DNA of 64,000 nucleotides from an uncultured Aliarcobacter sp. (GCA_963664305.2 CAXXLV010000002.1:1440001-1504000), one strand, 5' to 3'; counted from the first letter of the stretch, positions 1 to 64,000 are shown. Numbers and translations are program-made. Notes: generated by a model not told the origin, from the letters alone.

Positions 1-2684
1 CTTAATCTCTCTAAAGGATTATAATCATCAGTTAATTTTTTTCGTATTTCATTTGCAACACTTAAAAACTCTCTATCCATATGAAGTGATTTTGCATACT
101 CTAAACCATACATAGATGAACCACTTCCATAGGCTAGTTTTCTATCAAAAATAAGTTTATCTTCTTCATCTTTATACATAACAGATAGATGAAGTGAAAT
201 AATATTTTTTAGTTTTGCTATCTCTTCAATTTCAGGAAGTTGATGTAAGTGGGTTGCAAAAACAAACAAAGCTTCAAGCTTTGATAGTTTTAAAATAGAA
301 CTTGCAACTATACTTAAGCCACTCATAGTTTCTGTACTATGTGAGATTTCATCACCTAAAATTAAAGAATTTTTAGTTGCACGATTAAATATATTTTTTA
401 GTTCCAACATCTCAACGGCAAAAGAAGATAATCCTTTTGCAATATTATCAGCTCCACTAATTCTAGTATAAACCGCATCAAAAATAGAAAATCTCATAGA
501 TTTACAAGGTACATAAAATCCAGCTTGAGCAAGAATCACTGAAATTCCAATAGCTTTCATAAGTGAAGATTTTCCAGAAGAGTTTATTCCATAAAGTAAA
601 ACTCCATGCATTTTATTATTGTACATATTTACAGGATTTGAGTTTTTGATAATTACATTATCTTTATACTCTTTTGAAGCTAGTGTTAGTTCACCTAAAA
701 TAATGTCATTTGGTACATAAATTCCTTGTTCTTCATTTGCTTCAATAATTGGATGTCTTAAATCAATAAGCTCTAAAAAGTTTTCATTCTCTTTTGTTTT
801 TACGATTTTTGGACAAGTATAGTTATATTTTTTTGCTGTTTTTATATTTGAAACTGTTAAATCAACTTCTGCTATAAACTGAACTAACTCTTGAAGTAAA
901 GTTGCAAATTTTTTCTCAAATTCTTGGATTTTTTCTTTAAATACAAGTTTATTTAATTCAACTATTTTTCGTAAATTATGTACATATTTATCTGAAATAT
1001 CTTCTGTTAATTTACAAAAAATCTTTACAGAATTTGTTTGAATTCTTATAGTAAAATCTTTAAACAAATACAATTCATCATCTACAATTAAATGAGAATT
1101 TAATAACTCTTCTTTAATTGAGTTAAATCTATTTTTTGTTAAAGTGATAAAAAATCCCTCTTTATCAAGTCTATTAATTCCAACAAAATTAGAATCATCT
1201 GATTTTATGAAAGATAAAATATGTTTTTGTAAAATCTCTAATTTTGAATACAAAATCTCATTTTGTACATTTAACTCATCAATTTGAGTATTAATTCCAG
1301 AGCTAATCATATTTGTATCAACATCTTTTAGCATATATTTTCCACTTACATTCAAATCAAAAGTTGAATCAATTGACTGAATAAAAAGTGTTAAATCAGC
1401 ACTACTACAAGGTGGAGTTATAAACTTATAATTTTCCATAAAAGTTACAACTTCTTTTATACTCAAAAGTGAATCGTATAAATAATTTAACTCAAAAGGA
1501 TGAAGACGATTTAGTTTTATTCTTCTTGTTAATCTTTCTATATCATAGATATTTGCTAATTCACTCTCTATTGGAGCATGATAATCATACAACTCTTTTG
1601 AAAGTGCAAGTCTTCTTAAAATCTCTTTACTATCTTTAACTGGATGAGTCAATCTCTCTTTTAAAAGTCTTTTTCCCATAGCTGTTGAAGTATTATTTAT
1701 TAGTTTTATCAAACTTGGATTATGAGAAGTTTCAATTATATTTAATTGTTCTAAGGCATTATTTCCAAGATAAATATATTTACTAATATCAAGTTTTTGT
1801 GGATGAGATAATTTTTGAATAATATTTGAATCATGCCCTATTACAAAATCAATTAAAACTGCAAGTGATTCACTACTAAGTGGGACTCTTTCCATATCAA
1901 GATGTTCAATAGAAGTTAATAAAGACTCTATATTAAACACATTTTTAAATAACTCATTTTGATAAGAAATTTTTGGTCTAAAATAACCAATATGAAATGT
2001 TTTAAGATTTAATTCTAAATAATCAATTACTTCTTTTTGATTAATATTTTTATCTGCAAAACTAACAATTATTTCATTTGTTTTATGCATATTCATATAA
2101 TTAAATACTTCATCAAGTGCAAAAAATTTATCTTCACTTGTTCCGTGAACTTCGTTGTAATAACACTTTCCAGTTGTAACATCAATTGCACTATAACCAA
2201 CTAAATAAATACCTTTTATTTGGTCTATTAAAAGTGAAGTGATATTATTTTCATCTTGTGAAATAACAAAATCAAAGTTTGTTCCAGGACTTACAACTGT
2301 ATCTAAATATCTAGTTACATTTGGTGGAAGTCCCTTTTGTCTAATAATGGCAACTGTGTATTTTTGTTCACTTATAATTCTTGCTAAATGTTTTTCAAAA
2401 GAAATTGCGGGAACTCCAGCCATAATAGGATTTTCTTTTGAATTTTCTAAAATAGATTTATTTTTTCTTGTTAGTTGAATATTTAAAAGTTCAGCAATCT
2501 CTTTTGCTTTTCCAATATGTTCTTCATCATTATTTACTTCATAAACTTCAAAAAATGTTCCTATTTCCATAAGTACAACTGTATTTGGTCCATACTTTTT
2601 TTCAAACATTTTTTGGAGTTTAAAATAAGTAATTGTTAATAACTCTTTTTTATTATTTAAAAGTTCAGCTACTTCTTCTCTCAC
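1..2684 (-). CDS. mutS: MutS-family ATPase (partial, runs off left edge); probably MutS7-type
   Basis: Not in ORF track. Segments translated by hand from GTG at 2684 (GTGA overlap with upstream stop): MREEVAELL...VVLMEIGTFFEVY (domain I), Walker A LLYGINSSGKSSLMK, FTRISGADNIAKGLSSFAVEM, LILGDEISHSTE, FATHLH, GSGSSMYGLE; same frame still open at the window edge. Confidence 0.92.
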   Translation of the reverse strand, partial: MREEVAELLNNKKELLTITYFKLQKMFEKKYGPNTVVLMEIGTFFEVYEVNNDEEHIGKAKEIAELLNIQLTRKNKSILENSKENPIMAGVPAISFEKHLARIISEQKYTVAIIRQKGLPPNVTRYLDTVVSPGTNFDFVISQDENNITSLLIDQIKGIYLVGYSAIDVTTGKCYYNEVHGTSEDKFFALDEVFNYMNMHKTNEIIVSFADKNINQKEVIDYLELNLKTFHIGYFRPKISYQNELFKNVFNIESLLTSIEHLDMERVPLSSESLAVLIDFVIGHDSNIIQKLSHPQKLDISKYIYLGNNALEQLNIIETSHNPSLIKLINNTSTAMGKRLLKERLTHPVKDSKEILRRLALSKELYDYHAPIESELANIYDIERLTRRIKLNRLHPFELNYLYDSLLSIKEVVTFMENYKFITPPCSSADLTLFIQSIDSTFDLNVSGKYMLKDVDTNMISSGINTQIDELNVQNEILYSKLEILQKHILSFIKSDDSNFVGINRLDKEGFFITLTKNRFNSIKEELLNSHLIVDDELYLFKDFTIRIQTNSVKIFCKLTEDISDKYVHNLRKIVELNKLVFKEKIQEFEKKFATLLQELVQFIAEVDLTVSNIKTAKKYNYTCPKIVKTKENENFLELIDLRHPIIEANEEQGIYVPNDIILGELTLASKEYKDNVIIKNSNPVNMYNNKMHGVLLYGINSSGKSSLMKAIGISVILAQAGFYVPCKSMRFSIFDAVYTRISGADNIAKGLSSFAVEMLELKNIFNRATKNSLILGDEISHSTETMSGLSIVASSILKLSKLEALFVFATHLHQLPEIEEIAKLKNIISLHLSVMYKDEEDKLIFDRKLAYGSGSSMYGLEYAKSLHMDREFLSVANEIRKKLTDDYNPLERL

Positions 2685-3103
2685 TTACTTCTAACTCCTG
2701 TCCAATCTCTTATCAAAGTTCTTTGTTCTTTAGTTAAAATTGCATCATCATGAATCCAAAGATAACTTTGTAGTGGCATAGAAGCATAAACTGTTCTATA
2801 AATATCTTTTAAATGTTCTTTTTTCTCTTCATCACTATAATTTTCCCAAGTAGAAAAATTTAAAGCTTTTCTTCCTTCATTTATATGATTTGATACTATC
2901 CAAGAAAAAGGAGCAATTTTTGAATACCAAGGATAAATTGTTTCATTTGAATGACAATCATAACAAGCCGTTTTAAAAATTTTCATTACTTCAGCATTTG
3001 CTTTTATTTCTTTATTTTTATCTACATTAGGGTTTGTTTTATCAGTTTGTATAAACTGCATAACTATAAAAATAATTAAAAAAATCAATAAGGTTCTTTT
3101 CAT
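2681..3103 (-). CDS. Heme-binding domain protein (single CxxCH, Haem_bd-like)
   Basis: N-terminal hydrophobic anchor, ACYDCHS, PWYS..AP.SW, GR.ALNFS.W, MP motifs; start moved to ATG at 3103. Confidence 0.85.
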   Translation of the reverse strand: MKRTLLIFLIIFIVMQFIQTDKTNPNVDKNKEIKANAEVMKIFKTACYDCHSNETIYPWYSKIAPFSWIVSNHINEGRKALNFSTWENYSDEEKKEHLKDIYRTVYASMPLQSYLWIHDDAILTKEQRTLIRDWTGVRSK

Positions 3104-3104
3104 A

Positions 3105-3434
3105 TTACTCACACATTAAATTATAAGGTCGTTGTATTTCTTCTAAAAATAGAGGAATACTCATGTTTCTTCCATATCTTTTGAACTCTTTTTTATCAAA
3201 AAATATGATTGTAGTTGGAATAGAAAATACAGTAAATTGACTTGTAAGTTCTTTATAAATATCTGTTTTTATCTCATAAAGTCTAAATTTTGGGAAGTTT
3301 TTAGTTACTTCTTCTTCAATTTTTGGTTTTAAAACTTTACAAACAGAACAATTTTCTCCACTAAAATATATCAATACTGCATCATTATGACTAATCGCAT
3401 CTTCTACTTGTTGTGGATTTTCTAGTTGAATCAC
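3105..3434 (-). CDS. Thioredoxin-family protein
   Basis: CSVC motif, VFSIPT cis-Pro loop; GTG at 3434 has a GGAG SD. Confidence 0.85.
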   Translation of the reverse strand: MIQLENPQQVEDAISHNDAVLIYFSGENCSVCKVLKPKIEEEVTKNFPKFRLYEIKTDIYKELTSQFTVFSIPTTIIFFDKKEFKRYGRNMSIPLFLEEIQRPYNLMCE

Positions 3435-3435
3435 T

Positions 3436-5403
3436 CTAAATATCTCCCAATTCTTCATCTTTATTTATATTTACTTGATAAGCTTTTTCTTTAAAAATAT
3501 CCTCTTTAGTTAAAGAGATACCTTTCATATGAGATAATGGGAAAGCAAAAGCTACACCTTTTCCTGTTGTTGTAATATGAAGTGTATGAATTATTGATTT
3601 TATAACCTCATTTACTAAATGCTGTGGTAATAAAAATAATAGTAACACATCTTTTGCTTCAAAAGAAGTTCTATAGAAATTTGCCATTCCTTCTAATCCA
3701 ATTCCTTGTGCATTTAAAAGTGTAACACCTGATGCTCCTGCTTTTTGTGCTGCCATAATTGCATCATCTTTTTTATCTTCTGGAATTATTATAACAACTG
3801 CACTAAATTGTAATACTAAAGAGTGTCTAACTTTTGAACCATCAATATTTACTGTCGATAAATCCATGTTATCTACATCAACTAAAGTATCTCTTAATAA
3901 TTCTTCATGCTCAATTTGAGTATCAGATTTAACTCCAATTTTCTCAATAATTACACCATAAAGCATAACTGTTATCATAGGAAATAATGAAGCAAAAGCG
4001 ATAAGTCCAAATCCATCAATTAAAGGACTTCTTCCTTCAATATTTGAAGCAAGTCCAATTCCTAGAGCTGCAACTAAAGGAACTGTTACTGTTGAAGTTG
4101 TAACTCCTCCACTATCATAAGCTATTGGAATTATATATTTTGGTGCAATGAAAGTAAGAATTATTACAACGATATATCCAACAATTATATAGTAGTGAAT
4201 ATGTCCACCATCAACTATTCTAAATGCTCCCAAGGCAATCCCTATTGCAACACCTAAAGCAACAAATAGTCTTAAAATAAAATCATTAACTTTTCCATCA
4301 CTTATCTCTTTAGCTTTTTTAGCAATTGCCATAAGAGCAGGTTCTGCCATAGTTGTAGAAAATCCAATCGCAAATGCAAAAGCATAAATTATAAATACAG
4401 AATTACCTTTTGTTAGCTGATAAGCCATTGTTTCACCAAGTGAAAACAATCCTAATTCTAATCCTAAAATAAATGTATATAATCCAATAATTACTAAAGC
4501 AAATCCTAAAAAAACAGTTTTTGGTTTTTCTATACTTTTCTTTAAAATAATATATTGGAAGAATAAAATAATTAATAATATTGGAAATACATCTCTTATT
4601 ACTGCAAAAAATCCACTTAAAACTGAACTTACACTAATTGTAGTTGATGTACTAACTGTTGCTTGAACAACTATTTGAGTTACTTCTTTTACCTCTTCAA
4701 AGTTATAAACATAAATTCCATAAATTTGCACAAATATCATAGGAGTCAAAGAAGCAAATGCAATAAGACCAAATCCATCAATTACAGGATTTCTATCTTT
4801 TATTGATGAAGCAAGACCAATTCCTAAAGCTGCAACTAAAGGAACTGTAACAGTAGAAGTTGTAACTCCTCCTAAATCATAAGCTAAACCTATTATTTCT
4901 TTTGGAGCAAAAAATGTAACTCCAACAACTAACATATATCCGATGATGATATAGTAGTGAATTGGATGACCTTTTATGATTCTATAAACACCTAATAATA
5001 TGGCGAAACCTACAGATAAAGCTACAACTAATCTTAATGTATTAGAATCTATTCTTCCACTTGATATAGATGCTGCTTTATCAGCAATAACAGCAAGTGC
5101 GGGTTCAGCTATTGTGGTACCAAATCCTATAAGAAATCCAAAAATCAATATCCAAATTACATGACCTGACTTAGCAAAATCTTTAGCTAAAGATTCACCA
5201 ACTGGAAAAATACCAATTTCTAAACCTTGTAAAAAAATTGCTAAACCTATTGCAACAATTCCTAAACCAATAGCAGTATTTGCCCATCCTTCTGGAACAC
5301 TTTGAATAATTGCTAACTGAAAAAATAAAATTACCAAAATAATTGGTATCAAATCACGAAAAGATTCCTTGAGAAGTCTAAGAAAGAAATAGAGTTGTAA
5401 CAC
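3436..5403 (-). CDS. Tandem DUF1538 membrane protein with C-terminal P-II-like domain
   Basis: Two internal repeats each with AEPAL and AYD.GGVTTSTVTVPLVAALGIGLAS; C-terminus AGASGVT...G.G...GKGVAF. Confidence 0.85.
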   Translation of the reverse strand: MLQLYFFLRLLKESFRDLIPIILVILFFQLAIIQSVPEGWANTAIGLGIVAIGLAIFLQGLEIGIFPVGESLAKDFAKSGHVIWILIFGFLIGFGTTIAEPALAVIADKAASISSGRIDSNTLRLVVALSVGFAILLGVYRIIKGHPIHYYIIIGYMLVVGVTFFAPKEIIGLAYDLGGVTTSTVTVPLVAALGIGLASSIKDRNPVIDGFGLIAFASLTPMIFVQIYGIYVYNFEEVKEVTQIVVQATVSTSTTISVSSVLSGFFAVIRDVFPILLIILFFQYIILKKSIEKPKTVFLGFALVIIGLYTFILGLELGLFSLGETMAYQLTKGNSVFIIYAFAFAIGFSTTMAEPALMAIAKKAKEISDGKVNDFILRLFVALGVAIGIALGAFRIVDGGHIHYYIIVGYIVVIILTFIAPKYIIPIAYDSGGVTTSTVTVPLVAALGIGLASNIEGRSPLIDGFGLIAFASLFPMITVMLYGVIIEKIGVKSDTQIEHEELLRDTLVDVDNMDLSTVNIDGSKVRHSLVLQFSAVVIIIPEDKKDDAIMAAQKAGASGVTLLNAQGIGLEGMANFYRTSFEAKDVLLLFLLPQHLVNEVIKSIIHTLHITTTGKGVAFAFPLSHMKGISLTKEDIFKEKAYQVNINKDEELGDI

Positions 5404-5426
5404 GAATATGTTCCTTGTAAATTTTT

Positions 5427-5456
5427 AAAGAGGATAACTTTTAGTTATCTCTCTTT
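5427..5456 (-). terminator. Hairpin downstream of leuA
   Basis: aaagaggataact/agttatctctcttt imperfect inverted repeat right after the leuA stop. Confidence 0.55.
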
Positions 5457-7010
5457 TCAAACTTGATGTTCACAAGTTTTTGAAAGTCTCTCTTTTTGAG
5501 AAAGATATGAATTTAATGCACCAATGTAAGCTTTCGCAGTTGCTAACATCGTGTCAATACTTAATCCATGACCTACAAAGGCTGGACTTGTTGAATCAAA
5601 AGATACTCTTGTTGTAACTTTTGCTAAAGCATCTTTCCCTTCTGTTACAGAAATTACTTTGTAATCTTTTAATTCCCCATTGTATCCAGTAATTCTATCA
5701 ATTGTTTTAAATATTGCATCCATTGTTCCATCACCAATAGCTGCATCTTTGATTATTTCATCTTTATATTTAATAGCAACAGCAGCTGTTGGAACACCTG
5801 TTGTACAATCACTAATTTGTAAACCAATTAAATCATAAGTTTTATCATGATTTAAAGCTTCATCAGTGATTAACATTCTCACATCATCATCTGTAATCTC
5901 TTTTTTCTTATCCGCTAAAACTTTAAATCTTTCAAATGCTGAATTTAATTCTTCATCACTTACTTTATCAAATCCTAATTGAGCAATTTTATCTTTAAAT
6001 GCAGCACGTCCACTATGTTTTCCTAAGATTAAAGTACTATCTTTAATAACACCAACATCTTCAGGTCTCATAATTTCATAAGTTTCTTGATGTTTTAAAA
6101 CACCATCTTGGTGAATTCCACTTTCGTGAGAGAATGCATTTTTACCAACAATTGCTTTATTTTGTTGAGGCTCTACACCAGTTATTGTTGCAACTAATCT
6201 TGAAGTTGCATAAATTTCAGGAGTATTAATAGTTGTATATAAATCTCCAAATGCATCTTTTCTCGTTTTTATAGCCATAACTGCTTCTTCTAAAGCTGAA
6301 TTTCCAGCACGTTCTCCTAAACCATTTATTGTTACTTCAATTTGTCTAGCACCATTCATAACTGCTGCTAAAGTATTTGCTGTTGCTAATCCTAAATCGT
6401 TATGATTATGTACAGAAATAATAGCTCTATCACCAGCAAAATCACTTAATTCTTTTACCATTGCACCTAATTCTGTTGGTAATCTATATCCTACAGTATC
6501 TGGTAAATTAATAGTTCTTGCACCTGCTCCAATAACAGCATCCATCACTTCTTTCATAAAAGAGATTTCACTTCTTCCTGCATCTTCTAAAGAGAATTCA
6601 ACATCATCTACAAATGTTTTTGCATATTCTACTGCATGAATTGCTCTTCTAATAACTTCATCTGGAGCCATTTTTAATTTATATTTCATATGGATTGGCG
6701 ATGTTGCAATAAAAGTATGAACTCTGTGTTTTGGTGCTTTTGAAACAGCTAATCCAGCTTGTTTAATATCATTTTCAACTGCTCTTGCTAAAGAACAAAT
6801 ACTTGAATTTTTTACAATTTCTGCTATTCTACTTACTGCATCAAAATCCCCTGGACTTGCAGCTGCAAATCCTGCTTCTATTACATCAACACCTAATTTT
6901 TCTAATTGTAAAGCTACTTTTAATTTTTCTTCAGTGTTCATAGAACAACCAGGGCTTTGTTCACCATCTCTTAATGTTGTATCAAATACTATAATTTTAT
7001 TTTTATCCAT
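5457..7010 (-). CDS. leuA: 2-isopropylmalate synthase
   Basis: [35 protein letters not shown], regulatory C-terminal domain. Confidence 0.98.
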
Positions 7011-7118
7011 TGTATTAACCTTTTAAAATGTTATTAATTATATCTTTTTTTAAATAAAAAAAGAAAAACAGAGTTTTGATTATTTAGTTATAAATTATAA
7101 TTATAAAAGTTTATAATT

Positions 7119-7196
7119 TTAGAGAGAAAAAGAGAGAAGCAGAAGAGAGTTAACACTTTTTATGAAATGGTTTTTATAAAAATCAAATATTTTCAT
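7119..7196 (-). CDS. Putative leu leader peptide (25 aa, MKIFDFYKNHFIKSVNSLLLLSFSL)
   Basis: SD AAGGAG, ATG at 7196, four tandem Leu codons CTT CTG CTT CTC, between promoter and leuA. Confidence 0.75.
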   Translation of the reverse strand: MKIFDFYKNHFIKSVNSLLLLSFSL

Positions 7197-7230
7197 ATAT
7201 CTCTCCTTTTTTTGTTTTTTAAAGTAGTTA

Positions 7231-7259
7231 AGTATAATTAATAAATCTCTATTTGTCAA
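7231..7259 (-). promoter_or_regulatory. Sigma70-type promoter of leader-leuA
   Basis: TTGACA (7259-7254), 17 bp spacer, TATACT (7236-7231). Confidence 0.75.
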
Positions 7260-7273
7260 TAGTTATAATATTT

Positions 7274-7305
7274 TTTGGATTAAATTTTTAGAAATTTAAT
7301 CCAAA
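7274..7305. terminator. Perfect inverted repeat after histidine kinase gene
   Basis: tttggattaaattt-ttag-aaatttaatccaaa; no clear U-tract on the minus strand. Confidence 0.5.
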
Positions 7306-7306
7306 T

Positions 7307-9886
7307 TTATTGTTCATTACTTATTGGTAATTTTATTGTAAAAATTGCACCTTCTTCATCATTTTTAACATCAATTTTTCCATTCATATTATTTTCAATG
7401 ATTAATTTTGACATATAAAGACCAATACCTGTACCATTGTTTTCCTCTTTTGTTGTAAAATATGGTTCAAATATTTTGTTTATTATCTCTTCTTTTATAC
7501 CTTTTCCATTATCTTTTATTTTTACACAAATAAAATCATCTTCAATTTTTGTTTGAATAGATATCAAAGGATTTTCAATTTTATTTCCAATAATTGCATC
7601 TTTTGCATTTGTAAGAATATTTAGAATTACTTGAGAAAACTCATTTGGAAAACCATAAAATTGAAGTTCAGTTGAAAAAAAATCTTTTTCTAATTTGATA
7701 CGATGATGTTCAAATGTAGACTCAACTAATTCGATAGCTTTTATTACATTATCATTAATATTAAATTTTTCTCTTGCTTTATTTGGTTTAAAGAAATTTC
7801 TAAAATCATCAATAGTTTTGGACATATTATTAATAACATTATTAGCTTTATTTATTGATTTATCCATCACACTCTTATCTAATTCTCCAATATCATAAGA
7901 AAATTTTAGATTTTGTAAAACTAATCCTAATGCATTTAATGGTTGTCTCCATTGATGAGCGATATTACCTATCATCTCACCCATTGCAGCAAGTCTTGTT
8001 TGTTGAATTAATATTTGTTCTTGTTCTTTTTGTTTTGAAGTTTCAAGTATAACTTTTTCTTCTAAACTACTATTTAACTTTTTTTCTTCACTTATTAATT
8101 CTTCTATTTTTGTCGCCATTTCATTAAATGAATTTTCCAATTGCCCTATTTCATCTTTTGAACTAACTTTTATTCTATAGTCTAATTCATTATTTGCAAA
8201 TTTTTTTGTTCCTATTAAAATATGCTCAATTTTTTTACTTAAATAGTTTGACATTAAAAGTGCAATCACAATTATTAGTATTACCATAGCTAAAGTAATA
8301 ATAGTTAGTTCATTGATTAAAGCATTTATAAATCCTTTAATCTCAATTTGATTTTCTCCCATAATTTCTGACATATTTTCTGTTTGATCACTTAATATAT
8401 TCAAAACATCACTTCTTGTTTTATTTGCAGCAGCATGGAAGTCATCAACACTAGCACCAATAGCAACAAATCCAAATCCACGTTTTGAATTTGCATACTT
8501 TCCTGTATAGTATGGAATTGCTGCAGCAGTTGTTAGTTTCCAAACATTACTCCAATTAATTATAAAAGAACCATATCCTCCATTTTGGGTTAACTGCATC
8601 CAACCTTCACATTGAGGAGCAAAGTTTAAGTATCTACAATCAAGTCCAACATTTCCATCTTCTTTCAACTGTTTTAAATTTGGTTTTTTTTGTAAACTTT
8701 GTTCTTCAAATTTTGGATAATCATTTAAAAATTCATTGATATTTTTATTTGATTCATAAAACTTTTGTGCTAAATCTGCACTTAACCATGGCATTACTCT
8801 TTCACCTGTATTTTTATCGTAACCAACTATTGAATAATCTCTTGGATGAGCAATACTTTTCCCTTCATAATCCCATAAAAATGCATAGTTACCTAAAGTT
8901 GCATCAGCAATATCTTGTTTAAGTATAGTATTTGATGGATTAACTGTATTTGTATATTCTTGAATATGTCTATGGTCTAAAGCTAATGATATATAACCAA
9001 TTTTTTCATTATTTTTATATACAGGTGTAATAAATCTAACAATTCCTTCGTATCTTTTTCCTAATGGATTTTCAACTCCTGCATATCCATAATTATTTGG
9101 TTCAAATTCAATTCCAGCTTTTTTAGCTTTTTCTTTTGTAAATGTTCCAATTACTTTAGAACCTACATATTCACCTATTACATCTGAAACATAAATTTCA
9201 TTCTTTTTTAATTTTTCTATTTCATGAAAATATTTTTCTGCTTTTACATATGTGTTTTTACTATCTGAAACATCAACTTTTTCACTATTTATTGAAGAAA
9301 CTTTATATTTTTCTATACCATTTAAATCAAAAAATGAAATCTCTTTATAAATAGGAATATTTTTAGTTTTATAATTTATAGGGTCAATATAATTAAATTC
9401 TTTTTCATTATCTTTTAAATTTGCAGTTGTTTTTTCTCTTTCAACTTTTTTTGCTTCTTCTTTGGCTTTATAAGTATTTGTTTCATCATCATAATAATAA
9501 TCTGAATGAATTGTGATGTCTTTATTTTTTGACTCATAAAAACTATCTAAAACTTTTTGATTTAAATCTAATTTTGATAATAGGATTAAATCTTTATCTC
9601 TTTCATATAAAAATTCAGCAATTTTATTTGCTATTTCATAAGAAATCTTTTCTAATGATTCTTGAGATTTTTTATCCAAATTTTTTATACTATCTTCTAT
9701 TGAAGCATTTGCCGTATTTATAATAATCTCTTTACTTTGATTATATAAAAAATTTGTACTTTTATTTAAATACATATCAAGCTTTAATACACCTTCATAA
9801 GCTATGTATGCAATAAACAATAATGGAAGAATTTTTATTAAAATAAAAATAACAATTAATTTAATTCGAATACTTAAATCTTTCAC
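7307..9886 (-). CDS. Sensor histidine kinase (large extracytoplasmic Cache-like region, HAMP, HisKA/HATPase)
   Basis: Two TM segments, DEIGQL HAMP, GEMIGNIAHQWRQPL H-box, DNGKG, FEPYFTTK, GTGIGL. Confidence 0.93.
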   Translation of the reverse strand: MKDLSIRIKLIVIFILIKILPLLFIAYIAYEGVLKLDMYLNKSTNFLYNQSKEIIINTANASIEDSIKNLDKKSQESLEKISYEIANKIAEFLYERDKDLILLSKLDLNQKVLDSFYESKNKDITIHSDYYYDDETNTYKAKEEAKKVEREKTTANLKDNEKEFNYIDPINYKTKNIPIYKEISFFDLNGIEKYKVSSINSEKVDVSDSKNTYVKAEKYFHEIEKLKKNEIYVSDVIGEYVGSKVIGTFTKEKAKKAGIEFEPNNYGYAGVENPLGKRYEGIVRFITPVYKNNEKIGYISLALDHRHIQEYTNTVNPSNTILKQDIADATLGNYAFLWDYEGKSIAHPRDYSIVGYDKNTGERVMPWLSADLAQKFYESNKNINEFLNDYPKFEEQSLQKKPNLKQLKEDGNVGLDCRYLNFAPQCEGWMQLTQNGGYGSFIINWSNVWKLTTAAAIPYYTGKYANSKRGFGFVAIGASVDDFHAAANKTRSDVLNILSDQTENMSEIMGENQIEIKGFINALINELTIITLAMVILIIVIALLMSNYLSKKIEHILIGTKKFANNELDYRIKVSSKDEIGQLENSFNEMATKIEELISEEKKLNSSLEEKVILETSKQKEQEQILIQQTRLAAMGEMIGNIAHQWRQPLNALGLVLQNLKFSYDIGELDKSVMDKSINKANNVINNMSKTIDDFRNFFKPNKAREKFNINDNVIKAIELVESTFEHHRIKLEKDFFSTELQFYGFPNEFSQVILNILTNAKDAIIGNKIENPLISIQTKIEDDFICVKIKDNGKGIKEEIINKIFEPYFTTKEENNGTGIGLYMSKLIIENNMNGKIDVKNDEEGAIFTIKLPISNEQ

Positions 9887-9910
9887 ATTAACTTCCTATT
9901 TAAATTATTT

Positions 9911-11710
9911 TTATTTCTCATATAAATCATTATACTTTTCCTTTATAGCCAAGAATTCATCCAAATTATTAAAAAATATATCTATCAAAGTTGGGTCAAA
10001 ATGTTTACCTTTTTCATTTTTAAAATGTTCATATATTCTCTCTAAACTCCAAGCTTTTTTATAAACTCTTTCACTACTTAAAGCATCAAAAACATCTGCA
10101 ATTGCAGTAATTCTTCCAAAGATATGTATCTCTTCACCTTTTAAACCTAATGGATAACCACTTCCATCCCATTTTTCATGATGAGTGTATGATACAATTC
10201 CTGCTGCTCTTAATGTTTCTCTTTTTGAATTTTTTAATATCTCATAACCAATTTGAGCATGAGTCTTCATAATCTCCCACTCTTCATTTGTTAATTTTCC
10301 ATTTTTATTTAAAATTGCATCAGGAATACCAATTTTACCTATATCGTGCATTGGTGAAGCCATAAATAGTCTATTTATTTCTTCTTCACTTAAATTTATT
10401 TTTTGTGCAAATAATTTAGAATATTCTGCCACTCTTTTTACATGATATCCTGTTTCTGAACTTCTTGTTTCACCAATTTCACCAAGTTTATAAATAATTT
10501 CTCTTTGTGTCTCCTCCAATTCTTCATGTAAATCTTCAATTTCCGTTATATCATGACTTATTTGCATATATTCAACAATCTTACCTAGACTATCTTTTAA
10601 TGGATACGTAGTAACTTCAAGATGGAATTTTTTTTCATCTTTATTTTTATAAGTAAGTTTTCCTTTCCAAATATTCCCACTAAATATTTCATCTATTTGA
10701 TTATCATGCTCAAATATCGAATATGATTCTTCTAATAATTCATCTTTTGAATATCCACTTAAATCATAAAAATTCTCATTTGCATAGATAATATTTTTAT
10801 TTAAATCCATTCTTAAAATGATATTACTTTCATCTATTGCTTCTTTATAAGAATTTACCATTCTTATTGTTTCATTTAAATTTAACTCATTTTTTTGAGT
10901 CAAGTTTTGAAAGTAATCTTTTGATAATTCTAAATCTGTAATATCGTTAGCTAGCGAAATAAACTCTTTTATATTTCCATCTAAATCTAAAATTGGTTTA
11001 ACTATCAAATCAACAAAGTATTCTTTATTTTCTTTAGATATATTTTTAACTCTACCTTGCCAAGATTTTTTTTCAATTTTTATTTTTTTCCACATCTCTT
11101 TAAATATTTTATTATCCATTTTTGGATGTTTGATAATATTATGTGGTTTTCCAATTAATTCTTCTTTACTGTATCCAGAAATTTTTTCAAATGGTTCATT
11201 AACATAAGTTATAATACCACTACCATCTGTTTTAGAAATAATAGATCTTTCATCAACAATATCTTTATACTGTTTTAAAGTGTTATATATCTCTTTATTC
11301 TCTTTTTCAAGATATATATTTTTTGATATTTTGTACAAAGTTTCACTTAAAGCATATAGATTTATAGGTTTTACAAGATATCCTAAAACATTTAATTTTA
11401 TGGCTTCAAAAAGATAGTCTGAATCATTAAATGCTGTTGCAATTATGGTTGGAACATTTGGATCTATCTCTTTAATAGCCTTAATCATTTTTACACCATT
11501 CATTATTGGCATTTGAATATCTGTAATAATCAATTCTGGCTTAAACTCTTTATATAGATTTAATCCTTCTTCACCATTTTTTGCAACGTATAGTTTTTGA
11601 ACTTTTTTTCCTAAGAAATATTCTAATTCTTCCCTAATACTGTCATCATCTTCGACATAAAGTACTGTAGTTTTTTTCAAATAAAAGAAGTAATCTTGAT
11701 TACTATTCAT
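9911..11710 (-). CDS. REC-PAS-PAS-HD-GYP phosphodiesterase
   Basis: VLYVEDD/ITDIQMP receiver, two PAS repeats, HDIGKIGIPD, HHEKWDGSGYP. Confidence 0.93.
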   Translation of the reverse strand: MNSNQDYFFYLKKTTVLYVEDDDSIREELEYFLGKKVQKLYVAKNGEEGLNLYKEFKPELIITDIQMPIMNGVKMIKAIKEIDPNVPTIIATAFNDSDYLFEAIKLNVLGYLVKPINLYALSETLYKISKNIYLEKENKEIYNTLKQYKDIVDERSIISKTDGSGIITYVNEPFEKISGYSKEELIGKPHNIIKHPKMDNKIFKEMWKKIKIEKKSWQGRVKNISKENKEYFVDLIVKPILDLDGNIKEFISLANDITDLELSKDYFQNLTQKNELNLNETIRMVNSYKEAIDESNIILRMDLNKNIIYANENFYDLSGYSKDELLEESYSIFEHDNQIDEIFSGNIWKGKLTYKNKDEKKFHLEVTTYPLKDSLGKIVEYMQISHDITEIEDLHEELEETQREIIYKLGEIGETRSSETGYHVKRVAEYSKLFAQKINLSEEEINRLFMASPMHDIGKIGIPDAILNKNGKLTNEEWEIMKTHAQIGYEILKNSKRETLRAAGIVSYTHHEKWDGSGYPLGLKGEEIHIFGRITAIADVFDALSSERVYKKAWSLERIYEHFKNEKGKHFDPTLIDIFFNNLDEFLAIKEKYNDLYEK

Positions 11711-11795
11711 ATTTTCCTCTAAAATGTTTATCTTTTAGATTATACAACAAATATAAAAAAATAAAATAGTAAATTCTAATAATAATTTTGATGAG

Positions 11796-11825
11796 AAAAA
11801 GTTAAGTGAAAAATTCACTTAACTT
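11796..11825 (-). terminator. Intrinsic terminator after ftsH
   Basis: aagttaagtgaa-aaa-ttcacttaactt followed by a U-run on the minus strand. Confidence 0.75.
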
Positions 11826-11830
11826 AAAGT

Positions 11831-13837
11831 TTATTGTTCAGTTGTTTCTGTTTTTGTAGTTTCTGTAGTTTCTTCTTCAGTAATTATTGCTTCTGTATGT
11901 AAATCTTCATCTTCAAAAACTTTTCCACCATTTTCTTTGATGATTTCTCTTACTCTTTCACCAGTTATTACTTCAACATCTAATAATTCCGATGTCATTT
12001 GCTCAATAGCAGCGCTATTATCTCTTAATGATTGTAAAACAATTTCATATCTTTCATTTAATACTTTTTTTACATGGTCATCTAAATCTTTTGCCATTGC
12101 ATCAGAGAAATCTTTTTGTGTTTGTCCACCTAAAAATTGATTTGTTCTTCTTTCTAGTACCATTAATCCAGCAATATCACTCATACCATAAATAGTAGCC
12201 ATTGATTTGATAATTCCTGTTGCTCTTTCAAGGTCATTTCCTGCACCTGTAGAAATTTCACCAATAAATACTTCTTCTGCTGCTCTACCTCCAAGTAAAA
12301 CATCAACTTCAGCTAATAACTCATGTTTTTGCATTAAATATTTATTTTCTTCTGGAGTATTTAATGTATATCCAAGTGCAGCTAAACCTCTTGGAACAAT
12401 TGATACTTTATTTACTTTATTTGCACCTTTTGTAATCTCAGCAATTAAAGCATGACCAGATTCATGATAAGCAACAATTTTTCTCTCTTTTGGAGAAATT
12501 CTTCTTGATTTTTTCTCTAATCCAGCAATTTGTCTTTCAACTGCTTCTTTAAAATCACTTGGCTCAACTTCTTCTTTATTAGCTCGTCCAGCAAGTAATG
12601 CAGCTTCATTAATAATATTTGCTAAATCAGCTCCAGCAAGTCCTGCTGTCATTTTTGCAATTTCTTTTAAATCAACATTTTTTGCTAATTTTACATCTTT
12701 AATATGAACATTTAAAATTTCAATTCTACCTTCATAATCAGGTTTATCAACTAAAACTTGTCTATCAAATCTTCCTGGTCTTAAAAGTGCTGGGTCAAGA
12801 ACTTCTGGTCTATTTGTTGCAGCTAATACGATAACTGGTGCATGTTCAGTTGAGAATCCATCCATTTCAGCTAAAAGTTGATTTAATGTTTGTTCTCTTT
12901 CATCATTTCCACCCATTGGACCACCACTTGCTCTACTTTTACCGATTGCATCAATTTCATCAATAAAAATAATTGCAGGCGCAACTTTTTTTGCTTGTTC
13001 AAATAAATCTCTAACTCTTGAAGCTCCAACGCCTACAAACATTTCAATAAATGCAGAACCAGAAACTGATAAAAACTCAACATCTGCTTCTCCTGCAACT
13101 GCTTTTGCTAAAAGTGTTTTACCTGTACCTGGAGGTCCTACTAATAAAACACCTTTTGGAATTTGAGCACCAAGTCTTACATATCTATCTGGAGATTTTA
13201 AGAAATCAACAACTTCTTGAACTTCTTCTTTTGCCTCTTTATTTCCTGCCATATCATCAAACTTAACATTTGGTTTTTCAGAATTAATCATCTTTTTAGA
13301 TGAACCGATTCCAAGAATTCCTCCTGAACCACCACCCATTGATTTTTGCATTCTTTTAGCAATAAACATCCAAATAGCAAAGAAAATAAATATAGGTAAT
13401 ACCCAACCAAATAAAATATCAGCTAAAATATTTTCTTCATTGATACCACCATATCCAATTCCATTTTGCTCTAATGATGGAATTAATGTTTCATCAGGGA
13501 TTACTCTTCTTGCAGTGTAAGTTATAACTTGTCCACCATCACCTTTTGAAACAGCTCTAATTTGTGTATTTCCAATTCCAACATATTCAATTTTTCCTGA
13601 ACTAATTAATTTCTTTAAATCTGAATATGCGATTGTTTTATTTGTAGTTTGTCCAAATGCACTAACATTTGAATTTGAACTTCCCATTTGATCTTCTGGG
13701 AAAATTGCTTTAAATGCAAATATAGTTACAATCGAAAAAATTACAAATATTAATAATGGATTATTATTAAAAAAGTTATTATTGTTTCCATTATTTGCAT
13801 TATTATTGTTATTATTATTTTGTTGCTTTTTTGCCAT
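11831..13837 (-). CDS. ftsH: ATP-dependent zinc metalloprotease FtsH
   Basis: Two TMs, GPPGTGKT, DEIDA, RPGRFDR, HESGH. Confidence 0.98.
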   Translation of the reverse strand: MAKKQQNNNNNNNANNGNNNNFFNNNPLLIFVIFSIVTIFAFKAIFPEDQMGSSNSNVSAFGQTTNKTIAYSDLKKLISSGKIEYVGIGNTQIRAVSKGDGGQVITYTARRVIPDETLIPSLEQNGIGYGGINEENILADILFGWVLPIFIFFAIWMFIAKRMQKSMGGGSGGILGIGSSKKMINSEKPNVKFDDMAGNKEAKEEVQEVVDFLKSPDRYVRLGAQIPKGVLLVGPPGTGKTLLAKAVAGEADVEFLSVSGSAFIEMFVGVGASRVRDLFEQAKKVAPAIIFIDEIDAIGKSRASGGPMGGNDEREQTLNQLLAEMDGFSTEHAPVIVLAATNRPEVLDPALLRPGRFDRQVLVDKPDYEGRIEILNVHIKDVKLAKNVDLKEIAKMTAGLAGADLANIINEAALLAGRANKEEVEPSDFKEAVERQIAGLEKKSRRISPKERKIVAYHESGHALIAEITKGANKVNKVSIVPRGLAALGYTLNTPEENKYLMQKHELLAEVDVLLGGRAAEEVFIGEISTGAGNDLERATGIIKSMATIYGMSDIAGLMVLERRTNQFLGGQTQKDFSDAMAKDLDDHVKKVLNERYEIVLQSLRDNSAAIEQMTSELLDVEVITGERVREIIKENGGKVFEDEDLHTEAIITEEETTETTKTETTEQ

Positions 13838-13839
13838 AA

Positions 13840-14658
13840 TTAAAACTCCTTATTATTTTTAAATACAACAGTAACCCACTCATTTTTATGAATAAGTTTT
13901 ACTTCTTCCAAATCTTTAAATTTATTTAATACTCTATTTATATGTTTATCTAAAATACCTGAAATAATTAATGTCCCATTTTCATTTAAACATTTTTTTA
14001 AATCATTTGCAATCATAACTAATACATCAGCAACTATGTTTGCAATAACAACATCATATTTTTTAGTTGTTTTATTTGTTGAACCAACCCATGAGTCATT
14101 AAATGTAACACCGTTTAATTCAAAATTTGATTTTGTATCAACTATACAAACTTCATCTGTATCACAAATATCAACTATACAACCTTTTTTAGCTGCGGCA
14201 ATTGCTAAAATACCACTTCCTGTTCCCACATCTAAAACAGTTTGCTTTTCTTTTACAAATTCATCTATTGCTTCTATACAAGAAGATGTTGTTTCATGAT
14301 GTCCTGAACCAAAAGATAAAGCTGGATCAATTATAATATCTATTTTATTCTCTTTTTTTTCTTCCCATGATGGTCTAATAAAAAAGTTTCCCACTTCAAC
14401 TGATTTAACAGATTTTTGATATTCTTTTATCCAATCTATATTCTCTTTTTTATCATATGTAATATTACAGTTTGTATTTAATGCTTTAGAAAACTCTTCG
14501 ATTCCAAATTTAATATCTTCAAGTTCTTCTTCACTTCGAACAATTAAAGTACCTTCATTTTCTTCGATTGCATCTGTTGTTAGTGATTCTAATAAATCTA
14601 AAAAAAGTTCATAATGATTATCTGGTTTTAAAGCTAATTCAAAATAGTATTTAGACAA
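13840..14658 (-). CDS. prmA: Ribosomal protein L11 methyltransferase
   Basis: IDPALSFGSGHHETT, VLDVGTGSGILAI, VIANI. Confidence 0.95.
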   Translation of the reverse strand: MSKYYFELALKPDNHYELFLDLLESLTTDAIEENEGTLIVRSEEELEDIKFGIEEFSKALNTNCNITYDKKENIDWIKEYQKSVKSVEVGNFFIRPSWEEKKENKIDIIIDPALSFGSGHHETTSSCIEAIDEFVKEKQTVLDVGTGSGILAIAAAKKGCIVDICDTDEVCIVDTKSNFELNGVTFNDSWVGSTNKTTKKYDVVIANIVADVLVMIANDLKKCLNENGTLIISGILDKHINRVLNKFKDLEEVKLIHKNEWVTVVFKNNKEF

Positions 14659-14751
14659 ATATTTCCTTTATTAAAAAATTGTTTATAATTTCTTTACTTA
14701 TAAAAAGTGTAATATTCTATCTAAATAACTTTTGAATCTAATTAAAAAGGT

Positions 14752-15684
14752 TTAAAAAAAGTTTTCTATCATATCTCTCATGACATCTACATCAGAGATT
14801 TTATTAACTATATCTCTAAATTCATTGGCACCTGTGTAACCTTTAGAGTAAGCGTGTAATAATTTTCTAAACATTATTGCACCATGTGGTCCATGAAACT
14901 TTAACATAGCATCATAATGTTCTAAAATTATCTCTTTTTTCTTTTCATTTGAAATATTTTCTATTCCATGTTTTAACTGATAAAATACCCAAGGTTTTCC
15001 TATAGCACCTCGACCTATCATAACTCCATTTGCTTTTGTATATTCTAATACTTCTTTTGCTTTTTCGTAATCTTTTATATCACCATTTGCAATAACAGGA
15101 ATAGATACAGCTTCTTTCATCATTTTAATTGCATCATAATCAACTGGAGCTTTATATTTTCCAGCTCTTGTTCTTCCATGAACTGATACAAAATCAACTC
15201 CACAAGCTTCAACTGCTTTACCAATTTCTACTGGAATTTTTTCATTTACACCAAGTCTTACTTTTGCACTTGTATATTGTTTTTTAGAATATTTTTTAAC
15301 TGTAGATAAAATCTCTTCAAGTTTTTTTAAATCTCCTAAAAGATTTGAACCTGAACCATGATTAAAAACTTTTGGAGCAGGACATCCACAGTTTAAATCA
15401 ATTCCATCAATCCCTTCAACATCATTCAAGATTTCAACAGCAGCTTTTACTAAATCTACACTATTTCCAGCTATTTGAACGAAATATGGATCTTCTGTTG
15501 GAGATTTTTCTATCATTTTTAGTGTTCTTGCACTTTTATAAACTAAAGCATTTGAAGAAATCATTTCAGAGATAGTTAAATCAGCACCAAATTTTTTTAC
15601 AACCGACCTAAAAGGCAAATCTGTATAACCTGCAAGTGGTGCTAACACCACTAGAGGTTTGCTAAAATCAATTTTTTTATTCAT
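14752..15684 (-). CDS. dusB: tRNA-dihydrouridine synthase (DusB-like)
   Basis: LAPLAGYTD, DLNCGCP, VHGRTR, ANGDI, MIGRG. Confidence 0.9.
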   Translation of the reverse strand: MNKKIDFSKPLVVLAPLAGYTDLPFRSVVKKFGADLTISEMISSNALVYKSARTLKMIEKSPTEDPYFVQIAGNSVDLVKAAVEILNDVEGIDGIDLNCGCPAPKVFNHGSGSNLLGDLKKLEEILSTVKKYSKKQYTSAKVRLGVNEKIPVEIGKAVEACGVDFVSVHGRTRAGKYKAPVDYDAIKMMKEAVSIPVIANGDIKDYEKAKEVLEYTKANGVMIGRGAIGKPWVFYQLKHGIENISNEKKKEIILEHYDAMLKFHGPHGAIMFRKLLHAYSKGYTGANEFRDIVNKISDVDVMRDMIENFF

Positions 15685-16697
15685 TATTTATAAGATATCG
15701 TTTCTAAATTATAGTGTTTTCCAGATTCTTTTAAATCTAGAAGTGCTTTAAATGCAGTGTATTTATTATCTGGAGTTAAAGAAACTATTTCTTTAACTTT
15801 ATCAATCATTTCATATTCACATAACACATGTAAATAAGCTGTTGTTGCTTCTTCAACTTCATTTGATAATTTTTCAAAAATAGCAATTATTTGATCAGGT
15901 TTTAATATTTTTTCATAATTTTTAGCTAATGCTAAATAATCATCTTTATTAAATTCTAAATCTTTAACTATTGCTAAAATCTCTTCAGCTGTAAATCCAA
16001 ACTCATTATTTGCTGCATCTTTTTCAAAAAGTTTAAATGCCAACTCTTTATCAAGTTTTATATTTTTATAAACTTTTTTAACTGTTGTCATTGTTTTTTC
16101 TTGTAATACATTTTCAAATGATTGTCTTACTACATTTGCTGAATAATTTTCAGATTTTTTTAATACATCCACTGCAAAATCAATTTGCTCATTAACTTTA
16201 TTTAGTATATTTAAGTTTGCTAATTTTGATGTTTCATTTATTTTGAAAGACTTTTCACTTACAAATTTACCATCATTAATATCTTGGATATTTCCAACAA
16301 TTTTATTTAACTCTTCATTTGAAGATGTAAATCTTTCATCTTTTGGTGTTATTTTAAATTGTGATAGTATTGAAGATAAATTTCTAAAATCTTTTGTTCT
16401 AAACTTAACTACATTAGTTTTTTCTAACAATTGTGATTTAATAAACTCAACCATTGTTTCATGATCTTTATTTACAGCTCTTTGCTTGAAATAGTTAATT
16501 AATCCATAAAAAATAATATGTAAATAAGTAACTAACGTTAAAACTACCACTGGAAATATAATCCAAACAGACACAGGTAAATTTAAAGAATATCCAAGTA
16601 GTGAAATTTCATATTCACCTAACTCTAAGCTATATGCATATCCAAATACTGCAATAATAAATATTATTGAAGAGATGATATATTTTTTAAGACCCAT
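15684..16697 (-). CDS. Conserved hypothetical membrane protein (2 N-terminal TMs, helical C-terminus)
   Basis: 337-aa ORF coupled to dus; hydrophobic N-terminus. Confidence 0.8.
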   Translation of the reverse strand: MGLKKYIISSIIFIIAVFGYAYSLELGEYEISLLGYSLNLPVSVWIIFPVVVLTLVTYLHIIFYGLINYFKQRAVNKDHETMVEFIKSQLLEKTNVVKFRTKDFRNLSSILSQFKITPKDERFTSSNEELNKIVGNIQDINDGKFVSEKSFKINETSKLANLNILNKVNEQIDFAVDVLKKSENYSANVVRQSFENVLQEKTMTTVKKVYKNIKLDKELAFKLFEKDAANNEFGFTAEEILAIVKDLEFNKDDYLALAKNYEKILKPDQIIAIFEKLSNEVEEATTAYLHVLCEYEMIDKVKEIVSLTPDNKYTAFKALLDLKESGKHYNLETISYK

Positions 16698-16758
16698 CTT
16701 CTTTCCTTTTTATAAGACTTTCTTTTACTATTTTTCATTATACAAAAATGTTTATAAA

Positions 16759-17217
16759 TTACTTATGATATGGATGATTATTTTGAATACTCAAAGCTCT
16801 AAATATCTGTTCAGTTAAAACCACATTTGCAACTTTGTGAGCCATAGTTAAATCACTAAGTGAAATCACACTATCACATTTTTGTAAAAATTCTCTTTGA
16901 AATCCATATGCTCCACCAATAAAAAAATTAACTTCATTTTTATTTTCAATTAAATTTGAAAAAGCGTATGTATCAACTTTTTTACCTAAAACATCAAGTG
17001 CAATATTGTAGCCTTTTAGTAATGGTTCATAAGTTTCACTATATGATTGTTGAGCCTCTTTTTCACCAATAGTTTGGGCTTTTGCTATATTTTTATTAAA
17101 AATATATAAAACTTCAACTTTTGCATATTTTGAAGACATTTTTACAAATTCTTGTATAATCGAATCAAAATTATCTTTTGATGGTTTTAATATAGAATAT
17201 ATAGTTATTTTACTCAT
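16759..17217 (-). CDS. rlmH: 23S rRNA pseudouridine-1915 N3-methyltransferase
   Basis: FFIGGAYG, SLSDLTMAH, EQIFRA...HPYHK; ATG at 17217. Confidence 0.95.
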   Translation of the reverse strand: MSKITIYSILKPSKDNFDSIIQEFVKMSSKYAKVEVLYIFNKNIAKAQTIGEKEAQQSYSETYEPLLKGYNIALDVLGKKVDTYAFSNLIENKNEVNFFIGGAYGFQREFLQKCDSVISLSDLTMAHKVANVVLTEQIFRALSIQNNHPYHK

Positions 17218-17818
17218 TGTAAAATCCACTTCCAATTACATTAAATCTAATATTAGGTATTTTATCACTTATATGAACCCCACCTATGGCACAAACTGGA
17301 TGTTTAGATATTTTTGCTAAATAAGAAATCTTATCACCCAAAATAGTACTAACATCTTTTGTTGTTGTATTTTTATAAGCTCCAAGACCAATCATATCTA
17401 AAGGAAGTTCATTTGCTTCTAAAATCTCTAATTCATTATGAGTTGATAATCCTAATAACTTATCTTTAATTTTTGCTCTAACTAATTTTGTTGCAATTTT
17501 TTTATCATTATGTATTTTAGAAAAATCTTCTTGACCTAAATGTAATCCATCTGCATATTCTATTAATTCAATTTTGTCATTTATTATTATTGGTACATTC
17601 AAATTTGATTTTAAATATAAAAGATTTGTTTTTTGTTCTTCAATTGATGAAATTTTGTCTCTATATTGAACTAATTTCACATCATTTTTTTTACATAAAT
17701 CAACAAATTTTTCTAAAGAGATATTTTTTTTTGAAAGAGTTTCATAATCACATAAGATATATAAGTAATTAAAGGCTTTAAGTTCAAAACCTAAAGCCTT
17801 TTCTAAATTTGAAATCAT
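17210..17818 (-). CDS. thiE: Thiamine-phosphate synthase family protein
   Basis: VQYRDK, IIIND, ADGLHLGQED, GLSTHN, AIGG. Confidence 0.8.
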   Translation of the reverse strand: MISNLEKALGFELKAFNYLYILCDYETLSKKNISLEKFVDLCKKNDVKLVQYRDKISSIEEQKTNLLYLKSNLNVPIIINDKIELIEYADGLHLGQEDFSKIHNDKKIATKLVRAKIKDKLLGLSTHNELEILEANELPLDMIGLGAYKNTTTKDVSTILGDKISYLAKISKHPVCAIGGVHISDKIPNIRFNVIGSGFYNE

Positions 17819-17821
17819 TTA

Positions 17822-18688
17822 TTAGCTAATTTTTTCTTTTTGAAACATACTTAAAAGGTCAGTTAAAGTTTGTTTCATTTTTGATCTATTAACAACCATA
17901 TCAATAGAACCTTTTTCTAGTAAGAACTCTGCTCTTTGGAAACCTGCTGGTAAATCAGCTCCAATTGTTTGTTTAATAACTCTTTGACCTGCAAATCCAA
18001 TTAACGCACCTGGTTCTGCCATAATAATATCACCTAAAAAGGCAAATGAAGCAGAAACTCCACCCATTGTTGGGTCAGTTAATATTGAAATATATGGAAG
18101 TTTTGCATGGTCTAACTTTTTAAGAGCTGCAGAAGTTTTTGCCATTTGCATTAATGCAAAAGTTGACTCTTGCATTCTAGCACCTCCTGAAGCAGAGATA
18201 ATAATTAAACCTTGGTGTTTTTCAATAGCTCTATTTACAGCTCGTACTATTTTTTCACCTTCAACAGAACCTAAACTTCCACCCATAAATGCAAAGTCAA
18301 AAACAACCATTTGTACAGGAATACCATTTATTGTACATTCACCACTAACAACAGATGATGTTCTTCCTGTATTTTTTAAAGCTTCATCAACTCTTTTTTT
18401 ATAAGAAGTTTTATCAACAAATTTTAATGGATCATTTGGCTTTAGATTTGCATCATATTCAACAAAACTATCTTTATCTGTTAAAATCTCAATTCTTCTT
18501 TTTGCACCAATTCTCATATGAAAATTACATTTTGGGCAAATATTATCTTGATTTTCTACCTCTTTAAAAAACATCAATGCACTACATTCTGGACATTTTA
18601 CCCAGTGACTTGGTGCATCTTTTTTTGTTGGCTGTTCTTTTGATTTTGTATCAAAAGATATTTTGCTAAATAAGTTTCTTAAATCCAT
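17822..18688 (-). CDS. accD: Acetyl-CoA carboxylase carboxyltransferase beta subunit
   Basis: WVKCPEC...CPKC zinc finger, [26 protein letters not shown]. Confidence 0.98.
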
Positions 18689-18700
18689 AATAATCCTTTA

Positions 18701-19915
18701 TTATTTTTGAATGTTTTCAAATTTATCTAATTCGTCTAATTTTTCCCAAGGATAATCGCTTTGACCAACTTGTCCACGTGCAGCAACATCTGCATAAAGG
18801 AAAGTTTTTTCACTTGGTTTATCTAAGGCAAATTTTTCTGTAATCCATCTTGGTGTTAATGGGAAAGTATCCATTACAAATTGTGATAATGTATCATCAT
18901 CAAATTTTGTAAATGTTCCCATTGTATCAACTGCAACTGAAGTTGGACGTGCAACACCAATAGCATATGAAATTTGTACAATTGCTTTTTTTGCTAATCC
19001 TGAAGCAACAATATGTTTAGCTATCCAACGTGCAGCATAAAGTCCACTTCTATCAACTTTTGTATAATCTTTTGAACTTTGAGCTCCACCACCAATTGGT
19101 GCATATCCACCAAATGAATCAACAATTAATTTTCTTCCTGTTAATCCACTATCATGTAAAGAAGAGTGATTTACATATCTTCCTGTTGGATTAATATGAA
19201 TAATTGTTGAATTTTTATCATACATATTTGTAGGAAGTCCTGAATCATCAATTAAACCTTGGATTAAAGATCTTACTTCTTCTATTGGCATTCCTTCAAC
19301 AGAAGGTGCACTTACAACTATTGTATGAATTTTTTGTGGTTTACAATTTTCAAAATTCTCTTTTGTACCATAATCAACTGTAACTTGTGTTTTAATATCA
19401 ACTCCAAGTTTTTGATTATGATGTAAAGCATAATTATAAACTTTATCACATAACATTCTAGCATAAGTAATAGCTGCTGGCATATAATCTGCTGTTTCTC
19501 TAGAAGCAAAACCAAACATAATTCCTTGGTCACCTGCTCCAATTTCTCCAGTTGTTTGGTCAACTCCTTGAGAAATATCTGGACTTTGTTGATTTAGTAA
19601 AACTTGAACTTTTACTTCATCAGGGTGTAAGCATTGTTCTTTTGTGAATGCTGATTTTCCATCATATCCAATTTTAGCCAATGCATCTTTTACTAATTTT
19701 TCATAATCTTCAAAAGATAATTGTGCTTTTGATTTTACTTCACCACCAATTACCACATGTTTTCCAGCAACAAATACTTCAGATGCTACACGACTATCTT
19801 TATCTTCTATAATTAATCTATCAACTATTGAGTCTGCTATAATATCTGCACATTTGTCAGGGTGTCCTGGGCTTACTACTTCACTTGTAAATAAATATTG
19901 AGTTTGTTTTTTCAT
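18701..19915 (-). CDS. metK: S-adenosylmethionine synthetase
   Basis: FTSEVVSPGHPDK, GAGDQG, DSGLTGRK, KVDRSG; start ambiguous (19915, 19927 or 19966) because of upstream repeats. Confidence 0.97.
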   Translation of the reverse strand: MKKQTQYLFTSEVVSPGHPDKCADIIADSIVDRLIIEDKDSRVASEVFVAGKHVVIGGEVKSKAQLSFEDYEKLVKDALAKIGYDGKSAFTKEQCLHPDEVKVQVLLNQQSPDISQGVDQTTGEIGAGDQGIMFGFASRETADYMPAAITYARMLCDKVYNYALHHNQKLGVDIKTQVTVDYGTKENFENCKPQKIHTIVVSAPSVEGMPIEEVRSLIQGLIDDSGLPTNMYDKNSTIIHINPTGRYVNHSSLHDSGLTGRKLIVDSFGGYAPIGGGAQSSKDYTKVDRSGLYAARWIAKHIVASGLAKKAIVQISYAIGVARPTSVAVDTMGTFTKFDDDTLSQFVMDTFPLTPRWITEKFALDKPSEKTFLYADVAARGQVGQSDYPWEKLDELDKFENIQK

Positions 19916-19995
19916 TTTGTTTTCCATCCTTTGTTTTCCACAAGCCTTGCTTGAGTTGTTTTCCATCTTTTGTTTTCCATTTTTTTGTTTTCTAT
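19916..19995 (-). repeat. Five direct copies of RTRGAAAACAA immediately upstream of metK
   Basis: Plus-strand ttgttttc(c/t)a at 19917, 19931, 19956, 19970 and 19985. Confidence 0.9.
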
Positions 19996-20088
19996 AAATA
20001 TGTTTAAGAAAGTTAAAATAAAAATTTAAAGAATTCAATTTGCCATAAAGACAAAAAGTTTGTAATTTTAGCTAAAAATTGCTGTCAT

Positions 20089-20319
20089 TTACTTTTTATT
20101 CTTTAACTGTTTTTTAAATTCTTTAAGAATGTTTATCTCTTTTTTTAATTTTTCTTTCTCTTCTATATTGTTAAGTTCTTTGATTTTTTGTTGTATTTTA
20201 GAGATTTTATTTTCGATTTTTTCTTGAAGTTTTTTTACTTTTTTCTTTTCAACTTCTTGCTCATCTTCAATTAGTGACAGATATTTTTTAACTTTTTCAT
20301 AAATTCTTTGAAGCTTCAT
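20089..20319 (-). CDS. Small Lys/Glu-rich coiled-coil hypothetical protein
   Basis: 76-aa ORF with AGGAGAGG SD, overlapping the transporter stop. Confidence 0.7.
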   Translation of the reverse strand: MKLQRIYEKVKKYLSLIEDEQEVEKKKVKKLQEKIENKISKIQQKIKELNNIEEKEKLKKEINILKEFKKQLKNKK

Positions 20320-22069
20320 AATCCTCTCCTAGTTGTTTAACTGTTGAATCTTCTATCCACAATACTTTAGCTACATTTATCAATTTATTAATAATATTAT
20401 GAGCATGAGAACTATCATTTAATAAAGTCGTTGCCATTTTTTTATCAATTCTTTTTTCTCTAATTAAAATATCTATTCTACCTGTTGCAATAACATCTAA
20501 ACTTTTTAAATAATCTTTTAATAATTCTGATTTTGCAAGAACATCTATTTCATCTTTACTATTTTTTATCTCATTTATTGTGTTTATTGTTTTTGCAATT
20601 GCTTCTCTGATATAATTATATTCATCTTTTATATAATCATTATTACTTAATAGATATTTTGAAATATTTTCTTGTAACTCTTCTGTATTTTTTACAGCCT
20701 CAGCGATATCTCTACATGCACTTCTTAAATCATATAAATAGTTTCTATCTTCACCCTCTAAATCATTTATAAAATATGTTGAATAATCAATTATATCACT
20801 ATAAAGTGATTTAATTCTTGTTTGATAAAAATCTTCAATATTTAATTCGATAATATCTGTTGATTCTTTCACTGCAGTTGATATATCATCTTTGCCTAAA
20901 TATCTATGTCTATGGAGCATTATCGCATGACTTAAAACTTCACTTGCATTATCATATAGATGTATTGTCTCTTTTCTAGTTGCTTTTAATGCAGCAAAAG
21001 GAACTGCAACAACTTCTAAATCTAAATATTTGGTTTTTTGTATATAAGCCTCTTTTTCCTCTACAAAAAGTTTTTTTAGGAAATTTACTAATTTTGGAAT
21101 AAAAAATGAAAAAATCAACAATCCAACAATATTAAATACTGTATGAAATAGTGATAACTTCATAGCAAAATCATCTTCGTTTATTCCAACATGAACAGCT
21201 AAATAATCAACTATATCCACCAAATAGTATAAAAAAACTGTCACTATAACAGCTGTTATACTATTAAAAATCAATAAAGCTAATGCCATTCTTTTACTAT
21301 TTGAATTTGAAACAGCAGCACCCATCACAGCAGTAATTGTAGTACCTATATTTGCTCCTATTGCTATTGCAATTGCATTTAAATATATTATTTGTCCTGT
21401 TGCAAGAGCAGTAATTGTTAAAGCTAAAGTTGCACTACTTGATTGAATAATTACAGTTGCAACAATTCCAACAAGAATATAAATAAAAATTCCTTTGTAT
21501 CCTTCAACTGCATATTGAGATAAGTCTATTCCTTGTTTTAAATCTTCAAATCCATCTTTCATATAACCAATACCAAGAAATACAAAGCCTAAACCTAAAA
21601 GAATATTTCCCATACCTTGAATAGATTTACTTTTATAAAATCTAAAAATCACACCAAAAATAATCATAGGTAAAGCTAAAGCTTCAATATTTATTTTCAT
21701 ACCAAAATATGAAACAATCCATGCTGTTGCAGTTGTTCCAACGTTTGAACCAAAAACAACTCCAATGGCACCTGAAAGAGTAATAAGTTTTGCAGATAAA
21801 AAAGAGATTACAATAATAGAAATTAAAGATGAACTTTGAAGAATTGCTGTTGATACAACTCCTAAACTTATAGATTTTAAAGTTGTATCTGTACTTTTAG
21901 TAATAATCTTTTCTAAGGCTCCCCCACTAAAAAGTTTAAAACCATCTTCCATAAAATGCATACCTATTATAAATATTCCAACACCAGCTACTATAAATTT
22001 AGAATCTGCATTTTCATACAGTAAATAGCAAAGTAATGCTAGAAGAATATATGATAGGTATTTTTTCAT
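20297..22069 (-). CDS. Na/Pi cotransporter family protein
   Basis: Two QSSS repeats with GSNVGTT/GANIGTT; helical PhoU-like tail. Confidence 0.92.
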   Translation of the reverse strand: MKKYLSYILLALLCYLLYENADSKFIVAGVGIFIIGMHFMEDGFKLFSGGALEKIITKSTDTTLKSISLGVVSTAILQSSSLISIIVISFLSAKLITLSGAIGVVFGSNVGTTATAWIVSYFGMKINIEALALPMIIFGVIFRFYKSKSIQGMGNILLGLGFVFLGIGYMKDGFEDLKQGIDLSQYAVEGYKGIFIYILVGIVATVIIQSSSATLALTITALATGQIIYLNAIAIAIGANIGTTITAVMGAAVSNSNSKRMALALLIFNSITAVIVTVFLYYLVDIVDYLAVHVGINEDDFAMKLSLFHTVFNIVGLLIFSFFIPKLVNFLKKLFVEEKEAYIQKTKYLDLEVVAVPFAALKATRKETIHLYDNASEVLSHAIMLHRHRYLGKDDISTAVKESTDIIELNIEDFYQTRIKSLYSDIIDYSTYFINDLEGEDRNYLYDLRSACRDIAEAVKNTEELQENISKYLLSNNDYIKDEYNYIREAIAKTINTINEIKNSKDEIDVLAKSELLKDYLKSLDVIATGRIDILIREKRIDKKMATTLLNDSSHAHNIINKLINVAKVLWIEDSTVKQLGEDYEASKNL

Positions 22070-22070
22070 A

Positions 22071-23873
22071 CTATTCTACAGTAACAGATTTAGCCAAGTT
22101 TCTTGGCATATCAACATCATTTCCAAGTCTTATTGAAATTTCCATTGATAAAAGTTGTAAAACAACTAATATTTCAAAAAATTCCAACATATAGTGGTCA
22201 GTTTTGTTTATTTTTATAAAATCATCTGCTAAATCAAAATCAAGTGGTGAAATTGCACAAATTGTACTATCACGTGCGCTTAACTCTTCAACATTTGATT
22301 TTATTTTATCATATAATAAATTTTGTGGCATTAATGCAATTGTAAACAGTTCTGGGTCTGCTAATGCAATTGGTCCATGTTTCATTTCACCAGATGGATA
22401 ACCTTCTGCATGTAAATATGAAATCTCTTTTAATTTTAATGCACCCTCAAGTGCAAGTGGGTAGAATACATCTCTTCCTATAAAAAAGAATCCATGACCA
22501 TGAAGATATCTTTTTGATAATCTTTTAGTTTTTTCATGAATTCTATCACTTATACATAAAGTTTTAGGAACTTCTCTTAACGTATGAATTTCATTTGCTA
22601 AAACTTCTGATGAAATTACATTTCTTATTTTTGCAAAATATAAAGATAACATCCAAAGTACAACTGTTTGAGTTGAGAATGCTTTTGTTGAAGCAACACC
22701 TTTTTCAATTCCAGCTCTTGTTAAAATTGTATAATCAGCCGTTCTTGTCATAGAAGAGTTATCAACATTACAAATAACTAAAGTTTTAAGTCCAGCATTT
22801 TTAGCCATTTTTAAAGCTTCTAAAGTATCTGCTGTTTCACCACTTTGAGAGATTACAACAAATAAAGTATCTTTTGTTAAAAGTGGTTCTTTATATCTAA
22901 ATTCACTGGCAACTTCAATATTACATTTTATTTTTGAAAGTCTTTCAAAAAGATATGAAGATGTAAGTCCTGCATGATAAGAAGTTCCACAAGCACAAAT
23001 TTTTATCTCATTTATTCCATCAAGTATTGAAGAATCTATTTCATCAAATAAAATTTCATTATCTTTTACACGTCCAATCATACAATCACTAACAACTGTA
23101 CTTTGCTCATAAATCTCTTTTTCCATAAAAAATCTATATCCATCTTTTTGAGCAAATTGTTTTGAACTTGGAAGTGTTGACCAACTATAATTATCATTAA
23201 AAAACTCTATTGAATTAGCACTTACAACTCCACCAACTCCATCTTCTAAATAAACAACATCAGAAGCTAATCCAATTAACGGAGCATCACTTGAAGCAAA
23301 TAAAACTTCCTCTTCTTCATTTCCCTTTGCAACTATTAAAGGGCTACCATTTTTAAAGAAAAAGATTTTTGTTGGGTCTGCTTTTGTAATTAATAAAATA
23401 GAAAAAGCACCCTCAAGTCTTGAAATAGTATTTTTAAACGATAGTGTTGTGTCATTTAATTGGTTATAAAAATTCTCAAAAAGATGAACAATAACTTCTG
23501 TATCAGTTTGAGATACAAATTTATGTCCTTTTTCGATTAGTTCATCTTTTAATTCTTTATAATTTTCGATAATTCCATTATGAACTACATAAGAGTATTC
23601 ACCTAAATGTGGATGAGCATTTAATTCTGTTGGTTTTCCATGTGTTGCCCACCTTGTATGTCCAATTCCTAGATGATAATCATTAGATGCAGAAGTATTT
23701 ACTTTTTCTTCTAAATTGATTAATTTTCCTAAAGCTTTAAAAACATCAATTTTATTATCTTTAAGTACTGCAATTCCTGCACTATCATAACCTCTATATT
23801 CTAACTCTTTTAAGCCATCTAATAATATTCTAGTTGTATCTTTTTTACCAATATATCCAACAATTCCACACAT
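22071..23873 (-). CDS. glmS: Glutamine-fructose-6-phosphate aminotransferase
   Basis: MCGIVG, LEYRGYDSAG, GHTRWATHG, PRNLAKSVTVE. Confidence 0.99.
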   Translation of the reverse strand: MCGIVGYIGKKDTTRILLDGLKELEYRGYDSAGIAVLKDNKIDVFKALGKLINLEEKVNTSASNDYHLGIGHTRWATHGKPTELNAHPHLGEYSYVVHNGIIENYKELKDELIEKGHKFVSQTDTEVIVHLFENFYNQLNDTTLSFKNTISRLEGAFSILLITKADPTKIFFFKNGSPLIVAKGNEEEEVLFASSDAPLIGLASDVVYLEDGVGGVVSANSIEFFNDNYSWSTLPSSKQFAQKDGYRFFMEKEIYEQSTVVSDCMIGRVKDNEILFDEIDSSILDGINEIKICACGTSYHAGLTSSYLFERLSKIKCNIEVASEFRYKEPLLTKDTLFVVISQSGETADTLEALKMAKNAGLKTLVICNVDNSSMTRTADYTILTRAGIEKGVASTKAFSTQTVVLWMLSLYFAKIRNVISSEVLANEIHTLREVPKTLCISDRIHEKTKRLSKRYLHGHGFFFIGRDVFYPLALEGALKLKEISYLHAEGYPSGEMKHGPIALADPELFTIALMPQNLLYDKIKSNVEELSARDSTICAISPLDFDLADDFIKINKTDHYMLEFFEILVVLQLLSMEISIRLGNDVDMPRNLAKSVTVE

Positions 23874-23956
23874 TTAAAAAACCTTTATTCAATTTTAAAA
23901 TATTTATTATATTTAATAATCTCTAAATAAGCCCTTTTTCGAACTTTTTTTAATTA

Positions 23957-24730
23957 TTATAAATTTAAATTCTTAATTAACTCATCATGAATTTTTCCAT
24001 TTGTTGCAACAATATATTTGTCTTCAAATAGATTATATTCCCCACCATTTATATTTGTTATTTTTCCACCCGCTTCACTTAAAATTAAAACTCCAGCACT
24101 TACATCCCAAGGTTTTAAATTCATTTCATAATAACCTTGAAAAGTTCCTCGTGCAACTAAACATAAATCAATTGAAGCACTTCCCAATCTTCTTAAATCT
24201 TGACAAAGAGGTAAAATATCTTTTATTTTTTTTACAACATCATTTAAGTCATCTTCACTAGAACCACTTGTGTATGGAAATCCTGTTGCAAGAAGTGCTT
24301 TTTGTAAATCTGCTTCATCACTAACTTTTAATTCTTTACCATTTAAAAAAGCACCTTTTCCAATCTTTGCTTCATATAATTCATCTAAAATTGGATTATA
24401 AACTATTGCTAAATATGGCTTTTTATCTTTGTAAACTCCAACTGAAATAGCAGTATGTGGTACACCATTTACAAAGTTTGTTGTTCCATCAATTGGGTCA
24501 ATAATAATTGAATTATTAAATTCTATATTTGCATTGTCTGATTCTTCTGCAATTATATTAAACTCTTTAAATTTTTTTGTAAATTTTTCTTTTAAATAAT
24601 TTTCAACAGCAACATCATATTTTGTTACTAAATCTTTTTTTGCTTTAAAAGTTACATCTTTATTTGAGTAATACCCTTTTTTTAAAATCTTTCCTGCTTT
24701 TTTTATTATTTTTATCAACTCTTTTTTCAT
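23957..24730 (-). CDS. suhB: Inositol monophosphatase family protein
   Basis: DPIDGTTNF, RRLGSASID, KPWDVSAG. Confidence 0.92.
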   Translation of the reverse strand: MKKELIKIIKKAGKILKKGYYSNKDVTFKAKKDLVTKYDVAVENYLKEKFTKKFKEFNIIAEESDNANIEFNNSIIIDPIDGTTNFVNGVPHTAISVGVYKDKKPYLAIVYNPILDELYEAKIGKGAFLNGKELKVSDEADLQKALLATGFPYTSGSSEDDLNDVVKKIKDILPLCQDLRRLGSASIDLCLVARGTFQGYYEMNLKPWDVSAGVLILSEAGGKITNINGGEYNLFEDKYIVATNGKIHDELIKNLNL

Positions 24731-24766
24731 TATTTTTTCCTAAATTTTTTCGTATTTTATCCAAAT

Positions 24767-24808
24767 ATGAACAAAAATTCATATTTAATTCATTATAAGT
24801 TCATATTC
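24767..24808 (+). promoter_or_regulatory. Putative OmpR/PhoB-type operator: TTCAT repeats at 11-bp period
   Basis: TTCAT at 24778, 24789, 24800; inverted ATGAA at 24767. Confidence 0.6.
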
Positions 24809-24844
24809 AAAGATTAAACTTTCAAAAAATAAGAAAGGATAATC

Positions 24845-25927
24845 TTGATTTCATATGCATTTAAAGCATTATTTGCAAATAAACTAAAAACTTTTTTAAT
24901 AATTTTAAGTTTAATATTTTCAATAGTATCAATCTTTTTAATTAGTTCTATTTCAAATGGAGTAATTTCTATGTACTCTTCAATGCTAAAAAGTGATGGA
25001 GATATCATTGTTACTCAAGCAAAAATATCTGATACATTTTTTTCAAATGTAAATATCAATTTAGTTGAAAAAATAAATAATTTAAAAGATATAAAAGATA
25101 CTTCTGCAATGACTGTGGGAGCTAGTCCTGTTGAAAAACTTCCAATTGTTGCAGTTTATGGCGTAACAAAAAATAGATTTAAAAACTATACTTTAATTGC
25201 TGGTAATTATCCTTCAAAAAATGAAGTTATTATTGGAAAATCTATTTTAGAACAACTTTTTAATAAAAATGAAATTCAAATTGCAAATAAAAGTTTCAAA
25301 ATCTCTGGAGTTTTTAAAAGTGAGATTGGTTTTGAAAATGGTGGAGTTGTTTTAAATATAGATGAAGCAGGAGAGATTTTTAATAAATCTGCTTCAATGA
25401 TTTTGGTAAATACAACTTTGAATTCTAATATTGAAAATATCATTAAAGATATAAAAAATTTATCAGATGAAATTGATGTTAAATCAACACAAAATTTTGT
25501 AGATAACTATAATCAATTTAAAATCATAAAAACCTCATCAAATGTTATTTCATTTATCGCATTTTCTATGGGGCTTCTTGGAATTGTAAGTCTTATGAGT
25601 ATTACAATAAATCAAAGAAAAGCTGAGTTTGGGATAAAAAGAGCATTAGGAATAAAAACATCAAAAATTGTTTATTCAATAATGGTTGAGAGCTTTTTAC
25701 TTGGAGTTTTCAGTTTCATTAGTGCTTTAATTATTTCAAATGTAACTCTATATTTTGTAAAAAATGCAAAAAGTTTACAAGGTTATGTAAATGGTGAAAT
25801 ATCTGTTGAACTAGCTTTTTATATCTTTGTTACTTCTATTTTTATGGCGATTATTGGTTCAATAATTCCAGCTTTAAATGCTGCAAAAACTGACCCAGTT
25901 GAGCTTATTCAAGGAAATAAAATATGA
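24845..25927 (+). CDS. MacB/FtsX-family ABC transporter permease
   Basis: N-terminal TM, periplasmic loop, QRKAEFGIKRALG, IPALNAAKTDPVE; TTG start with AAGGA SD. Confidence 0.92.
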   Translation: MISYAFKALFANKLKTFLIILSLIFSIVSIFLISSISNGVISMYSSMLKSDGDIIVTQAKISDTFFSNVNINLVEKINNLKDIKDTSAMTVGASPVEKLPIVAVYGVTKNRFKNYTLIAGNYPSKNEVIIGKSILEQLFNKNEIQIANKSFKISGVFKSEIGFENGGVVLNIDEAGEIFNKSASMILVNTTLNSNIENIIKDIKNLSDEIDVKSTQNFVDNYNQFKIIKTSSNVISFIAFSMGLLGIVSLMSITINQRKAEFGIKRALGIKTSKIVYSIMVESFLLGVFSFISALIISNVTLYFVKNAKSLQGYVNGEISVELAFYIFVTSIFMAIIGSIIPALNAAKTDPVELIQGNKI

Positions 25928-26547
25928 TAAAAACTTCAAATTTAACACATTATTACAACAAAGATTTAGCTTTAGAAAATATCAATTTAGAAATAAATAA
26001 AGGTGAATTTATTTGTTTAATTGGAGAAAGTGGAAGTGGAAAATCTACACTTTTATCACTTTTATCAACACTTTTAAAACCTACAAGTGGCGAACTATTT
26101 TTTGAAGGGAAAAACTATAAAGATATAAAAGATATTGATAATTTTAGAAAAACAAATATTGGTTTTATTTTTCAGTTTCATTATTTAATCAACTATTTAA
26201 CTGTTAAAGAAAATATAAAACTTGCAAATGAAAAAGCAACAAATGATGAGATTTATAATCTATTAAAAATTCTAAATATTGAAAATTTATTAGATAAATA
26301 TCCAAATGAAATTTCAGGTGGTCAAAAACAAAGAGTTGCAATTGCAAGAGCTTTGATAAACAAACCAAAAGTAATTATTGCAGATGAGCCAACAGGAAAT
26401 TTAGATTCTAAAAACTCTTTAAATGTTTTTGAGATATTAAAAAATTTAAGCGAAGAAGGAACAACAATAATTGTGGCGACTCACGACAAAGAACTAGCAA
26501 AATTTGCAAATAAAATTTATGAGGTAAAAGATGGAAAAATCAACTAA
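25924..26547 (+). CDS. ABC transporter ATP-binding protein (LolD/MacB-like)
   Basis: GESGSGKST, ISGGQKQRVAIARAL, ADEPTGNLD, THD. Confidence 0.95.
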   Translation: MIKTSNLTHYYNKDLALENINLEINKGEFICLIGESGSGKSTLLSLLSTLLKPTSGELFFEGKNYKDIKDIDNFRKTNIGFIFQFHYLINYLTVKENIKLANEKATNDEIYNLLKILNIENLLDKYPNEISGGQKQRVAIARALINKPKVIIADEPTGNLDSKNSLNVFEILKNLSEEGTTIIVATHDKELAKFANKIYEVKDGKIN

Positions 26548-28102
26548 TTTCGAACTTTTTATAAATAAACATTTCAAAATTTCTATTGCTTTTTTTGCTT
26601 TAGGACTATTTTTTGGAATTATTTATTCATTAAATTTATTGGGGCTTGTGATTGATTCACAAACGTTAAATCCAGTAAATATGAGAGCAATTCATATTAG
26701 TCTTATGCTTTATGGTTTTGTTCCTTTAATGCTTTCATATCTTCCTTTTTTACTAATAAATAAAGAAGTTGGAAGTTCACGTGAAGGTCTTAGATACTTA
26801 AATCTTTATACTATTATTTGGTATATCTTTTTAGTATTTATGGTTGTATCTTTACTTTTAGGAAAAAATAGAGGTTTAGCTTTTTATGATTTTGCTTATG
26901 AATTAAATTTCTTATTAGCATTTGCTGGATTATTCTATATTTTAGCTTTATACAAATTTATCAAACTTTATACTGTTCTTCCTTTATGGATAAAAGTATG
27001 TTTAAGAGTTGTGACAATTGCTCCATTTACACTATTAATTTTAATGAATCCAACTATTGGTCAAGTTGAAAGTACAGTATCTGGACCACATGGAGATAAT
27101 ACACTTGGAATGAGTTTAGCTTTAATTCCAATCTATTATTTAATAATCAAACTATTAAATGAGGGTGAATTTAAAGCTAGATGGAATATTTTATGGATTA
27201 TTCCAACAGTTTTTTATTTTGGTTCAGTTTTATATAGAATTTTTATTGGTCATCTTTCATACAACCAAGAGTGGTTTTTACAATATTTAACTCTTTTATA
27301 TGTTCCTCTTTTATATAGATGGTACAAAGATAGTAATATTAGTGATGTTGCTAAAAAAGCTCTATTAGTTTCTATTTTAGCTTTTTTATTTGTTGATGTT
27401 GAAGGAAATATAATTTTTATTCCTGAAATTAGATGGGTATTTCATAGAAATGATTTAATAGTTGCTCACGCTCATATTGCTATGGGAATTGGAGTATTTT
27501 TTATGGTTATTTCAATGTTTATAAATCATATCAAAGAACTACACAAAGATATATTTTTAAAAATCTATTTAGTTGGAATTATCGGAATTTTTACAGCTTT
27601 AAGTATCTCAGGATTTACACAAGCTGGATTTAACTCAATTCCAACTCATACACTTTGGATATTTAGAACTCTGTTTGGTTTAGTTGCATTTGGTTTTATA
27701 TTTGCTTTTATAAAACTTCAAACTTCATACTCAAAACTAGGATTTTATAATCTAATTGGAGTTTTAAGTGATGGATTAGGTGGTATTTCTTTAATCTTAT
27801 TTGCAAGTTTCTTATATCCTATTTTAGGATTTAGTTTTAGTGGAGTTTATGAATATGTTGTTTTTACGTTTGTTAGTATGACAGGGATTATTCACTATTT
27901 AGCTTTAAAAAATGAAGCTTATCAAATGATTTTAACTAAATTATCAGTGATTATTAGAGTATTTGCAAGTTCTATGTTTTTTGCCTTATATTCAAGTGGT
28001 AAACTTGAAATTGAAGCACTTATGATTTGCCTTTTTGATTTAACTTTTGTTTTCATTTATTTAATCTTTTTTTATGAAAAGGAGACTACATGCAAAGATT
28101 AA
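26531..28102 (+). CDS. Divergent heme-copper oxidase subunit I (CcoN-like) lacking the CuB His-His motif
   Basis: R52-A-I-H55, GPHGDN, VEG, FHRNDLIVAHAH match CcoN RPLH, GHN, FEG, SHYTDWTIGHVH by eye; no HH dipeptide. Confidence 0.75.
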   Translation: MEKSTNFELFINKHFKISIAFFALGLFFGIIYSLNLLGLVIDSQTLNPVNMRAIHISLMLYGFVPLMLSYLPFLLINKEVGSSREGLRYLNLYTIIWYIFLVFMVVSLLLGKNRGLAFYDFAYELNFLLAFAGLFYILALYKFIKLYTVLPLWIKVCLRVVTIAPFTLLILMNPTIGQVESTVSGPHGDNTLGMSLALIPIYYLIIKLLNEGEFKARWNILWIIPTVFYFGSVLYRIFIGHLSYNQEWFLQYLTLLYVPLLYRWYKDSNISDVAKKALLVSILAFLFVDVEGNIIFIPEIRWVFHRNDLIVAHAHIAMGIGVFFMVISMFINHIKELHKDIFLKIYLVGIIGIFTALSISGFTQAGFNSIPTHTLWIFRTLFGLVAFGFIFAFIKLQTSYSKLGFYNLIGVLSDGLGGISLILFASFLYPILGFSFSGVYEYVVFTFVSMTGIIHYLALKNEAYQMILTKLSVIIRVFASSMFFALYSSGKLEIEALMICLFDLTFVFIYLIFFYEKETTCKD

Positions 28103-29064
28103 TTTTAATATTTTTTATAGCAAGTGAATTGTGTTACTATTTACTAATAGCACAAACAGGTGTTGTTGAATACTTTTCATCAAATTTATTTTTAATAGCT
28201 CCTCTTCCAATTGGAGGAATTATTGGTTCAATATTAGTTTCATATATAAAAATAGATAACAAAAATAAAATATCTTTATTTTTAATTATTCAGTTAATTA
28301 TGAGTTTTATATATCCTCATTTTAATCTTCTAACACTATTTATTTTAGGATTTGCAGTTGGAAGTTTAGCTCCATTAATTATAAATGAAGTGAAAAAAAC
28401 TACATTTTTAGAACTTGGATTGGCATTGTCTTTATCATATGTAACAGGAACTATGCTTTTTAACTATGATGTATCACAAAGAGGATTTATTGCAATTGCA
28501 TTAACAACTATTACACTTATAGCTTCAAGATTTTTACCATCAAAAGATGATGAAAAAGAGTTTGACACAACAAATCATTCATTACTTATAATGATTTTAT
28601 GGGTATTTTTAGATTCAGCACTTTTTGAATCTTTATCAAGAGATTTAACTATTTCTATCTGGAGAGATGGATTTAGTTTTGAAATTGCTTTATTTCACGT
28701 AATTGGAGTTATATGTGCTTTATCGTTTAAAATTGAAAAAAATCAAAAAGAACTTTTGATTTTAACACTATTTGCACTTTCATATCTATTTTATTTTTTA
28801 AGGGAGGGATTTATTTTATCAATTATTTATCCATTCGTAATATCTTATTACAATGTGGTAATACTTCAAACTATTAGAAAAAAAGATTTTAAAACAATCT
28901 CATTTTATATGGTTCTAATAGGATGGATGGCTTCAGGTGGTGGGCTTTTTGTAGCCTTGGCAAATTTAATTCTTTTTGTTCCAATTACTCTTTTATTTGC
29001 GATTTTTAGAGTAATGACAAAAGAATATATACCAAACAATAAGGAGATAAAATGTTTAAATTAG
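28090..29064 (+). CDS. Polytopic membrane protein, possibly a divergent MFS fold
   Basis: About 11-12 hydrophobic segments in two halves with a polar linker. Confidence 0.7.
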   Translation: MQRLILIFFIASELCYYLLIAQTGVVEYFSSNLFLIAPLPIGGIIGSILVSYIKIDNKNKISLFLIIQLIMSFIYPHFNLLTLFILGFAVGSLAPLIINEVKKTTFLELGLALSLSYVTGTMLFNYDVSQRGFIAIALTTITLIASRFLPSKDDEKEFDTTNHSLLIMILWVFLDSALFESLSRDLTISIWRDGFSFEIALFHVIGVICALSFKIEKNQKELLILTLFALSYLFYFLREGFILSIIYPFVISYYNVVILQTIRKKDFKTISFYMVLIGWMASGGGLFVALANLILFVPITLLFAIFRVMTKEYIPNNKEIKCLN

Positions 29065-29573
29065 TTCTACTTTCAATTTTGAGTCTAGGTGCCTTTGCTA
29101 ATAGTTTAACTATAACTCAAGGTGAAATATCAGCACATACAGAAGTTTTTGGAGATAGCGAAATCAATCCAGCGACAAAAGAAGTAAAAGCAAATTTATC
29201 AATAGATGATAAAATTGAATCAATCAAAGGAAAAATCTTTTTTGATACATTAAGTCTTGTTAGTCAAAAAAAAGATAGAGATGCTCATATGTATGAATTA
29301 TTAAATGAGCCAAAATTCAAAACTATATCTTTTGATATAAAAAATATCGTAAAAAATGATACAAATTATGATATTAATGGTGTTGTAACATTAAACGGTG
29401 TTTCAAAAGATGTTACAGTAAAAAGTAATATAACAGAACAAAATAATCAAATTTTATTTGATGGTGGATTTTCATTTAATCTAACAGACTTTAATTTAGA
29501 ACCACCAACAATGTTCTTTTTAACAGTTAGAAATCAAATAGATATCTCTTACAAAATTGATTTAAAAAGATAA
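29052..29573 (+). CDS. YceI-family periplasmic protein
   Basis: Signal peptide, RDAHM, G..TLNGVSKDV, LTDFNLEPP. Confidence 0.88.
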   Translation: MFKLVLLSILSLGAFANSLTITQGEISAHTEVFGDSEINPATKEVKANLSIDDKIESIKGKIFFDTLSLVSQKKDRDAHMYELLNEPKFKTISFDIKNIVKNDTNYDINGVVTLNGVSKDVTVKSNITEQNNQILFDGGFSFNLTDFNLEPPTMFFLTVRNQIDISYKIDLKR

Positions 29574-29576
29574 ATT

Positions 29577-30032
29577 ATGTTAAAAAAACTTATATTATCA
29601 GTAATATTTATAAATTGTTTAAGCGCGGGAACTCTAAAAATAGACGATAAAATAAGTAATTTTTCATTAACTGATCAGTTTGATAAAATTCATACAATTA
29701 CATGTGACATTTCAACTATAATTGTAACTTTTCAAAAAAAGACTCTTATGATGGTAAATGATTATTTATCATCAAAGAGTGAAAACTTTTTAGAAAATCA
29801 TCATGCTATTTTCATAAATAATATTTCATCTAGTCCAACTATAATCACAAAAATGTTTACATTACCAAAACTAAGAGATTATAAATATACTATATTACTT
29901 ATTTATGATGAAAGTAATACAAAATTTGAAAAACAAAGTGACAAAATTACAACTTATTCTTTAGAAAATGGCTTTATCAAAAATATAAATTTTATATCTT
30001 CAATAGATGAATTAGACAGAGTTTTAAAATGA
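29577..30032 (+). CDS. Secreted hypothetical protein, possible thioredoxin-like/YtfJ-like fold without CxxC
   Basis: Signal peptide, FSLTDQFDK start typical of AhpC/TSA-like folds, ITKMFTLPKLR. Confidence 0.65.
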   Translation: MLKKLILSVIFINCLSAGTLKIDDKISNFSLTDQFDKIHTITCDISTIIVTFQKKTLMMVNDYLSSKSENFLENHHAIFINNISSSPTIITKMFTLPKLRDYKYTILLIYDESNTKFEKQSDKITTYSLENGFIKNINFISSIDELDRVLK

Positions 30033-30760
30033 ATTCTATTCCAAATGCAAATATTGTAGAAATAAATGTGGAAAATGAAAAATTAAATGATTTAAAAATT
30101 CTTCATTTAAGTGATTTACATATAAATAAAAAAACTTCTAAAAAAGAGATTTTAGATTTAGTAAATCATTGTAATAGTCTTGAATTTGACTTTTGTGTGA
30201 TTACAGGAGATATAATTGATACAAAAGTTAAATTTATTATAGAGCAACTTAAAATTCTAAATACTTTAAAAAATGAAGTTTTTTATATAAGTGGAAATCA
30301 TGATTTATTTTATGGTTTAGAAGATTTAAAAAAAGAGCTAACTAATTTCATTTTTATGGATAATGAAACTTTTAAAATTAACTATAAAAATGAGATTATA
30401 CATTTAGCAGGATTACCTGATAGATTTTCAAAATTTTTTAAAATAAAAAGAGATGAAAAGAAAATAGAAAATTATTTAAAAAATTCTCCTTCTATTTTTA
30501 TTTCTCACCAACCTAAAGATTATAAAATTGCAACAAATTCTGACTCAAATCTATTTTTATGTGGACATACCCACGGTGGACAGATTTATCCTTTTCATTA
30601 TTTAGTAAGACTTGTTCAACCTTTTTTAGCTGGATTATTTTATAAAAAAAACACTGCAATTTATGTAAATAAAGGTTTAGGATATTGGGGCGTAAATTTT
30701 AGGTATAAAGCCGATGCAGAAATCACTATATTGAAATTAATAACAAAAAGTGTAAAATAA
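30029..30760 (+). CDS. Metallophosphoesterase (YkuE/YaeI-like)
   Basis: SDLH, TGD, GNHD, SHQP, GHTHGGQ. Confidence 0.92.
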   Translation: MNSIPNANIVEINVENEKLNDLKILHLSDLHINKKTSKKEILDLVNHCNSLEFDFCVITGDIIDTKVKFIIEQLKILNTLKNEVFYISGNHDLFYGLEDLKKELTNFIFMDNETFKINYKNEIIHLAGLPDRFSKFFKIKRDEKKIENYLKNSPSIFISHQPKDYKIATNSDSNLFLCGHTHGGQIYPFHYLVRLVQPFLAGLFYKKNTAIYVNKGLGYWGVNFRYKADAEITILKLITKSVK

Positions 30761-30765
30761 TTTTC

Positions 30766-31434
30766 ATGAAAATATTAATAATTGAAGATGATATAAAAAT
30801 CATAAATTTTTTAAAAAAAGGTTTAGAAGAAGAGTGCTACATAGTTGATTTCTCAACAAATGGTGATGAGGGATTATATTTAGCTAGTGTTAACTCTTAT
30901 GACCTAATCTTACTTGATATTATGCTTCCTATAAAAGATGGAATTGAAGTATGTAAAAGTTTAAGAAGTTCAAATATTCAAACTCCTATAATAATGCTTA
31001 CTGCAAAAGATTCTATTGAAGATAAAATCAAAGGATTGGATATTGGAGCAAATGATTATTTAGCAAAACCTTTTTCATTTGCAGAATTACTTGCACGAAT
31101 TAGAGTTCAATTAAGAACTAATAGCGTAACACAAACAAAACTAACAATTGCAGATTTAGAACTTGATTTATTAAATAAAACAGCCACAAGAGCAAATGAA
31201 AATATAACTCTAACTGCAAAAGAGTTTTCACTTCTTGAATATCTAATAAAAAACAAAAATAGAGTTTTAAGTGAAACAACAATAAATGAGGCTCTTTCTT
31301 CTTTTGAAGATTCTAATATTAGTAATATTGTAAATGTTTATATTTATAGATTAAGAAATAAAATTGATAAAAATTTTGATAAAAAATTAATCAAAACGAT
31401 CAGAGGAATAGGATTTAAAATCAGTGAAGATTAA
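30766..31434 (+). CDS. OmpR-family response regulator (CusR/CzcR-like)
   Basis: IEDD, LDIMLP, MLTAKD, KPF, winged helix VYIYRLRNK...TIRGIGF. Confidence 0.95.
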   Translation: MKILIIEDDIKIINFLKKGLEEECYIVDFSTNGDEGLYLASVNSYDLILLDIMLPIKDGIEVCKSLRSSNIQTPIIMLTAKDSIEDKIKGLDIGANDYLAKPFSFAELLARIRVQLRTNSVTQTKLTIADLELDLLNKTATRANENITLTAKEFSLLEYLIKNKNRVLSETTINEALSSFEDSNISNIVNVYIYRLRNKIDKNFDKKLIKTIRGIGFKISED

Positions 31435-32800
31435 TTTAACAATCAAAAAGAAACTTTTAACTTATCACTTTCTTATTCAAACTTTAGTTTTAATGATTTT
31501 TTCATTTTCATTATATAAGGCTTTAGAAGTTTCAACTACAGATAAACTTGAAGCTACTTTAAAAGTTATCATTCTTGATATAACTGATGATATTTTAGAA
31601 AAAGATAAAATCACAGATAATGTTTTAGATGAAGAGAAAGAGTATAAATTTGAACCTTTATATATTAGAATTTTAGATAATAAAACTCACAAAAAAATAA
31701 CACAAACAAGTAATTTTCCAGATAATATAGAACATGATGACAATTATTTAAATGTTTTAAAAGAAAATATCGTAACTTTTGAAAAACAAAACAACTATTT
31801 AGTAAGTAGGATAAAAATAGATTTCCATGGTGAACAAACAATCATTATTGAAGCTGTAACAACAAAAGATATGCTAACTTCAACATTAGAAAACTTACTA
31901 TATATTTTTTATTTTATACTTCCAATAGTTCTTATTTTTGCAGTAATTGGTGGAAACTTTATAATCTATAAATCATTTTCACCAATTGAAAATATTTTAT
32001 TTGAGCTAAAACAGATAAATGCAAATGATTTATCAGCAAGATTAAAAGAGACAAAAACAAAAGATGAAATTTATCAACTAATAAAAGAAGTTAATAATCT
32101 TCTATCTCGTTTAGAAAACTCTTTTGAAAGAATTTCGCAATTCAGTTCAGATGCTTCTCATGAGTTAAAAACTCCCCTTACAATAATAAAAGGTGAAATA
32201 GAAGTAGCGTTGAGAAAAGATAGAACTATAAATGAATATAAAGATTCATTAAAAACTTCTCTAAATGAGATTTGTATAATCGAACAAACGATAAATGATT
32301 TACTTTTCTTAGCTAAAAATGAAAAAGATTTAATAGTTGATAAACAAGAAGAGTTTTATTTAGATGAATTGACAGATGAAGCAATCAACGAGCTTAGAAA
32401 TTTTGCAAAACTTCATAAAGTAGAAACAACTCTTTTAATTGAAGATAGTATAGAACTAAAAGGTTTCCCAAATTTATTAAAAATAGCCATCAAAAATGCT
32501 TTAAAAAATGCTATTCAATTTAGTCATGAAAATTCTGAAGTTATTGTAAAAATATTTAAGAAAGAGAATCTTTTAAATATTTCAATACAAGATTTTGGAA
32601 TTGGTATTCCTTTAAATGAACAAAATAAAATATTTGAAAAATTTTATAGAACAGATAAAAGTAGGAATAAAAATTCTGGTGGGACAGGTCTTGGAATGTC
32701 AATTTTAAAAAAGATTGTTGATATTCATAAAGGTGAAATAAATATAAAAAGTATAGAAAATTCAGGTACAACAATTAGCTTATCATTTCCTATAAAATAA
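31424..32800 (+). CDS. Sensor histidine kinase (CusS/CzcS-like, HAMP)
   Basis: FSSDASHELKTPL, DFGIGI, FYRTDKSR, GTGLG. Confidence 0.94.
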   Translation: MKINLTIKKKLLTYHFLIQTLVLMIFSFSLYKALEVSTTDKLEATLKVIILDITDDILEKDKITDNVLDEEKEYKFEPLYIRILDNKTHKKITQTSNFPDNIEHDDNYLNVLKENIVTFEKQNNYLVSRIKIDFHGEQTIIIEAVTTKDMLTSTLENLLYIFYFILPIVLIFAVIGGNFIIYKSFSPIENILFELKQINANDLSARLKETKTKDEIYQLIKEVNNLLSRLENSFERISQFSSDASHELKTPLTIIKGEIEVALRKDRTINEYKDSLKTSLNEICIIEQTINDLLFLAKNEKDLIVDKQEEFYLDELTDEAINELRNFAKLHKVETTLLIEDSIELKGFPNLLKIAIKNALKNAIQFSHENSEVIVKIFKKENLLNISIQDFGIGIPLNEQNKIFEKFYRTDKSRNKNSGGTGLGMSILKKIVDIHKGEINIKSIENSGTTISLSFPIK

Positions 32801-32836
32801 CTTTTTTATGTTTCAGTTTGTTTTAATGAAAAAAGA

Positions 32837-32845
32837 TGTTATAAT
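32837..32845 (+). promoter_or_regulatory. Extended -10 promoter (TGnTATAAT)
   Basis: tgttataat upstream of the sORF. Confidence 0.55.
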
Positions 32846-32875
32846 TACATTATCTTAAACAATTTAGGAGGTTAA

Positions 32876-32914
32876 ATGGCGAAAATTTCACTTTTTATGG
32901 TTGTTAAAATTTAA
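32876..32914 (+). CDS. Putative small ORF, 12 aa (MAKISLFMVVKI)
   Basis: Perfect AGGAGG at 32866-32871, own promoter and terminator. Confidence 0.45.
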   Translation: MAKISLFMVVKI

Positions 32915-32984
32915 CTCAAAAGTAAGTTTATTTTTAAGTAAACTTGGTAAATAAAAGTTTTATTTACTAAATAAATAATTTTTT

Positions 32985-33012
32985 AAAGGGCTCTATTTAG
33001 GAGCCCTTTTTT
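32985..33012 (+). terminator. Intrinsic terminator, probably bidirectional
   Basis: aaagggctc-tatttag-gagcccttt plus T-run. Confidence 0.85.
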
Positions 33013-33013
33013 A

Positions 33014-34231
33014 TTAGTCATTAAAAACTATATCTATTGCATTTATTATATCAATATCAATTTTATAATCACTTAGATTTTTTCTTAAAATTGATATAGC
33101 TTGATTATGAGACATTGAGTTTCTATATGGTCTATCCTCAACTAAAGCTTGATAAAAATCTAAACATGAAACGATTCTTTCTTCAAGTCCCAATTCATTT
33201 GAAGTTAAACCAAAAGGATAACCTGAACCGTCAAGTTTTTCATGGTGGGCTGATGCCCATTTTGTAATATCACTAAAATTATCTATTTTACTTAATATTA
33301 AATGTGTTAAATAAGCATGTTTTTTTATCTCAAAAAGTTCTTTTTGTGATAAACTGCCCTCTTTATCTAAAATTGTATTTGGAGTTCCAAGTTTTCCAAT
33401 ATCATGTAAATTTGATGCTATTTGGATTTTTAATTTTGTTTCTTCATCTAAATTAAAATATTCCACAAGTCTTAAAGATTTTTCTTCTAAATCAACAGAA
33501 TGTTTTGCCGTAAATTTTGATTTTCCATCAATTATTTTTGAAAATATTTTTGTAATTGATAAAAATTTATCCAAAGAAACATCTATCGCAAAATTTGGTA
33601 ATATTTTTTCTAAAGGATTTACTTCATCAAAAAACTCTAAATCTCCCCAAAATAAAAAAGAATTAGATAAAGTTTTATAAACATCAACAATTTGTGTTGA
33701 AAAAAGCTTTTTCTCATTTTCTAAAACAAAAGCTAAAATCAACTCTTTTTTATCATAACAAATATTTGATAATTCAAAAGTTGTATCTAAAGTATCTGCA
33801 AATGAGATTAATTGAGCAAATAAGGGAATTTCATCTGCTTTCTTTCCAAAAAGACCAGAACCATCATAATTTTCATGATGATAAAGAATTATATCTTTTT
33901 GTTTAGTTAGAAAAGGAAATTCTTTTATATTATTTTCTCCAATTGAGCAGTGTTCTGAAAAATTAACAAAGTTAAAATAGTCCTCTTTTTTATTTAATTC
34001 GGATTGTGAAGTAAAATTACAAAAACTCTCTATCAAACCATTATCATGCAATAAAGAGTATGAGCATAAATCAAATTTATCTTCATCACTCAGGCCAATT
34101 ATTTCTGCCATTTTTAAACAAATATACGCAACTCTTTTACTATGTTTTGAAGAGGTACATTTTATTTCACTTTCGGCTAAATCTAAAGCAAATGATATTG
34201 AAAATAGAAATTTATTGAGGCTAAGTGTCAT
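33014..34231 (-). CDS. Tandem HD/HD-GYP domain protein
   Basis: LLHDNG...HHENYDGSG and LHDIGK...HHEKLDGSGYP. Confidence 0.9.
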   Translation of the reverse strand: MTLSLNKFLFSISFALDLAESEIKCTSSKHSKRVAYICLKMAEIIGLSDEDKFDLCSYSLLHDNGLIESFCNFTSQSELNKKEDYFNFVNFSEHCSIGENNIKEFPFLTKQKDIILYHHENYDGSGLFGKKADEIPLFAQLISFADTLDTTFELSNICYDKKELILAFVLENEKKLFSTQIVDVYKTLSNSFLFWGDLEFFDEVNPLEKILPNFAIDVSLDKFLSITKIFSKIIDGKSKFTAKHSVDLEEKSLRLVEYFNLDEETKLKIQIASNLHDIGKLGTPNTILDKEGSLSQKELFEIKKHAYLTHLILSKIDNFSDITKWASAHHEKLDGSGYPFGLTSNELGLEERIVSCLDFYQALVEDRPYRNSMSHNQAISILRKNLSDYKIDIDIINAIDIVFND

Positions 34232-34296
34232 AAAGAAATTCCTGAAATAAGTTTTTTCATTATAACAAAAAAATAGTAATTTTATAAATTAGACAT

Positions 34297-34326
34297 AAAA
34301 AAACCGCACTCAAATGAGTACGGTTT
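34297..34326 (-). terminator. Intrinsic terminator after groEL
   Basis: Minus strand aaaccgtactc-attt-gagtgcggttt followed by a U-run. Confidence 0.85.
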
Positions 34327-34349
34327 AAAAAAGAAACTTAAAAATGATT

Positions 34350-36241
<1,892 letters not shown>

Positions 36242-36287
36242 ACTATTTCCTTTTATTATAATTATATTTTCTTTTAAAACTTAGTAT

Positions 36288-36314
36288 TTAGCACTCTAAA
36301 TTTCTAAGTGCTAA
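36288..36314. promoter_or_regulatory. CIRCE element (HrcA operator)
   Basis: TTAGCACTC-N9-AAGTGCTAA, one mismatch to TTAGCACTC-N9-GAGTGCTAA. Confidence 0.9.
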
Positions 36315-36343
36315 ATTTTAATAAATTTTAGATAATTTGTCAA
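36315..36343 (-). promoter_or_regulatory. groESL promoter
   Basis: TTGACA (36343-36338), 17 bp spacer, TAAAAT (36320-36315). Confidence 0.75.
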
Positions 36344-36347
36344 TATA

Positions 36348-36368
36348 TTTGAGTTAAATTGACTAATA
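36348..36368. promoter_or_regulatory. HAIR-like element (possible HspR operator)
   Basis: tTTGAGT-N7-ACTaAt versus CTTGAGT-N7-ACTCAAG. Confidence 0.5.
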
Positions 36369-36375
36369 GTTTTAT

Positions 36376-37236
36376 TTATTTATGTCTATTTATATATTTA
36401 AGAAGTAACTCTTCTAAAGAGTTTTTTAGATTAGATTCAAAAGTATTTAAAGTATTTATACATTTTAATGACAATTCATCTGCACTACTTCTTGCTCCTT
36501 CTAATCCCAAAAGATTTACAAAAGAGTTTTTTGCTCCATCATTTTGAGTTGTTTTACCAGCTTCAGAAGATGTACATGTTTCATCTATAATATCATCTTG
36601 GATTTGAAATAATAAACCTAAATCTATACCAAAATCATATAATTTATTTTGAGTTGCAATATCATATTCACTAATAATTGCACCCATTTTAAGACTTGCA
36701 GCTATTAGCCTAGCTGTTTTATGAATATGTAAATATTCTAATTGATTAAGTTCTAATTTTTGATTTTCAAAAAAACAATCTATAGCTTGACCAATTATCA
36801 TTCCATTAATTCCACCATTTGTTGCCAAACATTTGATTAATTCAACTTTAATATCATTATGTAATGAAGCATTTACAACTAAATTAAAAGCTTCTGTATT
36901 TAAAGCATCACCAACTAAAATAGCAGTAACTTCATCATATTTTTTATGTAAAGTTTGGAAACCTCGTCTTAAATCTGCATTATCCATTGATGGTAAATCA
37001 TCATGGATTAAAGAATAAGTATGTAAAAATTCTAATCCTAATGCAACAGACATGGCATTTGAAAGAAGTAAAGATTTATTTGATTTTACTACAGATAATA
37101 AAAGCATAGGTCTAAATCTTTTTCCACCAGCTTTTAACATTTCTGCTAAAGCCTCTTCAAAATATGGATGAAAAGATTTAGATACAGGAAGATTATTTAA
37201 TAAATACTCTTCAAAAGAGTCTAATAGATTTTTCAT
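36376..37236 (-). CDS. ispA: Geranyl/farnesyl diphosphate synthase
   Basis: GGKRFRP, SLIHDDLPSMD, RRG, FQIQDD. Confidence 0.92.
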   Translation of the reverse strand: MKNLLDSFEEYLLNNLPVSKSFHPYFEEALAEMLKAGGKRFRPMLLLSVVKSNKSLLLSNAMSVALGLEFLHTYSLIHDDLPSMDNADLRRGFQTLHKKYDEVTAILVGDALNTEAFNLVVNASLHNDIKVELIKCLATNGGINGMIIGQAIDCFFENQKLELNQLEYLHIHKTARLIAASLKMGAIISEYDIATQNKLYDFGIDLGLLFQIQDDIIDETCTSSEAGKTTQNDGAKNSFVNLLGLEGARSSADELSLKCINTLNTFESNLKNSLEELLLKYINRHK

Positions 37237-37239
37237 TAA

Positions 37240-37560
37240 TTATTTTTGTCCAAAAGAACCAAGACCACCCATAAGGTTCATAGCCATCATTTTTTTGTTT
37301 TCATCACTTTGTTTAATTATATCATTCATACAAGAGATTAATAAAATTTGTAAAGAGTCTTTATCTTCAAGTAATGAATCATCAATTTTTAAATCAATAA
37401 CTTCAGAGTTTCCATTGATTGAAATTTCAACCATTCCTCCACCAGCTTTTGATGTAAAAATTTTTGATGCATTTTCATCTTTAGCATTTTTTGCCATATC
37501 TTGAAATTGATTTAACATATCACCTAAATTTAAGTTTTTTAAATCAATTCCATCAAACAT
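37240..37560 (-). CDS. ybaB: YbaB/EbfC nucleoid-associated protein
   Basis: [23 protein letters not shown]. Confidence 0.88.
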
Positions 37561-37936
37561 GGTCACTTCCTACTAATTCATGTGTAATTAATTCTATATT
37601 ATTTTTTTCATCAACCAATACAACTGTTGGTTTATAATTTTCTAGTTCAGATTCATTATAAGAAGCATAAGAGATAACTATAATTTTATCTCCAATTTCT
37701 ACTTTTCTAGCTGCTGCTCCATTTAGACACATGTCTTTAGAACCAGCTTTACCTTTTATTACATATGTTTGGAATCTTTCACCATTATTAATATTTACTA
37801 TATCAACTTTTTGACCAACTCTTAAATTTGAAGCATTCATTAACTCTTCATCTATTGTAATTGATCCAACATAATTCAAGTTTGCATCTGTAACAGTAGC
37901 TCTATGAATTTTACTATATAGCATATCAAATGTCAT
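37553..37936 (-). CDS. panD: Aspartate 1-decarboxylase
   Basis: [23 protein letters not shown]. Confidence 0.98.
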
Positions 37937-37948
37937 ATAACAATCCCT

Positions 37949-38311
37949 TTATTTTACTAAATTAATGGGGTCACCCCAAAATGTAGAAGGAATTAAATAC
38001 TCTTCTACAGGTTTCCCACCTAATATGTGTTCATCAATTATTCTATCAATTTTTTCCTTAGTTAAAGAAGAATACATAAAATGCCCTGGTTCAACCAACA
38101 TCAAAGGTCCCATCTGACATCTTCCAAGACATGATGTTCTTACAATTTGTACTGGTCCCATAACCCCTGTCTTCATCAAGCTTTGTGCAGCATGATTAAA
38201 TAAATCTCTAGTATTTTCATTTACACAAGATGGTTTTGGCATTCCTGGAGGAGAACTTTGTTCACATTTAAATATATAAAACGTTGGTTGAGGGATAGAT
38301 GGCATTTCCAT
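37949..38311 (-). CDS. Thioredoxin-like [2Fe-2S] ferredoxin
   Basis: C..C...SCLGRCQMGP, EHILGGKPV. Confidence 0.85.
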   Translation of the reverse strand: MEMPSIPQPTFYIFKCEQSSPPGMPKPSCVNENTRDLFNHAAQSLMKTGVMGPVQIVRTSCLGRCQMGPLMLVEPGHFMYSSLTKEKIDRIIDEHILGGKPVEEYLIPSTFWGDPINLVK

Positions 38312-38461
38312 AATTTTTCCTTTCTAATCGAAAACTCAAGTATAACAATTTGGAGAATTTTAACACTTTTTTTTTAAAGTATTATAAAATAGCTTAATAT
38401 CTTTTTTTTAAAACTAATTATAATATACTAATTTCCCAAAAACTATAAATAAAGGATTTAT

Positions 38462-38992
38462 ATGAAGAAAATATTGTTTTTTTTATGTTCTTTTATGTTA
38501 CTTTTAGAAGCAAATCCAACTGCTTTATTTGAAACATCAAAAGGTAACATAGAAATTGAACTAAGACCTGATTTAGCACCAAAAGCAGTTGAAAATTTTG
38601 TGACACATGCAAAAAATGGTTATTATAATGGTCAAATATTTCATAGAGTAATTCAAAACTTCATGATTCAAGGTGGAGATCCAACAGGAACAGGAGCAGG
38701 TGGAGAATCAATCTGGAATAAACCATTTGAAGATGAATTTGCACCAAATGCAGTTTTTGATAAAGCTGGTATTTTAGCAATGGCAAATAGAGGTCCAAAT
38801 ACAAATGGAAGTCAATTCTTTATTACAACTGTTCCAACTTATTGGTTAAATGGAAGACATACAATTTTTGGTTATGTAAAAAGTGGATTTGATGTTGTAA
38901 GAAAAATTGAAAACGTTGACACAAATGGAAAATATGAAGGTAACAAACCTTTAGAAGATGTAACAATCAACACAATTACAATAAAAGAATAA
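38462..38992 (+). CDS. ppiA: Cyclophilin-type peptidyl-prolyl isomerase
   Basis: FHRVIQNFMIQGGDP, AMANRGPNTNGSQFFI; signal peptide. Confidence 0.93.
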   Translation: MKKILFFLCSFMLLLEANPTALFETSKGNIEIELRPDLAPKAVENFVTHAKNGYYNGQIFHRVIQNFMIQGGDPTGTGAGGESIWNKPFEDEFAPNAVFDKAGILAMANRGPNTNGSQFFITTVPTYWLNGRHTIFGYVKSGFDVVRKIENVDTNGKYEGNKPLEDVTINTITIKE

Positions 38993-39014
38993 ATCAAGAT
39001 TTTCTTGATTTATT
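38988..39014. terminator. Hairpin between convergent genes
   Basis: aataaatcaaga-ttt-tcttgatttatt. Confidence 0.65.
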
Positions 39015-40366
39015 TATCCAAAAATTTTACTCATTAAACTCTTATCTGCATGAGCAATAATTTGTTTCTCAAGATTCTCAATTCTTTGAGTTTCCATTTT
39101 AGCTTTTTCTTTCCAGTATTCAAGTTTTTGTAATAATACTTCATCAGATTGCACTGAATCTAATTGTTCAGTTAGTTCAGTAATTTTTTCTTCTAATTCT
39201 TCAATTTTTTCATCGTAATTAACTTTTAATTGAGTTACTCTCTTTTCATCATTTTGTTCAAGTTGAGCAAATTTATCTTTTAATTTTTTTAATTCAAGTC
39301 TTAAATCACTATTTTCTTTTGTCATTTTAAAAGCTAAATGAGAGTTAGAATTCTTTTTATAAAGAGCTATTTCTGTTTTAAGATTTTTATTTTCTAATCT
39401 ATATTTTTCATTACTATAAATATATTTATCAACATTTTTTAATGCATGTTCTAATTCTACTTGTACAGTTTCTAGTTTATATTTCAATTCATTGATAATA
39501 TTATTTTGCTCTAAACTTCCCTCTTTACTTCTTATGTAAATATCACTTTTATCTCTCATAAGTGCAAGTTGGATTTCTCTTTTTTTATTTAACTCTTCTG
39601 TTATATCTTTTTGTATTGAAATTGCACCTATCATCTCTCCTGAATCATCAAGAGTTGGAATTACATAAGCATCAGTATTATAAGAAGTTCCATCTTTTTT
39701 TAAATTTTTTAGTTTACCTTGCCAAGGTTTATTATTTAAAACTCTTGCATATAAATTTGTATATACATCATTTGAAACATCAGGAAATTTTAAAAACTTT
39801 AACTCTTTACCAATTAGTTCATCTTCATTAAAACCTGAAATTTGACAAAATAATTCATTTACATATGTAATATTTAAATGAACATCTGTTTTTATAACAA
39901 TATTATTTGTATCAATGATTTCTTTATATTTTGCTAGTTCTTCTTGTTGTTGTTTTAGTAAAAATTCTTGATAAATATTTGAAGCCATACTATTCATCAA
40001 ATCTAATAAGTTTCTAACATCAATAGGTTTTACTATATATTCTTGAACTCTTAACTTTATAGCCTCTGCTAAAAACTCATTATCTGAATATGCTGTTGCT
40101 AAAATAACAGGAACATTACTATTAACACTTCTAATTTTTTTTATCATTTCTATACCATTTAAAAGTGGCATATTAATATCTGATAAAACGATATCTATTT
40201 CATCTTCATTTTCAAGAAAAGTTCGAAGTCCTTCTTTTCCATCTTTTGCAACAAAAACTTTTGAGAAAAAATTACCTAAAAGTTGAGATAATTCTAAACG
40301 AATTACATTATCATCTTCAACATATAATAAAGTTAATCTTTTCAGTAAGTTTTTATCAATTCCCAT
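39014..40366 (-). CDS. REC-PAS protein with long coiled-coil C-terminus
   Basis: LLYVEDD, SDINMP, KP; PAS (YVNELFC..SG, WQG); heptad E/K/L-rich tail. Confidence 0.88.
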   Translation of the reverse strand: MGIDKNLLKRLTLLYVEDDNVIRLELSQLLGNFFSKVFVAKDGKEGLRTFLENEDEIDIVLSDINMPLLNGIEMIKKIRSVNSNVPVILATAYSDNEFLAEAIKLRVQEYIVKPIDVRNLLDLMNSMASNIYQEFLLKQQQEELAKYKEIIDTNNIVIKTDVHLNITYVNELFCQISGFNEDELIGKELKFLKFPDVSNDVYTNLYARVLNNKPWQGKLKNLKKDGTSYNTDAYVIPTLDDSGEMIGAISIQKDITEELNKKREIQLALMRDKSDIYIRSKEGSLEQNNIINELKYKLETVQVELEHALKNVDKYIYSNEKYRLENKNLKTEIALYKKNSNSHLAFKMTKENSDLRLELKKLKDKFAQLEQNDEKRVTQLKVNYDEKIEELEEKITELTEQLDSVQSDEVLLQKLEYWKEKAKMETQRIENLEKQIIAHADKSLMSKIFG

Positions 40367-40379
40367 TTTTTAACTTTTA

Positions 40380-40859
40380 TTAGTCTTTTAATTCGTCTTT
40401 TGCAACTACTTTTTCTATATCCATAACTACAAGCATTTGGTTATTATCAAGTCTTACATAACCTTTTAAATATTTTGAAGGAATAGCAGAACCCATTTCA
40501 GAAACAGGAGCTAACATACTTGTATCTAGCTTTTGAACATCATCAACTAAATCTACAATAATTCCTATCATTCTTTTATCTTCAGTAATTACAGCAATAA
40601 CTGAAGTATTTTCATCGTATGTTCCAGGTCCTGTGTTAAATTTAATTCTAATATCTAAAATAGGAACAACTTCTCCTCTTAAATTAATCAAACCTTTCAC
40701 CCATTTTGAAGTGTTTGGTAAAGGAGTAATATTGTCAGGGTAAGTTAAAATTTCTCTAATTTTTGGTAATTCTATAGCATACTTCATCGCACCTAATTCA
40801 AATGTCATAAACTCACTTGTATTTGCGTAATTTACAACTTTTTTATCATTACTTTCCAT
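40380..40859 (-). CDS. cheW: Chemotaxis coupling protein CheW
   Basis: GLINLRGEVVPILD, GIIVDLV. Confidence 0.93.
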   Translation of the reverse strand: MESNDKKVVNYANTSEFMTFELGAMKYAIELPKIREILTYPDNITPLPNTSKWVKGLINLRGEVVPILDIRIKFNTGPGTYDENTSVIAVITEDKRMIGIIVDLVDDVQKLDTSMLAPVSEMGSAIPSKYLKGYVRLDNNQMLVVMDIEKVVAKDELKD

Positions 40860-40932
40860 AATTATTCCTTTTTAATTTAAGCAAAGCTTATAAACTTATT
40901 TTTTATTATTCTACCTACACTAAACTTAAATT

Positions 40933-42186
40933 CTATTGTTTAGTTAGTCTATTTAAAGTACAGCTTGCTATATATTTGGGTGTTTGAAGTTCTACTTCAT
41001 CTCCAACTTTTAAATCTTCTAAAGAAATTATTTTATTCTCTTTAGAAATCTGTACAAAACCATTTTTATCTTTTTTATCAGGATGATTTAATTCAAAATT
41101 TGATTTTAATAAATCTATTTGATTTTGTGATTTTAGCAAAAATGCTGAAAAACTATTTTTTACACTACTTTTTAATAAAGCTAATTCATTTTGTGAACTC
41201 AAAATTTTTTGAGATAAATCTGTTTTAAAAGATGATTTTAAAAGATTAATTTCCGTTTGAATAAACTTAAATTTAGTCTCTATAGAATTTTGTTCCATCA
41301 ATCTTTTCATATTTGAAAGTTCTTGTTGTTTATTAAATAAAATATTTTTAAATCTATTAATATATTCATTCATTAAAGAATCTAAATAAATTCTATGTTC
41401 ATTTATATCGGGAAGTGCTATTTCTATTGCATTTGATGGAGTTGCAGCTCTCACATCAGCAACAAAATCACTTATTAGATAATCTATTTCATGACCAACA
41501 GCAGAAATTATAGGAGTTCTTGCATCATAAATAGCATTTGCAACTATCTCTTCATTAAAAGCCCATAAGTCTTCAACACTTCCTCCACCTCGTCCTACAA
41601 TCATGATATCACAATTTAAACTATCAGCATATTTTATAGAATTTACAATATCAAAGGTAGCACCTTCTCCTTGAACTAAAGTTGGAACTAAAATAAACTC
41701 TGTCAGAGGCCATCTATGAGTTGCAACTTTTTTCATATCTTCAATTGCTGCTCCTGTTGGACTTGTTACAAGTGCGATTTTTTTTGGATATTTTGGAAGA
41801 ACTTTCTTATTTTCACCAAGAAAATAACCTTTTGCTTCTAGTTTTGTTTTTAGTTGTTCAAATGCAAAAGCTAAAGCACCTTTTCCTGATGGTTCAATTT
41901 TATTACATAATATTTGGTAGTTTCCTCTTGGAGCATAAACAGTTAAACTTCCAGTTATTACAATTTTTAAACCATTTTCAAGTTGGAATTTTAAATATTT
42001 CGTATTTCCTTTGAACATTACACAAGAGATAGTTGAAGATTCATCTTTTATTGAAAAATAGATATGTCCAGAGTTATGATAAGTAAGATTTGAAATCTCT
42101 CCTTCTACATAAATTTGAATAAATGTAGTTTCAAGTAAAGATTTTATTTGAACATTTAAAGTTGATACGCTAATTGGTGGATTCAT
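40933..42186 (-). CDS. xseA: Exodeoxyribonuclease VII large subunit
   Basis: GEISN, SGHIYFSIKD, RGGGSVEDLWAFNEE, VGHEID, ATPS. Confidence 0.97.
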   Translation of the reverse strand: MNPPISVSTLNVQIKSLLETTFIQIYVEGEISNLTYHNSGHIYFSIKDESSTISCVMFKGNTKYLKFQLENGLKIVITGSLTVYAPRGNYQILCNKIEPSGKGALAFAFEQLKTKLEAKGYFLGENKKVLPKYPKKIALVTSPTGAAIEDMKKVATHRWPLTEFILVPTLVQGEGATFDIVNSIKYADSLNCDIMIVGRGGGSVEDLWAFNEEIVANAIYDARTPIISAVGHEIDYLISDFVADVRAATPSNAIEIALPDINEHRIYLDSLMNEYINRFKNILFNKQQELSNMKRLMEQNSIETKFKFIQTEINLLKSSFKTDLSQKILSSQNELALLKSSVKNSFSAFLLKSQNQIDLLKSNFELNHPDKKDKNGFVQISKENKIISLEDLKVGDEVELQTPKYIASCTLNRLTKQ

Positions 42187-42205
42187 TGTTTTTAAAGCTA
42201 GAAAA

Positions 42206-42916
42206 TTAAATTTTTCTAGCGATTATTAAAGTAGAAATATTCATAGAAAAAGCTTTTACATGAATTGGTTCAAGTCCAGCTACTTTTAACTCTTTACATA
42301 AATTTTCTGTTGTTAAAAACTCATCAATAGAGTTTGGTAAATATGTATATGCTTCTTTATTTTTAGAAATTAATCCACCTAAAGTTGGAAGAATTTTGTT
42401 CATATAAAAATCTGTTACATGGTCAAGTAATTTCTCTTTTTTATTTTTTGTAAACTCATTTATTACTACTAAACCATCTTTTTTAAGAACTCTTGCAAAC
42501 TCATGAAAAGCTTCTTGTCTTTCAACAACATTTCTAATTCCATAAGAAATAGAAACTATATCTGCACTTTCATTTTCAAGTGGCATTTGTGTTGCAAAAG
42601 CTTCTACAAATTCAACTTCAGGAAGTTTTTTCTTTCCAACTTCCATCATTCCAACGCTTGGGTCAACCCCAATAATATTTTGTAAATCTATTTTATTTTC
42701 ATTTGCAACTTGTTTCCAAAACAGAATCATATCTCCAGTTCCACAAGCAACATCAACAATCTTTTCAATATCTTTTTTACCATATAACTCAAAAGTTTTA
42801 TTACAAGCTTTGTTTCTCCATGATTTATCAATCCCCATTGATAAAACTCTATTTGCTATATCATAAGTTCCTGCAATATCATTGAACATTGATACAATTT
42901 TTTCTTGTTTTCCCAT
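42206..42916 (-). CDS. ubiE: Demethylmenaquinone methyltransferase UbiE/MenG
   Basis: DVACGTGD, ISYGIRNV, AYTYLPNSI. Confidence 0.95.
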   Translation of the reverse strand: MGKQEKIVSMFNDIAGTYDIANRVLSMGIDKSWRNKACNKTFELYGKKDIEKIVDVACGTGDMILFWKQVANENKIDLQNIIGVDPSVGMMEVGKKKLPEVEFVEAFATQMPLENESADIVSISYGIRNVVERQEAFHEFARVLKKDGLVVINEFTKNKKEKLLDHVTDFYMNKILPTLGGLISKNKEAYTYLPNSIDEFLTTENLCKELKVAGLEPIHVKAFSMNISTLIIARKI

Positions 42917-42943
42917 TTTTCCTATTTTCCTAATTCTTATTTT

Positions 42944-43192
42944 CTATAAAAGATATTTTCCAATTAATAATCCAATAATTAACCCTATATTTGCTGCAAC
43001 AGCAATATACATATATGAAAGTTTTTTATCTGCATATGGTAATTTATTTAAAATATCTTCTTGATGTTTTAATGTCGTTTCAAAATTTTGTGAAGACTTT
43101 TCAAGATTATCAATTGCTTTTCTTATTGCAATTTCTGAAAATTCCATTTTTTCAACAAGCTCTTTAGCTTGTTTAAAACTCATATCACTCAT
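42944..43192 (-). CDS. Small coiled-coil protein with C-terminal TM anchor
   Basis: ATGA-coupled to the ATPase; hydrophobic C-terminal ~20 aa. Confidence 0.75.
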   Translation of the reverse strand: MSDMSFKQAKELVEKMEFSEIAIRKAIDNLEKSSQNFETTLKHQEDILNKLPYADKKLSYMYIAVAANIGLIIGLLIGKYLL

Positions 43193-43983
43193 TTTTTAAT
43201 TTCAATCCATCTATCTAAATCACAAAAAATCTTATTTAAAGTATTTAATACATAATCTTTTGCTTCTGTTTGTATTCTTCTAAAAAAAAGATATTTTCTA
43301 GCACTTTCAATATCCCCAACCTCTTTTGCTTGAATAGCTTTTGCAGCAAAATCAGTATTATTGTATGCCATTTCCCAAACTGTACTTCCTAAATATCTAC
43401 TCATCGTTATTACTTTATCGTTTTTAACAGGGAAATATTTTGGAGATTTAACAAAATCACAAATTACAGAATTTGAATCTAAATATTTATGTCCAAAAAA
43501 GTTTATAAATTGTTCACTAAAATAATCTTCATCCATTGAAATTGCTCTATTTAAAGCAAAAATTATATTTTCTTCTGGATTTTTTTCTATTTTTTTAATT
43601 TTTTTCATAGTTGCAATTGCATTTTTTCCATCAAGTTCACCATCACCTAAAGGGATAATCCACTTAACATTTCCAAAAGAACCAACTTTTTTTATCTCAT
43701 CAAGAACTAAAGATGATGTTTTATTTCCACCAACATCAACTATAACTTCGTGATTATCATCCATTAAAATCAACTCATCAAGTTCATTTAACCTATTTGT
43801 TCCTAACATTTTTTTATTAACAATTTCAGTTCTTGTAAATGATCTTGAGTCATTGTTTTCATCATCAATTTCAATATAAGTAACTTTTTTTCCATGTTTT
43901 TTATATAAATATGGAGCAATAACTTGCATAGCAACAGTAGATTTACCTACTCCACCTTTTGTTTGGGGAATTATAATCATCAA
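43189..43983 (-). CDS. ParA/MinD-superfamily ATPase (StbB/TraL-like)
   Basis: Deviant Walker A KGGVGKST, IEIDDEN, IVDVGGN. Confidence 0.75.
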   Translation of the reverse strand: MMIIIPQTKGGVGKSTVAMQVIAPYLYKKHGKKVTYIEIDDENNDSRSFTRTEIVNKKMLGTNRLNELDELILMDDNHEVIVDVGGNKTSSLVLDEIKKVGSFGNVKWIIPLGDGELDGKNAIATMKKIKKIEKNPEENIIFALNRAISMDEDYFSEQFINFFGHKYLDSNSVICDFVKSPKYFPVKNDKVITMSRYLGSTVWEMAYNNTDFAAKAIQAKEVGDIESARKYLFFRRIQTEAKDYVLNTLNKIFCDLDRWIEIKK

Positions 43984-44058
43984 TTAAACCTTTGGATTTA
44001 TAATTATATAGTTCATTCATTTTATCGTAATATTTATTAATTCCGTATAGTTTAAATG

Positions 44059-44883
44059 TCAATCAATATAAGCTTCAGTGATAAATAATTTTGGATTATT
44101 GCAATATTTTTTAATTTTAAAAGTATTTATTGCTTTCCCATCTTCTATATCAATAACCATCATTTGTAAAATAGATTTACATGAATTTGGAACTTCGAAA
44201 TGTCCACCAATCCCTGTAGTTACCTTTTGAATAGGAATTTTTGAATCCATTCCTATTACATTATCTCTACACCCTGTTAATCCGATATCAGTTAAATATG
44301 CTGTATTTTCAAAAATTTGTAAATCATCTGTTCCAACATGAGTATGTGTTCCACAAATTCCACTTACTTGATTTTTAAACATCATTAGCATAATTCTTTT
44401 TTCACTTGTAACTTCAGCATGAAAATCTATAAATATATTTTTTATCTCTTCTTCATGTAGTTTTGAAACTAATTTTTTTGCCCAGTTAAAAGGATTTTCA
44501 ACAGTTGGCATTCCATATTGTCCCATAAGATTGATAACAGCTAATTTTTCAATACCATTTGAAGTTTCAATTTCACAGATTTTTATTCCACTTCCAATTA
44601 ATCCTTCAGGATAATTATCCGGTCTTAAAACATTTGATGTTTCAAGTAAAGCTAACATATCTTTTTTCTTATCAAAACTATGATTTCCACCTGTTAATAA
44701 ACCAATTCCTGATTTAAAAAGCTCTTTTGCACTCTCAACAGTTAAACCAAAACCATGACTAGCATTTTCACCGTTTGCTATCACAAAATCTATTTTATAT
44801 TCTTCTTTTATTTTTGATAAGTTTTCTTTTATAATTTTACGCCCAGGACGACCTACTATGTCTCCTATAAATCCTATTCTCAT
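44059..44883 (-). CDS. ymdB: YmdB-like metallophosphoesterase
   Basis: IGDIVG, NGEN, GGNH, DFHAE.TSEK, GTHTHV. Confidence 0.92.
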   Translation of the reverse strand: MRIGFIGDIVGRPGRKIIKENLSKIKEEYKIDFVIANGENASHGFGLTVESAKELFKSGIGLLTGGNHSFDKKKDMLALLETSNVLRPDNYPEGLIGSGIKICEIETSNGIEKLAVINLMGQYGMPTVENPFNWAKKLVSKLHEEEIKNIFIDFHAEVTSEKRIMLMMFKNQVSGICGTHTHVGTDDLQIFENTAYLTDIGLTGCRDNVIGMDSKIPIQKVTTGIGGHFEVPNSCKSILQMMVIDIEDGKAINTFKIKKYCNNPKLFITEAYID

Positions 44884-44928
44884 TTATCTTCTTTATAAAA
44901 TTTTTTCTTATTGTATTAAAAAAAACTT

Positions 44929-47340
44929 TTATTCTTCTTCACATGCTTTTAATCTGATTTCAAAAACAGCACCTAAATCTTCATTATATGCTTTGATAAT
45001 CCCATCTTGTTCATCAACAATTTTTTTTGCAATATTTAAACCAACACCCATGCCACTATGTTCTTTTGATGAAACAAAAGGCTCAAAAATTTCATCTATT
45101 ATCTCTTCTTTTATTCCACCAGCGCTATCTTTAAATTTAATTACAACTTCATTTTCTTCTTTAAATAAATAGATATTTAAAACTCTTTTTTCATAATCTT
45201 CTATTTTTACCAACTCATCAAGAGCATTATTTATAACTATAATCCAAACTTGTTCTATTCTTTGTTTTTGAACTTTAGAGTTAAAAACAAACTCATTTTT
45301 ATTTAAAGAATCTATATCAAAAAGTTTTTCATTTAAATATATTTTACAAACTTGACGTGAGCGATTATATGCCATTGTAAGTGAAGTAATCAAAGTAGAA
45401 TAGATATTTGTTTTTTCTTTTACTTCTTTACTACTTTGTGACATTTCTCTCATTGATTCCACAATATTTGCTATTCTATTTAATCCCTCTTTCATTTTTT
45501 CACTATCGTATGACATTCGCTCTTTTATTTCACTTTGTGGTAAATCCATAATATCATAAGACATCAGCTCAAGATTTCCTTTTATATATGTCAATGGAGT
45601 ATTTATCTCATGGGCAATTCCAGCAGCTAATGAACCAATAGAAGTTAATTTTGCATTTTTAATTTGCTCTTGTTGATGAAGTTTGTCTTTATGGATACTT
45701 TTTTCAACTTCTAAATTTATTCTTTGTTCTAGATTTTGATTTAATTCTTGTAATTTTCTTTTATCTTCTAGAGAATTAACAACAAATACTAAATGATTTT
45801 TATCTGAAGATAATACACTTAAAGACAATTCAAGATGAATTTGTGTTCCATCTTTTTTTACAAAAATCTTTTCTATATTTGAAATATTTCCTATTTCTCG
45901 TACTTCTGTTAAAATCTTCTTTAAAAGTTTTTTTGAATCATAACTAATAATATCAATACAATTCATTCGCAAAAGCTCTTTACTTTCATAACCAAGAAGT
46001 TGTTTAAATGTACTGTTTAATTTTACAAAATTTCCTTCACTATCAATCAATGATATTCCACTATTTACATTTTCAAAAATTGCATTGTACTGTTCTACTT
46101 GTTTATTCAAATCAACATATAAATCTTCAATCTTTTTCTTATTTGTAATATCTGTACAAATAATGTTATATCCCATTAATTGCCTATTATCAAAAATTCC
46201 TTCAACAAAAAGATTTATCCAAAAAACTTCTCCATCTTTTTTATTACCTTTTATCTCACCAACAAAAGTTTCACCTATTTTTATCTTTTTCCAAATTTTT
46301 CGTTGTTCTTTGATTTTTATATCTTTATGAACTAAAATATTATAGTTATGTCCTATTAATTCACTTTTTGAATATCCTAAAAAATAGCAAAATGCAGAAC
46401 TTGTATCAAGGATTAGATTGTCTTTATTAAGTCTTAGAAACATAATATGATTATCCATGATTTTTTGTTTTTCATCTAATGCTAAAGAGTTTTGTTTTAT
46501 ATTTAAATCTAGTTGTTTATTTTCATCTTCAACTTTTCTATTCAATCTTGCAATTGGTTCTGAAAACAATAATGATAAAAATAAAGCAATACAAAATCCA
46601 ATAACAATTATCGATTCATAATAATCTTTAATATAATCATTATTCAGATTTTTTTCACTTTTGATTAAAAAAGTTAGATATTGTTTGTTATTTATGTAAA
46701 CATTTTTTGAAAAATACTCTTCTTTAAAAGAATTTTCTTTATCTTCAAAAGAGTTTACAATAAAGGTTTTTTTATTAAAATCATTATAGATTTTATTAAA
46801 AGTATCTTTTATATCTATGTTTACTATATAAAAATCATTTTCATTTCTAATTATAAAATTTATAATTGATGTAGTTTTTGAATCATTAAAATAGTGTAAA
46901 ATCTCTTCATTTTTTAAGATTCTCATATCTTTAAAATAATCTTTTGTAAAAATACTTTTTAATTTGTTTTCTTCTAAAACCTTTATTTCATTTGAAATAT
47001 TTTCAATTTTTAGTTTTTGTTTTGAATCTAATCCAACTATTTCAAAACTTAAAACATTTTTATCTTTAAATAACGTCTTTTCTAAAAACTTTATTATTTC
47101 ATCTTTATTTTCTATTTTAGAGATACTTTTTTGTATTAATAATAGTTTTTCATCATAATTTTTTATAGAAGAATTAAAAATATTTTTTTCTTGTTCTAAA
47201 ATATTTAAAACATATTCTTTCTCTTTTTTATCACTGTGAAATTCATAAAAGTTGTTAAAAGCAAATGAAGAAAATCCAAGTAACAATACTGCAAATATAA
47301 TAAAAGCAATAAATATTTTTATATAAAATGAGATTCTCAT
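44929..47340 (-). CDS. PAS-PAS sensor histidine kinase
   Basis: AGIAHEINTPL, DSAGGI, FEPF, GMGVGL. Confidence 0.92.
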   Translation of the reverse strand: MRISFYIKIFIAFIIFAVLLLGFSSFAFNNFYEFHSDKKEKEYVLNILEQEKNIFNSSIKNYDEKLLLIQKSISKIENKDEIIKFLEKTLFKDKNVLSFEIVGLDSKQKLKIENISNEIKVLEENKLKSIFTKDYFKDMRILKNEEILHYFNDSKTTSIINFIIRNENDFYIVNIDIKDTFNKIYNDFNKKTFIVNSFEDKENSFKEEYFSKNVYINNKQYLTFLIKSEKNLNNDYIKDYYESIIVIGFCIALFLSLLFSEPIARLNRKVEDENKQLDLNIKQNSLALDEKQKIMDNHIMFLRLNKDNLILDTSSAFCYFLGYSKSELIGHNYNILVHKDIKIKEQRKIWKKIKIGETFVGEIKGNKKDGEVFWINLFVEGIFDNRQLMGYNIICTDITNKKKIEDLYVDLNKQVEQYNAIFENVNSGISLIDSEGNFVKLNSTFKQLLGYESKELLRMNCIDIISYDSKKLLKKILTEVREIGNISNIEKIFVKKDGTQIHLELSLSVLSSDKNHLVFVVNSLEDKRKLQELNQNLEQRINLEVEKSIHKDKLHQQEQIKNAKLTSIGSLAAGIAHEINTPLTYIKGNLELMSYDIMDLPQSEIKERMSYDSEKMKEGLNRIANIVESMREMSQSSKEVKEKTNIYSTLITSLTMAYNRSRQVCKIYLNEKLFDIDSLNKNEFVFNSKVQKQRIEQVWIIVINNALDELVKIEDYEKRVLNIYLFKEENEVVIKFKDSAGGIKEEIIDEIFEPFVSSKEHSGMGVGLNIAKKIVDEQDGIIKAYNEDLGAVFEIRLKACEEE

Positions 47341-49379
47341 ATTCGTTCTTCTTTATTTAACTTGATAAAATATGTTGTATTGTAAATAGTATTATTACAC
47401 CAAAGTAGACCATTATTCTTTTCTATAAAAAGTTTTGATAAATGTAAATATGTATCAAAATATTTATCTTCATTTGAAGATAAAATCTCATCAATTATAT
47501 TTTTCTTATTTTCACCTTTTATATTATCTTCAATTTTTATTACCACATCATTGTTTTCATCAAGATTCTCACTAATTGCAGTTATAAATATTGTTACATT
47601 TTCTGTTTTGTTTAACATTGCTTGCTCTAAACAATTTTTTAACATATTAAAGAAAATATTTTTTAACTCATTGGAAGAGATTGAAATATGAATATCATCT
47701 TTTATATCAAATTTAACTTTTATATTTTGATTTTTTAATTCATTTTTTAAACTATTTATTGTCTCATCAATAACAAAATGAAGATTTGTTTTTTCACTAT
47801 TTCTTGTGTTAAATAAATATTTAATTTCATTTAACATATCTGATAAATTTTTTAATTCAGATTCAACATTTTTTTCTATATTTAATAAATCGTTATTTCC
47901 AAAGTGGTTTAATTTTTGTATTTCAAAAGAGATTTTTGAAATTGGAACTTTCCATTGATGTGCAAATGAATCCAAAATTTTTGACATCAACTGAACTTTT
48001 GTTGTTTCAATCAATGTTTTATCTTTTATTTTTATATCATTTAATTTATTTGATAAATCTTCTTTTAGCAATCTATTTATTTTTTGAAGTTGTTTTGTAT
48101 CAGTAATATTTATTCTTATTGAACTATATCCTTCTACTTTTCCTTCAAAATTATATCGTGGAAATATTACAGCCTTTATCCAATATGAGTTTCCATATTT
48201 ATCTTTGTTTTTTATTTCACCTTCCCAAATTTTATTTGCTTTTAAATCTTTCCACATATTTTCAAAAAATATTTGTGATACATCTGGATGTCTTAAAATA
48301 TTTGTATTTTTACCTAACATTTCCTCTTTTGAATAACCAGAAATTTTATAAAAAGGTTTAGTTGCAAATAAAATATTTCCATATAAATCTGTTTCAACTT
48401 TTATAATATAATTATCAACTTGCTCAAATAGTTCTTTATATTTTTTATTTATTACTTCACTTTTAGTTTTAAAATTATTAGTTCTATAAAGGAAATAAAT
48501 TATTATAAATAATATGAGTATGAAAATAATAAATAAAATATCAAAATAGCCATTTATTCTACTAATTTCATTATTTTTATTATCATCATAAGCCAATAAA
48601 TAAAGTGAATTTTTATAAAAATCAGAACTATTAAGAGGAATAAAAACTGTTGGAATGTTAACTAAATCATTATCTAAAACTAAAGAGAACTCTTTTTGAT
48701 TATTTATAAAATTAATTAGTTCATCTTTTTGAACTTTTTTCATATTAAAAAACATATCTTCTTTTAATTGAAAATTATTTGATATTAATATTCTAAATTT
48801 TGAATTACTATTTTCTTCCAATTTTTTTATTAAAGTAGCTAAATCAAATTTTAAATTAATTACTCCTAGAAGATTTAATTTTTCATCAAAAATGGGTTTA
48901 GAAAAAAGTAAAAACATATTCTCATTTTCAATTTTATAATTAAACAACTCTTTTTTATTTGATAAAACTTCTTCAACAATTTTATAAGTAAAATTATCCT
49001 CAGAATTTTCTTCCATACTTAAAATCAATTTATTTGTTGATGTAAAAAAATTTGCTTCTTGTAAACCTAAAGTTTTATAAAATAAAAAACTATTTTCAAA
49101 ATTTGTATGGAGTTGTTTTTTTATAGAGTTTAAATCTGAATTGTTTTTTAATATTTCAACTATTTTTTTATCTTTTATAAATTCATTAAAATAGATTAAT
49201 TCAGAAATATTTTCATAAGTATTAAAAATTTTTGTATATTCTTTATTTACATATTGTTTATAAGTAAATAAAGAGCTTTCCATCTCTTTATTTTTTAAAA
49301 AGTTTAAACCTACAATTATAAAAAAGAAAGAGATAATAAAATAGAAAAAATACCTAAAATTTAGGTTTTTATCATTCAT
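47337..49379 (-). CDS. Membrane PAS sensor with degenerate kinase domain
   Basis: TMs, PAS, FAHQWKVP H-box; G1/F/G2 boxes degenerate. Confidence 0.8.
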   Translation of the reverse strand: MNDKNLNFRYFFYFIISFFFIIVGLNFLKNKEMESSLFTYKQYVNKEYTKIFNTYENISELIYFNEFIKDKKIVEILKNNSDLNSIKKQLHTNFENSFLFYKTLGLQEANFFTSTNKLILSMEENSEDNFTYKIVEEVLSNKKELFNYKIENENMFLLFSKPIFDEKLNLLGVINLKFDLATLIKKLEENSNSKFRILISNNFQLKEDMFFNMKKVQKDELINFINNQKEFSLVLDNDLVNIPTVFIPLNSSDFYKNSLYLLAYDDNKNNEISRINGYFDILFIIFILILFIIIYFLYRTNNFKTKSEVINKKYKELFEQVDNYIIKVETDLYGNILFATKPFYKISGYSKEEMLGKNTNILRHPDVSQIFFENMWKDLKANKIWEGEIKNKDKYGNSYWIKAVIFPRYNFEGKVEGYSSIRINITDTKQLQKINRLLKEDLSNKLNDIKIKDKTLIETTKVQLMSKILDSFAHQWKVPISKISFEIQKLNHFGNNDLLNIEKNVESELKNLSDMLNEIKYLFNTRNSEKTNLHFVIDETINSLKNELKNQNIKVKFDIKDDIHISISSNELKNIFFNMLKNCLEQAMLNKTENVTIFITAISENLDENNDVVIKIEDNIKGENKKNIIDEILSSNEDKYFDTYLHLSKLFIEKNNGLLWCNNTIYNTTYFIKLNKEERI

Positions 49380-49382
49380 TTA

Positions 49383-49757
49383 TTATGACTCAAGAACTTC
49401 TAAAATCTTTTTTTCTAAAAGTTGTAAAGAATCAAAAGGTTTCATTACATAGTTTGTAGCACCTTCTTTATGAGATTTTAAAACTTTATCAAGAGTTGAA
49501 TAAGCCGTCATCATAATAACTTTTTGGTCTGGATTTTTAGCTTTTATTTTTTCTAAAACATCTAAACCATTCATCTGTGGCATCATTATGTCTAATAAAA
49601 TCACATCAAATTTGTTTGCCTCAATTGAACCTAATGCAGAAACAGGATTTGAATAAGTTGATACAGAAAAATTTTGATTTCTAGTTAAAAATCTACTAAG
49701 AACATTTAAGATTTCTGTTTCATCATCAACAATTGCTATCGTATATTTTTTGCTCAT
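49383..49757 (-). CDS. Single-domain response regulator
   Basis: IVDDE, LDIMMP, MTAY, KPF. Confidence 0.93.
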   Translation of the reverse strand: MSKKYTIAIVDDETEILNVLSRFLTRNQNFSVSTYSNPVSALGSIEANKFDVILLDIMMPQMNGLDVLEKIKAKNPDQKVIMMTAYSTLDKVLKSHKEGATNYVMKPFDSLQLLEKKILEVLES

Positions 49758-51167
49758 CTATTTTCCTTCAAATAATTTTTTTGCAGCTTCTTTCATTACT
49801 AATTCATTTTTTTCTTCAAGAATTTTATCTAAATGAATAAACACTTGCTCACTTCCTTGTTCAACTAATTCTATCTTATCTTCAATTAATTGTTTTGAGC
49901 AAGAAACACTGTGTCCAGAACACTCATTTGCCAATAGATTTGCTTCATGGTGAACTGTATGGTGATGTTTTTCTAAACCTTTATATGATGGAACAAAACT
50001 GAATTGTTCTTTTCCTAAACCTGTATCATACCATTTTCCTAATCTACAATTATGATGATCAACCGGTTTAAAGTTATGTTCTCCACCAAAAATTAATTGG
50101 TATAGATTATTTTTATAAATTACGTGGTCAAGTTTTGCTAAGTTAATAAATATTTTGTTTGAAATACTTTCTACTTCATATACTGATCTATTTGAATTTT
50201 TTTGGAATGTATTCATCAATTTACTTAAAACATCAATTCTTGATTTTGTAACATTTACAACATCAGATACTGTTTCTGAACTAGTTTTTATTTTTTCTGT
50301 TTCATTTTGAATTGAAGTTACAACATCTTTTATCTGTTTTGCAGCATCTGCACTTCTTGTTGCAAGATTTCGCACCTCTTGTGCAACAACTGCAAATCCT
50401 TTTCCAGCTTCTCCAGCAGTTGCTGCTTCAACGGCTGCATTTAATGAAAGGATATTTGTTTGGAAAGCAATTTCTTGAATGATATTTATAACTTGTGCTA
50501 TATCTTTACTTTTTGCAACCAAAGATGTTACTACATCATTTTCAACTTCTATTTCTTTATGAAGATTATTTGTGTCATCAACTATTTCATTGATTAAATT
50601 TAAACCTTGTGTTGAACCTTCTGCTGTCTCTTTTGATTCTTTTGCCATTTCTTGTAACTCATCAAGTAAACCTAAATATGTCTCTTGAGTTGTAGATAAT
50701 GATTTTGTCATATTTTTATTATGTCTTGATAATAAACCACCATCTTTATTATCATGAATTGAAGTTTTTCGTAATGAAACAATTTTATAGTTTTCGTAAT
50801 TTTTTACAAAAATATTTGCTTCACAATCCTCTAATATAAGACTATCACTTCCACTTAAGACTGCATCTAATACAACTGAAAAATCTTTTATATTAGAACC
50901 TGCTAATTTATTTACGAAAAAAACTTCATTTTTTTCATTAAATACAACTAGACCTTCTTCTTGCGAAACACCAGCAATTTCTTTAAACAATTGGATAGAT
51001 TTGTCATTTTCTTTAGTGAATGTTTCAAATTTCAAACTATTATGTTTTTCTATTTCACTAATTTTTTCTAATTCTTTTTCTTTGTCTAGTAATTGATTTT
51101 TTAATTCAAGATTTTCTTTTTCAAGTCGAATAATCTTTTCTTCTAAATTCTTATTTCCAAAAAACAT
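49758..51167 (-). CDS. Cytoplasmic chemoreceptor with CZB domain (TlpD-like)
   Basis: [50 protein letters not shown]; no TM. Confidence 0.92.
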
Positions 51168-51251
51168 AACAAACCTCAATAAATGGTAGATTAATAAATA
51201 TAATAACTAAAAGTGAATAAATATTTACTAAAAAATAACTTACTTTTCAAT

Positions 51252-52400
51252 TTAAATGCTATTTAATTGCTGCGAACAAACATAAGCTTCACTAAAAGCT
51301 ATTTGAAAATTAAAGCCACCTAATTCACCAGTTATATTGAGACATTCACCAATAAAATAAAGATTTTTTTGTTTTAAGCTTTCAAAAGTGTTATGATTTA
51401 TTTCATCTGTATTTATTCCACCTTTTGTAACCTCAGCCTTTGAATAACCAAAATTACCAGCAGGTGAAAATTCATAATTTTTTAATAACTTTAATTTTTC
51501 TAATTCTAAACTTGTTAATTTTGAAGTTGCTTTATCTTCTAAATCTATTGAAATTAAAAATTCTTGGATAAATCTTTTTGGAAGAGGTAAAGCAGAAGAG
51601 ATATTTTTATTTCCAACTAAAAAACTTTCTAATCTTTTTTTAGGTAAAAAATCGATTAATATTTTTCCTTTTTTCCAATACAAAGAAGTACTCAAAATAA
51701 CAGGACCTGAACAACCTTTATGTGCAAATAAAAGTGAACCTTCAAAAGATTTTCCTTCAACAGAAGTTATAACATTTGTAGAAATACCTGCAAGATTTTT
51801 AAACCAAAACTGCTCTTTTTGTACAGTAAATCCAACAAGTGCAGGTTCAAGTTTTATTATAGAGTGTCCAAATTTTTTTGCAATATCAAAACCAATAGAA
51901 CTAGCTCCTAAAACTGGATAAGACAAACCTCCACTTGCAACTACAAGTTTTTTTGCTTCTATTATTTTTGAATCTGTTTTTATTTTATAAACTTCATCAA
52001 AATCCACATCTAAAACTGTTGTTCCTAAATGTTTTTTTACATGAGTAGTGAGTTTTGTAAACATATCAATAACATCTTGACTAGAATTACAAAAATATGT
52101 CCCTTTTACAATTTTTGGATTAATTTTGGGAAAGACTTGATTTTTATTTAAAAAAGCTAATAAATCATCTTTTGAGAATTTTTTTAGTAACTCTTTTACA
52201 AACTCTTCATCACCTAAATAGTTTTTATATGTCACTAACTCATTTGTGATATTACATTTTGCTCCACCACTTACTTTAACCTTGGGAGCAAGTTTTAAAC
52301 TTGTATCAATAAGACAGATATTTTTATATTTTTTTTTACTTAAATTTGAAGCAAGCATCAAAGCACTTGCTCCTGCTCCAATAATTGCTATATCGTAGAT
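51252..52400 (-). CDS. HI0933/BaiN-family flavoprotein; probable AUC start
   Basis: KVKVSGGAKCNITN, VASGGLSYP, VTKGGI, GELGGFNFQ; FAD motif YDIAIIGAGAS lies upstream of the first ATG/TTG. Confidence 0.9.
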   Translation of the reverse strand: MYDIAIIGAGASALMLASNLSKKKYKNICLIDTSLKLAPKVKVSGGAKCNITNELVTYKNYLGDEEFVKELLKKFSKDDLLAFLNKNQVFPKINPKIVKGTYFCNSSQDVIDMFTKLTTHVKKHLGTTVLDVDFDEVYKIKTDSKIIEAKKLVVASGGLSYPVLGASSIGFDIAKKFGHSIIKLEPALVGFTVQKEQFWFKNLAGISTNVITSVEGKSFEGSLLFAHKGCSGPVILSTSLYWKKGKILIDFLPKKRLESFLVGNKNISSALPLPKRFIQEFLISIDLEDKATSKLTSLELEKLKLLKNYEFSPAGNFGYSKAEVTKGGINTDEINHNTFESLKQKNLYFIGECLNITGELGGFNFQIAFSEAYVCSQQLNSI

Positions 52401-53635
52401 GATTTATCCTTTTTACAAACAAATCTATTTATACCATCAACATATTCGTATTCTAAAATATATCCATTTGCTTTTAAAATATTATGAACTATATATAATC
52501 CTAAACCAAAAGAATCTTTTGATTTATCTTCGTTTGAGAAAAATGGTTCAAAATATCTTTCAAATGGTTCTTCTAAAGCTTTTCCTTCATTTTCGAAGAT
52601 TATATTTTCATCTTCATTTTTTATAATTACTTCTTTATTTGGCGAATATTTAACTGCATTATCTATTAAATTTTTAACTGCAATTGAGAATAATTTAAAA
52701 TTAACTTCTAGTTTTTTATTTTCATATTTTGAAATAACATGTTCATCTTCTATCATCAAAATATCTTTTGCATTATCGACAACATCATCTAAAAAATAAA
52801 ACTTTTTCTCTATATTTTTTGAAGATGAAATTAACTCTTCAATAGATGCAAATTCATTTATTAGAGCTTCAAGTCTATTAAACACAGATTTTAATTTTTC
52901 ATTGTTCTGTTCATTTTGTTCTAACGAAGTTAAAAATTTACCTTTTGTTATTGGAGTTTTTAATTCATGCATAATATTTCTAATAAATATATTTCTAGCT
53001 TCTTTTAAACTTTTTAATTTTAAAGCTGTTTTTTTAAATTCCATTGCCAAAAGAGAAACTTCATCTTTTCCATTCATATTACAACATTCAAAATCAAAGT
53101 TTTCATCACCTAAAGTTTTTACTTTATCTTTTAAAAGTTTTAAAGGCATCAATTTTCGTAAAGTTACTAAATAAACTAAAACTATCGTAATAAATAAAAT
53201 TCCAAAAACTAAAATAATATAAATATGACTATTACTATTTGAGGTATCTTCATCTTTTATTAGAACCGTATCACCTCTTCTTTTCATATAAATATAATTT
53301 ACATCATTTAAATTTAGAATTCTAAAAATATCATTATTTCTTGGATGAATTCGTTCAAATAAAACTTTTGTTTTAGGATTATAAGTAATTATATTTATTT
53401 CAGAAGTATCTGTTAAAAGCTTATAATTCATCTCAGCTAAATTTTTTACTAACATATCATCAAAAATAAAATCTTGTCTACTTACCATTTTTGATACAGG
53501 AACATATTTATCTAAAAGACGTCCCTCTTTCATTTTAAAATCATGAGTAATTAGTATTAAAAAACTAATTATTACCAAAAGTATTGATATAATAAAACTT
53601 ACTGCTATGGTAAAAAATATTGATTGTCTATTCAT
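52388..53635 (-). CDS. Sensor histidine kinase (ArsS-like)
   Basis: HAMP, RNIMHELKTPITKG, NLIDNAVKY, SFGLGL. Confidence 0.93.
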   Translation of the reverse strand: MNRQSIFFTIAVSFIISILLVIISFLILITHDFKMKEGRLLDKYVPVSKMVSRQDFIFDDMLVKNLAEMNYKLLTDTSEINIITYNPKTKVLFERIHPRNNDIFRILNLNDVNYIYMKRRGDTVLIKDEDTSNSNSHIYIILVFGILFITIVLVYLVTLRKLMPLKLLKDKVKTLGDENFDFECCNMNGKDEVSLLAMEFKKTALKLKSLKEARNIFIRNIMHELKTPITKGKFLTSLEQNEQNNEKLKSVFNRLEALINEFASIEELISSSKNIEKKFYFLDDVVDNAKDILMIEDEHVISKYENKKLEVNFKLFSIAVKNLIDNAVKYSPNKEVIIKNEDENIIFENEGKALEEPFERYFEPFFSNEDKSKDSFGLGLYIVHNILKANGYILEYEYVDGINRFVCKKDKSSTI

Positions 53636-54312
53636 TGTATAAATTTATATCCCATTCCTCTTATTGTATGTAAATATTGATTCTCTTTTAGGTTATCTTC
53701 AATTTTATGTCTAATTCTGTTTATTATAACAGCAAGAGAACCAGAACTTTCATAATCTTGATTTAGTATATCTGAATTCTCAAAGATATCTTCTCTACTT
53801 ATTACAAAACCTTCTCTTTTTATTAACAAAGATAAAACTTCAAATTCGGCAGCTGTTAATTTTATATATTTCCCATTTTTAGTAATCTCTTTTTTATTTT
53901 CATCTAAAACAAAAGTTTTGTTTTTTGTCTCTTCTTCTTGAGTATTTGAGTGATTAAATCTTCGTAAAATTGTTTTTATTCGCACCTCTAATTCCCTTGG
54001 GTCATAAGGTTTTGGTAAATAATCATCTGCTCCCATTTTAAGTGCAGTTACCTTATCTGTAATATCACTTCTTGCACTTGAAATAATAATTGGAATATCA
54101 AAATCTTTTACTATTGCTTTACAAACATCTAATCCATCCATTCCAGGAAGAGTTAAATCTAAAATAATTAAATCATATTTATTTACTTTTAAAGCAGAAA
54201 GAGCCAAATATGGCTCTTCATAATTGGTAACTTCCATATTAAATTGCTTTAAATACTGGCATAGAACTTCTGCTAATTCTAAATCATCCTCTATCATTGC
54301 AATTTTTATCAA
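53632..54312 (-). CDS. OmpR-family response regulator
   Basis: IEDD, LDLTLPGMDG, ISSAR, KPY, TIRGMGYK. Confidence 0.95.
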   Translation of the reverse strand: MIKIAMIEDDLELAEVLCQYLKQFNMEVTNYEEPYLALSALKVNKYDLIILDLTLPGMDGLDVCKAIVKDFDIPIIISSARSDITDKVTALKMGADDYLPKPYDPRELEVRIKTILRRFNHSNTQEEETKNKTFVLDENKKEITKNGKYIKLTAAEFEVLSLLIKREGFVISREDIFENSDILNQDYESSGSLAVIINRIRHKIEDNLKENQYLHTIRGMGYKFIQ

Positions 54313-54315
54313 AAT

Positions 54316-54798
54316 TTACCCTTTAATTCTATCTTGGAATCTTTGTTCCATTTTTTCTTTTCTTAAATCCATAAGAACTTTTAATTGCTCTTTTTGTTTA
54401 GAAGTTAATACAGCATATGATTTTTCAATTACTTCTGCTTGAGATTTTAACATATTATCTCTTTTTTCATTCATAATTTGAACATATTTAGCTTTATCAA
54501 AACCTTCTTTTGTGAATGTTTCTTCTATAGATTTTTCATTCTTTCTACTATCTTCAATGATTTTTTTAATTTTTTCATCTTGTTCTGCTGTTAAATTTAA
54601 CTCTTTAAACATTCCAAAAATATGAAACTCTCCTCTTGGACCTTTTTTCTCAAATTTTCCTTTGTCCATCATACATCTTGAATCAGAACCTTTTCTCATA
54701 TCATCTTTTCTATCCATATCACCATTTGTTGCATATAATCCACCAGCAAGAAGTGAAGATAAAACTAATCCTGAAACTATTTTATTTTTAATTTTCAT
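54316..54798 (-). CDS. Spy/CpxP-family periplasmic protein
   Basis: Signal peptide, LNLTAEQ and VLTSKQKEQ (LTxxQ) motifs. Confidence 0.85.
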   Translation of the reverse strand: MKIKNKIVSGLVLSSLLAGGLYATNGDMDRKDDMRKGSDSRCMMDKGKFEKKGPRGEFHIFGMFKELNLTAEQDEKIKKIIEDSRKNEKSIEETFTKEGFDKAKYVQIMNEKRDNMLKSQAEVIEKSYAVLTSKQKEQLKVLMDLRKEKMEQRFQDRIKG

Positions 54799-54843
54799 TT
54801 TAAATCCTTTATATTTGATATATGAAATTATGACAAGTTGAAT

Positions 54844-54883
54844 TTAACGATTTTTAAATTTTATCTTAACGATTTTTTAACGA
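54844..54883 (-). promoter_or_regulatory. TTAACGA direct repeats, putative response-regulator operator
   Basis: Exact copies at 54844, 54866, 54877 (22- and 11-bp spacing). Confidence 0.6.
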
Positions 54884-54948
54884 AACAGTGTAAAGAAATA
54901 ATCTTTATTTAGATATAATCAAAACAAACAATATAAAGAATAACTACT

Positions 54949-57060
54949 GTGAAATTATCAAAATTTATTAAAAGATTCATCTTTATCACTGCTTTTGTTT
55001 CAAGTTCATTAGCATTTTTAGTGTCTATGATATATCAATATAATAATTTTGGAAATGACATTATTTACATAAAAAATGAATTTAATGAACAAAAGAAAAA
55101 AGAGATAAAAGAAGAAGTTTTAACAATTTACAAATTTATCGAATATAAGGAAGAGCTACTAAATACCTCTGTTAATAAAAAATTAGAAGAGAGAGTAAAT
55201 CAAGCATATACTATTGCAAAAGCTTTATATGATGAGAACAAAGATACAAAAAGCGATGATGAAATAAAATATTTAATTGCAAATGCTTTAAAAAATCTAA
55301 CTTATCCAAATGATAATGCATACTTTTTTATAAATAGTAACAAAGGACAAGCTGTTCTTTTTAATAAAGAAGTAAAACTTGACAAATATGATGATGTCTG
55401 GAATTTAAAAGATAGTAATGGAAATTTTATTATTCAAAGACAAGCAAAGATTGCTTTAGAAAATAAAGAAGGTTTTTTAGTAAATAATTTTGTAAAACCT
55501 GATACAACTGATAAAAAGCAATACTCTAAAATATCTTATGTAAAACTTTTTGAACCGTTCGATTGGCATATTGGTATGGGAGAATATATTGATGAAATTA
55601 GAGAAAAAAATCAAGATGAACTTTTAGATTGGATTTCAACTATAAGATTTGGAAAAAATGGTTATATTTTTATAAACTCAATGGATGGTAAAACTTTAGT
55701 TTTTGATGGTGTAAGATTAAAAGAACCAAAACCTCATCCATTTCCTCATTTATTTGAAAAACAATTAGAAATTGTAAAAAATCCACAAGGTGGATATTCT
55801 ACATATAAATTTAAAAAACCAAATACAACAGAAGAGTTTGACAAAATATCATTTCTTATAAAATATGAAAAATATAATTGGATTATTGGTACAGGTGTAT
55901 ATTTAGATGATATGGAAACTGAATTAAATAGAAAAGAGACTATTTTCAAACAAACAATTAGTAATCAAATAAAATCAATGCTAGTTATATTTATTCTTTT
56001 ACTAATAATCATCTATTTTTTATCTGAAAAACTCTCTTCGTATATAAACACAAATATAAATAATCTAGTTTTATCATTTAAAAAAGCTTCAAAAAACAAT
56101 GAAAAAATCAATACAGATGATTTAACATTTAAAGAATTTATTACACTTGCTGATAATATTAATACTACATTAGAAAACAAAAATCAAGTAGAAAAAAGGC
56201 TTCAAGACTATGTTCAAATAGTAAATCAAAATGTCATCATTTCTTCAACAAATAAAGAAGGAATTATTACTGATGTTAGTGAAGCTTTTTGCGAAATTTC
56301 AGGATATTCAAAAAAAGAGTTAATAGGACAAAGTCACAACTTAGTAAGACATCCTGATGTACCAAATAAGTTTTATGAAAATATGTGGAATACATTATTA
56401 AGTGGAAAAAGTTGGAAAGGTGAGATTAGAAACCTTAATAAAAGTGGAGAAGAGTATTGGGTTTATGCAATTATAAATCCAGTTATCAAAAATAAAGAAA
56501 TAAAAGCTTTTACGGCTATTAGAGCAAATATTACTGATAAAAAACATATTGAACAATTATCTATTACTGATGAATTAACTAGTCTTTATAATAGAAGATT
56601 TTTTAACATAAAAATAAATGAAGAGATTAATAGAGCAAAAAGAGAACATAACAATGTCTCTTTACTTATTTTAGATATTGATTACTTTAAACAATACAAT
56701 GATACATATGGTCATCAAAAAGGAGATATTGCGTTAGAAGATGTAGCTTATGTTTTAAAAAATAGAACAAATAGAGCAAGTGATTTTGCCTTTAGACTTG
56801 GGGGTGAAGAGTTTGCAATTATTACTACATTGGAAAAAGAGAAAGCTGTTGAGTTTGCAAATATTTTAAGAGAAGAAGTAGAAAATCTTAAAATTGAACA
56901 TAAAGCAAGTGGTGTTTCAAAATATTTAACTATTTCGATTGGACTTGTTTCAAAAGATTCAAATGAAATAGAAGATTGTGACAAACTTTATAAAGAGGCA
57001 GATGATAATTTATATGAAGCAAAAAAACAGGGAAGAAATACTGTTTTTTATAAAAAGTAA
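54949..57060 (+). CDS. Diguanylate cyclase (Cache-Cache-PAS-GGDEF)
   Basis: DIDYFKQYNDTYGH, RASD I-site, RLGGEEF. Confidence 0.94.
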   Translation: MKLSKFIKRFIFITAFVSSSLAFLVSMIYQYNNFGNDIIYIKNEFNEQKKKEIKEEVLTIYKFIEYKEELLNTSVNKKLEERVNQAYTIAKALYDENKDTKSDDEIKYLIANALKNLTYPNDNAYFFINSNKGQAVLFNKEVKLDKYDDVWNLKDSNGNFIIQRQAKIALENKEGFLVNNFVKPDTTDKKQYSKISYVKLFEPFDWHIGMGEYIDEIREKNQDELLDWISTIRFGKNGYIFINSMDGKTLVFDGVRLKEPKPHPFPHLFEKQLEIVKNPQGGYSTYKFKKPNTTEEFDKISFLIKYEKYNWIIGTGVYLDDMETELNRKETIFKQTISNQIKSMLVIFILLLIIIYFLSEKLSSYINTNINNLVLSFKKASKNNEKINTDDLTFKEFITLADNINTTLENKNQVEKRLQDYVQIVNQNVIISSTNKEGIITDVSEAFCEISGYSKKELIGQSHNLVRHPDVPNKFYENMWNTLLSGKSWKGEIRNLNKSGEEYWVYAIINPVIKNKEIKAFTAIRANITDKKHIEQLSITDELTSLYNRRFFNIKINEEINRAKREHNNVSLLILDIDYFKQYNDTYGHQKGDIALEDVAYVLKNRTNRASDFAFRLGGEEFAIITTLEKEKAVEFANILREEVENLKIEHKASGVSKYLTISIGLVSKDSNEIEDCDKLYKEADDNLYEAKKQGRNTVFYKK

Positions 57061-57062
57061 AT

Positions 57063-58070
57063 ATGAAAATTAGAATAGGTACTTTTAATCTTTTTCAATT
57101 TGTTCAACCACCATATTCGTGGTATACAAAAAGAGAAAAATTTATTCCTATAGAGTGGGAAGAAAAAATTACTTGGATAAAAAAACAACTAGAAACTATG
57201 AACTGTGATATCATAGGATTTCAAGAAGTTTTTTCAAAAGATGCTTTAAAAGAATTACTATTTGAATTAGGTTTTAAATATTTTAAAACTATTGATAAAG
57301 CAAAAGTTGATAAAAAAAATGAACTCATTTATGTAAGTACGACAGTTGCACTTGCTTCAAAATTTCCTATAAAAAATCTAAAAAAAGTTGAAATAGATTT
57401 TTCAACTTTAAAAAAACATAATGTTGAAGGCTTTTTCAAATTTGCACGAGAACCAATAAAAGCTACAATAATCTTACCTAATAAAAAAGAGATAACTATT
57501 TATGTTTGTCATTTAAAATCAAATAGAGAAAATGAATTTGAATATATATTTACAAAAAATGATAAATTAGAAGATAAACTAAAAAAAGTTGAAGTTGCTT
57601 TGAAAAACAACTACTCTTTATCATTAAAGCAAAGACTTTGTGAAGCAAGTTCTTTATACTCTGATATAAAAACAAATAGAAATCCTTCTATTTTAGTATG
57701 TGATTTAAATGATAAAGAATTCTCTTTAACTATTGATGCTTTAACAAATAAAAAATATCACGAAGAAAATTTGAAAAAAGATGATTTTTTACTTTTAGAT
57801 GCCTATCATTTACATAAAATAAAAGTGATAAATCCTCATCCAGAATTTAAAGGTATAAAAAGAACTCCAACAAGTTATTTTGCAGGTAAAGGAAATGTTT
57901 TAGATTATATATTTGTTTCTAAACACTTTGATAAAAACAATAAATTTCATATAGGAAAAGTTACATCTTATGAAATTTTTAATGAACATTTACAAAAAAA
58001 TCAAAATGGTTCACTTTTAAATAGTGATCATGCACAAATTGTATGTGAAATTGAAATAAATGAAGAATAG
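57063..58070 (+). CDS. Endonuclease/exonuclease/phosphatase family protein
   Basis: TFNL, GFQEV, HLKS, DLND, LDYIFVS, SDH. Confidence 0.9.
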   Translation: MKIRIGTFNLFQFVQPPYSWYTKREKFIPIEWEEKITWIKKQLETMNCDIIGFQEVFSKDALKELLFELGFKYFKTIDKAKVDKKNELIYVSTTVALASKFPIKNLKKVEIDFSTLKKHNVEGFFKFAREPIKATIILPNKKEITIYVCHLKSNRENEFEYIFTKNDKLEDKLKKVEVALKNNYSLSLKQRLCEASSLYSDIKTNRNPSILVCDLNDKEFSLTIDALTNKKYHEENLKKDDFLLLDAYHLHKIKVINPHPEFKGIKRTPTSYFAGKGNVLDYIFVSKHFDKNNKFHIGKVTSYEIFNEHLQKNQNGSLLNSDHAQIVCEIEINEE

Positions 58071-58107
58071 ACACTTTTTGTACACTTCTATTTAGTATAA
58101 TTTCAAC

Positions 58108-58222
58108 ATAGTAAATTTGACTAATTTATTATGAAGAGTATTTTATAGATTTAAACAATTTTTTAACTCATTCAGACTCCTTCCTAAATAAAAAAGAGAA
58201 AGTGTGCTTTCTTTCTCTTTTT
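58108..58222 (+). ncRNA. Candidate small RNA with anti-SD segment
   Basis: TATAAT at 58096-58101, CTCCTTCCT at 58177-58185, terminator at 58191-58222; 5' end estimated. Confidence 0.45.
58191..58222. terminator. Bidirectional intrinsic terminator
   Basis: aaaaagagaaag-tgtgcttt-ctttctcttttt. Confidence 0.8.
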
Positions 58223-58232
58223 GACTCTTTTA

Positions 58233-59225
58233 TTATTTACTCTGTTTTGGTGTTTTATTGTTCCACTTTTTATAAGCTCTAAAAAATGAGCTAGGCTCAC
58301 TATATCCCAATAAAAAAGAGATTGTTCCATAATCCATTTTTGTATTATTTATATAATGTTCTGCTAATTTTTGTCTGATTTTATTTAACGCATCTCTAAA
58401 AGTTTTATTCTCAGATTTTAGATAGTTTTGTAAAGTTCTAGGAGTTGTCCCTAAATTTGATGAAATTAAATCAATAGTTATCTCTTTTTCTCCGATATTT
58501 TTAAAAATCTCTTTTTCAACTTTTGAATACCATGATTGTAACTCTTGTTCATCTAAAATTTTTTTTGCTTCATTTTCAAAATAATCAAGCATTAAAGAGT
58601 TTGAATTTTTAACAGGAATATCTAAATTATCTTTTTTAAAAAATATTGCATTTTCATCTTTACTAAAAAATAGATTTTCACCAAATATTTTTTTGTATTC
58701 ATTTATATTTTCATCAACGCTTTGTGAAAAATATGTAAATTCAGGGAATACTTTTTCTCCTAGAATTTGAGTTAATATTGATACTATTGAAGAGAGATGA
58801 ACTTGTGCATGAAAACTAGGAACTGGAATCATTGGGTTTTCATTTATATAAATTGCTAATTTATAATAAACCTCATCCTCAAAAAAATGGAATTTAAAAT
58901 ATCCACTAATCAGTTTTTGATAAGCATTAAATTTTTCAATCATCTCTTTTAAATTATTTGTATTTAAAAGTAAATAACCTAACAATCCTAATGATTGATA
59001 TGAAACTGCTTGTCCAATATGTAAAGCTAATGCTTTATTATTTGACTCTTTCATACAATATTTAAAAATAGATGATAAATTTTTACTATCAATTTTTCCA
59101 TCTATTTTAGTTAAATCATCCATAGATAAATTAACTTGTTCTAACATTTTTTCAATTGAAATATTTGTTATTTTTTCTAAAGCTTTTAATACATAATGAA
59201 ATGTAACACTTGATAATTCCGTCAT
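58233..59225 (-). CDS. AraC-family transcriptional regulator (OruR-like)
   Basis: GLLGYLL N-domain; PRTLQ..L, LGYSEPSSFFRAYKKW..TP. Confidence 0.92.
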   Translation of the reverse strand: MTELSSVTFHYVLKALEKITNISIEKMLEQVNLSMDDLTKIDGKIDSKNLSSIFKYCMKESNNKALALHIGQAVSYQSLGLLGYLLLNTNNLKEMIEKFNAYQKLISGYFKFHFFEDEVYYKLAIYINENPMIPVPSFHAQVHLSSIVSILTQILGEKVFPEFTYFSQSVDENINEYKKIFGENLFFSKDENAIFFKKDNLDIPVKNSNSLMLDYFENEAKKILDEQELQSWYSKVEKEIFKNIGEKEITIDLISSNLGTTPRTLQNYLKSENKTFRDALNKIRQKLAEHYINNTKMDYGTISFLLGYSEPSSFFRAYKKWNNKTPKQSK

Positions 59226-59331
59226 ATTTCCCTTTATTTTCGTAAAATGTCACTAATTCTTCACATTATAACATAGGGATTTTTTTTAATAAAAGTAAAA
59301 TTGTATATAAAATATTGTAGGGGGATTTTTT

Positions 59332-59646
59332 ATGTCAAATAATGATATTAGGATAGATGAAAGGTATATAAGCTTTAAAAACATAAATTGTTTTGAAAAT
59401 GCTTGTAATGTAATTGACCATATGCTTAGGGTTCTTGAAAACCCAAAAAATATGAATATTTACTGGAAAAAAATAGTTCCAATGATTCCAAAAGGATACT
59501 ATACAAGAGATCCAAAAGATGATGAAAAAGAAGCAGTTTTATATCTTGTTTGTTCAAACTCTTTTTATCTTGATGAACTTTTTGAAAAAGCTAATGATGA
59601 AGAAGGTTTAAAAGCCCTAAGTGTTTGCGAACTTGAGTGTTGTTAA
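59332..59646 (+). CDS. cowN: CowN-like nitrogenase CO-protection protein
   Basis: RYISF..I.C..NA, N.YW, LYLV, ELFE..D, terminal ECC match the CowN pattern. Confidence 0.75.
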   Translation: MSNNDIRIDERYISFKNINCFENACNVIDHMLRVLENPKNMNIYWKKIVPMIPKGYYTRDPKDDEKEAVLYLVCSNSFYLDELFEKANDEEGLKALSVCELECC

Positions 59647-59661
59647 ACTTTAGGTATTTGA

Positions 59662-62649
59662 TTATTTTCTCAAATACCTTAAAGTCGTATTGATAATGTC
59701 ATCATCATCTTTTGAAGGTGATTTTATTGTCTCTTTTGTATCATCAGCTTTTGTAAATGTAATATTCATTTCATATGAACTAATAGTTTGAATTCCAAGT
59801 TTTAAAGCTAAAATTTTTATGATAATTAACTCTATAAACTGTTTTGTTACAACATCAGGTTTTCCAAATCTATCTTCCATTTCTTCTTCAATAGTATAAA
59901 CTTCTTGAATATCAGTTGCCTTACTTAATCTTCTATAAAGTTCAAGTCTTACTCTATCTTCATGGATATAGTCTTCACTAATGTAAGCAGAAATTGCTAA
60001 CTTAATATCAACAGATTTTTTCTCAGGTTTATCATCTCCACTAAGACTTGCAAGTGCATCTTCTAACATTTTTAAATATAAACCATATCCTATTTGTTTT
60101 ATATGTCCACTTTGAGCTTCACCAACAATATTTCCACCACCTCTGATTTCTAAATCTTGGTGTGCTAAGGCTGTTCCACTTCCTAAGTATGAATTCGATT
60201 CAAGAGCTACAAGTCTTTTTACTGCATCATCAGTTATTGATTTTTTATCATCAACTATATAGTAACAATACCCTTCTTTATTACTTCTTCCAACTCTTCC
60301 TCTAAGCTGATGCAAATCAGCAATTCCAAATCTATCTGCACCATCAATAATAATAGAGTTTGCATTTGGTAAGTGAATTCCTGATTCTACTATTGAAGTA
60401 GCAAGTAAAATATCAAATTCTTTATTTTCAAAAGCTTCAATGATTTTTTCAGCATGCTCAGGTTTTATTTGAGAGTGAATAATATCTATTTTAATATTTG
60501 GAACAATAGCTTCTATATCTTTTTTCTTAGCTTCAATTGATGCAATGTTATTATGAACATAGAAAAGTTGCCCTCCTCTTCTTTTCTCTCTTAAAATTAT
60601 CTCTTTGATTAATTTTTCACTAAACTCTTTTACATAAGTTCGCACTCCTAATCTCTCACTTGGAGGCGTAAGAAGTGAACTCATACCTTTTAGTTTTGAT
60701 AAAGCTAGATTTAGAGTTCTTGGGATTGGTGTTGCACTCATAGAGAAGATATGAACATCTTCTCGTAAATGTTTTAATTTTTCTTTTTGTTTTACCCCAA
60801 ATTTATGTTCTTCATCAATGATAACTAAAGCTAAATTAGAAGTTTTTATATCAAGTAATGAGTGAGTTCCAATAACAAGTTTTATATCACCGTTTTCTAA
60901 ACCTTTTTTGATAGCAGTTTTTTCTTTTGCTGTTGTTTTTCCATCAAGTTTAGCAACATTTATTCCAAACTCTTCAAATCTCTTTTTTATTCCATGATAA
61001 TGTTGAGTAGCAAGAAGTGTTGTAGGACATACAAAAATAGCTTGATAACCATCTATAATAACAGCAAGTAAAGCATTCATTGCAACTTCTGTTTTTCCAA
61101 AACCAACATCCCCTGAAAGAAGTCTATCCATAACTCGACCGCTACTCAAATCAGTAAAAATCTCTTTAATACTTCTTTTTTGGTCTTTTGTATATTCAAA
61201 TCCAGCACTTTTTGGAAAATCTTCAAGGATTTTTTTATCGGTATTGATTTTTATACCATTTACAAGTTCCCTTGCAGCTGCTAGTTTTATAATATCATTT
61301 GCAATAGCAAAAAGTCTATCTTTAACTTTTTCTTTTAGTTTTGCAAAACTTCCCTTACCTAGTTTATCAACAACAGCATAAGAATTCCCATCAGCAACAT
61401 ATCTATCAATTAAGTCTATATTTTCAACAGGAATTAAAAGTTTATCTTCCCCTTGATACTGAACAATTACAAAGTCCCTTTTTGCTCCCATTACAGTAAC
61501 AGGTTCTATTCCTTTATATTGACCAATACCGTGTTTTTCATGTACTACAAAATCATTGTATTGAAGCTCATCAAGAACAAGCTTTACTTTTTTCTTTCTT
61601 CGTTTTTTTACCTCTTTATTTAAAGAAATTATTACTTCACTATCACTTACAAGATTTATAATTTGATTATCAAAAATATATTTGATATTTTTATCACTTA
61701 AATCTAAATCATAACCTTTTACTTTTGCTTCAGTTCCTGAAATAATTGTGATTTTTTTATCTTTATGAAAAGAGATAAACTCTTTTACATTTGCTGGATT
61801 TATCTCTTGATAATTTTTACTATTGTAAATTTGAGGTGTTAATAGAAATTTATCTTTGTTTATTCTTTTTTCTTCAAAAACATAAACTTCGTCCAACTCT
61901 TCTAATGCTTCTTGAGTAATAAATGAGCTTAAATTTTGTGGTAAATATTCCCCTAAATCATTTAAATACCAAAATCCTAAAGAGTGAATATCTTTTATAA
62001 AAGCATCACTAGAAACTGTTTGAACTTGCTCATTTATCTCTTCAAAAGATGCTTCATCAAGTGCTAAAAATGCAGGATTTATAGAAAAACTTTCAATCTC
62101 TTCTTTTGATGATTTTTGGTCTTCAATGTCAAATTTTCTAATACTTTCAACTTCATCATCAAATAAAGATACTCTATATCCCGCTTCACTACCAAGTGGG
62201 CAAATATCAATAATATCTCCTCTGATTGATACTTCACCTTCACTTGTAACAATATCTACAAAATAATATCCCCAATTAAAAAGTTTTGATTTTAATTCTT
62301 CTAAATGTAAAGTATCAGCAAAATTTATAGTGAAACTTTCAAAACATTTTTCTTTTGGAAGAGAATAAGAGATAGTTCGTATTGGAGAGATTAAGATTTT
62401 ATCTTGTTTTTTATATGAGTAAAAATCTCCTAAAGCCTTTGTAATTTCATGTAATTCATCGCTAAAAGAGAGTAAGTCATCACCAAAATTTGCTCTAAAA
62501 TCAGCTAAAACAAATGGTTTAAAACCTAAATATGAAACTATATCTTGGGCTATTTGAGCTTGTCTATCATCATTTACGATTAAAAGCTGACACTCTTTTA
62601 ATCTCTTTTCATCTTTTAAATTTTTTAAAAATTCATAAATATTTTTCAC
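59662..62649 (-). CDS. mfd: Transcription-repair coupling factor
   Basis: VVHEKHGIG CarD-like domain, GDVGFGKTEVA, DEEH, SATPIPRTL, QLRGRVGR. Confidence 0.97.
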   Translation of the reverse strand: MKNIYEFLKNLKDEKRLKECQLLIVNDDRQAQIAQDIVSYLGFKPFVLADFRANFGDDLLSFSDELHEITKALGDFYSYKKQDKILISPIRTISYSLPKEKCFESFTINFADTLHLEELKSKLFNWGYYFVDIVTSEGEVSIRGDIIDICPLGSEAGYRVSLFDDEVESIRKFDIEDQKSSKEEIESFSINPAFLALDEASFEEINEQVQTVSSDAFIKDIHSLGFWYLNDLGEYLPQNLSSFITQEALEELDEVYVFEEKRINKDKFLLTPQIYNSKNYQEINPANVKEFISFHKDKKITIISGTEAKVKGYDLDLSDKNIKYIFDNQIINLVSDSEVIISLNKEVKKRRKKKVKLVLDELQYNDFVVHEKHGIGQYKGIEPVTVMGAKRDFVIVQYQGEDKLLIPVENIDLIDRYVADGNSYAVVDKLGKGSFAKLKEKVKDRLFAIANDIIKLAAARELVNGIKINTDKKILEDFPKSAGFEYTKDQKRSIKEIFTDLSSGRVMDRLLSGDVGFGKTEVAMNALLAVIIDGYQAIFVCPTTLLATQHYHGIKKRFEEFGINVAKLDGKTTAKEKTAIKKGLENGDIKLVIGTHSLLDIKTSNLALVIIDEEHKFGVKQKEKLKHLREDVHIFSMSATPIPRTLNLALSKLKGMSSLLTPPSERLGVRTYVKEFSEKLIKEIILREKRRGGQLFYVHNNIASIEAKKKDIEAIVPNIKIDIIHSQIKPEHAEKIIEAFENKEFDILLATSIVESGIHLPNANSIIIDGADRFGIADLHQLRGRVGRSNKEGYCYYIVDDKKSITDDAVKRLVALESNSYLGSGTALAHQDLEIRGGGNIVGEAQSGHIKQIGYGLYLKMLEDALASLSGDDKPEKKSVDIKLAISAYISEDYIHEDRVRLELYRRLSKATDIQEVYTIEEEMEDRFGKPDVVTKQFIELIIIKILALKLGIQTISSYEMNITFTKADDTKETIKSPSKDDDDIINTTLRYLRK

Positions 62650-62954
62650 TATTTTTCTACTTGTACTAACTCAAAATCATTTGTTTCTTTATCATAATAA
62701 TATGTAGGATAAGGTGTTTCATTTAATAAAAAAATTAAATTTGCATCACTAAAGTTGTTTTTTTGAAGTCCTTTTTTAAATACTTCTAAAATATATGCTT
62801 TTGTTGAAAATGTTGTAGTTGTTGAATGTCCTGTATAAACAAAATCTTCTCCCTCAACAGGAGTAAATCCCTCTTTTTTTACGTGTTTTTCAAATTTTTC
62901 TTTATCTTCTAATCCACCAACATCAAGTAAAACTAAAACTTCAATTCCATCCAT
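62649..62954 (-). CDS. Conserved hypothetical protein
   Basis: ORF with GGGGA SD, coupled to mfd. Confidence 0.75.
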   Translation of the reverse strand: MDGIEVLVLLDVGGLEDKEKFEKHVKKEGFTPVEGEDFVYTGHSTTTTFSTKAYILEVFKKGLQKNNFSDANLIFLLNETPYPTYYYDKETNDFELVQVEK

Positions 62955-63116
62955 AAATATCCCCAAAAAATTTTTCGATTATTCTAACATATTAAAGTTT
63001 TGTTATTGATTGTAATAAATCTACACAAAAACTAATAATTTAAATTAAAATAATATTCAAAAACTATTTTTTATAATATGATATGTATTATTGATTTCAT
63101 TTCCAAAGGATTTAAA

Positions 63117-63353
63117 ATGAACTATGAATTACTTAGCAATCTTTATAAAGAAGAAGCAGAAAAAAATAAAAATGATGCCTTAATTCTAAAAACAAGAAAT
63201 GAAATATTACGTCATGAAGTAGAAAACTTAAAACTAAAAATCAAAAAACTTGAAGATGAAAAAACTTCTTTAGAAAAAGAGTTAGAATCTTTAAAAAGTG
63301 CATTGGAATTTAAAGAAGAAAAACAAAAAGAATCTTTTACTTATTATTCGTGA
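63117..63353 (+). CDS. Small coiled-coil hypothetical protein
   Basis: AAGGA SD before ATG at 63117; heptad pattern. Confidence 0.7.
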   Translation: MNYELLSNLYKEEAEKNKNDALILKTRNEILRHEVENLKLKIKKLEDEKTSLEKELESLKSALEFKEEKQKESFTYYS

Positions 63354-63374
63354 GGATTTATTTTAAATCCTCAC
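63350..63374. terminator. Hairpin between convergent genes
   Basis: gtgaggattta-ttt-taaatcctcac. Confidence 0.7.
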
Positions 63375-63377
63375 CTC

Positions 63378-64000
63378 TTAAGCAACTAATGCACTAATCA
63401 AACCAATTAGTCCACCAAAAACAGCTCCCCAAATAACTAACCACCCTAAATGTTCTTTGATTAGATTTTGAACTAATTCTTTTACCATTTTTGGAGTTAA
63501 TTCTTCAAGTCTTGCATTAACTATTGAACTTAATTTATCATAAATGTCTGCGCTTAAATCTTCTGATTTTAAAGCTTCATTTACTACTTCTTGAAAAGCA
63601 TCTGAACTAGAAATTGAAATAATTGATGCTTGTAATTTTTTTGTAAATGGTTCTCGTAAAGGTTCAAGAGCTGCTTCTCCTCCAAACATTCCTAACATTC
63701 CACCAAAAGAAGATTGCATCACTGATTCTTTCAAAGAATCATAAGCAGGTGCAAAATCAGTTTTATTTAATATTTTTTCAAAATCTATTGTTTTTTTAGC
63801 ACTAGAAACTTCTTCTTGAAAAAATTTTGTTAAATTTTCACGTGTAAAAAACTGATTCATTAAAAGGTTATGAATTGAAATTTTAAAAGCTGAGAATTTA
63901 CTCTCAATTACCCCACTTCCATATAAAAAAGGAACTTTTTCAAACAACATATGAATTGCAAGTGTATTTGTAACTGCTCCACTTAAAGCAAAAATTCCTA
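63378..64000 (-). CDS. DUF445-family membrane protein (partial, start beyond right edge)
   Basis: GAVTNTLAIHMLFEKVP..YGSGVI and HLGWLVIWGAVFGGLIG; frame open to the window edge. Confidence 0.85.
   Translation of the reverse strand, partial: GIFALSGAVTNTLAIHMLFEKVPFLYGSGVIESKFSAFKISIHNLLMNQFFTRENLTKFFQEEVSSAKKTIDFEKILNKTDFAPAYDSLKESVMQSSFGGMLGMFGGEAALEPLREPFTKKLQASIISISSSDAFQEVVNEALKSEDLSADIYDKLSSIVNARLEELTPKMVKELVQNLIKEHLGWLVIWGAVFGGLIGLISALVA

Follow-up and report, generated by a model that had tools for sequence, protein, structure and literature searches.

The nine-gene Arcobacter operon at positions 24845 to 32800 of the window (the whole stretch of 64,000 nucleotides that was analysed) may represent a self-regulated envelope-stress module of Campylobacterota which is co-regulated with lipid A modification and in which a YceI protein and a heme protein act in a similar way to BcnA-LcoA. 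We favour this explanation tentatively, giving it somewhat less than an even chance. It builds on the gene order and its conservation, on the protein folds, on the conservation of the ligand residues and on a common promoter box, and from there we infer the signal, the regulon, heme binding, all substrates and the redox role of the operon products. The operon and its flanking sites comprise the following features:

24845..25927, + strand: g1, MacB-type (type VII) ABC permease (PF12704, E 2.8e-17; PF02687, E 4.2e-15)
25924..26547, + strand: g2, ABC ATPase of the LolD/FtsE/MacB kind (PF00005, E 2.7e-38)
26531..28102, + strand: g3, heme-copper-oxidase subunit I-like protein, near cNOR NorB and cbb3 CcoN
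28090..29064, + strand: g4, compact MFS-fold membrane protein of 324 aa
29052..29573, + strand: g5, divergent periplasmic YceI-family lipocalin with signal peptide (PF04264, E 1.3e-16)
29577..30032, + strand: g6, small secreted protein without Pfam or NCBIfam family, accessory cluster member
30029..30760, + strand: g7, metallophosphoesterase (PF00149, E 6.2e-14)
30766..31434, + strand: g8, OmpR-class response regulator of the CusR/CopR/HprR group (Response_reg and Trans_reg_C)
31424..32800, + strand: g9, sensor histidine kinase of the CusS/CopS group (HAMP, HisKA and HATPase_c)
24767..24804, + strand: putative response-regulator box, 41-78 bp 5' of g1
32985..33009, + strand: terminator-like hairpin with 10 base pairs (5 G-C) and a T run behind it

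According to the ORF listing all nine genes are co-oriented, and each junction either overlaps or spans no more than 5 bp (overlaps of 4, 17, 13, 13, 4 and 11 bp; gaps of 3 and 5 bp). The original prediction of nine co-oriented, near-contiguous genes was thus accurate to the exact ORF coordinates, and matching domain calls were obtained for all of its assignments of a MacB-like permease, an ATPase, a YceI protein, a metallophosphoesterase, an OmpR-type regulator and a kinase. The hairpin is located between the kinase gene and a convergent HD-domain gene; since two terminator-like sites were observed in 8.5 kb compared to 1.0 expected, it is to be regarded as a pattern match only. The RNA-labelled runs yielded short metagenomic contigs only, from which neither co-transcription nor induction could be read.

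The gene order was compared across 80 related loci, the denominators being the loci with room for the neighbour in question. The ATPase gene directly precedes the heme protein gene in 73/73 loci and the permease gene lies upstream of it in 65/65, while the MFS-fold gene follows directly in 70/73 and the YceI gene is located downstream in 68/71. The small secreted protein is encoded in 49 of 68 loci and the phosphoesterase in 57 of 68, being absent from the other 11. A two-component system adjoins in 43 of 61 loci, and the 18 loci without it belong to Sulfurospirillum and Sulfurimonas. In two rearranged loci (L106 and L109) g1-g2-g3 and g4-g5 each shift as blocks. This arrangement is far beyond chance expectation, and the occurrence of homologues of the heme protein gene in unrelated contexts, for which a test had been set beforehand, was not found. 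The genes form a unit conserved across Campylobacterota. As the module was detected in only 50 of the 121 family genomes, it does not represent a housekeeping pathway. No published account of this module or gene combination was found in the literature, in keeping with the original prediction, which had not recognised it as a described pathway.

The best NCBIfam matches of the response regulator and the sensor kinase are heavy-metal subfamilies (TIGR01387 with 254.2 bits and TIGR01386 with 246.4 bits), both remaining below the curated cut-offs of 279.2 and 292.55 bits. The regulator scored 232.9 bits against HprR and 180.7 bits against PmrA (cut-off 330), and the kinase 133.2 bits against PmrB (cut-off 314), so that orthology with PmrAB is not supported. 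Copper/silver sensors are the closer relatives of the pair by sequence, and a metal might thus be all that it responds to. The periplasmic part of the kinase contains the motif E70-x-x-E73, each Glu being retained in 95% or more of the 46 aligned kinases. PMC8306577 describes an ExxE motif in the sensor as well as eptA control by ColRS/RaxHR.

The putative regulator box consists of the palindrome ATGAA-N6-TTCAT (ATGAACAAAAATTCAT at 24767-24782) and two further TTCAT half-sites with 11-bp spacing. The E. coli CusR site, given as TGACAAnnTTGTCAT in PMC11195947, likewise has six bases between its pentamer half-sites. By itself the palindrome is neither significant in the window (1 match vs 0.54 expected) nor enriched genome-wide (18 sites vs 12 control sites). 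The genome (2.78 Mb) contains the exact triple TTCAT direct repeat at only two places, one at the operon and one upstream of eptA, and the composite box has 58 matches in the 121 family genomes, compared to 2 control matches. Orthologous g1 promoters account for 42 of these 58 matches (40 of them distinct), 7 precede genes encoding sulfatase-family membrane transferases (phosphoethanolamine-transferase-like genes), one precedes a truncated second g1-g2 copy and 6 are located within coding regions.

In the host genome the box precedes eptA-PAP2-dgkA, the genes of which overlap. Judged from the DNA motif only, the operon and eptA-PAP2-dgkA may therefore be listed as members of a putative regulon. 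Self-regulation of the module, as originally proposed, is supported by the conserved CusR-type box 5' of g1, and the proposed envelope role by the same box preceding lipid A phosphoethanolamine-transferase genes. The functions originally suggested for the module (redox, detoxification, lipid or quinone modification) span a wide range and all have the rank of candidates. The modification of lipid A with phosphoethanolamine is a classical defence against polymyxin and cations.

These regulatory features would also fit a role in the homeostasis of Cu, Ag, Zn or Fe, in which the CusRS-like sensor responds to the metal, the ABC and MFS proteins move the metal or a chelate, and the heme protein changes the redox state of the metal in the membrane or sequesters it there. 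Apart from the heavy-metal subfamily matches and the resemblance of the box to the CusR palindrome, such a role is favoured by the periplasmic ExxE, which is described as a metal-binding motif in PmrB/ColS (PMC8306577), and by the MFS copper importer CcoA, which according to published abstracts serves cbb3 oxidases. However, both regulator scores are under the curated cut-offs, no Met-, His- or Cys-rich motifs were seen in g4, g5 and g6, and the cluster has no CopA, CusCBA or multicopper oxidase gene. Moreover, the copper ligands of the oxidase scaffold are exactly what the heme protein has lost, and the other genes preceded by the box encode lipid-modifying transferases instead of metal pumps. 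Metal homeostasis thus seems unlikely, while still deserving appreciable weight.

The envelope-stress explanation assigns the transport functions to g1, g2 and g4. The permease gene starts with TTG, AAGGA being located 8 nt 5' of it, and its product combines a periplasmic core domain (MacB_PCD) with a C-terminal FtsX domain. Together the two ABC proteins represent MacB-type (type VII) permease domains and a cognate ATPase that reach no named subfamily cut-off: the best NCBIfam matches of the permease were lolCE (45.7 vs 362 bits) and MacB (38.7 vs 966 bits), NCBIfam FtsX gave 16.3 bits (cut-off 255), and the ATPase scored 207 bits against TIGR02211 LolD (cut-off 307.75).

The protein encoded by g4 belongs to no Pfam or NCBIfam family, and MFS Pfam families match 0 of 31 members. 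Its AF2 model (pLDDT 91.5) was matched by Foldseek to VMAT2, LmrP and NorA at TM ~0.6 and E ~1e-4 to 1e-5, with values of E 2.1e-5 and TM 0.62 for VMAT2 (8wvg_A) and TM 0.64 for LmrP (6t1z). On the basis of this model, an MFS fold with two six-helix bundles could be confirmed, as the earlier description "MFS-like" had suggested. Invariant polar residues predicted to be membrane-embedded are E13, Q22, E27, D175, E180, R184 and H203. The label Brp/Blh beta-carotene 15,15'-dioxygenase, which some homologues carry at JGI, was rejected: none of the 31 members has such a Pfam match, and H203 is the sole invariant histidine. The Brp/Blh family requires several iron-binding histidines.

The YceI protein reaches 61.7 bits against PF04264 (cut-off 23.7), and its signal peptide was read from the sequence. 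Two other YceI genes of the same genome score 157 and 154 bits; one of them adjoins genes for an AcrB-family pump and a MATE protein, and the remaining one sits in a MarR/LigB/FMN-reductase/pirin cluster. For the small secreted protein the original prediction stood as far as secretion is concerned, an N-terminal signal peptide being readable from the sequence. The thioredoxin-like fold proposed for it was not confirmed: no Pfam, NCBIfam or PDB sequence match was obtained, there is no conserved cysteine, and the Atlas clusters YtfJ_HI0045 (0.90) and AhpC-TSA (0.89, in 22% of members) provide a lead only. The phosphoesterase matches YaeI (84.5 bits) and LpxG (81.5 bits), both far under the cut-offs, and is probably cytoplasmic since it has neither a signal peptide nor a membrane anchor.

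Alternatively, these proteins could serve the trafficking and biogenesis of a lipid or glycolipid, with the ABC transporter extracting a lipid or isoprenoid as LolCDE does, the YceI protein acting as a LolA-like carrier, and the phosphoesterase and the MFS-fold protein processing or flipping a precursor. The closest relatives of permease and ATPase, LolCE and LolD, point in this direction, as do the distant likeness of the phosphoesterase to LpxG and YaeI, the apparent co-regulation with eptA-PAP2-dgkA and other sulfatase-family transferases, and the binding of isoprenoid quinones by a YceI lipocalin as described in PMC9113575. Such a pathway nevertheless appears rather unlikely, given that all g1, g2 and g7 scores are far under the family cut-offs, that the phosphoesterase lacks a membrane anchor and is missing from some loci, that the module is too sporadic among the family genomes for a housekeeping function, and that no role would be left for the heme protein, although no other partner accompanies the ABC transporter as constantly.

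What defines heme-copper oxidases and NO reductases is the pairing of a heme and a second metal. The 523-aa heme protein of the operon consists of a 12-helix core (residues 1-396), in which the heme-copper oxidase superfamily's twelve-helix subunit I fold is present, and of four extra helices (residues 397-523). Its family comprises 69 of 1.84 billion representatives and was seen in Campylobacterota only. The match to PF00115 (E 5.2e-5, 22.7 bits) does not reach the gathering score of 34.8; at E up to 1 this Pfam family matches 30 of 34 members, with a best E of 5.6e-12. All 34 sequences share the residues R52, H55, H313 and H315, and the ligand positions align with the RxxH and HxH motifs (RLRPLH, GHVH) of the CcoN of the same genome. 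Since the profile-profile alignment with CcoN is weak (probability 18%, E 0.0013), the residue mapping rests on the motif agreement and the fold. H55, H313 and H315 are accordingly termed putative ligands of a low-spin heme (helices II and X) and a high-spin heme (helix X).

H187 in the region of helix VI is nearly invariant. The position of the histidine pair in helix VII is variable: 4 of 11 sequences carry a His at one of the two sites and the others have different residues. No conserved tyrosine was found in the aligned sequences at the cross-link position upstream of it. As far as can be judged from the sequences, the lack of a conserved CuB/FeB histidine pair (of three active-site histidines, two lack conservation) and of the cross-link tyrosine was confirmed. 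The central protein had originally been described as "CcoN-like" and "CuB-less"; the former is borne out by its fold and the latter by residue conservation in the family, so that the proposed repurposed oxidase scaffold corresponds to a heme-copper-oxidase fold without conserved CuB site. In the C-terminal extra helices Y406, D414, H455, R476 and D503 are invariant (34 sequences). No ccoO/ccoP or norC gene is located next to the heme protein gene, whose neighbours are g2 (73/73 loci) and g4 (70/73 loci), and the genome carries a separate canonical ccoN-ccoO. A fusion with YceI was not found, the longest homologue match having at most 572 aa.

In Gram-positive bacteria the HrtBA/HssRS system employs a MacB-type pump to expel heme from the membrane. 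A comparable detoxification of heme or porphyrin, with the heme protein as heme sink or sensor, would agree with the MacB-type ABC transporter without adaptor gene, the adjacent OmpR-class two-component system and the two conserved predicted heme-binding sites; it seems very unlikely, however, as no heme uptake or degradation genes were detected in the 10 flanks examined, the putative regulon points to lipid A modification, and the YceI and MFS proteins would be unexplained. The least probable explanation is a respiratory or nitrosative-stress enzyme, the heme protein either reducing NO or O2 or binding NO by means of an unusual active-site chemistry, given the absent tyrosine, the missing NorC, CcoO or CcoP gene, the separate canonical CcoN and the loss of two of the three active-site histidines, which are conserved across all families except gNOR, where one changes, according to PMC11214002.

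In the favoured envelope-stress module the sensor kinase would most likely perceive cationic or metal stress acting on the cell surface via its periplasmic ExxE, as PmrB/ColS, and the two-component system would activate the operon and eptA-PAP2-dgkA through the palindrome-plus-direct-repeat box. The core effectors would be the g1-g2 exporter, the heme protein as a diheme b-type protein, the small transporter g4 and the lipocalin. The latter may carry a hydrophobic ligand, for which isoprenoid quinones, damaged lipids and amphipathic toxins are candidates and with which, or with the quinone pool, the heme protein would swap electrons as proposed for BcnA-LcoA, while the ABC and MFS transporters would clear the hydrophobic substrate from the inner membrane. 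The roles of the small secreted protein and of the cytoplasmic phosphoesterase are outside this account.

A further-reaching reading, which is distinctly improbable, presumes the heme protein to be a new catalytic kind in the heme-copper oxidase superfamily that is quinol-driven and has discarded the second metal. H187 would act as the distal base of its high-spin heme, at which lipid hydroperoxides would be reduced or lipid peroxyl radicals quenched; alternatively, the heme would redox-cycle a quinone bound by YceI. The protein would form a fixed assembly with the MacB-type ABC transporter removing damaged lipid, and the helices bearing H455, R476, D414 and D503 would provide the quinol site.

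If the envelope-stress explanation is true, a conserved branch that keeps both hemes without the second metal would show how a scaffold of respiration can be put to use in protecting the envelope, an ABC exporter and a lipocalin taking the place of the cytochrome c subunits. It would also provide a second independent instance of the poorly understood pairing of YceI and cytochrome, so that comparing the two would allow its function to be tested. Arcobacter and its relatives include emerging pathogens transmitted by food and water, and for this group it would supply a candidate regulon joining lipid A modification to a further defence module.

Among the known systems, MacAB-TolC, LolCDE, FtsEX and HrtBA share with g1-g2 a permease with four helices and a periplasmic core as well as an ATPase as separate protein, but the operon has no gene for a MacA-like adaptor and its transporter is tied to a heme protein. 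Compared to cbb3 CcoN and cNOR NorB, the heme protein lacks both the histidine pair of helix VII and the cross-link tyrosine, has no CcoO, CcoP or NorC partner gene, adds four C-terminal helices, is always encoded behind ABC transporter genes and leaves the PF00115 gathering score unmet. Like PmrAB, ColRS and RaxHR (PMC8306577), the two-component system has a periplasmic ExxE and would, as it appears, control eptA and a PAP2 phosphatase gene; unlike these, its sequence and DNA box place it in the CusRS/CopRS/HprRS group, and the box is found mainly at operon promoters (40 distinct vs 7 transferase promoters in the 121 genomes).

BcnA-LcoA serves lipid-peroxyl detoxification in Burkholderia cenocepacia and numerous Gram-negative bacteria; bcnA is linked or fused to a cytochrome b561 gene and induced by polymyxin B (B. 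cenocepacia), and mutants show raised lipid peroxidation (PMC9113575). The operon itself contains no PF01292 (cytochrome b561) gene, and such a gene lies beside it in one of the 10 flanks examined (L054, upstream). Four PF01292 matches were detected in the genome, none adjoining a YceI gene; the genome thus has cytochrome b561 genes of its own, so that the heme protein need not simply replace LcoA. Both systems combine a gene for a secreted YceI lipocalin with a gene for a membrane protein predicted to hold two b hemes, and the induction of BcnA-LcoA by polymyxin B and other bactericidal stress in Burkholderia has its counterpart in the apparent co-regulation of the operon with lipid A phosphoethanolamine modification. 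However, the heme partner is a four-helix cytochrome b561 in BcnA-LcoA and a 523-aa NorB/CcoN-like protein here, and the operon additionally encodes a two-component system of its own, a transporter of the MacB-type ABC kind, an MFS-fold protein and a phosphoesterase.

The nine co-oriented open reading frames of the original prediction (g1 to g9) were all present at their coordinates in an ORF listing of the window. Their junctions consist of overlaps of 4-17 bp or gaps of 3-5 bp, and the G+C content of the region (~25%) resembles that of its surroundings, so that the composition gives no sign of a recent import. Domains were assigned using Pfam and NCBIfam.

Genes of the operon (24845-32800, co-oriented) and the terminator-like hairpin 3' of it
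g1, MacB_PCD and FtsX permease
g2, ABC ATPase, LolD nearest
g3, weak, sub-threshold match to heme-copper oxidase subunit I (PF00115; E 5.2e-5, 22.7 versus 34.8 bits)
g4, no family
g5, YceI
g6, no family
g7, calcineurin-like phosphoesterase with a distant likeness to YaeI/LpxG, far under their cut-offs
g8, OmpR-class regulator, best matches the heavy-metal subfamily TIGR01387 (254.2 bits, cut-off 279.2) and HprR
g9, kinase, TIGR01386 nearest (246.4 bits, cut-off 292.55)
32985-33009, terminator-like hairpin 3' of the operon (pattern match)

Convergent to the operon lies an HD_5/HD-GYP-like gene (405 aa, window 33014-34231, minus strand) which adjoins it in the closest relatives only; its best NCBIfam match, far under the cut-off, is a NosR-family c-di-GMP phosphodiesterase regulator. 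A survey for RNA listed 16 runs (one recorded as RNA, 15 guessed to be RNA) holding 5-12% of the sampled words. In four of these runs Logan metagenome contigs of 129-690 bases, mostly 90-95% alike, were detected; a few of them (records 23 and 29) span g5/g6, and contigs cannot show a transcript.

No solved structure matched g3 in sequence searches with the single protein or a profile, and g3 was placed by fold comparison only. Its AlphaFold model (34-row alignment; mean pLDDT 84.4, pTM 0.86) retrieved cbb3 CcoN chains as best Foldseek hits (3mk7_A, E 2.3e-5, TM 0.57/0.63), followed by NorB; residues 397-523 form four extra helices without counterpart. Five histidines are invariant among 34 sequences (H55, H305, H313, H315 and H455) and H187 is nearly so. 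With the canonical CcoN of the same genome as reference, R52-x-x-H55 corresponds to RLRPLH in helix II, FHRNDLIVAHAH to AHFTDWIPGHVH in helix X and the GPHGDN loop to the FGHNA region in helix VI. Of the helix VII stretch g3 retains Y..EW..Q and has lost the HH pair, whose position is occupied by a single histidine in four of 11 g3 sequences and by E, K, N, T or G in the others. No conserved tyrosine was found in the g3 sequences at the position of the C-family cross-link tyrosine. Since the hhalign probability for g3 against CcoN was low (18%, E 0.0013), this mapping depends on motifs, MAFFT alignment and fold agreeing with one another; which motif belongs to heme b, which to heme b3 and which to CuB is taken from the published cbb3 structure. 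The predicted nature of g3 as a CcoN-like protein without CuB is thus borne out by its nearest folds and the unconserved helix VII pair. According to passages of PMC11214002 the active-site histidines are conserved across all families, gNOR alone replacing one of them, and a branch losing two falls outside the description given there.

The least confident segments of the g3 model (183-190 and 304-312) are its most conserved loops, which would fit sites ordered by a cofactor or a partner. The predicted complex of g3 and g4 scored 0.00 in both runs, performed without controls, and speaks neither for nor against binding. Another divergent CcoN-like group (proteins P0190 and P0192 of the homolog search) shares the AHAH motif of helix X and has an RxxxH motif in helix II and an HGH..HH cluster in the helix VII region, without the GPHGDN loop; P0192 also carries a C-terminal extension.

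The g3 family appears narrowly distributed. Among 1.84 billion cluster representatives only 69 proteins matched at E <=0.001, few of them full length and none longer than 572 aa, the most distant clear member being 39% identical. The nearest relatives bear the names Arcobacter, Aliarcobacter, Malaciobacter, Halarcobacter and Poseidonibacter, and in the sample of the window's own family g3 was detected in 50 of 121 genomes and 12 of 22 genera, nearly always as a single copy. When a single genome of each prokaryotic species was scanned, 203 g3-encoding stretches were obtained. The 80 loci kept are titled Arcobacteraceae, Sulfurospirillum, Sulfurimonas, Helicobacteraceae, Nitratifractor or generically, with one Candidatus Paceibacteria contig (L034, JBGSBO010000002.1) that holds the whole operon. 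The latter is probably mis-binned, as its flanking GlmS, SuhB and GroEL are 83-93% identical to those of the window, GlmS and GroEL reaching 89-93%. In a Sulfurospirillum cavolei record (L099:9001-10528) the g3 match contains three in-frame stop codons, for which a frameshift, loss of function of the gene as a pseudogene or an error in the draft assembly could account. In one genome the module is present once more in truncated form (L168, G048 C1:2487035-2492061), where it breaks off after g1 and residue 119 of g2. Its promoter is letter-identical to those of three loci of another genus (L067, L070, L072), and the copy may have been left behind by a horizontal transfer.

In 20 excised loci of the family the order g1-g9 is kept while the flanking genes vary; the two-component system g8-g9 follows downstream in 18 of them and g6 is present in 15. 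Counted over the 80 loci, each time only where the contig leaves room, no g3 homolog was found in an unrelated context, in agreement with the original prediction: the ABC ATPase gene g2 lies directly upstream in 73/73 loci, g1 upstream in 65/65 and g4 directly downstream in 70/73. Further, g5 was found in 68/71, g7 in 57/68, g6 in 49/68 and an orthologous two-component system in 43/61; the Sulfurospirillum and Sulfurimonas versions lack the latter. Two rearranged loci (L106, L109) moved g1-g2-g3 and g4-g5 each as a block. From these counts and block moves it follows that g1-g5 are the core, within which g3 has its closest tie to the ABC genes.

In the flanks of ten distant loci no additional gene recurs apart from unrelated kinases in Sulfurimonas and three genes of two Arcobacteraceae loci: bipA, YgbA_NO and a second metallophosphoesterase. 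In L054 and L068 bipA is divergent beside g1, and a few kb upstream both have a YgbA_NO-family gene and a membrane-anchored metallophosphoesterase paralogous to g7. L054, from a Halarcobacter MAG, is the one among the ten with a cytochrome b561 gene directly upstream of g1 (L054:6557-7213).

Regarding the remaining effectors, the MFS-like character proposed for g4 agrees with its predicted 12-helix fold (pLDDT 91.5) of only 324 residues, which has invariant acidic and polar residues within helices, and a signal peptide read in the sequence of g6 fits its presumed secretion. Homologs of g4 are restricted to g3 operon loci. Some of them carry the JGI label "beta-carotene 15,15'-dioxygenase", which neither conserved residues nor family matches support. 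A role as a CcoA-like copper importer was considered for g4, in whose conserved residues no Met/His motifs were seen. In g6 neither a conserved cysteine nor a detectable family was found; a possible thioredoxin-like fold is a tentative lead from the Atlas. The phosphoesterase g7 has no signal peptide or membrane anchor and was rejected as LpxG or YaeI on the NCBIfam cut-offs. The YceI protein g5 is divergent (61.7 bits versus 157 and 154 for the two canonical YceI genes of the genome). Of the latter (L186 and L187; C1:842500-848500 and C1:885000-891000 of the window's genome, G000), one directly follows an AcrB-family pump gene and adjoins a MATE gene, the other lies within a MarR/LigB dioxygenase/FMN reductase/pirin cluster, and neither adjoins a cytochrome b561 gene.

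Upstream of g1 the palindrome ATGAACAAAAATTCAT is followed by two further TTCAT half-sites with 11-bp spacing (24767-24804). The Arcobacteraceae loci have the same architecture in the corresponding position, where Sulfurospirillum, Sulfurimonas and Nitratifractor have a shorter TTCAT-N6-TTCAT repeat. The palindrome alone was discarded as a regulon probe, its 18 sites in the genome being too near the 12 control sites to be significant or informative. Only the composite box of palindrome plus one repeat is informative, with seven matches versus no control match in five genomes and 58 versus two in the 121-genome sample. By coordinates and inspection, 42 of these 58 were located in g1 promoters, ~1.75 kb upstream of g3 (40 distinct promoters), seven before membrane-anchored sulfatase-family transferases, one each before the truncated second g1-g2 copy and a methyltransferase gene, and six within coding regions; one location is undetermined. 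Within the genome (2.78 Mb) the triple repeat is matched exactly only twice, at the g1 promoter and at C1:706033; a third match, with one mismatch, lies inside an ORF. The second box target in this genome is eptA (NF028537, 612.8 bits, above the cut-off). A PAP2 phosphatase gene and dgkA come next, stop and start codons overlapping, and the three make up a classical lipid A phosphoethanolamine-modification unit.

Unit behind the same regulator box, outside the window
G000 C1:706022-708750 (L185:606-3247), eptA-PAP2-dgkA

A bipA/typA gene is divergent upstream of this unit. Directly 3' of it lies a further one (L185:3339-7583, G000 C1:708838-713082) encoding DUF1924, a diheme cytochrome c, a cytochrome b561, a second diheme cytochrome c and a small ORF, as well as its own OmpR-class regulator and kinase.

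We tentatively read g1-g9 as a self-regulated envelope-stress operon, the regulator of which may also drive lipid A modification. At least 95% of 46 g9 orthologs share an ExxE motif in the periplasmic domain; passages of PMC8306577 ascribe a motif of this kind to ColS/RaxH and describe eptA and lpxE as controlled by the zinc-responsive ColRS. In its half-site spacing the g1 palindrome equals the E. coli CusR site quoted in PMC11195947, which agrees with the family of g8. Metal homeostasis as the function of the operon seems unlikely, and lipid trafficking somewhat less likely still. On the boldest reading, which is improbable, the oxidase scaffold has gained a new catalytic use in the detoxification of lipid radicals or hydroperoxides. 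Heme export seems very improbable, and NO or O2 chemistry is hardly to be expected.

Each part of the operon belongs to a known kind. What appears to be undescribed is the NorB/CcoN branch without CuB, the constancy with which it is coupled to an ABC transporter and YceI, and the co-regulation with eptA: in keeping with the original prediction, no description of the combination or of a CuB-less oxidase relative was found in the literature searched, outside the supplements of PMC11214002 and PMC9113575, of which the family datasets of the former and the S1 Fig synteny of the latter could mention the g3 family or Campylobacterota loci.

For the effector side of such an envelope-stress operon the closest precedent is BcnA-LcoA, in which, according to passages of PMC9113575, a YceI lipocalin occurs in linkage with, or even as a fusion to, a diheme cytochrome b561. 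That system is described there as induced by polymyxin B and oxidative stress and as required to limit membrane lipid peroxidation, its cytochrome being proposed to re-reduce the lipocalin-bound quinone. As the YceI gene travels with a predicted diheme membrane protein here too, the most economical assumption is a role analogous to that of the cytochrome, and the MacB-type pump and the MFS protein could plausibly remove the hydrophobic substrate. This effector mechanism is inferred, and a specifically LcoA-like role of g3 seems unlikely on present evidence. The diheme membrane protein paired with YceI is cytochrome b561 in BcnA-LcoA and is predicted to be a different one in the Aliarcobacter operon.

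Follow-up and report, generated by a model that had tools for sequence, protein, structure and literature searches.

A predicted CcoN-fold protein without CuB ligands in a conserved operon of Campylobacterota and Verrucomicrobiota

The window analyzed in this work is the whole of a 64,000-nucleotide stretch of DNA from an uncultured Aliarcobacter sp. Its plus strand carries, at positions 24845-32800, a run of genes that overlap or abut, preceded by a periodic box and followed by a terminator-like hairpin. The features, with the evidence for each in brackets, are as follows.

24767..24804, + strand: operon promoter box ATGAA-N6-TTCAT-N6-TTCAT-N6-TTCAT, 38-bp, 11-bp periodic, of the OmpR type (upstream comparison)
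24845..25927, + strand: MacB/FtsX-type (type VII) ABC permease, 360 aa (Pfam MacB_PCD and FtsX over cut-off)
25924..26547, + strand: ABC ATPase, LolD/MacB-like, 207 aa (Pfam ABC_tran; best NCBIfam LolD, below cut-off)
26531..28102, + strand: CcoN-fold protein without CuB ligands (residues 1-396) plus a C-terminal four-helix domain, 523 aa
26693..26695, + strand: H55, predicted low-spin heme ligand, the His of CcoN RPLH (invariance, alignment to CcoN)
27089..27097, + strand: H187-G188-D189, with D189 at the helix VI CuB-His position (profile alignments)
27248..27253, + strand: G240-H241, position of the CcoN HH pair, unconserved (HHalign)
27467..27475, + strand: H313-A-H315, predicted high-spin and low-spin heme ligands (invariance)
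27734..28069, + strand: extra four-helix membrane domain, conserved D414, R476 and D503 (model and alignment)
28090..29064, + strand: compact 12-helix MFS-fold protein, 324 aa (model pLDDT 93.6)
29052..29573, + strand: YceI-family periplasmic polyisoprenoid/quinone-binding protein (Pfam YceI over cut-off; PDB YceI matches)
29577..30032, + strand: conserved 151-aa protein, no Pfam match, Campylobacterota loci only (38/52 loci)
30029..30760, + strand: metallophosphoesterase, YaeI/LpxG-like below cut-offs (36/52 loci)
30766..31434, + strand: OmpR-family response regulator (Pfam/NCBIfam)
31424..32800, + strand: sensor histidine kinase, its periplasmic part bearing the conserved acidic motif E70-x-x-E73 (profile matches, alignment)
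32985..33009, + strand: terminator-like hairpin after the kinase gene (consensus match only)

The ORF of the oxidase-like protein is intact. Its named close relatives are Arcobacter proteins of 97% identity, the majority annotated as hypothetical, and some sources carry automatic names for the relatives, such as "cbb3-type subunit I". A preliminary description of this DNA reported motifs in the order of those of CcoN, the lack of an HH dipeptide and additional C-terminal TM helices, and all three observations hold. RAIH (52), GPHGDN (185), SVLYRIFIGHLSYNQEW (232), VEG (290) and FHRNDLIVAHAH (304) follow one another in that order; HH is absent from the whole length of the protein and from every Campylobacterota-type relative (0/126); and the added helices, four in number, occupy residues 402-513, after the oxidase domain, in the AlphaFold2 model and the structure alignment. 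This four-helix domain is a separate gene in most Verrucomicrobiota-type loci. Four of ten stand-alone copies show a weak likeness to DUF4345, all below the cut-off, the window's own domain has no Pfam DUF4345 match, and the leads of an Atlas search with the domain were all under 0.9.

The family comprises two branches. A representative search gave 69 matches, two of them distant (24% and 28%), and from one of the distant matches 580 relatives were reached, the few with organism names being Verrucomicrobiota (the Opitutales Rariglobus, Nibricoccus, Opitutus and Actomonas, with which the Atlas agrees). Profiles of the Campylobacterota-type and Verrucomicrobiota-type branches match each other with an HHalign probability of 96%. 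Strong matches are found in 37 of the 401 Campylobacterota genomes, with none in the two largest families sampled (118 and 158 genomes), and three weak matches that were cross-checked overlap canonical oxidase genes, two of them CcoN. Neither query found a relative in the plasmid collection; three divergent ccoN-like plasmid genes all retain HH and form a separate group, and three other weak COX1 matches belong to a separate family without HxH. The RNA runs contain only short contigs of related strains and give no measure of expression. Frames are full-length in 37 of 38 strong matches, and third-position changes exceed second-position changes about threefold in four orthologue pairs; one relative, whose matched range contains an internal stop, was excluded from alignments A1 and A3. 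Elsewhere the genome encodes one intact ccoNOQP, so respiration is already covered, and NorB, qNOR and gNOR are absent from it by tblastn.

Placement of the protein among heme-copper oxidases (HCO) derives from fold and profile searches, since its Pfam COX1 score, the sole match at E<=0.1, lies below the gathering cut-off (22.7 against 34.8 bits). A PDB search with the single sequence gave no match, and a 124-row family profile matched CcoN chains of cbb3 only, end to end (E 0.008). The AlphaFold2 model (pLDDT 90.7) has cbb3 and NOR structures as its top Foldseek matches, cbb3 first. VIA-align superimposes residues 1-396 on CcoN (3mk7; Z 28.8, rmsd 3.9, 377 aligned) and on NorB (3o0r; Z 28.8, rmsd 3.4, 371 aligned). 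Structure thus gives a tie, and CcoN is the best profile match (HHalign 96%, E 1e-9, against 73%, E 3e-5, for NorB). On this modeled evidence we regard the 12-TM subunit I fold of the HCO superfamily, over residues 1-396, as confirmed. No Pfam match to NnrS, a heme/Cu membrane protein, was present. A quick IQ-TREE tree, run with no bootstrap, unites the two branches next to the C-family by long branches and sets them apart from rows presumed to be of the gNOR type; by the tool's own warning this long-branch join may be false, and the placement is unsure.

The preliminary description had called the gene an HCO homolog and named a PF00115 search, superposition on CcoN and a phylogeny as its checks. 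The homology stands on the COX1-fold match by structure and profile, and the superposition on CcoN agrees; the HMM search did match COX1, at a sub-threshold score, and the phylogeny put the family nearest the C-family, with the reservation about long branches just given. Membership of the C-family oxidases, of cNOR/qNOR and of gNOR was rejected. As an ordinary oxidase, the C-family CcoN assignment fails on the absence of the three CuB histidines; for cNOR/qNOR the FeB set of three His plus Glu (HxxxE) is absent; and for gNOR, in which one His is replaced by Asp, all three His are gone, the operon has no cupredoxin gene and the family stands apart in the tree.

The heme ligands are retained as first described, H55, H313 and H315 being invariant in 126/126 Campylobacterota-type and 121/121 Verrucomicrobiota-type proteins. 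The same account had the CuB His-His pair missing; that loss is borne out, and it takes in three histidines, not two. In two profile alignments the CcoN G-H-N is aligned to G188-D189-N190, so the helix VI ligand is lost too. GPHGDN had been equated with the CcoN GHN by its His, an equation that was out of register: D189 occupies that position, and H187 is ruled out as a CuB ligand by both alignments. The D189 position is A, S or T in the Verrucomicrobiota-type branch. At the place of the HH pair, residue 241 is His in 41/126 and Pro in 65/126 of the Campylobacterota-type proteins, which excludes H241 as a functional ligand. The HH found in 111/121 Verrucomicrobiota proteins was likewise rejected as a CuB pair, lying several residues downstream, in a loop (register by eye and HHalign only). 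With D189, or A, S or T, at the helix VI position and G240 and the unconserved H241 at the place of the HH pair, we regard the family-wide loss of all three CuB histidines as confirmed at the level of the alignments. This ligand pattern supports the earlier prediction of a di-heme protein without a canonical binuclear centre: the protein likely binds two hemes on a scaffold that cannot build a canonical CuB/FeB site, which implies a different chemistry.

Several polar residues stand near the lost site in the Campylobacterota-type branch. H187 (125/126) and D189, R236 and E247 (126/126 each) are conserved, Y244 is nearly invariant in that branch only, and these five could constitute a new site there, metal-binding or catalytic. 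They are not shared with the Verrucomicrobiota-type branch, where H187, D189, R236 and E247 are replaced by T, A or non-polar residues in all 55 rows, and it is just at residues 180-189 that the model cannot be relied on (pLDDT <50). The helix VII Tyr is represented by Y235 in 103/126, with the register uncertain by one residue; it is absent from the sister branch, and the partner His is absent. L192 occupies the position of the NorB FeB Glu. Residues invariant across both branches are limited to Gly, the heme ligands and R379. Since the two branches have no polar residue in common at the place where CuB was bound, a cavity fits better than a rebuilt metal site.

The surroundings of the gene are fixed. 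Among 52 related genome loci, some cut by contig ends and partly redundant, so that the counts are not independent, the ATPase is present in 50, the permease in 49, YceI in 49 and the MFS gene in 48; an MBL-hydrolase-like gene occurs in four, compared with 36 for the metallophosphoesterase. PDB matches of the permease are of the MacB/LolE/LolF type. All top matches of the MFS protein are MFS folds (EfpA: Z 24.4, rmsd 3.4, 301 aligned), and its residues E27, D175, H203, Y247 and Y254 are conserved in both branches. The regulator scores highest with heavy-metal regulators, below all NCBIfam cut-offs. In the kinase, E70 and E73 are conserved in 29/31 and 31/31 sequences, and E70-x-x-E73 may be a metal site by analogy with PmrB/ColS, a reading weakened by the ColS result given below. 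Within -2.5/+3.5 kb on the same strand none of the 52 loci has a CxxCH ORF, in agreement with the preliminary description, which saw no adjacent ccoO, ccoP or norC cytochrome c gene; CcoO/CcoP partner genes were found in 0/52, and the Campylobacterota operon contains neither a prenyl synthase nor a cytochrome c. No denitrification gene cluster recurs among the neighbors, and a sigma-70 promoter scan stayed at chance level.

The Verrucomicrobiota-type branch was sampled in 80 metagenome loci, partly redundant. Their gene order is YceI, short-chain prenyl diphosphate synthase, permease, ATPase and oxidase-like gene, followed by the four-helix protein (separate or fused), an MFS-CcoO fusion with a second c-type cytochrome, regulator and kinase. 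In the 30 loci with enough upstream DNA the ATPase is found in 30, the permease in 27, YceI in 24 and the prenyl synthase in 23; in the 32 with enough downstream DNA the MFS(-CcoO) cluster is found in 29, the regulator in 21 and the kinase in 20. The MFS domains of the two branches are homologous (HHalign E 3e-5, 277 columns, probability 73%). Through the fusion of MFS to CcoO the cbb3 electron-entry domain is kept in the sister loci and is not encoded nearby in Campylobacterota. The sister cytochrome c domains have intact CxxCH motifs, which implies real electron flow to some acceptor. Longer MFS fusions, of 680-2000 aa, did not turn up in a search, a negative that is weak. The initial statement that the protein has no partner subunits therefore holds for an adjacent cytochrome c in Campylobacterota, but not in view of the fixed operon and of the sister MFS-CcoO-cytochrome c fusion.

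A single promoter box precedes the operon in the window, against none in 100 shuffles. The genome has 39 TTCAT-N6-TTCAT pairs, with further repeats at only two intergenic sites, the second of which precedes eptA-PAP2-dgkA-DUF1924-diheme c-cytochrome b561-diheme c-(129 aa)-regulator-kinase. Across 61 family genomes we found 28 box matches in 22 genomes (reversed control, 0): 20 before this operon and eight elsewhere, all 37-48 bp ahead of a start codon. The eight precede eptA (1), sulfatase-fold membrane transferases (2), cytochrome b561 (1) and DUF5666 (4). A looser box stands before the operon's own regulator in 3/52 loci. In the sister branch the box (<=4 mismatches) lies before 19 of 25 distinct YceI genes, high GC notwithstanding, with 0 in 20 shuffles, and in one sister locus an LTA-synthase-like gene is preceded by a further copy of the box. 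The box is conserved between Campylobacterota and Verrucomicrobiota and is common to the operon and to lipid-modifying genes including eptA. As the regulator present in both phyla, the operon's own probably binds it.

Published expression data bear on this regulon, with genes matched by order and labels rather than by sequence. In A. butzleri BZe327 exposed to the amine cationic-surfactant disinfectant D, Table S8 of PMC13276354 gives C_00236-C_00242 as up 2.2-7.5 log2, C_00237 by edgeR only and the presumed orthologue C_00240 at +3.4 log2; the eptA-like gene, PAP2, DUF1924, diheme c and cytochrome b rise by 1.3-4.3 log2 in the same treatment. By the same report this response is broad (237 genes up), hypochlorite changed just two genes, the LolD and CpdA labels occur in one of three strains only, and the regulator and kinase are not among the genes given for the disinfectant response. 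Under oxidative stress in RM4018, Abu_0433-0441 are all unchanged in Data S2 of PMC11334517, which argues against a plain antioxidant role; DUF1924 and diheme c changed without them, so the two operons can be uncoupled. The report also gives the kinase, regulator, MFS (RNA) and YceI (protein) as up about twofold in the cemR mutant of RM4018, and eptA RNA as not.

Operon and regulon context favor a part in the handling of envelope lipids over one in gas or NO metabolism. Its neighbors (prenyl synthase, YceI, LolCDE/MacB-type extractor, MFS, lipid phosphatases and transferases) suggest lipid as the substrate class. We tentatively propose a di-heme redox enzyme that acts on an isoprenoid lipid of the membrane, either a quinone or a prenyl derivative, bound for the envelope. 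The lack of a prenyl synthase and of a cytochrome c in the Campylobacterota operon counts against this proposal. Two b hemes would be bound. Electrons would enter at the low-spin heme, supplied in Verrucomicrobiota by the fused CcoO/cytochrome c and in Campylobacterota by an unlinked donor. The path from cytochrome c would lead over this heme to an open high-spin heme incapable of four-electron O2 reduction. With small residues in place of copper, the high-spin heme would be accessible to a bulky substrate, for which O2-dependent oxidation and re-reduction of an antioxidant are the candidate chemistries. The MFS protein and the MacB-type ABC would pass the lipid on to YceI and so bring it to the envelope under cationic or metal stress. 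According to PMC9113575, YceI proteins bind ubiquinone-8 and are paired in Burkholderia with the di-heme cytochrome LcoA, a precedent that supports the pairing of YceI with a di-heme membrane cytochrome. In its fuller form, to which we give a little less credence, the proposal would make a cbb3-derived subunit emptied of copper the catalytic core of an undescribed envelope machine, switched on together with eptA, in which an isoprenoid lipid is made or redox-processed, flipped by the MFS protein, extracted by the MacB-type ABC and carried off by YceI.

The first of the alternatives, redox-coupled metal handling, we consider unlikely. By analogy with ferroportin, which works with a ferroxidase, the MFS protein would move Fe or Cu in or out and the di-heme protein would oxidise or reduce the metal. 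The MFS fusion to CcoO-cytochrome c and the five MFS residues conserved in both branches would suit such a transporter, but ferroportin (Z 19.5, against 24.4 for EfpA) is no better a match than the rest of the MFS folds, and YceI, the prenyl synthase and the MacB-type ABC go unexplained. On the regulatory side the kinase ExxE motif and the regulator, nearest to heavy-metal regulators at a score below cut-off, point toward metal. Metal is also suggested by eptA, pap2 and dgkA, given as targets or candidates of ColRS, a metal-sensing regulon, in Pseudomonas (10.1101/2021.12.14.472530; PMC13524251). The FEARE motif of ColS, however, is reported as dispensable for metal binding (PMC13524251), so that the ExxE motif argues weakly for it.

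Gas chemistry at a rebuilt site is rather less likely again. H187, D189 and E247 would bind a metal, or the open heme would bind O2 or NO, in a sensor, dioxygenase or peroxidase. The near-complete conservation of these three and of R236 in one branch fits, as does the use of Asp for His in gNOR (PMC11214002), yet all are replaced by T, A or non-polar residues in the branch that keeps CcoO, and L192 takes the place of the FeB Glu. The absence of NorB, qNOR and gNOR from the genome by tblastn also speaks for it, and the co-regulated set of DUF1924, diheme c and cytochrome b genes is similar to the SHP operon, which encodes an O2- and NO-binding heme protein (PMC2909971); no denitrification cluster, however, recurs nearby.

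We think it improbable that the protein is a non-catalytic scaffold or six-coordinate electron wire, which would organise the MFS protein, four-helix domain and ABC, its hemes relaying electrons or stabilising the fold. The narrow cross-branch invariance (Gly, heme ligands, R379) and the long branches in the tree agree with this, whereas the CxxCH motifs retained by the sister cytochrome c domains speak for electron delivery. A role in heme export or detoxification appears more doubtful still. HrtAB extracts heme from the membrane, and a MacB-type ABC might do likewise, with the CcoN-fold protein as heme sink or donor; the permease has the size and type VII architecture for it, the operon has its own two-component system and the heme ligands are kept. 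Against this, an HrtB chain is absent among the 11 permease PDB matches at E<=1, the co-regulated genes are eptA and lipid enzymes, and the prenyl synthase and CcoO fusion are left unexplained. Finally, an ordinary but over-diverged oxidase or NO reductase, or a decaying ccoN copy, hardly deserves credence despite automatic names of the cbb3 subunit I kind, given the missing CuB/FeB ligands, the full-length frames (37/38), the threefold excess of third-position changes and the fixed operon in two phyla.

The CuB/FeB histidines count, to our knowledge, as all but universal across the heme-copper superfamily. A family that has dropped all three and kept the heme ligands across ~20% identity is a natural "copper-less oxidase" for probing scaffold catalysis. 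The shared box points to the probable regulator, to eptA as a co-regulated marker and to cationic membrane stress as a candidate inducer, and the isoprenoid-lipid proposal would give YceI carriers, and a type VII ABC, a possible function. If it is true in its fuller form, the HCO scaffold would support non-respiratory chemistry that modifies lipids, and defence against cationic stress would gain a new arm. Full-text searches of a mostly open-access literature gave no published description of the family, and the passages of PMC11214002 drawn on here do not describe it.

Comparison with known systems sets out what is shared and what is not. With CcoN the protein has in common the 12-helix fold, the three heme-ligand His and R52, and the sister branch keeps the CcoO domain. 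D120 stands at the position of a conserved CcoN Glu, which we take to be a Ca ligand. Unlike CcoN, it has no CuB His, its His-Tyr cross-link pair is unconserved, identity is 12%, the four-helix domain is extra and the operon consists of transporters and YceI instead of ccoOQP/GHIS. With cNOR NorB and qNOR (PDB 3o0r, 4xyd) it shares fold and heme ligands, but not the FeB ligands (three His plus Glu); the profile match is weaker (73%), and norC/norQD are missing. An altered active site is also a property of gNOR and other new HCO families, gNOR, with Asp for one His, being the first HCO to replace one active-site His according to the 2024 survey of Murali et al. (PMC11214002); gNOR is derived from the B-family and has a cupredoxin subunit, whereas the family here is closest to the C-family and has lost all three His. 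The regulon resembles envelope regulons of the ColRS/PmrAB type in its OmpR-type pair, its repeat box and its eptA-PAP2-dgkA targets, but the box is different, the regulator is below all NCBIfam cut-offs, and an HCO-fold operon is included, which the passages on ColRS drawn on here do not mention. As in BcnA-LcoA, the YceI lipocalin and cytochrome b561 pair linked to envelope protection in PMC9113575, YceI is genetically paired with a di-heme membrane cytochrome. The present operon differs from that pair in being uninduced by oxidative stress in one data set (PMC11334517), in the HCO fold of its cytochrome and in the addition of an MFS protein, a MacB-type ABC and a dedicated two-component system.

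Over positions 24001-34000 of the window, GC skew is close to zero or positive across the operon that holds the oxidase-like gene and negative on both flanks, a pattern that fits an operon on the + strand among genes of the - strand; the GC content of the operon is ordinary. One neighboring gene, located between the kinase gene and groEL, was recognized by eye:

33014-34231, - strand, HD-GYP-like gene (405 aa)

A 79% identical locus (L002) has the Arcobacter gene order yet is labelled Candidatus Paceibacteria, and is probably mis-binned. The Verrucomicrobiota-type loci include variant layouts. In one subgroup (L093, L095, L103, L106 and L111) YceI and the prenyl synthase are replaced by a multiheme cytochrome c of ~745 aa, encoded immediately 5' of the permease. 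At two further loci (L056 and L057) the 4-helix and MFS genes have an extra copy just 5' of YceI (L056:5126-6623), the extra MFS copy being without cytochrome c.

Membrane proteins of 411-424 aa from a different family (L221:3600-4871, L222:3578-4813 and L223:3653-4927) give faint COX1 matches, are devoid of both HH and HxH, and form a distinct degenerate HCO-like group. Divergent ccoN-ccoO-cytochrome c clusters occur on plasmids of Sinorhizobium, Ralstonia and Komagataeibacter (L166, L167 and L168); their ccoN-like genes retain HH and are placed beside canonical CcoN.

In four genomes (L236, L249, L251 and L252) the 38-bp box of the oxidase-like operon also lies 44-47 bp upstream of genes for small secreted DUF5666 proteins, which are candidate regulon members. 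In the same genome as the window (G000), this box is shared by a second cluster:

G000:C1:706022-713100 (= L227:3522-10586), eptA cluster

Its order is eptA, PAP2, dgkA, DUF1924 cytochrome c, diheme c, cytochrome b561, diheme c, a 129-aa protein, regulator and kinase. Cytochrome b has an ORF of its own in G000, overlapping that of the second diheme c, possibly through a frameshift or split; by comparison, a CytB/DHC chimera is listed for A. butzleri in PMC2909971.
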